From Tubiluchus corallicola (Eukaryota; Animalia; Priapulida), in contig JAQGDQ010000713.1 of the NCBI GenBank assembly GCA_030141605.1, positions 40,486 to 104,485 on the forward strand: a stretch of DNA of 64,000 nucleotides. Reading direction: 5' to 3'. Positions 1-64,000 of this stretch are shown piece by piece. The translations under genes were made by a program, and so were the position numbers. The notes under the pieces were generated by a model. It had not been told where the DNA came from. It saw nothing but the letters and a program-made list of their open reading frames with translations, and searched no databases. Position 1 is the first letter of the stretch, and the number at the start of each line of letters is the position of its first letter.

Positions 1-1083
1 ACACACTGATGATTTATGTATTAACGCAACGTCCATGGCTAGATTCGCAAAAAAGGAATGATAACACACACATGTATTTATTTTATACATGTATATTTTC
101 AGATTTTGAAGTGGTTAGTAGAATTTTCCTGCAAAAAAAAACAACAGGTCTGACATTACATTGACTAACCTTATCAATTGTACTTTGTATACAAGAAATA
201 CGGCAAGGACAACTTCATCTAGACATGATTACACTGTATAAAACTCGAAACTATCTGCTGTTAACTGGACGTGACAAAAAAACTGCGCGGTTTCACTGTG
301 AAATGAACTTGCTTGCTGCATGGGATTTCAAGGAAGGAGCAGAAACTTTATAAATATTTTCTGATTTTCTGACAACATTCCATGTGTCATTTTACCTTGC
401 GTCGTCTCTGTGAAACCGGCTTCGAGGATGGCTGAGTGTATTAAGACGTATTTATTGTAACGTCACCTGAATACTTGCAGTGCTAAGTCGTGACCTCGCT
501 CACTTTTGGGCAGTGGCAGTATAGGTACTGTGGAACTGCAGCACTTGACATTGTCGCTACTATTCGATGTAATAAGTCGTTTTTCTTTAGTTCTTTCGTT
601 ACACTTGTACGGTCGAGATTACGTGAGGGTAGTACTGTTTGCTTCGCAGCCCAGCACAGTGCGCTCACGGCTGAAGCAATGCGGTGTTTGGCTGTTGTGC
701 GCAAGCGGCGATGCACACGTCTGAGATAAGACGCTGTACATTAGGTAGAAACAGTGCTGTCTCTCACGCAGGTGCGTGTTGTCAGTTGTCGCATAGCCGT
801 GTACCGGCATATTCGTGAACTGCGAAAATTTAGACTATTCGTAAAAAAAACAATATTTTTTGTTTGCAATTTTATCACGTTTATGTATAAATTTTCGTAT
901 GTTTTTTTGTTTAGAATCACAATTGCAAATGGCAACATTAAAATTACACAGTAATTTTACACAGTGTTTTTTACACAGTATTAAGACAATGGCTAAAAAT
1001 TTTCCAAAGTAGCGCCCTTATCTACTGTTTTTGAGCAACACTGTATGTCATTTTCAGTAGTGTGAGTATTTCTCTCTCTTCAG

Positions 1084-2709
1084 AAGCGGCAATTCGCAAG
1101 AAAGCGCGGAGCATGCATCTGACTCTACCGGAACAGGAACGGTGCGTCAGAGAATACAAGCCAAATTACTTGCTCAAAGTCTGCGGATGCAATCAGTACA
1201 TGTTGGGTGATTTCCCTGCTTGCCAATATCAGGTAAGAATTAATGCACTTTCTGTGTTTTAATATGTTGTTTTATGCTGCAGACGATTGTTTCGACATCA
1301 ACTGTCATTTTCAATGCTCTAAATGAAGCCAAAACAAACAATTAGCACAATTATGACAGTACTAATCAAGGCATAAAATAAATTATATCATTAAACATGT
1401 TGTTTTATTGCTGCAGACGATTGTTTCGACATCAACTGTCATTTTCAATGCTCTAAATCAAGCCAAAACAAATAATTAGCAGAATTATGACACTACCTAC
1501 CAAGGATTAAAATAAATTATATCATCAAACAATCAGAGAATGAAATTCAAAGTGTCAGATGGAACTACAACTTAGAAAGAGGTTCTCGTGTAAAGAAAAC
1601 AAAAATTGTACCTTCTGTATCAGATTCAGGCAAAGATCACAACAACCAGCAAACTATTAGTTTAGCACCAAGCAAAGTCTGCATTCTGTTGGGTGGAAAA
1701 CAAACCACTGTAAAAAGAGTTAGAAGAATAATACACATTTTACACAACCGCAAGAGGGTGCATAATATGCACTAATAAACAACATGTTAATTCTTGGCAC
1801 CTGGCTCTTTAATGTGTTTCTATGTTTTTGGTTTATCTGGTTTCCTGAAATTACATCAGTTTAGGGCCTAGTATCGTATCGGTCGAGGTCGGCAAATAAA
1901 AATACTTCCGTTTCCGGCTAATCGTTTTGCCGGTATTTTGTGAGATGTTTTATTTTTACAAGTAATTAGAATCTAGTAGTCTGAAATTGGGTAAGCGTAT
2001 ATGACGTCGTGCGATGCTGAGGTGATGTACATGGCAAGTGATTGTCGGTAAATTTCTGCACTTGCTTTAATATATTGTTCCGGGGTCGGACCCGGTAGAT
2101 AGCCTCACGGCCCGCCATCGGTGATGCGGGTAAGCGCTGCATAACGGACACTCCAGATATTTAAACAAAAGAAACAACAAAACCAAGACTTAGAATTCAA
2201 AAGGGACGGCTGAGATGAACAACACAATAGAAAAAAAAACAAAACCTGGTGACAATGCTTCAAACCTTACGGAATCCATGACGCTCGGCGGGCAGACAGG
2301 AGAAGTGCATTCCACGGCAACCAGAATTCTGCAATGGAATTTAATTGATTAATTATTAATTATTAGTAACAACAGAAGCTTGCAGTTTCTTTTTTCAGCA
2401 TACGTCTTCTTTCATTTCCATCAAAATGCCTAAGAAGTATCATCCTGCTCACCTTGGATTCAAATGCCGGGCTCAAATGATATTGTGAAGCATTGTTGCA
2501 CAATAGAAGATCCTTACTTTACATCTTTAATTTAAATATTGATTTTGACCCTCGCAGGTCAGTAAGATTCTACAGTCAACGTCCGATATAAGGGACACTC
2601 GCTTATTAGGGACCACCGTCACCGGTCCCAATTTTTCTATGTAAAAATTTTCTATGTAAAATAGATTATTATTATTATTATTATTATATTGCTATTATTA
2701 TTATTGTTA

Positions 2710-2783
<74 letters not shown>

Positions 2784-2785
2784 GC

Positions 2786-2845
<60 letters not shown>

Positions 2846-2884
2846 CATCATCATCATTATTATTGCTATTATTAATATTGTTGT

Positions 2885-2916
<32 letters not shown>

Positions 2917-5900
2917 CTGTTGTTGTTGTTATAGAAACACTTAGTTCTAATATTATTGTAATGTAAATTACGGCGCTTTTTTTTTTGTACCACCCGATAT
3001 ATTATTTTGCATTTTCAGCACGTGCGCAACTGCATCGCCAAGAGCAAAATTCCCCAGCTGATGCTGATGAACAAGCGAGCTGTGATCGAACAAATTCCCA
3101 AGAACATCTTCACCCTGCCGTCGTTCGTGCGGCGGGGGCTGCCGACTCCCCGGAGCGACAAAACCATTTCCTTGTGGGAAATCGACTACCCGCTGCGGAT
3201 TAGGATACTGTGGGCCACCTACGTGAATGTGAAGGAACTAGATAGGGTATGCGTACTTGCTTATGATATCGTGCCTTATTTTTTATGTACCCATTTTTGT
3301 TATTATTTAAGTCGTATATGTGCTTAAATTAGTAATGCAGCAACTCAAAGTATGACTGACTCGCGAGGCGTGTAATCATAACACCAGTTTGTGAGACCAG
3401 TTTTGTAATCATCTCTCTTCTTCATCTTCTTCCCAGCTTTTCCCTATGAGTCTTCTCCACGCATTCCTGTTGTTGACCATCTCTTCATTTATGTCTTCCC
3501 TTCCATGTAATCATCTCTCTAGCACGTGAAAATTAGGAAAGCACGGTCTCTCGGGGACTCATCTTTCATTTCTTGTCAGATATATGTGTGTGCCGGCATT
3601 TACCATGGTAGAGAGACGCTGTACTCACAGTATGTAATGTTTCAGATATACGTACGCGCCGGCATTTCCCACGGTAGACTGACGCTGTACTCACAGTATT
3701 TAATGTTTCAGATATACGTACGTGCCGGCATTTACCATGGTAGAGAGACGCTCTACTCACAGTATTTAATGTTTCAGATATACGTACGTGCCGGCATTTA
3801 CCACGATAGACTGACGCTGTACTCACAGTATGTAATGTTTCAGATATACGTACGTGCCGGCATTTACCACGGTAGAGAGACGCTGTACTCGCAGTATGTA
3901 ATGTTTCAGATATACGTACGTGCCGGCATTTACCACGGTAGACTGACGCTGTACTCACAGTATGTAATGTTTCAGATATACGTACGTGCCGGCATTTACC
4001 ATGGTAGACTGACGCTGTACTCACAATATTTAATGTTTCAGATATACGTACATGCCGGCATTTACCACGGTAGACTGACGCTGTACTCACAGTATGTAAT
4101 GTTTCAGATATACGTACGCGCCGGCATTTACCACGGTAGACTGACGCTGTACTCACAGTATTTAATGTTTCAGATATACGTACGTGCCGGCATTTACCAC
4201 GGTAGAGAGACGCTCTACTCACAGTATTTAATGTTTCAGATATACGTACGTGCCGGCATTTACCACGGTAGACTGACGCTGTACTCACAGTATGTAATGT
4301 TTCAGATATACGTACGTGCCGGCATTTACCACGGTAGACTGACGCTGTACTCACAGTATTTAATGTTTCAGATATACGTACGCGCCGGCATTTACCACGG
4401 TAGAGAGACGCTGTACTCACAGTATTTAATGTTTCAGATATACGTACGCGCCGGCATTTACCACGGTAGAGAGACGCTGTACTCACAGTATGTAATGTTT
4501 CAGATATACGTACGTGCCGGCATTTACCACGGTAGACTGACGCTGTACTCACAGTATGTAATGTTTCAGATATACGTACGTGCCGGCATTTACCATGGTA
4601 GACTGACGCTGTACTCACAGTATGTAATGTTTCAGATATACGTACGTGCCGGCATTTACCATGGTAGAGAGACGCTCTGCTCACAGTATTTAATGTTTCA
4701 GATATACGTACGTGCCGGCATTTACCACGGTAGAGAGACGCTCTGCTCAAACTTGGATACACAGCAGGTTCTGTTTTCAAATCCAAAGTGGAACGAGTGG
4801 CTGCAGTTTGACCTGTTCGTTCTTGACCTCCCCCACAGCGCACGTCTCTCGCTGTCGCTGTGCTCGGTGTCGAAGTCAAAGAAGAAAGGAAAAGAGGTAA
4901 AGTTTATCACTTTACCGGATGAGCTCGTTTCTTGAATGTTCCGCGGTGTTTCCCGGGTCTTCTGGAAATTTACCGGAAAGAGAGAAATTTTTTCCGAAGT
5001 AAAGTTGTGTGGAAATGAGTTATGCCGTGTTTCGACAAACCTTAAACCAAACCCAGACCCAATCTTAAACTGTAGGTCAAAACAATCAACTTTTTAAAAT
5101 ATTGATAGGAAACATGCTATTTTTTCAAAAATGACTTGTGTGAAAGAATTATTACCACTAACCTGAGAAAGGTAGCTGACTTGATGACCAATTGGTCTTT
5201 CGCTGCCCTTTCTCCTGCACACCCCTAACTCTTTCCTTTATGCATAATTTATCCTTTTTAATTAATAACTATAACAATAATAGTCTATTTGTATACTATG
5301 GTGTAAATGAGGAGATAAATAAAATGTTTATGTCTATGTCTATGTCTCTTAGACTTTGTAAGCAAGCATATGTAAACACAGTTGTGTTCTAAAAGTAAAC
5401 ACATGCGTCGAGTCACAACGAAAAAGGAATACCTATATACCTCAGCAAAATAATATGTTAAACTGTAGGTAAAAAAACAATCTACTCTTTAACATATTGA
5501 AAGGAAACGAACTATTTTTTTCGGATATGACTTACGTGAAAGAATTATTACCACACAAACACTATTTCACGTTCGTGCTACTAGTTCTTCGCTGTTACGT
5601 GCATTTCGCCATTCGCTAGTTAGACAGGCGCTAGCACCTTTATTTTGGAAATGCATTACGCAAAAACGGGTACTGTACTTCTCAGTTCAGATGTGTTAGT
5701 TTGTGACGAACTGCTCACGTTCGACAACTCGTGCGCGAGCACAGCCATAAATTTGAAATGTGAATTTTTATCTTAAAATCTGCCTAGTTTTAGTACAGCA
5801 TCTTGAGTATCTTACAGGAGCACTGCACTTCAATTTTCGCTTTCACAAACACGTGCAACATGCTCTTAGAATATTTTTGCTGTTGAAAGTTATGTTAGTT

Positions 5901-8900
5901 TGTGACGTCGTCAATAGTTGTTCTTGCCCGCCATTGATTAAATTTTTAATCTATTATTTAATTATCAAAAACGCTTTTGCAAAAATTAATCGTGTTAAAA
6001 TGTACACTTTTTATCGTATTTCAAAATTGGATAGTTCATGAAAAATCATCCTGTCTTCCTTTAAGGTATAGCTGGCATTATCGACACAGCTAAAGTTCAC
6101 TTTTCAAAATATGTACTATGGCATATTACACTTTGCTATTTAAGAATACTACTGTGTACAATGTACGCAATGAACAAATATACAAAAGCCAAGAAGTAGA
6201 ATCACGTGTTACAACGCTTCATATCGTTTTAGCATACTTTTTCCATACTAAAGGAAAATTCAATGTCCATACAACAGTTAATTAGCATGCTGGTGAAGTG
6301 GTATATATTTTCCGCGGATACGTGGAATTCCGAGTTTCTGGAAGACCAGTAGTGCCATTTTTGTAAATCGCGTAAATTCGTTGAGAAAATTTTTACGGAC
6401 CCAGTACATTATTTCACAAGCTGACCGCTAGTTGGCAGGCCGTCACTTTGTTTACATCACGTACATCAGTGTAACCACGTGTATATCTCTATGTATAAAA
6501 ATATAGAATCAATCGTGCGGAGTTATCTGAGTCAATTGCAGACAGTTTTTATATACTTTTGCATAGGAGCGGCCAGTACTTAGGCATTTTTGAGACAATT
6601 AGGTATCATGTATCCTTGATAGTTGGGTATTTTAAATTATGCATGAAACAAGGTAACTGATATTTTAAGTCCACTTAGAGGCTCTCTATGGTCACAAAAT
6701 TGCAATTTGTTGCTTCGTCCCCTTGAACCCCCATGGGGGCCTACGCGGCCCCAAACTCCCTGCCTGTTTCAGAGTTTTTTGCAATTTGTCATTCTCATCC
6801 CTGATCTCAAGCTGTGTGCTATAGGTTTTACATGTCAAATGTAGACCTACGTTAACTCAAATGTAGATTTAGGTAATTCAAATGTGTCTTGGTAACTCAA
6901 ATGTAGACTTAGGTAGTTCAAATGTGTTAACAATGGTTTTCAACAAATCTTAAGCGTTTCTGGTAAGTCAAATGTAGACACATGTCAAGTCAAATGTAAC
7001 ATTGGTATCTCAAATGTGGATAGGTGTTAAAGTTTAAGGATGTTAAATTTAATATTCTTTAATTTCAATTTAATAATTGCTCTTAAGTTAAAATAACAAC
7101 GTTATAGGCCTACTAATAGGTGCACTATCTTTGGTTTATCTTTTTCTAATTTGCACTTAAATAACTTAATTACCGATTTATTCAAAGTAATGCATCTACA
7201 TTTGACTTACCTAAGTCACATTTGAGTTACCAAAACACATTCAAAATTCCTATGTCTACATTTGAGTTACATAAGTCACATTTGAGTTACCAAAACACAT
7301 TCGAAATTCCTATGTCCACATTTCACTTACCTAAGTCACATTTGAGTTACCAAAACACATTCGAAATTCCTATGTCTACATTTGACTTACCTAAGTCACA
7401 TTTGAGTTACCAAAACACATTCGAAATTCCTATGTCCACATTTCACTTACCTAAGTCACATTTGAGTTACCAAAACACATTCGAAATTCCTATGTCTACA
7501 TTTGACTTACCTAAGTCACATTTGAGTTACTAATACACATTCCAAGTTCCGATGTCTACATTTGACTTACCCACGCCACATTTGAACTTTCCTATGTCTA
7601 CATTTGACTTAGCTAAGTCACATTTGAACTTTCCTGTGTCTACATTTGACTTACTTGAGTCACATTTGAACTTTCCTGTGTCTACATTTGACTTACCTAA
7701 GTCACATTTGAACTTTCCTGTGTCTACATTTGACTCACCTAAGTCACATTTGAACTTTCCTATGTCTACATTTGACTTACCTAAGTCACATTTGAACTTT
7801 CCTGTGTCTACATTTGATGTGTAAAACCTATATAATACCCTGTAGCGGATAGCCCTATAGGCTGAATAGGCTGAAGCCTAAGGCACGGGATCAAAAGGGG
7901 CCCGGCAAAATAAAACGAAAAAAAATTTTTTTTGTAAAAAATAAATAAATTGACAAAAGAGCAAGGGGCCCGCCAAAATAAAATATAGAAAAAAGTTTTT
8001 TCTTCAAAACTCAGTCACTATATTTCAAATCGGGTTTACACAAATCAAGTTTACACAATTTCAGTTTACACAATTCACGTTTACACAATTTAAGTTTACA
8101 CAATTCACGTTTACACAGTTTAAGTTTAAGTTCAAAATTTCAGTTTCCGAATTTTTCTGGGGGCAAAGTCAGTTATAATTTCTGAAAAGTCCATTTTTTT
8201 CAACATATCTGACTCACAGTTTCTGATTGGGTTATTTTAGTTGACATCTAACCCAGAAACTCACCAAGCTGTAATCGTGTTTATATAGTCCTAGTCCACA
8301 ACTCAAGGATCAAGAAGATATAATTTTTATCACAATCGGTGGGCAAAAACTCACAAAATTAAACAAACTTACAAACGACGAGAGCTCCACAAAAACACGT
8401 CAGCTCAGCAGTGTAGCAACATTTAAAAGGCCCGTTCCAAGTTCAAGCCTAAGGCCCATAAAATCATAATCCGCCGCTGATAATACTCTATCCGATAGTA
8501 TTCTATATTTCAGGAACACTGTGCTCTGGCTTGGGGAAACATTATGCTATTCGACTACAAGAGTCGATTACGGAGCGACAAGTATCGCATCAACTTGTGG
8601 CCTATGCCGAAGGGTCTGGACGAACTGCTTAATCCCCTAGGTATTGTTCTGCTGCGTATTTCTTCGTACAGTTTCAACACTTTGCAAACCGCAAACGGCA
8701 GAGTTTAGCTGGGTGCGGCGGGACCGGGACTTTTCTCTCATCCGGAAAGAAAAGAGGTGCTGGAAAATTGTGCACTAGTTGGGACCTCCGCACCTCTTTT
8801 AGCAAAATATTTCGTTAGGTCAAGTACCTAGTCAAGTTTAATTTGATAGTTAGGGTGAGCATCGAATGTTGAAACGTGTTGTGAAAAAACTTTTTTAATT

Positions 8901-11900
8901 CGTATTGAATTTGAACTTAAAATTACGCATTCGAATAATTCACCACTTCATCTAAATACATTCTTTATCATTAAATGTTTGAAATTGATATTTATTTTAT
9001 TTAATTTTGCTATTTAAATTAAATTATATCAAAAATTTTCAAATTATTAAATGTGCTAAAATTGTATTTTGCTCAATTTATTCGTAATTTCATAGATTTA
9101 TTTACATTATCTGGCTGGCTGTTGTTCTATCATCGGTTTCTGTTGAAATTACTTCTGAAAGTACGTATGAAAGGCTAAAAACAACTATTTTGTATTAATC
9201 ATTTTTTATTAAGGTATATGCATACGTACGTATATAAGTTTCTACGCTTATTACCGTATTTTCCCGTGTATAAGAGACCCTTTTTTGCTCAGAATTTTCA
9301 CTTTAAAAATAGGGGGTCTCTTATACATGGGAGTAAGTCTTTTCAATAAGATGCATAAATTGTGACACTAATGATTTTAAAGAAATAAGTGCTCTACAAC
9401 TGTTTTATTTCGAATAATTATAGTTTCCTTTCAATAAATCTTCTCCATGGCTAAATTCTAATGATAAAATTAATGTACCGGGTAAGTTATTATTTTTTTA
9501 AATGTCTCTTTGGTATTGGAGAGAAATCGATTGTTCTGCAGCCAATCAACGCATCTGCATAAGCTCTCTGCATGCCCGTCGACGTCATTGATACGTCGTC
9601 AGAGGTCAACGAGATGAGTCAGCCTAAGCAAGGCGTGTCGCGTTCGACTATGAAGCGGTTGTAAGCAATACAAGCATCGTGACACAGGTCTGACTCCAGT
9701 TGATATTTTTGATGAGAGTGATGAGGAATTTAATGATTTCTATGATGAATAAAGTTATTCATTACCAAAAAACTTTTTTCCAGAATTTTTGCCTAAAAAT
9801 TGAAGGGGTCTCTTATACACAAGGGTCTCTTATACATGGGAAAATACGGTAGTCGTAGGCTATAACACGCAAAAATTCGAAAATCCAAAAAATGGAACGA
9901 ACGAACTGTTGTGCTAGTAATCGGCCTCTAGCCCACAAGACAACGTCACCTATAAGCAGTCATTAAAGAAAGGTTTGCAAATGTGATGCACTTTAATACG
10001 AGGTTTAAATAAGTAACCAGCATAATTTCTGCAAGACTACTTTCTGTTTATGATTCGAAAATCTCTAAACTGAACTCACTTGGTTTGGTTATGAAATTTT
10101 GAAGTTTGGTTTGATTTAAGTTCGAAAATCAAAAATTCGATCTAATTGAAATTCGCTTTCGGATAGAGAATGTTCGTCCTTATTGGATAGTTTGGGTGCA
10201 AATTTTACCAAATTTGTACAAGCAATTGTTAAAAGATGTTTGATCGTTTGACTTTTATTCTGATGCGTATAGGTATCTGTGGTTCGAATCCAAACAAGGA
10301 CTGGCCGTGCTTGGAGATAGAGTTTGATCGATACGTCAGTCCGGCTTCCTTCCCTTCCGACAAGCAGATTGAGAATCTGGCAGAATTCAATGCTCAAAGA
10401 GACTCTAATCCGGTGCAAGCTTTGGGTTCGACAACTGCACACAGGGTAAGTTCTTGCAAGCTTTATGTTTGACAGCTGCACACAGGGTAAGTTCTTGCAA
10501 GCTTTGGGTTCGACAACTACACACAGGGTAAGTTCTTGCAAGCTTTGGGTTCGACAACTACACACAGGGTAAGTTCTTGCAAGCTTTGGGTACGACAACT
10601 GCACACAGGGTAAGTTCTTGCAAGCTTTGGGTTTGACAACTGCACACAGGGTAAGTTCTTGCAAGCTTTGGGTTTGACAACTGCACACAGGGTAAGTTGT
10701 TGCAAGCTTTGGGTTAGACAGCTGCATGCAGGGTAAGTTCTTGCAAGCTGTAGGTTAGACAACTGCACACAAGGTAAGTTCTTGCAAAGCTTTGGGTTTG
10801 ACAACTGCACACAGGGTAAGTTGTTGTAAGCTTTGGGTTTGATAACTGCACACAAGGTAAGTTCTTGCAAGCTTTGGGTTTGACAACTGCACACAGGGTA
10901 AGTTCTTGCAAGCTTTGGGTTTGACAACTGCACACAGGGTAAGTTCTTGCAAGCTTTATGTTTGACAGCTGCACACAGGGTAAGTTCTTGCAAGCTTTGG
11001 GTTCGACAACTACACACAGGGTAAGTTCTTGCAAGCTTTGGGTTCGACAACTACACACAGGGTAAGTTCTTGCAAGCTTTGGGTACGACAACTGCACACA
11101 GGGTAAGTTCTTGCAAGCTTTGGGTTTGACAACTGCACACAGGGTAAGTTCTTGCAAGCTTTGGGTTTGACAACTGCACACAGGGTAAGTTGTTGCAAGC
11201 TTTGGGTTAGACAGCTGCATGCAGGGTAAGTTCTTGCAAGCTGTAGGTTAGACAACTGCACACAAGGTAAGTTCTTGCAAAGCTTTGGGTTTGACAACTG
11301 CACACAGGGTAAGTTGTTGTAAGCTTTGGGTTTGATAACTGCACACAAGGTAAGTTCTTGCAAGCTTTGGGTTTGACAACTGCACACAGGGTAAGTTTTT
11401 GCAAGCTTTGGGTTTGACAGCTGCACACAGGGTAAGTTCTTGCAAGCTTTGGGTTTGACAGCTGCACACAGGGTAAGTTCTTGCAAGCTTTGGGTTTGAC
11501 AACTGCACACAGGGTAAGTTCTTGCAAAGCTTTGGGTTTGACAACTGCACACGGGGTAAGTTCTTGCAAGCTTTGGGTTTGACAACTGCGCACAGGGTAG
11601 ATTCTTGCAAAGCTTTGGGTTTGACAGCTGATGTTCTCATTAACGAATGGCAAATCTGTTAAACCGCAACTGCTTTTTTTGAACTTTGGAGACTCGATAA
11701 ACGTCTTGGTTTTGTTGCAGCTTCAGTCGAAGACCGAGATTGAGGAAGAAGACTTGAAGTTTTTTGCGGAAGTCGTTCATAAAGATCCGCTTTCGGAAAT
11801 TTCCGAGCAGGAGAAGGAGCTGCTGTGGAGGTTAAGGTATGACCGGGCGCCAGGGCCGGATTTCCCTATGGGCTAGTGTAGGCTGCAGTAGGGTCCCTCA

Positions 11901-12623
11901 AGGTTTGGTAAAGTTTGCTAAAAAAAACGTTTTGTCATTACGGTTGTGTTGAACTATGTGCAAATTTGGTTTGCAATAAATTTTCAACTTTTTCGAGGAT
12001 GACCCACTGAAAGAATTATTACCATACAAACACAATTTCACCTTCGCGCCACCAGTTCTTCGCTAATATATGTATTTCGCCTTTCGCTAGTTAGGCGGGC
12101 ACTGACACCTGTGTTTCGGAAACGCATTGCACAAAAAACCGGCGCTGCACCTTTCAGTTCAGTTGTGTTAGTTTGTGAGGAACTGCGGTAAATTTGAAAT
12201 TTGAATTTTTATCTTAAAACACGCCTAGTTTTAGTACAACACACTGAATATCTTACAGTAGCACTCCACTTCAATTTTTACTTTCACAAACACGTGCAAC
12301 TCGCTCGTGGAATATTTTTGCTGTTGAAAATTATGTTAGTTTGTGATGTCATCGATAGTTAGGCTCACCCTCTGTTAATTAAGTTTTTAATTTATTATTT
12401 AACTATCAGAAACGCTTTTGCAGTATTAATTGTGTTAAAACGTGTACTTTTTATCGGTCTTGAAAATGGGGTAGTGTATGAAAAGTCGCGTGATGACGAG
12501 CTTTAATTTAGTAACTTATTCTGGATTTTCTTTTCTCTAAGGCACAAGTGTTTGGACATTCCTAATTCGTTGCCACGGCTACTACATGTTGTCAAGTGGG
12601 AGAACAGGGACGATGTAACAGAG
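1084..12623 (+). CDS. PIK3CA: Class I PI3K catalytic subunit p110alpha-like, partial (7 internal exons: 1084-1232, 3019-3246, 4702-4896, 8514-8640, 10273-10445, 11721-11836, 12542-12623)
   Basis: AG/GT-bounded, phase-compatible exons translate to [19 protein letters not shown] / ..[13 protein letters not shown] / [41 protein letters not shown] / [32 protein letters not shown] / [14 protein letters not shown] / [15 protein letters not shown] / [19 protein letters not shown]. This is collinear with the p110alpha RBD-C2-helical sequence. The 5' exons lie before the window. Confidence 0.93.
1263..1528. repeat. Direct tandem duplication, ~133 bp x2
   Basis: atgttgtttta..gctgcagacgattgtttcgacatcaactgtc..aaattatatcat occurs twice in tandem. 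Confidence 0.8.
2667..2931. repeat. Compound trinucleotide microsatellite (TTA/TCA/TTG/CTG)n
   Basis: Directly visible; explains the poly-N and poly-L ORFs. Confidence 0.97.
3577..4748 (+). repeat. 66-bp tandem array, 18 units, each containing the splice acceptor and first ~15 codons of the PI3K C2 exon
   Basis: CAG|ATATA acceptor copies at 3580+66k up to 4702; a unit translates [22 protein letters not shown] (22 aa). Confidence 0.96.
5536..6045 (+). repeat. Dispersed repeat, copy 1 (homologous to ~12008-12484)
   Basis: Shared diverged sequence tgaaagaattattacca..cagttcag..aaatttgaaat..gaaacgcttttgc..atgaaaa in two PI3K introns. Confidence 0.75.
6820..7832. mobile_element. Foldback/MITE-like non-autonomous DNA transposon with modular internal repeats
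   Basis: Terminal inverted repeats tataggttttacatgtcaaatgtagac (6820) and gtctacatttgatgtgtaaaacctata (to 7832). The left arm has tcaaatgt modules. The right arm has acatttga modules in 60-bp and 42-bp tandem units. Confidence 0.8.
7840..8479. mobile_element. hAT-like MITE
   Basis: Imperfect TIR ctgtagcggat / atccgccgctg; 8-bp flanks ataatacc / ataatact (7/8 match) fit a target-site duplication. Confidence 0.6.
9254..9849. mobile_element. Tc1/mariner (pogo/Tigger-like) MITE
   Basis: TIR ccgtattttcccgtgtataagagaccc / gggtctcttatacatgggaaaatacgg, flanked on both sides by TA. Confidence 0.88.
10415..11630 (+). repeat. 41-bp tandem array (~29 units), each containing the PI3K exon end and donor site
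   Basis: Unit tgcaagctttgggtttgacaactgcacacagg|gtaagttct; GT at 10446, 10487, 10528 and onward. Confidence 0.96.
12008..12484 (+). repeat. Dispersed repeat, copy 2 (homologous to ~5536-6045)
   Basis: See copy 1. Confidence 0.75.
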
Positions 12624-12675
12624 GTAACTAGTGCAATAGTTACAATAACGTTTTTGTATAACTAAGTATAACAGT

Positions 12676-15530
12676 TTTAACTAACGTAATTTGTGTAACT
12701 GAGGTAACTACATGTAGTGTAACAGTTGTAATTAATGCAATTTGTGTAACTGAGAAAATCACGTGTTGCGTAACAGTTGTAATTAATGCAATTTGTTTAA
12801 CTGAGATAACTACATGTAGCGTAACAGTTGTAATTAATGCAATTTGTGTAACTGAGGTAACTACATGTAGCGTAACAGTTGTAATTAATGCAATTTGTGT
12901 AACTGAGTAAATCACATGTAGTGTAACAGTTGTTACTAATGTAATTTGTGCAACTGAGGTAACTACATGTAGCGTAACAGTTGTAATTAATGCAATTTGT
13001 GTAACTGAGTAAATCGCGTGTAGCGTAACTGGTGTTACTAATGTAATTTGTGCAACTGAGGTAACTACATGTAGTGTAACAGTTGTAATTAATGCAATTT
13101 GTGTAACTGAGTAAATCACGTGTAGTGTAACTGGTGTTACTAATGTAATTTGTGCAACTGAGGTAACAACATGTAGCATAACAGTTGTAATTAATGCAAT
13201 TTGTGTAACTGAGTAAATCACGTGTAGTGTAACTGGTGTTACTAATGTAATTTGTGCAACTGAGGTAACTACATGTAGTGTAACAGTTGTAATTAATGCA
13301 ATTTGTGTAACAGAGAAAATCGTGTGTAGTGTAACTGGTGTTACTAATGTAATTTGTGCAACTGAGGTAACAACATGTAGCGTAACAGTTGTAATTAATG
13401 CAATTTGTGTAACTGAGTAAATCACGTGTAGTGTAACTGGTGTTACTAATGTAATTTGTGCAACTGAGGTAACTACATGTAGTGTAACAGTTGTAATTAA
13501 TGCAATTTGTGTAACTGAGTAAATCACGTGTAGTGTAACTGGTGTTACTAATGTAATTTGTGCAACTGAGGTAACTACATGTAGTGTAACAGTTGTAATT
13601 AATGCAATTTGTGTAACTGAGTAAATCACGTGTAGTGTAACTGGTGTTACTAATGTAATTTGTGCAACTGAGGTAACTACATGTAGTGTAACAGTTGTAA
13701 TTAATGCAATTTGTGTAACTGAGTTAATCACGTGTAGTGTAACTGGTGTTACTAATGTAATTTGTGCAACTGAGGTAACTACATGTAGTGTAACAGTTGT
13801 AATTAATGCAATTTGTGTAACAGAGAAAATCATGTGTAGTGTAACTGTTGTTACTAATGTAATTTGTGCAACTGAGGTAACAACATGTAGCATAACAGTT
13901 GTAATTAATGCAATTTGTGTAACTGAGAAAATCATGTGTAGTGTAACTGGTGTTACTAATGTAATTTGTGCAACTGAGGTAACTACATGTAGTGTAACAG
14001 TTGTAATTAATGCAATTTGTGCAACTGAGTAAATCATGTGTAGTGTAACTGGTGTTACTAATGTAATTTGTGCAACTGAGGTAACTACATGTAGCGTAAC
14101 AGTTGTAATTAATGCAATTTGTGTAACTGAGTAAATCATGTGTAGTGTAACTGGTGTTACTAATGTAATTTGTGCAACTGAGGTAACTACATGTAGCATA
14201 ACAGTTGTAATTAATGCAATTTGTGTAACTGAGTAAATCACGTGTAGCGTAACTGGTGTTACTAATGTAATTTGTGCAACTGAGGTAACTACATGTAGCA
14301 TAACAGTTGTAATTAATGCAATTTGTGTAACTGAGTAAATCACGTGTAGTGTAACTGTTGTTACTAATGTAATTTGTGCAACTGAGGTAACAACATGTAG
14401 CGTAACAGTTGTAATTAATGCAATTTGTGTAACTGAGTAAATCATGTGTAGTGTAACTGGTGTTACTAATGTAATTTGTGCAACTGAGGTAACTACATGT
14501 AGCGTAACAGTTGTAATTAATGCAATTTGTGTAACTGAGTAAATCATGTGTAGTGTAACTGGTGTTACTAATGTAATTTGTGCAACTGAGGTAACAACAT
14601 GTAGCATAACAGTTGTAATTAATGCAATTTGTGTAACTGAGTAAATCACGTGTAGTGTAACTGGTGTTACTAATATAATTTGTGCAACTGAGGTAACTAC
14701 ATGTAGTGTAACAGTTGTAATTAATGCAATTTGTGTAACAGAGAAAATCATGTGTAGTGTAACTGGTGTTACTAATGTAATTTGTGCAACTGAGGTAACA
14801 ACATGTAGCGTAACAGTTGTAATTAATGCAATTTGTGTAACTGAGTAAATCACGTGTAGTGTAACTGGTGTTACTAATGTAATTTGTGCAACTGAGGTAA
14901 CTACATGTAGTGTAACAGTTGTAATTAATGCAATTTGTGTAACTGAGTAAATCACGTGTAGTGTAACTGGTGTTACTAATGTAATTTGTGCAACTGAGGT
15001 AACTACATGTAGTGTAACAGTTGTAATTAATGCAATTTGTGTAACTGAGTAAATCACGTGTAGTGTAACTGGTGTTACTAATGTAATTTGTGCAACTGAG
15101 GTAACTACATGTAGCATAACAGTTGTAATTAATGCAATTTGTGTAACTGAGTAAATCACGTGTAGTGTAACTGGTGTTACTAATGTAATTTGTGCAACTG
15201 AGGTAACTACATGTAGTGTAACAGTTGTAATTAATGCAATTTGTGTAACTGAGGTAACTACATATAGCGTAACAGTTGTTATTAATGCAATTTATGTAAC
15301 TCAGAAAATCACGTGTAGTGTAACTGGTGTTACTAATGTAATTTGTGCAACTGAAGTAACTACATGTAACATAACATTGTTACTAATGTAATTTGTGTAA
15401 CTGAAGTAACTAAATGTGACTGAAGTATCAGTTGTTACTAATGTAATTTGTGTAACTGAGAAAATCATGTGTATTGTAACAGTTGTTACTAATGTAATTT
15501 GTGTAACTGAAGTAACTAAATGTGACTGAA
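12676..15530. repeat. Minisatellite with a 96-bp higher-order unit made of two diverged 48-bp monomers (~29 dimers)
   Basis: Alternating ..gcaactgaggtaactacatgtag.. and ..gtaactgagtaaatcacgtgtag.. monomers; 32-aa period in the minus-strand ORF. Confidence 0.96.
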
Positions 15531-15880
15531 GCATCTAATGTAACACAGGAACAACAGTTAGTTCCACACTGTAATTAAAATTATGGAACTTTATAACAGT
15601 TGTAACTATTCTGACGACCAGATCCGTGACGGACCCGTTACATCTTAAAGTGCATAAATACTTAAGTCCTGCTAAAGGAAAAGCCCAAGTCTCTCCGGAA
15701 GTTGACCTTATTTTAATATTTGAGTAAAATATTGAAAAGTTAAAGGAATAAAATAAGCGCCTCGTGTGATGTGTGAAATCAGCTTAAAGGTGCAACAATT
15801 TCGTTAGCTGTTTGTTTTAGGGATGATCTAAATTTCTGTTGCATTTTTAAGCAACGCATTTTTTGCGAGCATATTGCGTC

Positions 15881-16812
15881 GTAATTTCAGTATGTTCAAG
15901 TCTATATTAATGTGCGGTAATGAATAAGGGTTGATTTTTCCTTTAATGCTCCATATGACTCTTTATTGTGTGGTAATTTCAGTATGTTTAAGTGTATATT
16001 AAAATACAGTAATGAATAAGGGTTGATTTTTCCTTTAATGCTTCTTATGGCTCTTTGTTGTGTGGTAATTTCAGTATGTTTAAGTGTATATTAAAATACA
16101 GTAATGAATAAGGGTTGATTTTTCCTTTAATGCTCCGTATGACTCTTTATTGTGTGGTAATTTCAGTATGTTTAAGTGTATATTAAAATACAGTAATGAA
16201 TAAGGGTTGATTTTTCCTTTAATGCTCCGTATGGCTCTTTGTTGTGTGGTAATTTCAGTATGTTTAAGTGTATATTAAAACACAGTAATGAATAAGGGTT
16301 GATTTTTCCTTTAATGCTCCATATGGCTGTATATTGTGTGGTAATTTCAGTATGTTTAAGTGTATTTTAAAATACAGTAATGAATAAGGGTTGATTTTTC
16401 CTTTAATGCTCCGTATGGCTGTATATTGTGTGGTAATTGCAGTATGTTTAAGTGTATATTAAAACACAGTAATGAATAAGGGTTGATTTTTCCTTTAATG
16501 CTCCATATGGCTGTATATTGTGTGGTAATTTCAGTATGTTTAAGTGTATATTAAAATACAGTAATGAATAAGGGTTGATTTTTCCTTTAATGCTTCTTAT
16601 GGCTCTTTATTGTGTGGTAATTTCAGTATGTTTAAGTGTATATTAAAACACAGTAATGAATAAGGGTTGATTTTTCCTTTAATGCTTCTTATGGCTGTAT
16701 ATTGTGTGGTAATTTCAGTATGTTTAAGTGTATATTAAAATACAGTAATGAATAAGGGTTGATTTTTCCTTTAATGCTCCGTATGGCTCTTTGTTGTATT
16801 GTAATTTCAGTA
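15881..16812. repeat. 92-bp tandem array, ~10 units
   Basis: gtaatgaataagggttgatttttcc recurs at 15917, 16009, 16101 ... 16745. Confidence 0.95.
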
Positions 16813-17509
16813 TTTTTATCGCTTAAAGCATTTACTAGATTGTTTGATAATTATTAGCACTTTTTCATAATTTTCAGTATTTCTATTTTTCACTAGACTT
16901 GACGTTTTGCAAAACCAACGAGGTAGACATTATATTTTCTAGAATTCATCCTATTTAACTTAGTTCGCGCAGAGCAATTTGAGCTTATAAAATTTTCTTA
17001 ACGGATGTTTGCATAAGCGGTATTTAAATTTGTTTTGCAAAGTTTGGAAGGTCTTATTTGCATTTCAAAACTTTTTTCCGAACTATAGTATAGGGCTAAT
17101 GATCTTTTTATGGTTGTGGAAGATGTCCACTCATTGGTTTACATTTTACATGGCTTTGCTGATCTTACAATGCCGGGAAGATGTCGTTTCGGATCATGTG
17201 AGAGCACCTTGGAAATGTGCCCAGCTCGATAGTCCATCTCATGGGACGGAGAACTCGTCACCGGCCGGGTAGGAACTTTATGCCAATAAACGGCATATTA
17301 ATATATAATGAATAATTATATATGAATGATAATAATGAATATTAACCTTAAACCACCTTCAGTAAAATAAAATGAAAAATAAACATTAGATACGAGAGAA
17401 AAGTATTGTCTAAACAACGTTCCCAAAGTTTATGGCAATACATATACATAGCTATGTAATTTCTTATTTAGCTTCTGCATTTTGTATATGTTGTTTATAA
17501 GAAACATTT

Positions 17510-18445
17510 TCTATGTACAAAGTTCTACGCGTAATGGTGGTAACATATTGGACCTTGCTTTTACAACAGCTGAATTGAAGAGAACTCACTCAGCTTCCCC
17601 CATGCATATAATATGCTTATGAAAGCGTCTTTGACAACTCCAGTTGTGAACAATACGTGAATTAATAAATCAGTGCAAATATAAACTATGAGATGAACTC
17701 TGTGTCAATTGGGAGAAGTTTGCCCACATTGATTTGTACTTCCGAGAGACAAGTGTGATTCTGTGAATAGGCAGAAGGTAATTCGATACTCATTAGCGAC
17801 ATCTGCAAGCAGTTGACGGAGAATTGGACCTGACCAGTCGAGTGACCAGCAGGCATTGCGCTATTGCTCTTAATTGATATAAGTGTTATCAAAGCTGGAT
17901 AATGTGAACTGTTTGCCTGGTAGCCATTGCGCACTTTTATTTAGCATTAACAAATAGTTAATTAGAAATATATGGACGAAACAGGACTATAGAGATCCTG
18001 ATGAGTTATACAACATAATGATCACTGTGTTATTATATCTGATAGCAATGCTGCCACAATCATTCAATAGTAGGTCTTACTGGATTTGTAATTCGATGAT
18101 GGATTTTGGGTTTAAGATATATTTTCCAATACATGGTTTTACAAAGTATAGAGTCATAGATATACAACCTGGCTCGTGAAAACGTACCTGACACAATTCT
18201 TGATTATGGAAACGAGTATCTGGTTTACAGGAAAAGCAGGGAGTCATGTGGCGGAGGAGTCTTGCTTATGCGAAAAACAATAGAAAGTGTACGTGTGTCT
18301 ACGTACAATGAAACGGAAGTAGTAGCTGTTGATTTAAACCACCTATGAAAAGTTTGGTAATTATATTCTTGAAAATGGATTAACTCAGTGTGTACAAAAT
18401 ACTATGTGTAATGATAATATATTGGACCTTGCTTTTGCAACACTG
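17510..18445 (+). mobile_element. Degenerate non-LTR retrotransposon (CR1/L2-like) APE endonuclease fragments
   Basis: Translated fragments YLVYRKSRESCGGGVLLM..TEVVAVDL (~18215-18345), GLTQCVQNTMCNDNILDLAF (~18375-18436) and STRNGGNILDLAFT (~17525-17566), interrupted by stops. Confidence 0.6.
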
Positions 18446-19964
18446 GTATCAGAAGGGATTGGCTGTAGTGTAGTTAAAAATGGTTTGCCATAAAGTAGTT
18501 TCGAACTAGCTATCTTTGGAGTTGAGATGTCTGCTTGTTCCTACTGACGTCTGTCTTCACGAATCCATATTATATCAGTGAAGTCTTGAGTCTCCCTTAC
18601 TAAACATTTTTTGCTTTAATTGTATGCTTGATTATATGCTTTCAAGCTCATGCATTTAGGTAGCGTTTCATATAAATATGTCTCTCGGTGGTGGTGGATA
18701 GGCCTATATATAGTAGCAATGTGAAAAAATAATGTTTAAATTATATGATGTTTATTCTTCATAATTGTGCCTGATGTTTACTTTGCATTAAGGAATATTT
18801 AACGAAATTACTACATAGAATGGTAATTAGCAAGTTACAGGAGCGTGAGCCAGAAGGCAAAATTACATTATGGCTTATGACAGTGCCAGTAATGCAAACA
18901 GCCTAAACTCAAAACCTACTGTGAACACTGAAAATTGTCTAAGAAATTAATAATGTAAAAACAGTATTTCTAGAAATACGACCAGTAAAACACAACTAAA
19001 CGTGGAAGTAAAGAAATAGCAAAGACAGCAAAGACTTTGGCTAACCTGTTCCTGTTAATCTAGTATTTTGCTTTAGGTGGAAGTGGATTCTCTCAACTTC
19101 AGTGGTGTTTTATCATTTGCTTTGTCAAAATGTCCTAAAATCTTTTCAGTTGAGCATTAAGAAATTAATTATAAGCTGTATATGCCTTGTGGCACTATTC
19201 TTGCTGGCACAATCTGGCAGTAATTTTCGAATCAGAACCAGTATCAAAATCAGATGCACAGATATAGATTAATATACAGCTTCTGTTACTGAACTGTAAA
19301 CATAAAAAATGCATATCTGTCTACCAGAGGTGTAAATTTCAGCGAAACCAATAATGTAAGTATCACGATTTTAACTCTTAAATATATAATTTATTCAGCA
19401 AGGTGGCTTTGTGGCCACAGATTTGTGTTTCGGTCGGTTTTTGAAAAATTCTTAAATCTCCTGATTTCGACCATCACATTGAAATTAAGTGGAAAAAGCG
19501 GAAATTCAACTTGCATGCTAATTAAACTTTTTAAAAGATTATGCAAAAAATTCCACTGAGTCTCTGTTAATTAAGCTAACAGTAAACTTATTAAACTAAG
19601 TTTATAATCGGTTGCATAGCTTCATCATTTCACTCCATCTACATTTTGTGTCAATTTTTCCTGCATGATGGCAAATGCTGCAAAGCAAGTGTTCTTCCGC
19701 TTTAGCTTTATAATTTAGCTTTAAAGTTTTAGACTTTTAAGGCTTTTGGAATCTAAAATCAAGAATTTGTACTACTTTGTAGTTTGAATTTCTTGATTGT
19801 GGTTTCTGAGAAAGTCCTCATAAAACATTTAAAATGCAGTCATGCTTGGTTTCTAGGTCTCTGTCCTGGGGGAGCTTACAGCCCATCTAGCTAGGTCCTG
19901 ACTCCTGACTTCAGTTTGCGATAGGGTGGCAATCCTAATTCTAATTTGTGCTGCAGTAAGTAAT

Positions 19965-20518
19965 TGTAACGCAACGAAGTTAAGCAACGTAGAGCCTGGT
20001 TAGTACTTGGATGGGTGACATCCTAGGAATACCAGGTGCTGTAGGCTTGCGGGATGCCCACACTGTATCTCGACACTAGGCGGAGGAGCTGCACAAGCAG
20101 CCAACGGCTATAGGGCGGAGGAGGTCAAGTAACCCAACGGCCATGTGTAGAGGAGTAAACCTTCAAAATCAGGAATGGAGCCCCGAAGGCGGACCAGTGC
20201 AGCATGCTCACTGACTCCGGCAGCTCCTGCAGCTCCTGCAGCCAACCTTGTGCCAAACGCATCGCTGCGCTTTCCTTTGGACTACACTGGGGAGGAAAAG
20301 AGGGGGTTCCTGTTGTCTGGGCAACTCAGGATCTCCATACACTTTGCCCAGGCGTGCGCCCTGGAGACGTTCAAGTGCTCAGCCACAGTCGACGCTGCAG
20401 CTCCATTAATGTGATCAATAACTGACTCTCTTGGCGCACATTCCATTGTCTTCCGAGACAGAAGGATACCAACTGTCAAGGATTTTGTTTGTCAAATTTA
20501 GTATAGCTATAAGTTACA
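19965..20518 (+). mobile_element. 5S-headed element: either a SINE3-like element (ending ~20473) or a 5S-bearing LTR (TGTAAC...GTTACA)
   Basis: GC-rich island that starts with the 5S segment. Inverted ends TGTAAC (19965) and GTTACA (20513-20518) are followed by AG-TGGCGAC. Confidence 0.5.
19975..20048 (+). ncRNA. 5S rRNA-derived sequence (3' ~74 nt including the Pol III internal promoter boxes); part of a mobile element rather than a functional 5S gene
   Basis: cgaagttaagcaacgtagagcctggttagtacttggatgggtgac..ggaataccaggtgctgtaggctt matches the 3' two-thirds of animal 5S rRNA. The 5' ~46 nt and an oligo-T terminator are absent. Confidence 0.9.
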
Positions 20519-21041
20519 AGTGGCGACACCTGGCCTCAATAGTCGCTTCCTACAGAATTTCCGGTCATTTAGGTTTCAAGGTGTACATGTGGTGACGTGT
20601 CTGTGTGAACTCATGATTTAATGCCAACGATGTACGTAAATTTTATTTAGTCATTTATTTTATTTACTGTAAGCTTCTCATTAATTTAATCATATTCGAT
20701 GTTTTGGTAGAAATGAATCAGTTTATTAAAGAAATTTATATTTTATTTCAGATAAAATGTAATATTTTGGGATGAAGCAAATGACTACGGGGCATGTGCC
20801 ATGAAAATGGTACAAGCAATAAACAGTTATACTGAGCAAATGATGACTTTGTTTGTTTGTCTCCGTAAAGCCCAAGCAATTTTATATCGGCATTCGACAA
20901 TCCAGAGTGGACATTTTTATACAGTCAACATATGACCCAGATTGTGACCTACTTCTGGTTTAGCTACTGTTTCGCGTACATAGATTGACTTTTGTAGACA
21001 GGAGAAGTTATTTGGTCATGTTTAAAGTTGAACACACCTAA

Positions 21042-23390
21042 ATGATGTCGGACCAAACAACAAGGGAGAAATTAAAAAATACGACCCGTGATCAGCTGCG
21101 AGAAATGCTGCGGGCCAAACAACTGTCAGTTTCTGGTAGTAAAGAAGAGCTAATTCACAGACTCTTAGCAAGTCAGCAGAAACCAGATCATTCATATAAT
21201 GTGACGTCATGTGAAGCGTCTGGTACGTCGTCGTATGTTGATGCAGCTACAGCGACAGCGCAGCATCAAGTTGGCGAGCGCAGCCCTTCCAAAGCATCGT
21301 CAGGTGCTAGTCATTCGAAATCTACGAGACGGTCGAAGAAAAGTGCGAGGGAATTAAAGTTGCATGAGATTAAGATTCAGGAACAGGAGCTGAAATTAAA
21401 AGCAATGAAATTAAAACAGTTAAGACTTGAGAGTGAAGTTGCTTCACATAGCAGTGCAACCAGTCAGAAGTCGCGTACAACCGTCACCTCGCCTGAAATC
21501 AAGGACGAGACTTTAGCTAGGAAACCCATGTCAACCAAGGACAAGGTTACCGATTGGCTTCAAGGAGTGCGTGACGTCACCAAAGCCCAGTCATCAGACA
21601 CCAAGCCTGCAGTTCATCATACGTCTATGGAGGCCTATCTCACCATGGCAACGAACGACAGTTATGCTGAGGGAGTTCTTGTCTTGGCACACAGTCTGCG
21701 TCGAACTGGTACAACTCGACATCTAGCAATTTTGGTCACCCATACTGTTTCTAGCAGAGTTATGGCAGAGCTTAGTAATGTTTTTGATTATGTACAAATG
21801 ATTGATTTATTAAAGAGTAGTGATTTTGATAACTTGCATTTGCTAGGTAGGCCAGAGCTAAATGTAACATTCTCGAAATTGCACTGCTGGGCTATGACAC
21901 GGTTTACTAAATGCGTTTACTTAGATGCTGATACTTTAGTATTAGAAAATATTGATGAGCTATTTAATTATAATGAGCTTGCGGCTGCCCCAGATGTGGG
22001 GTGGCCTGATTGTTTTAATTCTGGTATGTTTGTATTTCAGCCTAGTTTGGAAACTTACAGTAGATTGTTGTCACTATCACAAACTGAGGCCTGTTCATTC
22101 GATGGCGGTGATCAGGGTTTATTAAATTTAGCCTTTCCGAACTGGAGTTCACAGTTTGACAAGCGCCTACCTTATGTGTATAATGCTGCCGTCCAAGGTC
22201 GTTACGGTTACCTGCCTACAATGAAGCAGTTCAGTAGCAAGATTAAAGTTGCGCACTTTTTAGGCCGAAAGAAGCCCTGGGATTATACTGAATATGTAAA
22301 CGGGGAGATCTCCGTCAATTTTTCGGACTTTGAATCAGGTTTTCTTCGTAGATGGTGGGATATCTATTTGTCTGATGTACAGCCCTTCTTCGAAAATTCT
22401 CCTAGTGAAGTTTTAGAACCTAGCGTTAAACAAACTACGTCGTTCTGCCGTGCCGCATTTAAATCACCCCAGGTAGAACAAACTTTAAATACTTCTGCAC
22501 GTGACTTCGTCCCAGGGAATATGCATCTTCCGCTTCCGGCTACATCGCCTCAGGCTTCTTATGGTAGCGGAGTTCAAAATAGTTCTAGGAATTTCTCTGG
22601 TAGGGCTAGTCAGAATGACATGAACGTTTTTATGGACCTCATGTTAGAAGGCCAAAGACAACACTTAAATATGTACAATGCTATGCAGCTTCCACACGTG
22701 CAGCTTGAAACGTTTGATGGTGACGTAATGAGGTTCTGGAGCTTTATCAAGCGTTTCGAAGCCAGCGTGGAGAACTATACCCAAGATGATGCAGCGAGGT
22801 ACACTAGGTTAGCCCAACTCTGCATTGGTAAAGCTAAAAGAGTTGTTGACAGTTGTAATTACATGGACCCCTGTTTTGCATATGGGCATGCTAAACAGCT
22901 TTTAACCGAAAGAGTCGGCTCGCCATTTGTTGTCACACAGGCCTGGCTTTCCAGAATTGCTGAATTTGAGCCCATAAAGATAAATGAGCCGGGAAAGTTA
23001 CAGGAATTTTCGGATTTGATTGTGGCTTGTGTGGAAACTTTGAAAATAATGAACAACGTTTGCGAAATTAGTACTCAATGCAGTTTGCTACAAATAATTA
23101 AAAAACTCCCATTCAAGTTCCAGGATAGGTGGAAGGATGTTGTAGCCAGGCTTCTGAAATATGAGCACAGGAATCCGACGATATTTGATGTAGTCGAATT
23201 CACTAAGGACGCAGCTGACAAAATGAATCATCCTGTCTTTGGCGACATTAACGTTAGCCTGCCTACCAGGAGCCCAAGAGGTAAACGCGACACTAAAGCC
23301 AGGAATTTCGCCAACTCAGCGCAGGAAACTGCGTCAATTACGAAATGCAACAGTGAACGACAACCCGGAAATACAACAAGGAAGTGGTAG
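21042..23390 (+). CDS. gag: Gag-like ORF: SAP domain, coiled coil, glycogenin GT8 domain, BEL/Pao Gag core
   Basis: SAP-like TRDQLREMLRAKQLSVSGSKEELIHRLL; GT8 domain from MEAYLTMATND to WWDIYLSDV; Gag core LPHVQLETFDGDVMRFWSFIKRFEASV..IIKKLPFKFQDRW..NHPVFG. Confidence 0.92.
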   Translation: MMSDQTTREKLKNTTRDQLREMLRAKQLSVSGSKEELIHRLLASQQKPDHSYNVTSCEASGTSSYVDAATATAQHQVGERSPSKASSGASHSKSTRRSKKSARELKLHEIKIQEQELKLKAMKLKQLRLESEVASHSSATSQKSRTTVTSPEIKDETLARKPMSTKDKVTDWLQGVRDVTKAQSSDTKPAVHHTSMEAYLTMATNDSYAEGVLVLAHSLRRTGTTRHLAILVTHTVSSRVMAELSNVFDYVQMIDLLKSSDFDNLHLLGRPELNVTFSKLHCWAMTRFTKCVYLDADTLVLENIDELFNYNELAAAPDVGWPDCFNSGMFVFQPSLETYSRLLSLSQTEACSFDGGDQGLLNLAFPNWSSQFDKRLPYVYNAAVQGRYGYLPTMKQFSSKIKVAHFLGRKKPWDYTEYVNGEISVNFSDFESGFLRRWWDIYLSDVQPFFENSPSEVLEPSVKQTTSFCRAAFKSPQVEQTLNTSARDFVPGNMHLPLPATSPQASYGSGVQNSSRNFSGRASQNDMNVFMDLMLEGQRQHLNMYNAMQLPHVQLETFDGDVMRFWSFIKRFEASVENYTQDDAARYTRLAQLCIGKAKRVVDSCNYMDPCFAYGHAKQLLTERVGSPFVVTQAWLSRIAEFEPIKINEPGKLQEFSDLIVACVETLKIMNNVCEISTQCSLLQIIKKLPFKFQDRWKDVVARLLKYEHRNPTIFDVVEFTKDAADKMNHPVFGDINVSLPTRSPRGKRDTKARNFANSAQETASITKCNSERQPGNTTRKW
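21627..22391 (+). CDS. GYG: Captured intronless glycogenin catalytic domain (GT8), in frame within Gag
   Basis: Motifs AYLTMATNDSYAEGVLVL, RPELNVTFSKLHCW, KCVYLDADTLVLENIDELF, ELAAAPDVGWPDCFNSG, SFDGGDQGLLN, LPYVYN, YGYLP, HFLGRKKPW and FLRRWW are collinear with animal glycogenin-1. Confidence 0.96.
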
Positions 23391-24633
23391 CAAAATGGCT
23401 TCTCAACGCCTAGAGATGCCTTGTTTTCTATGTAACTCTACGGAACACCGTTCACTCAAGCTATGCAATAAATTTAAGTCAATGAATGATACTGATAGAT
23501 TGAAAACCGCCAGAAGAGAAGGTCTTTGCTTCAATTGTTTGATTAAAGGAAAGCACAGGGCTTCTCGATGCTTCAAAGCAGGATGCGACGTAGAAGGATG
23601 CAGACGTAAGCATTCAAATTTACTGCATGCTGCCTTGGAGAAAATGTCACCTTCTAAAAACAATGATGAAAGCAAGGAGAAAAAAGCGCCAACACATTGC
23701 AAACCAGAGGCTTCTAGCAGTTGTGCTAGTATTAAGGAAGGCGGCAAAGCGGCTCTCCCTGTTGTCTCAGTTTTGGTTGAAGTTGATGGGAAGATGCCCG
23801 TGCGTACTTTAGCCCTACTTGACCCTGGCTCGACTAACACCTTTTGTACAAAGGCATTGTTCGACAAACTTGGGGCTACTAGACAAAAACGAACGCTCTC
23901 TTTAACCACTATAGAAGAGAAATATTCCAAGATAAACACTTTAATCACGAAGATGTCTGTTACTGGGGTAAACACTGGCAATAAAATAGCTTTGCCTTAT
24001 GTCTTCGTTAGGCCTGCATTGTTGCTGGAAAAGGACTGCTTGGCCTTTAGCAAGGATGTAGAACAATGGCCGCATTTGCAAGGAATCCCCCTATCGTTCA
24101 CAGATACAGAAGACCTAACTGAGCTGGGCCTTTTGATCGGCCAGGATGTTCCTGATGCGCTGATTCCTCTTGAGCTACGAACAGGTCCTAGACTAACGCC
24201 ATATGCTGTAAAGACAAAGCTAGGCTGGACCCTTAATGGACCCATAGGAGGCGGCGTTCCTAATTTAGGGCGCATTTGTAGTAATTTGACCCAAGCCAAT
24301 GCATTGTCATATGGAGAAACCAATTCCTTGCAGCAGCAAATAGAACAATTCTGGAAAATTGAAACTAGCGAGTTTGACAGACAATTCTTTTTAGACGATA
24401 TGCGTGCTCTCGATATATGGGAGGCTTCAATTACAAAAACACATGGGCATTACCAGTTGGACATCCCATTTAAATCTGAGAATGATGTTTTACCAGATAC
24501 GCTACAAATGGCTTCATCTAGATTGGAAAGTCTACGTAAACGGCTGCAGAGGAACCCAGAATTGCACAACCGATACACTATAGCTATAAATGACCTACCT
24601 ATTCAAGAAAGGATATGCAGAAGAGATCGATGA
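23239..24633 (+). CDS. BEL/Pao polyprotein segment: zinc knuckles and aspartic protease
   Basis: CFLCNSTEH..C, LCFNCLIKGKHRASRC, CDVEGCRRKHSNLLH; protease ALLDPGS and LLIGQD; PYAVKTKLGWTLNG. Confidence 0.92.
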   Translation: MATLTLACLPGAQEVNATLKPGISPTQRRKLRQLRNATVNDNPEIQQGSGSKMASQRLEMPCFLCNSTEHRSLKLCNKFKSMNDTDRLKTARREGLCFNCLIKGKHRASRCFKAGCDVEGCRRKHSNLLHAALEKMSPSKNNDESKEKKAPTHCKPEASSSCASIKEGGKAALPVVSVLVEVDGKMPVRTLALLDPGSTNTFCTKALFDKLGATRQKRTLSLTTIEEKYSKINTLITKMSVTGVNTGNKIALPYVFVRPALLLEKDCLAFSKDVEQWPHLQGIPLSFTDTEDLTELGLLIGQDVPDALIPLELRTGPRLTPYAVKTKLGWTLNGPIGGGVPNLGRICSNLTQANALSYGETNSLQQQIEQFWKIETSEFDRQFFLDDMRALDIWEASITKTHGHYQLDIPFKSENDVLPDTLQMASSRLESLRKRLQRNPELHNRYTIAINDLPIQERICRRDR

Positions 24634-27403
24634 AGATGATGACCCTACTTCCAGGAAATGGTTTTTTCCCCATTTTCCGGTGTTTAATGCCAATAAACCA
24701 GAGAAAACTCGCATCGTCTTTGATGCAGCAGCGGAAACAAATGAAGTATCTCTAAATAAATTAGCATTGCAAGGGCCAGATCTCACAAACACGTGCATTG
24801 GAGTTTTGCTTCGGTTTAGAGAGAATCCTATTGCAGTAATGGCGGATATCCGGGAGATGTTCCACCAGGTGATCGTGTCTCCAAAACACAGAAATATGAT
24901 GCGTTTCCTTTGGTGGAAAGATAGAAATCTTAACAGTCAACCATGTACTTTTAGAATGTGTGTACACTTGTTCGGCGGGGTGTGGTCCCCGAGCGTTGCA
25001 TCATTTGCTTTGCAAAGGACTGCAAAAGACAATGCAGATCTGTTTCCCGCAAATGTTGTCGCTACCATTTTGAGAAACTTCTATGTGGACGACCTTTTAA
25101 AATCGCTAAACACCGTGAATGAAGCCATACAGTTAGTTTCTCAACTGACTGCCTTATTGTCTCTTGGTGGATTCCACATAACTAAGTGGATGAGCAACAG
25201 ACGTGAGGTCTTGGCATCTGTGCCTGCTGAAGAACTTGGAAGCGAAGTCAAGAATCTTGACTTAACTCAGAGCCCTCTGCCAACTGATCGCGTACTGGGA
25301 GTTAAATGGCTAGTTGAGGAAGATTGCCTTGGAATCTTGGTTTCACTCAAAGACAAGCCCAGTACAAAACGAGGAATGTTAAGCTGCATTTCGTCAGTCT
25401 ATGACCCATTAGGAATGATCTGTCCATTCGTTTTGCAGGCCAAAAAACTCTTCCAAGATGAATGTAGAATTCAGAAAAAGGATTGGGATGACGCTCTAGA
25501 ACGAGATACAGAAGCCAAGTGGGCAAAGTGGAAAGGAGATTGTATCGCACTAGAAAACTTCAAGTTGGAGAGATGCATGAAGGCTCGTGATTTTGGCCTG
25601 ATTTTCCATTTGCAGTTGCATCATTTCTGCGATGCTTCGAGCTATGCTTATGGTACTGTCAGTTATGTACGTATGAAGAGTGCTCAAGGTGAAATTCACA
25701 CAGCATTCCTCATGGCTAAATCAAGACTTGCCCCACTTAAAGGTCTTACAATACCGCGTCTTGAACTCTGCGCTGCAGTTTTAGCCTCTAAAGTTGATCA
25801 AATGCTTAGGGAAGAGCTATCCTTTTGTGCTGGTACAGATCAGTCGGTCTTCTGGACTGATAGTCAGATAGTTATTCATTACATTCGGAACACAGCAAAG
25901 CGGTTTCATACATTCGTCCAAAACCGTGTCAACTCAATCTTGCAAGTCTCTTCACCAACTCAATGGCGGTTTGTTAGCTCAACAGACAACTGCGCTGATG
26001 ATGCGTCCCGAGGCATGAGCGCTGAAGAATTGCTACTTTCCAATAGATGGAAGTTTGTTCCATCTTTCTTAAGAAAAGATGAAGCTTCGTGGCCGCAGAC
26101 TAATTTAGATTCGGATGATATACTAGCTAATGACAAAGAAGTAAAGCGGTCAGCCACTGTGAACGTCGTAGAATGCAAAGGAACTTCAAATAATGTCATA
26201 GATCAATTGTTGCAGCATTACTCATCCTTTTACAGGCTAAAAAGAGGTTTAGCCTGGTTATTACGAGCCAAAACAATATTGCACAGGAAAGCTTCTGGCG
26301 GAAGTGATATGGATTGTTCCACAAATCTAACTCTGACTGAATTAAATGAGGCCCAGAATGAGCTGATCAGACACACACAGAAGCAAAGTTTCAACAAAGA
26401 ATATAAGACGATGTGTTCCCGTACCAAATCTACATGCCCAGAACGCTCTGTAACCAAATCATCCTGCCTGTATAAGCTGGATCCCTTTATTGATAAAGAG
26501 GGAATTTTGCGTGTCGGCGGTCGCCTGCAAGATGCTCTAGTAGATCATGAAGCTCGTCATCCTGTTATTCTTCCCAAAAATCATAGACTCTCTTGGCTTG
26601 TCATACAGCACTTCCACGAGACAAATGGACATACAGGTAGAGAACATGTCATGGCTTCAGTCCGTAGAGCGTTCTGGATAATTGGGATGCGAGTCATGGT
26701 GCGGAAAGTAATCCATGAATGCAGACAATGTAGGCTGCGTTACTCTCAACCATTGCAACAAAAGATGGCCAACTTGCCTCCTGAGAGAGTTCAACAAGGC
26801 TCCTTCTCTGCGGTTGGCGTGGACTGCTTTGGACCAATTTTGGTCAAACGTGGTAGAATCGAGGTGAAGCGTTATGGGGCACTCTTTACTTGTCTAGCCA
26901 CACGAAGCATCCACTTGGAGGTACTCTTCTCGATGTCTACAGATTCCTTCATTAAAGCACTCCATAGATTTTGTAGCAGAAGAGGCAAACCTAACAGAAT
27001 TAGGTCCGACTGTGGCACTAATTTTATAGGTGCCAACAAGCAACTTTCCAAGGCTATGAAAGAGTGGAATCACAACACTATTCAGAAAGACTTGCTCCAG
27101 GAGAACATCGAGTGGGAGAATAATCCGCCACGGGCTCCCCACATGGGAGGAGTATGGGAAGCAATGGTCAAGATTGTCAAGAAGCATTTGCTTTCTGTGA
27201 CAAATGAACAAGCTCTTGATGATGAAGCTCTCAACACTCTATTCTGCATTGTTGAAAACGTTGTCAATAGTAGGCCTTTAACGGCAACCTCGGACGACCC
27301 AAAAGATTGTAGTCCTCTGACGCCCAATCACCTGCTGTTGGCGAAGTGTTGGCGAAATTTATTACATATTTCTTTTCTCTCTAGTACAAACTACACACAC
27401 TAA
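24590..27403 (+). CDS. pol: BEL/Pao Pol segment: RT, RNase H, integrase (C-terminus truncated)
   Basis: KTRIVFDAA, LQGPDL, ADIREMFHQV, NFYVDDLL; HHFCDAS, TIPRLELCAA, FWTDS; integrase H..H..C..C zinc finger and DDE (VGVDCFG, RSDCG, VWEAM); recognisable homology ends at PLTPNHLLL. Confidence 0.95.
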   Translation: MTYLFKKGYAEEIDEDDDPTSRKWFFPHFPVFNANKPEKTRIVFDAAAETNEVSLNKLALQGPDLTNTCIGVLLRFRENPIAVMADIREMFHQVIVSPKHRNMMRFLWWKDRNLNSQPCTFRMCVHLFGGVWSPSVASFALQRTAKDNADLFPANVVATILRNFYVDDLLKSLNTVNEAIQLVSQLTALLSLGGFHITKWMSNRREVLASVPAEELGSEVKNLDLTQSPLPTDRVLGVKWLVEEDCLGILVSLKDKPSTKRGMLSCISSVYDPLGMICPFVLQAKKLFQDECRIQKKDWDDALERDTEAKWAKWKGDCIALENFKLERCMKARDFGLIFHLQLHHFCDASSYAYGTVSYVRMKSAQGEIHTAFLMAKSRLAPLKGLTIPRLELCAAVLASKVDQMLREELSFCAGTDQSVFWTDSQIVIHYIRNTAKRFHTFVQNRVNSILQVSSPTQWRFVSSTDNCADDASRGMSAEELLLSNRWKFVPSFLRKDEASWPQTNLDSDDILANDKEVKRSATVNVVECKGTSNNVIDQLLQHYSSFYRLKRGLAWLLRAKTILHRKASGGSDMDCSTNLTLTELNEAQNELIRHTQKQSFNKEYKTMCSRTKSTCPERSVTKSSCLYKLDPFIDKEGILRVGGRLQDALVDHEARHPVILPKNHRLSWLVIQHFHETNGHTGREHVMASVRRAFWIIGMRVMVRKVIHECRQCRLRYSQPLQQKMANLPPERVQQGSFSAVGVDCFGPILVKRGRIEVKRYGALFTCLATRSIHLEVLFSMSTDSFIKALHRFCSRRGKPNRIRSDCGTNFIGANKQLSKAMKEWNHNTIQKDLLQENIEWENNPPRAPHMGGVWEAMVKIVKKHLLSVTNEQALDDEALNTLFCIVENVVNSRPLTATSDDPKDCSPLTPNHLLLAKCWRNLLHISFLSSTNYTH

Positions 27404-28344
27404 CAAAGGTGCCACTTGCTGGTCGGCCACTGCTTTGCGATATGCTTCAGTACAACCTAAAGACATGTGCTCACACCTAGCATAACCTCTTTGGTTATCG
27501 CATTTCTTGGACCAATTTTTACATTGGTTTTCATAAGCATAATTTGGAAGTTGACAGCTATTATAGTGATATTCTTTTAATTTCTGTTTGAAGTCGGGGA
27601 GATGTTATATTTGTTTTATTTCACTGAATAGTGATTTCCATAAATTTATGGAATGATTTCATATGGAATGATTTCCAAATTTATTGTTTACTGTAATTTA
27701 ATTTAAACTGTGCATTGTATTGTTTCAAGAGATATCAGGAGTGGATGATAAAGTATTATTTAGAAATTGAATGCTCAGTTTACTCATAAAGAAATATTAA
27801 TGTTTTATTTGAGTTTTTTGTGGAAGGTTCTTAAATTTGTTGTAGAAGTGGCATGTTGTTTAGCAGACGGGGGGATATTAGCCATGTATTAGTCTAAATG
27901 CAGAATTTTGCATTGTATTTAGTTTTATATTTTATAAAGTTTTCTTTTTTTAACGTTTTGTAATAAAGTGCATCAGAAGTAACTAAAGTCTCTGAGACGT
28001 TACTTGGAAATGCAAAAAAAAAACTAAAAGTTTCATTGTTAAGAGTATTGTGGCGCGCCATCTGATGCAGCATAACTTGTTAAGTATTAATATTACAATT
28101 AAACAGAAGCGTGTTCAAAATTGTGCATTTGTGCATGTACTTTCTAGTTGTGAACAACACGAATTGGTGGCAGACAGGACAAGTCAATTAGAGCAAAACT
28201 TACAAGTCAAACTGAACTGCGGAGTTGCTAAGAATGTCATATTTTTGCATGGGACCAACGTCGCTTTTACTCGGAAGGTAAATTAATGTCGAGGTTTATA
28301 TAAAAGTGTTAAATAACTTAACGCTAAGTATTATTGTTAGGACA

Positions 28345-29123
28345 TTGGCATCAAACATAGTATAATGTACTTATACAAAAACGTTAATTTTACTACCAGT
28401 CACTATTACTAGTTTTGCAAGCGTCTGGGTTTGCAACGATTATAAAATGCGTGATGATTTGGCAATTACTTACCTAAAGCTGATCATTCTTTGCCAACAG
28501 AAATTACGTTATTTATGTTTGGCAGGCAACATATTTAAACGTTTTACCTTCTTCATGCATGTTGAAATGGTTTTTGATGGACTCTGTCAGCCTGTGCAAA
28601 GGTTATGTTGAGTTAATCTAAAGCTAGAAGAGCATATTAATAAAGCAAGCAAAATCGGGACGGATGTATAATGTGTTAACAGGGGCACATCTACCAACAG
28701 ACTAATAATAATAATAATAATGTTGCATATACCACATGAGCACACAAATAATTATAGTAAGTACAGGCAACTAGAAATTGGCATCAAATATAGTATAATG
28801 TATGTGCGCAAAAAATTAACTTTACTACAAGTCACTATTAGTAGTTGTGCAAGTCTGTGTTTGCAACGATTATAAAATGCGTAGTGATTTGGCAATAACT
28901 TACCAAAAGCTGATCATTCTTTGCCAACAGAAATTACGCTATTTATCTTTGGCAGGCAACATATTCAAACGTTCTACCTTCTTTGTGCATGTTGATGGCT
29001 CCGCCTCCTTTGCAAAGGTTATGTTGAATCAATCTGAAACTAGGATCATAAAATAATAAAATAAGCATAAACATGGCTGATATATAAAAGTGTTAACAGA
29101 GGCGTATCTACCAATAGACTAAC
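28345..29123. repeat. Diverged direct duplication (~430-bp period, x2)
   Basis: attggcatcaaa..tttgcaacgattataaaatgcgt..ttgccaacagaaattacg..catctaccaa occurs at ~28345 and ~28777. Confidence 0.8.
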
Positions 29124-29349
29124 AAATTTTGATGGGCATTTTACGGATCCAGTGTTAAAAAATTTTCCTCCAAAATGCTTATTACCATTATTGTAATATA
29201 ATACAGCTACAGAACGTATTATTTTCTAACACGCCACTAGCAGTTATACTGTCCGCTTTTATGTAAACTGCAAACAAGTACAAATGATTATTGCATACAT
29301 ATATATATATACAGTGACAACACTCGTGTGTAATTCTGGGCGGTGTCGT

Positions 29350-29710
29350 GTAGGGCGTTGTACCGACACTTAGTCGATAGTTATACACTAGTGGCCTATT
29401 TGACCACAGTTTGAATGTAAACTAAAGATCTTTATCTACTCAAAGACGTTAACTTGTTTTGTTATGCGTCTATATATATGGATTTGACTTCTCATATTAT
29501 ATGGATATAAGTTTGGAAGTGACATAATAATGCTTGTAATTATTTCATTTTATTTTTTCAGGAACAATGCAAATTTTGCTATGAAGTTGTGTCCACATAT
29601 TTTAAAGTAAATTTAGGAAAGTTTGGCATTCGGCTGGTTTTGCAGGCCAAGAACTACATTATTAATACTCAATTAATAACTCAGTTATTTTTCATAACTC
29701 AATAATTTAA
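29350..29710 (+). pseudogene. 3' relic (last two exons) of a paralogous receptor-PTP gene
   Basis: 29562 EQCKFCYEVVSTYF corresponds to 60971 EQYKFCFEAVSAYF. 29362-29423 matches the end of exon 60667-60802 but has three in-frame stops (TAG, TAG, TGA). Downstream sequence is similar to 61100-61455. Confidence 0.82.
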
Positions 29711-32700
29711 TGTTCAGTTTGGTGACCGACTCGAGAACTCATGTTTTTCGCATTTCCCATTTGTTTTGGTTATTTAATTTATACTTATTTTCAATGTATT
29801 TTAATGGGACAAAATTATTGATTTGATTTGATTAATCAGCAAACAAGTTGACTAAGTAACCGCACAAATTAAAAACTGCCAGTAACTGTGAATTTACTAT
29901 TACTGCATTTTATACTCAGACATAGATAAAAAATAAATGCTGGTATCATGCTGATGTACGTTATAATTGAAATTGTAAGATACACAATGATTGTGATTTT
30001 AAAACATAATTAACAGTTGGTTTTACAAACGCGGATTCAATTTTTGTGCCAGAGCACAGATTTCGCGAACCATGTAGCGACGCCCATTAAGTTTTTGTTT
30101 TGTATTTTTAATCTTTTTGGTTCTTTACAAAAAGGGGGAAAGCAATTATTGGGCGACTTAAACCATGGTGATTTAAAAAAACGGACAATTGTGTAAACAT
30201 TAGTTTAGAATAAAGAATGCTCTAAAACATTGAAAAATACAATACTTTTTTTAATCAAAGCTTAGATTAAATTGTAATTACCTCGGATACTCAAATTTTG
30301 TTAAACTTTCAGAACTATGCACAGCTCAGTGAATCTACAAAGACTGGCAAACGGCGCCTTTTTGTCACATTCGCGTGGCCGACAAATGGAAGGCTGTACC
30401 GTGATAACCATGATCATGAACTGCTGTGCTAGTTTCATGGCGTCATACGATGTAAAGCCCATTTTCGTGACATCACGCGTTTCAACAGTACTGTAACACC
30501 TACGCAAATGTGCTTGACGTGCAAGGGAAGACGCCTGCCATTGCACAAACTGTGGTTAGTTTCTGGCGTAAGTAATAGCTGTGCTCGGTTGTCATTAATT
30601 AACTTTCTAAGCTAATTACTGAAATATAAGAAACAATTGCTAACTTTTATATATAAGAAAATGTATATGTTGGACAATAAATAAAAATGAGATTAAGTCT
30701 ACATAATCGTCCGGTTTTCCTTTAAAGTTCAAGCCCGCATTTTACGAGATGCTAAGATATGATTAGAATAAAGTTGGCTAATATCCAAATTCGGAGTAAT
30801 AATGTCGGTTACAGAAAACAAGAACGATGAAAATATGCGCATAGTTATTTTTACATTACACAAACATTTCACAAGTGATATTTACAAGTATTATATGAAA
30901 AGGAATTATTACATTATAACGGCAATGCGAATAAATACAGCTAAATGTTATATTTTCAACAGAGAGAAAAATACAGCAAAAATATTACGTAAAAGTCATT
31001 GGCTACATAAGCAGGAAGTGGAGTTCCGCAATGTTATGTCACTCTAAGCTAGCTAGAAAATTTTTTGCAAGATTACAACTATATATACCTTCTGAAAAGG
31101 AAACCTATGTGCATGTATTTACATGGTTAATTGAGAATGAATTCAAAACTAGTTTACTCATACTTAAATGTATACTATGAAAACAAATTTGTTAGGACAG
31201 ATACTAGTAACCATAAACGAGCATTTTCACTCGAAAAGCGTAGTTCTCGCCAGTTGGCCTCAACAACTGTATTAAAATTTACCAGTAAAAGGTGGCATTG
31301 TATGAACATTTCTATTATGCCAAGTAAAGAATCAATATTATCATCGTGATAGGTCAGGAAAGTTAAGTTTAAAGACTAAAGATAATGATGAATAGCTTAT
31401 CAACGAGAACGACAATGGCGGATTCATAGTTACACAGAAAAAAAATCCCATTGAATATAATACAATGGGTGTTTAACAGTCAGAGACAAACTCAAGAGAC
31501 TGTTGCTCTATGGCAATGAATGACAACAGCCTTTGCCACAGAGAAAAAGTCAAAAAACAATATCTTTATTGGTTAAAATAAGATTATAGTCCACGCACAA
31601 TATTCGATACATATTACTGTACATTTTACACTGATCTCTACAGAATGTTTGAAAACATAAATAATAAACTGTACAATTATCTGACAATATTATTACAATG
31701 TAAAAACAGAGGTTTTTTAAATGTAGCAAATAGACACGTTATTAGTGCTTTATCGTGAAGTGGTTTCCAAAAAATTCAGATTTTTGCTACAATCAAGGAT
31801 AAGCGGTCAGTAAAGTGGTATATTAATTATTGAAAGAAGTTCATAATTTCTACAAGCTTTTCAAATGGACGGATTGTTCCCATAACCCTAAACGCTGGAA
31901 TAAAAAGCTTGTAGATCTAGTCTCCCCCGTGGTACATTGAATTCGTTTACCTAAAGTAATAGGAATTTTTTCTCTTCCGTGCGCCCCAAGGCGTGTGGTA
32001 GCTGGAAAATTTTATATAGAAGCCCTGTTCATGTGATTGCAAAATACAATAACCTTTATCACTATGAAGGTGCCTCAGCGACATCAATATTTCACACCTT
32101 TTTCTCACAGCTGCCACCCTGAGAACGTGATACTTAAGTGATTAAATGAAAATATTAACGCAAAAATAATTAAGTTGAAGTTGACACGCCATCTATCGGC
32201 CGTCTTAAGAAAATTGTTGATTTTGATGAAGCTGTCTTCATTTGCAGACATGTACTTAAACGTCTTTAACTAAGAATCTGTTTTCCATGCTTCTTTAACG
32301 GTGTTTCAAATGAAATTCTCATTATTTAGTGTGGCCATTGTTGAGCTAACTGCACAGCTAAAGATTACGTTCGCTCCTCTCAGCAGAACAATCAAAATCA
32401 AACAGGGAAAATCAAAAATATGTAGCAGCAAAAGGATACAAAATACTTGCAGAAAATGCACAGCAAAGAATTAAGCATGCAGAAATGCGATTATGATTTA
32501 ATTTAAGACTTTGCAAAACTATGACGTGCAACAACGAATTATAATGTTTTATTTAGGACTTCTTACGTAGAATGGATATGTTGTACCGCATTGAAAAACC
32601 ATGAAATACGACTATGAAGTAGGTCTATTTTTTCAATCCGTAGAGCTGACAGGGTCCAAGGTACTTTGCGGCAATTCGTGGTAGGAGTTTGGTCGAATTT

Positions 32701-33712
32701 AATGTGACTGAAATTAATCATTAAAATTAAAATTCGAAATTTCAGGTTTACATATTTAGTAAGATGGAAATTGTAAACTCTGGAATTGTACCACTGCATT
32801 GCAATTGTACCCCTGTCATTACAGGATTTCGCAATATTTACCAAACGTTTTTTTTTAATTTTTTGCTTGAGTACAGCATAAGTACGGCTTGAGTACAGTC
32901 AATATGGCCAATGTGGCATTTTAATGCTCCTTTTAGCAAAGCCCCTGTCCACTCGACGAGTACGAACGCCATGAGAAGTTTTCTTTTTCGGGAAAAAATT
33001 ACTGTAAATTAAATCAGTCACCCATCCTATTAATACTCATGCTTTATTTTCTTGAACTTCACTCGCTAAGGACTAATGCTACATTATGCTTCCAATACTG
33101 AGGCAAGCATACTGGCACTTTCTCTGTACTTTACATTGTTTATTTTAAGGGCAGCAATATTTTATAATATATGTTGTGGCATTTTAATTTTACATCGTTT
33201 TTAAATCCGAATAAACTCCTACCGCTTGGCCTAGTGATCCCTGGAAACTTTTAACCCCATGAAATATATAGTACAGTTTCTAGTTGTTTGTTTTAGTCTT
33301 CCAAAGTGGTATCATAAATGTTGCCTAGTAAAATCAGACACTAATAAAGTGTAGACTGTCAGAGGAAAAACTGGCTATAGAAAATTCGCTAATCTGAATG
33401 CGCCGTTAGAACAGATCAGTTTGCTGTGTTGTCCTTGTTGTTCAAATAATACAAACATTACTGTTTTCTCACTGCGAGGTAAACAATATTGCATTCTAAA
33501 TACACGCATGTGCTTTTAAGAGTTTAATATTGAATTCCCCCGGGGCAAGGTTTCGCAGAACTAGAGCAAATGTAATGGAGCAAAGAGATGAGAAAAAAGG
33601 GAGAGAAAAGAATGAGCAAAAGAGATTAGAGGGGAGTGATAAAAGGGAGGAGAGAGAGAAAGAGCCAGCTAGAGAAAAGAGAAAAAGAGAGCGAGAGAGG
33701 CACAGACAAAAA

Positions 33713-33717
<5 letters not shown>

Positions 33718-33786
<69 letters not shown>

Positions 33787-33825
33787 GCACAGACAAAAAA
33801 GACAGAGAGAGAGAGAGAGAGAAAA
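33718..33825. repeat. (GA)n microsatellite in a purine-rich tract
   Basis: Directly visible. Confidence 0.95.
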
Positions 33826-33914
33826 AGAGAGAAACGTGAGAGATGAGAAAGAGTGTGAAAAAAAAGGAGGAAGAGATGTAGAGAGCGATGGAGGAAATGA
33901 GTCTATATTTTCGG

Positions 33915-35110
33915 CACACGAAGAAAATGCGTGGTTAATCCATCACCCGGCCACCTTTCTTCCTCTAGTACATGACTATGTACTCTAAAATGTCCCATTC
34001 GAGTTGAAATGGCTCGAAAATTTCCCACATGAGTGGGATTTAAATCAAGAAGACCTAGATTGGCAGACAAGAGACGTACCAATTGGCCACCGAGCCCTGA
34101 TGTGTGTCAAACAAAACAAAATCCTTTTAAATTTGTACTAGAAAACCTAACAGTAAGACCGCATAGTTATCTAGCAAAAAAACAGAAACTTGATTGGTGC
34201 TTTGGTTAACCTAATCATTGATGAATATAGAATATGTTGTATACCCATTAACCACTAACAGACTGACTAATTAATTTCATTGATTAAAATGGAATCAGTG
34301 ACGTCGAATGCTGTAAATTCTCATACCAGCAGGGAAATCCCAATCACTTTATTCACAATTGTGTTGCACTTATGTCAGTGAACCTCTAACCAAAGTTTTC
34401 AAAGTCTTTTCTTTTAACATTTCATTTTATTTAGCATGTTTTACTATGACTGCTCGACTTCAGCAAGAGAGTTGTCATAATTCTTCTGTATCCGTCTATT
34501 ACAGAAAATCAGCCGTAAAGAAAAGTTTATGTAAATATCAAAGTTTATGTTACACCTATCAGCCCTAGAAAGAACTTCCTTGTTCATATCAAAAAACAAA
34601 CAAATTTGTCCAGACTCGTATAAAGTTAGAGATCATTTATGCATTCGGAAGACTTTGGTCAAAAGTACACCACTCCACGTATCATGCAGACCATTAAATT
34701 AGCAAAATGTTGTAAACTTTCCTTTTTTCCTTTTATAAATGCTTCTGGTTTTCTAAGCAAGAAATTCCACAGCAAAATTTTCAGAGTGACAAATGAAAGG
34801 AAAAATAAATTATCATTTTCTTGCAAAAGTTATGTCTAAATACAAGAACCTAACTGCAAATTAACACAGTCAATTAAATACTTATTTGCTGTTAATTCGA
34901 CGGCTTTTTAGCTCACTTCACATATGGTAATTACAATAATTATAATAAAGCATTAAAAGATAAATGCAATGTTCATCATCAAACGCCCCTCACGCCTTGA
35001 CAGACTGGACAGACAAAGTATTAAAATGCAGAGGAAATTTGCCATCAAGGCAAGTAAACACAATCTAGTCACTTTTCATAGTGAATCAGAAGTGGCGATT
35101 ATTTTCTTTT
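33915..35110 (+). repeat. Upstream region of the RPTP gene, duplicated at ~63095-63955
   Basis: Shared blocks cacatgagtgggattt, gaacttccttgttcatatc and catcatcaaacgcccc..gccatcaaggcaagtaaacacaatctagtcacttttcatagtgaatcagaagtgg. Confidence 0.88.
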
Positions 35111-35738
35111 CTGAGCAGTTAAAGGCAAAATTAAGACTTGTTGATGTCACACTCGCTATTAAGCTATTTAGTATAGTACGCTTTAAAAGTGTGTCGTGGC
35201 GTCACCAAACTTAGGAAGTAAATTTGTTCACACTATGAAATAAAGAATATTCAAAACAGAATAAAAAATATAGAATTTGTTTTATCTCAGCAATATGGAG
35301 TACTCTCAGCGGTACGATGTGCCAAAGTGGGACGTTTATAACGGCTGAGTATTATCAAGGAACTTTGAACAAATTACACAAATACTGAATCCATAAATGC
35401 TTCTACGGGTTCATTGGCCACCGTGTTTGCATAGTTAATTGTGTGTGTGTTACATAAGTTAAAATTATACAGTAAAGATAGAGCATTTACCTCAGGATGT
35501 CATTGCCAAGCTATTTATATATGTGTGTGTATGTAAAAAATATATAACATAATTTTTTAACATGATTCGTAAATTTGTGGATCTATACAATTCAGTATAA
35601 CAATGAGAAAACCAATTTAACATGTCAATACTGATTGCCAAGACGTAAACGAACGAACTTTTAAAGTTCAAATACTAAAATAAAAACTTTGAACTGCTTA
35701 TTGGATATAAACAGATAGTGGAAACATAAACGTAGGAA

Positions 35739-61090
<25,352 letters not shown>

Positions 61091-63094
61091 ATTTAATAAT
61101 TTCAATTAATGCTCAGTTATTTTTAATAACTGAATAATCCTATACTCAGTTTGGGTGGCTGATTTGATCACTGGTGTCTTTCGCCACCCCTTCACATTTG
61201 TTTGATAATTTAATTTATACTGATTTTCTATGTATTTTTATTGGGACAAAAATAAATTATTTGATTTTATTTGATTAATTAACAATCAAGTTGACTAAGT
61301 AACCGCACAAATTAAAGGCTGTCAGTAACGGAGGATTTACTATTACTGATTTTCATACTCAGACATAGATAATAAAATAAATGCAGGTATAATGGTGTGC
61401 ATTATAATTAAAATTGTAAGATACAATGATTGTGATTTTAAAACATGATTAATAGTTAGCTTCAACATGTGTAAGTTAGGCATATAAAATGCTAGCATCT
61501 GTGCTAAATTTCTCTGCAAAAGGAGGTGTTGTGTGTATATTTCTATTATGCCAAGTAAAGTTTTGATATCATAATCGTCATAGAGTTTAAGTTTAAACAC
61601 TAAAGAAGATGACAAATACTATGACAACGTGAACAACAGTGGAGATCTTTACAGTCACACGGAAAATATCTCGTTAGCATAATTCAGAAGATTCCAAGAA
61701 AGGCAATTAAAATTCAGAGGCTGCAGCTCAATGGCTTGCAATGGATCAGAACGACTTACACCGTCAATTATGGCGCCCTCCCGCACGTGATTGCTGGAAA
61801 ATTTATTTAAATTAGATAAAATATATTTTCGCCTTATCTATAAAACATTCAAGTACATACAGCACAACGGCAGTAAATAGGGTCTCAACTTTGAGCCACA
61901 AGAGACCAAAATTTTACATAATTAAAATAAAACAAAAATAAAAAGGTGACGTAGCGCAATTTTAGATGTACTAAAACCAGGAAATAAATTGTTATAAAAT
62001 GCAAAAGATCACGTAAATGACAAAACTAATAAAACAATTAGTGTTTCACCTATATTTCATCTATACATTAGTTTTCTCCATTTTTCCAGCATCTCAAACT
62101 AAACTTTGGCAGTAATTTTACATTCTCAGGCTTTCCCATTAAATAATTAAACTTACCTAGATCATTCCAGTCATTAAATGTGGTTTCGTATTAAAATATC
62201 CATTGATCAAATTGGTTCGTTAATTGTCAAAAACATTGTAAAAAGACGTGCGTCACACCCTCGATAGTACCTCAATTACACAATTAACATTATCGTTCAT
62301 TACCTGGGATTCTTTCATAATACACTGTTTCACTTCTAACTAGGACAGTGCGGCCAGTGCCACATTTAAGTGACGAATTGTATTACAATATCTGGCTTCA
62401 GAACCCTGTTGAAACATAAGGTATTATCTACCAATACTATTGCAAGCTAAACGTTAACTAACACGGGAAAATATTTGCCCGGCAATTAATTTACTTGAAA
62501 TTATAAGCATAAACTTTAATTATATGTATTTTCCCGTGTTTCGCGAAATACCGTTAATCGTAATATAAAACCGGATTCATGACAACGGTAAAATTTAATA
62601 GTGTTTAAACGACATATCCTGGCACAAAAAAACTAAAAAAGCAAGTAACCAAAACTTTACATTCCGGATGAGTTGTGTACAAAAAACGAATGGAGTCATT
62701 GTCGTACTGACGTAGCCATCTTTGCTCATTATAGAGCATTTAGTAGGTAATGGTTATCGTTGAATTGTATCCATGTACTGGATCCAACGGTAATGATCTT
62801 GATGAACAATGTTCTTTGTATAAAATAAACACTTCTCAAATTCATTAGTTTTTGTTGTTTAGTTTTACTTCTTCTGCTCTAAGAATTGCAAATTTACAAT
62901 CTTTTATTGTATTAAAAACGATTTTCTCACACAAAAATTCTCACCACAACTGAGAACTCGACCTGTGACAATTCTCCACATTTCCCGAACATTTGTTATT
63001 CCATTGCCAACTTGATTGTTGGATACCTAATAGAGTAGGGATAAATAATTACGACTATATATATATGTGTGTATATATAGTCGTGTTTTCAGCT

Positions 63095-63955
63095 CGCAAA
63101 GAGGACACGTGTTAATCCGTCATTCGATCACCTTTCTTCCTCCAACGTATGACCATCTTCTCTAGAAACTCCTATTCAAGTGGAACATGGTTGGAAAAAT
63201 TCGCACATGAGTGGGATTTGAATCCACACGACCTGGATCGGCAACCAAGTGATGTACCAAATGGCCATCTGATGAATATAGAATATGTGGTGTACACCTT
63301 AACAGATGGCCTAATTAATTTCGTTGATTAAAATGGAATCTATGACGTTGATTACTGTAAAACTGATATATAAGTTCATGTAAATATCAAAGTTCCTGCT
63401 GCATGTATCAGCCCTAGTGAGAACTTCCTTGTTCATATCAAAAAAATAACAAACAAATTTTACACAAACTCGTGTAAAGGTAAAAATCATAATGTGCATT
63501 TGAAAGACTACATCACTCCACGTATCTAGGAGACTATAAATTTAGCAAAATGTTGTAAACTTTCCCTTTTTCTTTTATAAATGCTTCTGGTTTTATAAGT
63601 AAGAAATTCTAAAGCAGAATTTTCAGAGAGACAATCAAGTGAAAAATAAATTATCACAAAAATTAGGCCTAACTTGGAGTGCCTAACTGCAACTAGCCTA
63701 ACACAGTCGATTATATACTTATTTGCTGTTAATTTGACTGGTTTTTAACTCACTTCACACTTTGATTGTTATTTAATTACAATAATTATAATAAAGCATT
63801 AAAAGATAAATGCAATGGTCATCATCAAACGCCCCTTACGCCTTGACAGACTGGACAGTCAAAGTATTAAAATACAGAGGAAATTTGCCATCAAGGCAAG
63901 TAAACACAATCTAGTCACTTTTCATAGTGAATCAGAAGTGGAGATTATTTTTTTC
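63095..63955 (+). repeat. Paralogous copy of the RPTP upstream region (probable start of the next tandem gene unit)
   Basis: Collinear similarity to 33915-35110. Confidence 0.85.
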
Positions 63956-64000
63956 TTCAGATCGTCTGGGGAGTCAACACAGGAGACGAAATATACTATA

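Follow-up and report, generated by a model that had tools for sequence, protein, structure and literature searches.

A glycogenin-derived catalytic domain in the Gag protein of a BEL/Pao retrotransposon from the priapulid Tubiluchus corallicola

Glycogenin initiates glycogen synthesis by adding glucose to itself. Whether a glycogenin domain can become a lasting part of a retrotransposon's Gag protein is the question raised by a stretch of 64,000 nucleotides from Tubiluchus corallicola, referred to as the window. On its forward strand, where all features of the element described below are located, an open reading frame (ORF) of 782 aa (21042..23390), shortened by a frameshift in this copy, encodes a Gag protein. 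The initial annotation had read this ORF as the junction of a SAP-like N-terminus, an intronless glycogenin and a BEL/Pao Gag core, a reading on which the ORF call, Pfam, PDB and alignments agree, the SAP and DUF1759 scores staying below their cut-offs.

Composition of the Gag protein

The SAP-like motif occupies Gag residues 15-42 (21084..21167; E=3.9e-4, 20.4 bits) and does not reach the Pfam cut-off of 23.9. Downstream of it lies an intronless glycogenin (GT8) catalytic domain comprising residues 196-450 (21627..22391), as defined by PDB and Pfam matches, conservation and alignment. The Pfam family Glyco_transf_8 covers residues 200-416 with 62.9 bits against a cut-off of 24.3, and GT8 is the sole Pfam domain of the Gag ORF above a curated cut-off. 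The best PDB matches of the insert are glycogenins, with an E-value of about 1e-82 for glycogenin-1, and the domain is nearest to glycogenins according to PDB and Pfam as well as its position on the animal side of both trees discussed below. Four full-length cellular glycogenins each align as a single block to 21630-22394; hence, the insert is devoid of introns and begins at about the first glycogenin codons.

The BEL/Pao Gag core, likely the capsid domain, spans 22713..23138. It is indicated by Pfam DUF1759 (residues 558-699; 23 bits, slightly below the cut-off of 25.4) and by matches to the plain BEL polyprotein P0223 (28% over 225 aa, E=3e-27) and to P0349 (70% over 102 aa), which derives from a 1-kb contig ending before the upstream part. 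A capsid-domain check of Gag gave an Atlas lead of 0.82, a PDB match to the core was not found, and the single-sequence AlphaFold model of Gag, with a mean pLDDT of 37, was not used. The motifs flanking the linker, matched by eye, are 313 residues apart in the window Gag compared with 17 in P0223, which places the insert in the variable linker upstream of the Gag core and bears out its earlier assignment to that position.

The active site of the domain appears in full in the alignment to glycogenin-1. The DXD motif D295-A-D297 (21924..21932) corresponds to D102/D104, and Tyr388 (22203..22205) aligns to the acceptor Tyr195. All 13 positions that were checked in the active site, at dimer contacts and at the acceptor are conserved (K279, D295, D297, D318, W321, N326, D354, D357, Q358, Y388, Y390, H405 and K411). 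Likewise, counterparts of the DXD motif and of K86, D125, N133, D160, D163, Q164, H212 and K218 of glycogenin-1, whose numbering follows from the alignment to PDB 1zct with the tag subtracted, are all present. On the other hand, the motif of the glycogen-synthase-binding tail, present in 207 of 359 fetched proteins, occurs in none of the six frames of the window. The insert thus represents the catalytic part of a glycogenin rather than the complete protein. Compared with glycogenin-1 (GYG1; PDB 1zct, 3t7m; PMC12267440, in excerpt), it shares the GT8 domain, the checked active-site residues and the acceptor tyrosine, while it lacks the synthase-binding C-terminus, is embedded in Gag, evolves faster, carries an additional residue at one marker site and lacks a residue at another.

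The surrounding element and further copies of the fusion

Six sequencing runs were listed, four of which contained over half of the sequence words and came from two studies, and the contigs of four of the six were compared with a floor of 80%. Since run X1 is possibly the window's own source, X3 and X5, the latter representing another sample and study under the same species label, carry the weight for the fusion. The 3' junction of the insert is bridged in X1 (record 3, depth 1,326) and X3, and the 5' junction in X3 (33 letters) and X5 (record 17), with at least 31 letters on either side in each case. Junction-bridging contigs thus come from three studies, which rules out an assembly chimera; the junction-spanning sequence that had been sought exists for both junctions, and the fusion, rather than being a single copy, is found in X1, X3 and X5 and occurs in diverged versions. 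In addition, X1 contig depth over the element, including the glycogenin part, is about 1,000-1,730, roughly fivefold the 190-350 or so of flanking or single-locus contigs, a sign of several copies, albeit depth is no copy number. An intact copy with paired LTRs was not seen among these contigs.

The initial annotation had also placed knuckles, protease, RT, RNase H and integrase after Gag. All of them were found, yet the copy is broken across three frames, which had gone unremarked. By motif reading, a triple Cys-His box (nucleocapsid) lies in a second frame at 23422..23628, with motifs at residues 66, 101 and 120 of that frame; the third is an exact CX2-4CX3HX4H, and in the first and the second the spacing exceeds by one residue that given in the excerpted text of PMC554778. 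It is followed by the aspartic protease motif LLDPGS (23815..23832; Pfam and motif reading) and by RT (YVDD at 25082), RNase H and integrase at 24590..27346, as identified by Peptidase_A17, RVT_1, Integrase_H2C2 and rve and by tblastn with P0223. The Pao family Peptidase_A17 (PF05380) reaches 149 bits against a cut-off of 22.3. The triple Cys-His box and the order PR-RT-RH-IN with LLDxG, YVDD and DAS, all found in the window element, are shared with BEL/Pao elements (Belpaoviridae, e.g. Sinbad; PMC554778, in excerpt; PMC8742986). Moreover, the acidic integrase residues are spaced by 61 and 49 residues (widened DDE spacing), and the 49 residues from the second Asp to the Glu are likewise a BEL/Pao feature. 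In contrast, PMC8742986 and the excerpted part of PMC554778 mention no glycosyltransferase, while the window element has one of 255 residues inside Gag; furthermore, the window copy is devoid of a 3' end and a second LTR.

The knuckles and protease are encoded by an ORF at 23227-24633, and RT, RNase H and integrase by one at 24590-27403, in two frames other than that of Gag, the window copy being frameshifted near 23,380 and 24,590. The window departs from contigs of X1, X3 and X5 at the first break and from those of X1 and X3 at the second; hence, both breaks look peculiar to the window copy. BEL homology (tblastn with P0223) ends at 27346, before the end of the integrase, and at 27347-27349 the contigs of X3 and X5 part from the window; here the element is truncated by an unrelated high-copy repeat of approximate boundaries and unassigned strand (27350..27800; summed X1 depth 53,000). 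With two frameshifts and a 3' truncation, the window copy is dead. A candidate 5' LTR with TG...CA ends was placed at 20474..20899, its boundaries inferred from end sequence and depth: summed X1 contig depth is 11,000-33,000 at 20617-20837 compared with 1,324 at 20956. The 64-kb window holds no second LTR as its partner, and a primer-binding site was not recognised by eye.

Directly before the element, and not part of it, lies a very high-copy repeat headed by 5S rRNA, likely a SINE (19949..20473, forward strand), based on Rfam and depth. The Rfam 5S match at 19949-20047 (E=1.4e-4) is under the gathering score, the summed contig depth rises up to 1.6e6, and loose contig ends occur at 19975 and 20473; the candidate LTR starts exactly at the 3' end of this likely 5S-derived SINE. 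Elsewhere in the window, tandem arrays of 51-nt and 92-nt units extend over 12563-15400 and 16200-16935, and a short exon-like stretch at about 4750-4935, after a tandem array, presumably resembles a PI3-kinase C2 domain. The host genes are rich in introns; one of them, at 36500-59140, encodes three or more WSC domains together with FN3 domains and part of a tyrosine phosphatase, and its product is likely a receptor-type phosphatase whose ectodomain is unusual.

Age, constraint and origin of the domain

The element domain shares about 50-55% identity with the best cellular glycogenins, compared with 64-75% among molluscan and annelid glycogenins. In trees of 312 and 34 domains, it occupies a long branch on the animal side (0.92 or 1.45 changes per site; SH-aLRT 94) without a supported sister; the GT8 tree proposed with the original observation thus puts it far from cellular glycogenins. 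Taken together, identity and branch length make the capture look old and the domain constrained. As for the donor, a grouping with molluscs or annelids fits best (p-AU 0.54). A fungal donor, considered on account of a few shared motifs, is disfavoured by the tree tests, yet Mucoromycota are not rejected (p-AU 0.12).

A host-type glycogenin is carried by a contig of X6, a run of the same species label and, by guess, of RNA. In a comparison by hand, 10 of 20 visible codons encode the same residue in the element and in this gene, and 7 of those 10 differ silently; hence, the insert is not a fresh processed copy of the X6 gene, and the near-identity to a host glycogenin mRNA that would have spoken for a chance insertion is not observed. 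The X6 contigs do not cover the element, and no RNA data set was listed as containing it, which says nothing on its expression.

Conservation within the domain is distinctly uneven. It keeps 46 of 51 near-invariant columns compared with 17 of 74 variable ones, and two of the five departures are absent from the deep X1/X3 contigs. At the 90% level, 72 of 84 conserved columns are kept against a cellular median of 83, and only 4 of 265 cellular proteins are as low. These patterns point to a constraint that is real but relaxed.

The more diverged X5 contigs extend this comparison: 41 of 53 compared X5 records are less than 90% alike to the window. Record 17, which covers only the first 80 codons of the domain and the linker, with 2 gap letters, differs at 11.7%, the Gag core at 11.3% and the other six X5 records at 10.4-17.3%. 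Among the 12 listed X5-only differences in Pol, 7 are silent compared with 27% expected by chance (p=0.02). The silent-site divergence derived from Pol, a rough value that rests on these 12 listed sites with 7 silent, is about 29%; an unconstrained insert should hence differ more than record 17 does. Within the domain, 4 differences and two length variants are listed, the latter of 12 and 3 letters and both in frame. A second X5 contig, at window 22093-22136, encodes another glycogenin whose divergence is far greater, 8 of 19 visible residues being identical. It has both length markers of the element's domain, a combination shared by 1 of the 301 proteins that could be scored and by none of 66 such loci, and could belong to another BEL family or to a host paralogue.

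Fused relatives were found neither among the 120 listed of 282 protein matches, nor among 103 long protein matches (102 glycogenin-like, 1 plain BEL), the best 150 of 8,049 protein matches or 11 short matches. Five matches starting internally (P0228, P0240, P0245, P0280 and P0132) are cellular glycogenins with N-terminal extensions, and another protein, P0224, is a glycogenin fused to FHL-type LIM domains. None of 24 candidates in a metagenome scan carried the fusion, and BEL sequence was absent from the best 80 of 439 metagenome glycogenin loci, most of which are short and transcript-like. Five viral contigs (L081-L085) encode distant GT8 proteins of 21-29% identity, with no BEL sequence nearby. 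The Atlas gave no usable match for the whole fusion protein, and searches for glyco- words in the accessible text of four retrotransposon papers returned no such domain. A glycogenin-Gag fusion was not found in the literature surveyed, the scope of which leaves Repbase, Dfam, GyDB, subscription journals and supplements as places that may hold an unannotated entry. The Gag architecture is real and, within the literature and sequence collections surveyed, apparently undescribed.

Related cases of captured sequence are known, each differing in key respects. In the Ty3/Gypsy elements of Phalaenopsis, an AlkB m6A demethylase (PMC9289625, in excerpt) is likewise an enzyme of host origin that has become fixed in a lineage of LTR elements, where its cofactor-binding residues are conserved, and serves as the model for a selected cargo; it is a separate ORF with an RNA substrate and demonstrated activity, unlike the predicted in-frame sugar transferase of the window element, which belongs to another superfamily. 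The Burro elements of planarians (PMC6431247, in excerpt) similarly contain host-like domains in frame in the Gag-Pol polyprotein, yet they are giant Gypsy elements with the domains after Gag, and the excerpted description names no glycosyltransferase. Baculovirus p13 (PMC4133818, in excerpt) is also a GT8-family glycosyltransferase of an animal virus, albeit encoded by a stand-alone gene of a large DNA virus and without any fusion to a capsid protein. The LTR-mediated retrocopies described by Tan et al. (2016, PMC5131818, in excerpt) resemble the insert as intronless host coding sequences, in frame, within discontinuous LTR-element sequence; in contrast, they are young and near their parents, while the window insert has diverged far from the host-type gene, within an element that retains all its own genes. 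The fusion thus apparently works like other captured accessory enzymes, representing a new class of cargo in a new position.

Predicted function and significance

The initial annotation's view of a retro-captured enzyme kept as Gag cargo gains support from the bridged junctions, the diverged versions and the distance to the host-type gene, its mRNA origin being inferred. That the domain is a selected cargo of the element is, from these sequence comparisons, probable. We further consider it fairly likely that an old capture from spliced mRNA has been followed by selection for a domain predicted to make Gag glucosylate itself, and we hold the prediction of catalytic activity of the domain on itself with the same moderate confidence.

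The proposed sequence of events would start with the capture of a spliced glycogenin mRNA by template switching during reverse transcription. Gag molecules would subsequently pair via their glycogenin domains and use UDP-glucose to build a short alpha-1,4 glucose chain on Tyr388, the counterpart of Y195, the acceptor in glycogenin-1, where Y197, D160 and W128 form inter-subunit contacts and the C-terminal domain binds the synthase (PMC12267440, in excerpt). In the solved capsid of the belpaovirid Atlas virus, the N-terminus of the capsid protein faces outwards and a folded domain can be attached to it (bioRxiv 10.64898/2026.03.22.711591, in excerpt); hence, the glycogenin domain would be exposed on the surface of immature particles, at least as long as Gag has not been cleaved by the protease. 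Glycogen synthase would not be recruited by the usual route, as its binding tail is missing, so that short primers would be favoured over glycogen granules or full glycogen decoration. In the least certain step, the chains may link particles to host glycogen-binding proteins or stores and thereby aid persistence or localisation in germline cytoplasm. A glyco-capsid in the full sense, in which every Gag glucosylates itself and the particles, covered with glycogen primers, are treated by the host like glycogen granules, hidden from its surveillance and brought into the glycogen-rich cytoplasm of oocytes, is a tentative and rather doubtful extension of this sequence-based model. A decoy role involving TRIM7, a vertebrate protein that binds the glycogenin C-terminus, was dropped because this C-terminus is absent from the element.

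Three other readings have to be weighed against self-glucosylation. The domain might be selected for a different purpose, serving as a dimer assembly module, as a tether to sugar or UDP-glucose, or as an enzyme that glucosylates another protein. Relaxed constraint relative to cellular glycogenins and the retained inter-subunit contacts Y197, D160 and W128 would suit such a role, as would the example of human GYG2, which retains the tyrosine but shows hardly any self-glucosylation, a deficiency linked to the C loop (PMC12267440, in excerpt), where the element family varies in length; the GYG2 case thus calls for caution regarding the activity of the element domain. Nevertheless, the survival of DXD, the other checked active-site positions and the acceptor tyrosine over a very long divergence exceeds what a purely structural role would require, and this reading is unlikely. 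It is also improbable that the insert is a tolerated passenger, i.e. a fast-evolving host paralogue of glycogenin picked up fairly recently whose conservation predates the capture. The second, highly diverged X5 glycogenin could be such a paralogue, and animals commonly carry young retrocopies in frame within LTR elements (PMC5131818, in excerpt). Against it stands the X5 junction contig, which diverges no faster than the Gag core or Pol; moreover, in a simple simulation the insert had acquired no stop codon in 43 of 1000 runs when 0.12 changes per site were allowed, and in 3 of 1000 at 0.3, an argument that holds only if the 12% variant is open domain-wide, and selection for an open frame alone would not keep divergence down.

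Finally, the chimera might have been domesticated by the host as an extra glycogen primer or scaffold for the animal, and domesticated Gag genes fused to host genes do exist (Crtg10 and Crtg14; PMC8321522, in excerpt). Such a fate is highly improbable, given that protease, RT, RNase H and integrase accompany the fusion and are covered by deep as well as diverged contigs, that the window copy is decaying, with X5 leaving the outer flank bins uncovered, and that the synthase-binding tail is missing. Predicted self-glucosylation of Gag by a selected domain hence remains the preferred reading.

In general, fixed accessory enzymes are rare in LTR retrotransposons, and those in the literature surveyed act mostly on nucleic acids or nucleotides, while the particle biology of BEL/Pao elements is barely known (ICTV profile, PMC8742986). 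Glycogenin expansions in some snails have been cited as an adaptation to aestivation (bioRxiv 10.1101/2025.10.31.685756, in excerpt); an element-type copy was not found among the fetched named snail proteins, and reported expansions of the glycogenin family in invertebrates deserve a check for transposon-borne copies. A self-glucosylating primer within Gag would connect the particles of a retrotransposon with carbohydrate metabolism and hint at a so far unrecognised host pressure on their survival or localisation, and an element that makes a full glyco-capsid would be the first retroelement to glycosylate its own capsid protein by a built-in enzyme.

Follow-up and report, generated by a model that had tools for sequence, protein, structure and literature searches.

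Animal glycogenin builds a chain of ~7–12 α-1,4-linked glucoses on its own tyrosine (PMC7046021, in extract), and the region that binds glycogen synthase (GS) is the last ~34 residues of the protein (PMC9188544, in extract). LTR retrotransposons rarely acquire host enzymes stably, and the examples found involve RNA modification, apoptosis, or ubiquitin-linked domains. In orchids, a captured AlkB m6A demethylase is fixed in a Gypsy lineage, where it occupies a separate extra open reading frame (ORF) and acts on RNA with demonstrated activity, according to the accessible part of the report (PMC9289625). In planarians, the available sections of a review of the Burro elements (PMC6431247) describe host-like BIR, MATH, ankyrin, and BCL2-like domains in the polyprotein of an invertebrate retroelement; ‘glycosyl’ has 0 occurrences in that review. 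Unlike Burro, which comprises giant Gypsy elements with regulatory domains, and unlike the orchid lineage, the element described here carries a glycogenin domain, known from sequence, in frame within its Gag protein.

A glycogenin domain in the Gag protein of a Bel/Pao element

The 64-kb stretch of DNA that we analysed (the window) contains the following features:

20474–20900, + strand: probable 5′ LTR, beginning with TGT and with AATAAA at 20818–20823; its 3′ end is approximate
21042–23390, + strand: Gag ORF1, 782 aa, with a stop before the zinc knuckles in the window copy
21084–21167, + strand: SAP-like domain at the Gag N terminus, residues 15–42 (Pfam PF02037, E 6e-5, 22.9 bits, just below the 23.9 cut-off)
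21627–22391, + strand: glycogenin GT8 catalytic domain in Gag (Pfam, phmmer, AF2 fold)
21924–21932, + strand: DxD metal-binding motif, D100/D102, equivalent to human D102/D104 (alignment to GYG1)
22203–22205, + strand: equivalent of the acceptor tyrosine, Y193, human Y195 (alignment to GYG1)
22254–22256, + strand: histidine H210, equivalent to human H212 (alignment to GYG1)
22713–23138, + strand: Bel/Pao Gag capsid-type domain DUF1759, residues 558–699 (Pfam PF03564, E 9e-5, below cut-off; ESM Atlas 0.97 to a DUF1759 cluster)
23227–24633, + strand: Cys/His knuckles and aspartic protease in a stop-free frame (weak Pfam hits), out of frame with ORF1 in the window copy
24590–27403, + strand: pol frame with RT, Pao Peptidase_A17, and integrase; in the window copy it is not in the reading frame of the protease

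The GT8 domain is 255 residues long (ORF1 residues 196–450). ORF1 matches Pfam GT8 with E 1.4e-18, above cut-off, and a phmmer comparison with human GYG1 (PDB entry 7q0b_E aligned) spans residues 2–254 with E 1e-82 and ~50% identity over the full catalytic domain. An AF2 model from a 51-row alignment (pLDDT 86, pTM 0.87) superposes on GYG1 (3U2W) with Z 35.2 and an rmsd of 1.8 Å over 252 residues. Homology to the full-length GYG1 catalytic domain, of GT-A/GT8 type, confirms that 21627–22391 encodes a whole glycogenin GT8 catalytic domain. The initial annotation, which proposed that glycogenin had been captured into Gag without stops or frameshifts, is borne out on both points by the Pfam and phmmer matches and by the in-frame ORF, open over all 255 residues.

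The domain has no introns and begins at a methionine near the usual start of host glycogenins. The closest host proteins found have 55–57% identity, and the domain is ~48% diverged from any of them. In a quick tree it falls among animal glycogenins on a branch of 1.82, compared with a median of 0.23 (~8×), with no well-supported neighbour, so that no donor lineage is singled out. Two small indels in the domain occur together in just 1 of the 359 other glycogenins scored.

Within Gag, the domain lies in frame in the linker between the SAP-like N terminus and the capsid domain. Downstream, Peptidase_A17 (PF05380, E 1e-43) and Integrase_H2C2 (PF17921, E 1e-10) both score above cut-off, and the protease–RT–integrase order is that of Bel/Pao, with weak matches for protease and RT. 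The DUF1759-type Gag (Pfam below cut-off, Atlas 0.97) and Cys/His knuckles are likewise present. Judged by these domains, the glycogenin-carrying element is a Bel/Pao LTR retrotransposon. Of its LTRs and target-site duplication, only the probable 5′ LTR is seen, with no second copy of it in the 64-kb window, and the window copy appears to be cut at its 3′ end.

Two observations concern sequences adjoining these features. Immediately upstream, 19949–20473 holds a repeat that derives from 5S rRNA and is probably a SINE (Rfam 5S, E 0.001, below the gathering score); copies of this repeat continue into varied flanks at 20473, and the probable LTR begins directly after it. In the linker that follows the GT8 domain, LNTSARDFVP (22485–22514, ORF1 residues 482–491) fits the pattern of PAM2, a motif that interacts with poly(A)-binding protein, and gives no Pfam hit.

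The window copy is dead, because its frame is broken downstream of the domain and no 3′ LTR lies within the 64-kb window. The ORF1 stop at 23388–23390 precedes the knuckles, a second frame break lies near 24600, and similarity to the element seems to end near 27350. Because contigs from other copies have a different sequence at the first break, this break looks more like damage than like programmed frameshifting.

Elsewhere in the window, a long stop-free frame at 3523–4935 ends in a PI3K C2 domain (E 4e-16); it probably represents one large exon of a PI3K gene of the host, and marks the surrounding genome as animal-type. A tandem array at 12563–15400 has a 51-bp unit (~53 overlapping matches) and long stop-free minus-strand frames, a ~430 bp unit at 28341–29125 is present in two tandem copies that are 81% alike, and 29427–30018 matches 60848–61457 at 74%.

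Retained active site and absent glycogen synthase-binding tail

Human GYG1 residues were mapped to the GT8 domain through the phmmer alignment to 7q0b_E. T83, K86, D160, D163, and K218 correspond to T81, K84, D159, D162, and K216, and W128 and Y197 to W126 and Y195. All 11 mapped residues (T83, K86, D102, D104, W128, D160, D163, Y195, Y197, H212, and K218) are invariant in 119/119 host glycogenins. The domain has the DxD and histidine metal site with T83, K86, D160, and D163 and, at the sequence level, the acceptor Y195 with the dimer contacts Y197, W128, and D160. The claim, made earlier by eye, that DxD, the metal histidine, T83/K86, D160/D163, and the acceptor tyrosine are all present thus holds in the GYG1 alignment and against the 119 hosts. 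D102H and T83M are patient variants (PMC7046021, in extract).

Around this core, the domain departs from host glycogenins. The acceptor arm preceding the tyrosine is unlike that of hosts (A187, A188, V189, R192, and G194), as are the lid residues K63 and N79, and the C loop, at 24 residues, is shorter than the host mode of 26 and is gapped at the position of human P238, a residue proposed to position the acceptor tyrosine (PMC12267440, section 11). Overall, the domain agrees with 84 of 98 conserved columns, compared with 91–98 for hosts, from which the columns were themselves defined. Intact motifs need not mean self-glucosylation, because human GYG2 shows hardly any self-glucosylation even though its Y228 and dimer contacts are intact (PMC12267440, in the part available).

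The GS-binding region was sought with a profile built from 67 host C-terminal tails, which scored 4/4 control glycogenins at E 1e-17 or better. Against ORF1 and the six frames of the window, the profile found nothing (best E 0.63). A W[EQ]xG tail motif follows the catalytic domain in 105/119 hosts; the Gag-borne domain lacks the C-terminal GS-binding motif and is therefore not filed as a full glycogenin. The initial annotation had the tail replaced by Gag: its absence stands, but the domain is inserted within Gag, with 195 Gag residues preceding it, so the tail was not simply replaced.

The fusion in other copies of the element

Contigs from four sequencing runs (X1, X2, X4, and X5; 4 of 6 runs, from three studies) were compared with positions 20400–23400 of the window. 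X1 and X2 derive from one sample, which may be the source of the window, and contig depth was not taken as copy number and cannot rank parts of the gene. The 5′ junction, from linker to GT8 domain, is bridged by X2 record 11 (143/169 letters on each side), X4 record 18 (32/211), and X5 record 26 (127/241), and the 3′ junction, from GT8 domain to linker, by X1 record 6 (78/515). Single runs contain overlapping contigs of different form (X1 records 7 and 8, X4 records 20 and 21, X5 records 26 and 27), and contig forms at position 20816 of the probable LTR come from 8, 7, and 3 contigs in X1, X2, and X4. Seven long X1 records differ from the window copy at 33/2013 sites (1.6%); because the X1 and X2 contigs differ from it, they show other copies. 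X5 contains a relative, 9–17% diverged, that already has the Gag–glycogenin fusion. With its junction bridged in three studies, once in this diverged relative, the fusion belongs to the element family and not only to the window copy: it is a feature of a retrotransposon family.

Randomised catalytic residues in other copies would have spoken against an active domain, and are not seen where the sequence can be read. X2 record 13, which covers 22069–22287 with the DxD codons outside this interval, has 3 differences, none in the codons for D159, D162, Y193, Y195, H210, or K216. X5 cover of the GT8 domain ends at 22199, short of the acceptor tyrosine and histidine codons. At 22301–22325, X1 and X2 copies differ from the window copy by frame-keeping indels in the C loop, and loop length therefore varies without a break in the frame. 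Broken versions of the domain also exist, since a deep X4 contig (21920–22264), which may be a decayed or non-autonomous derivative, is frameshifted, with a gap of 2 bases and 17 differences in 343 over the GT8 domain. X5 also contains another glycogenin-like sequence, more distant than the first, that fits at 21984–22021 and 22093–22136. Its loose ends, read by eye, keep both small indels of the GT8 domain, and it is either a host gene, representing the donor lineage, or an older sister family.

Probable selection on the domain

The GT8 domain keeps 46 of the 49 columns that are invariant in the 119 hosts, and the other 3 are V-I, L-M, and F-Y exchanges. At the 97 columns conserved in 90% of hosts, its 13 departures have a mean BLOSUM62 score of +1.08, compared with −0.70 for simulated neutral point mutation (P 1e-4). 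In the X5 relative, the GT8 core differs from the window copy at 34/390 positions (8.7%), the Gag linkers at 93/556 (16.7%), and the capsid at 65/577 (11.3%). This test compares nucleotide divergence by region, and is not a dN/dS ratio, and draws on few X5 contigs of depth 4–12. The core is less diverged than the linkers (Fisher P 3e-4, or 2e-3 when the deepest record is used by itself), also when record 26, which includes some linker, is added (GT8 divergence 10.1%, P 6e-4), while the difference between GT8 and capsid is not significant (P 0.23). A core less diverged than the linkers, together with conservative departures, points to selection, and the GT8 domain is likely to be under purifying selection in the family.

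Within the 40 differences listed (with 314 further), 37 fall in ORF1 and comprise 13 silent and 24 replacement changes, which is near neutral and as expected for decay of the window copy. At 4 of the 6 replacement differences in the GT8 domain, other copies have the residue of 76–99% of hosts and the window copy one found in 0–3%; part of the divergence is therefore decay of the window copy.

A possible self-glucosylating Gag

These findings suggest, with a probability of about 0.55, a Bel/Pao family with an animal glycogenin catalytic domain in its Gag, captured from mRNA and maintained by selection, that self-glucosylates its tyrosine and places glucose chains on the predicted particle exterior. 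Capture would have occurred from a spliced host mRNA by template switching during reverse transcription, taking a segment that runs from about the start methionine through the end of the catalytic fold but does not include the linker and GS-docking tail. By analogy with GYG1 chemistry, Gag multimerisation would bring GT8 domains together, and with Mn and UDP-glucose each acceptor, the Y195 equivalent, could receive ~7–12 α-1,4-linked glucoses. Such chains would be poorly extended and stay short, because GS could not dock in the absence of the tail. Gag usually has its N terminus outward and its nucleocapsid inward. In this general layout, the GT8 domain, N-terminal to the capsid, would face the cytosol on the outside of the particle, and particles would therefore be glucan-coated. 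The coat might tether particles to glycogen-rich cytoplasm, for example in the germ line, or shield them from host recognition. That a capsid primes its own glycan in this way, with a glycogen-like coat that lets the particle enter eggs along with glycogen stores or evade the defences of the host, is a doubtful extension of the model. Self-glucosylation itself is plausible as the most likely activity of the domain, because the whole active site and the acceptor are kept.

The main rival reading, possible if unlikely, is that selection maintains the domain for another role: it might be a module through which Gag dimerises or binds glucan, or an enzyme whose acceptor is another region of Gag or a host protein. 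The remodelled acceptor arm, shorter C loop, and long branch would fit such a change, as would the retained dimer contacts W128, D160, and Y197, the precedent of GYG2 (PMC12267440, in extract), and the existence of a glycogenin-like GT8 enzyme that acts on another protein, the Skp1 galactosyltransferase 6mw5 (phmmer E 3e-31); a pure scaffold, however, would not need the acceptor tyrosine and the full donor and metal site that the domain keeps. That the domain is a neutral passenger, a piece of glycogenin that came to lie in frame in a Gag linker able to tolerate it and is replicated with the element without function, is improbable. The frameshifted X4 contig, the near-neutral 13 silent and 24 replacement changes among the listed ORF differences, and the lack of an evident benefit to the element are consistent with it, but a domain ~48% diverged from hosts that has no stop, all catalytic residues, and conservative substitutions (P 1e-4), and that differs less between family branches than the linkers do, argues for constraint.

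Host manipulation, with the tail-less domain pairing with host glycogenin or draining UDP-glucose and so altering glycogen initiation where the element is active, appears quite improbable. Glycogenin works as a dimer that is bound to GS through its tail (PMC9188544, in extract), and a domain that keeps the dimer contacts and lacks the tail could interfere with it; against this, the domain is fixed in a structural protein and has diverged strongly from glycogenins of the host type, two features that favour homotypic use, and a clear gain for the element is not apparent. The contrast in the window copy between an ORF1 open over 782 codons and a broken pol would fit a domesticated gene of the host, a single retrocopy, or a chimera of the assembly, but these readings are highly improbable: contigs from three studies bridge the junctions, runs contain several variant forms, and the window copy differs by 1.6% from the longest X1 contigs, its private changes being near neutral. 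If the extension to a glycan-priming capsid is true, a captured metabolic enzyme would have given the element a capsid that glycosylates itself. A conserved glycogenin in Gag would tie transposon particles to glycogen metabolism and suggest a cytosolic capsid able to glycosylate itself, and would offer a natural test case for a glycogenin catalytic domain acting without GS.

Comparison with known systems

Relatives of the domain were sought in protein, metagenome, and viral sequences. No second glycogenin–Gag fusion is found among 407 homologous proteins, and outside the GT8 domain no part of ORF1, whether N-terminal, linker, or capsid, has a match in them (best E 0.34). The homologues searched were 44 of 1370–3910 aa, the best 120 of 280 at 430–1369 aa, the best 120 of 1348 at 140–447 aa, and the best 150 of 8045 representatives, from protein databases that under-represent transposon ORFs. 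In the 16 homologues compared with Pfam, neither a Gag nor a pol domain appears. A metagenome scan gave 3 loci with 50–55% identity on contigs of 1.9–2.0 kb, and viral contigs gave no match for GT8 or capsid. A glycogenin or glycosyltransferase in an LTR element was not found in the titles and abstract beginnings that made up the literature searched, with subscription papers, supplements, and Repbase/Dfam outside this scope.

Viral GT8 proteins (baculovirus/granulovirus P13 and mimivirus p13-like) also place a GT8 fold in a viral entity (Foldseek E 3e-18 to 2e-8). Unlike the domain described here, they are free proteins of large DNA viruses and not Gag fusions, and with top full-length matches only 22–24% identical (partial P13 29–37%) they are not true glycogenins. 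The domain is far closer to animal GYG1 (PDB 3T7M, 3U2W), with which it shares ~50% catalytic-domain identity, the fold (Z 35), and the metal, donor, acceptor, and dimer residues, but differs from GYG1 in being intron-less, in lacking the linker and GS-binding motif, and in its altered acceptor arm, two rare indels, and long branch. The element as a whole follows the Bel/Pao (Belpaoviridae) order of Gag (DUF1759), knuckles, protease, RT, Peptidase_A17, and integrase. Three surveys of Bel/Pao elements (PMC3118150, PMC8556966, and PMC6238403) have 0 occurrences of ‘glyco’ in their main text; extra domains may be listed in the supplements. Unlike the Bel/Pao elements of these surveys, the window element has a 255-aa host enzyme inside its Gag. 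Host-enzyme capture by LTR elements is already known; the glycogenin cargo and its position inside Gag appear to be new.
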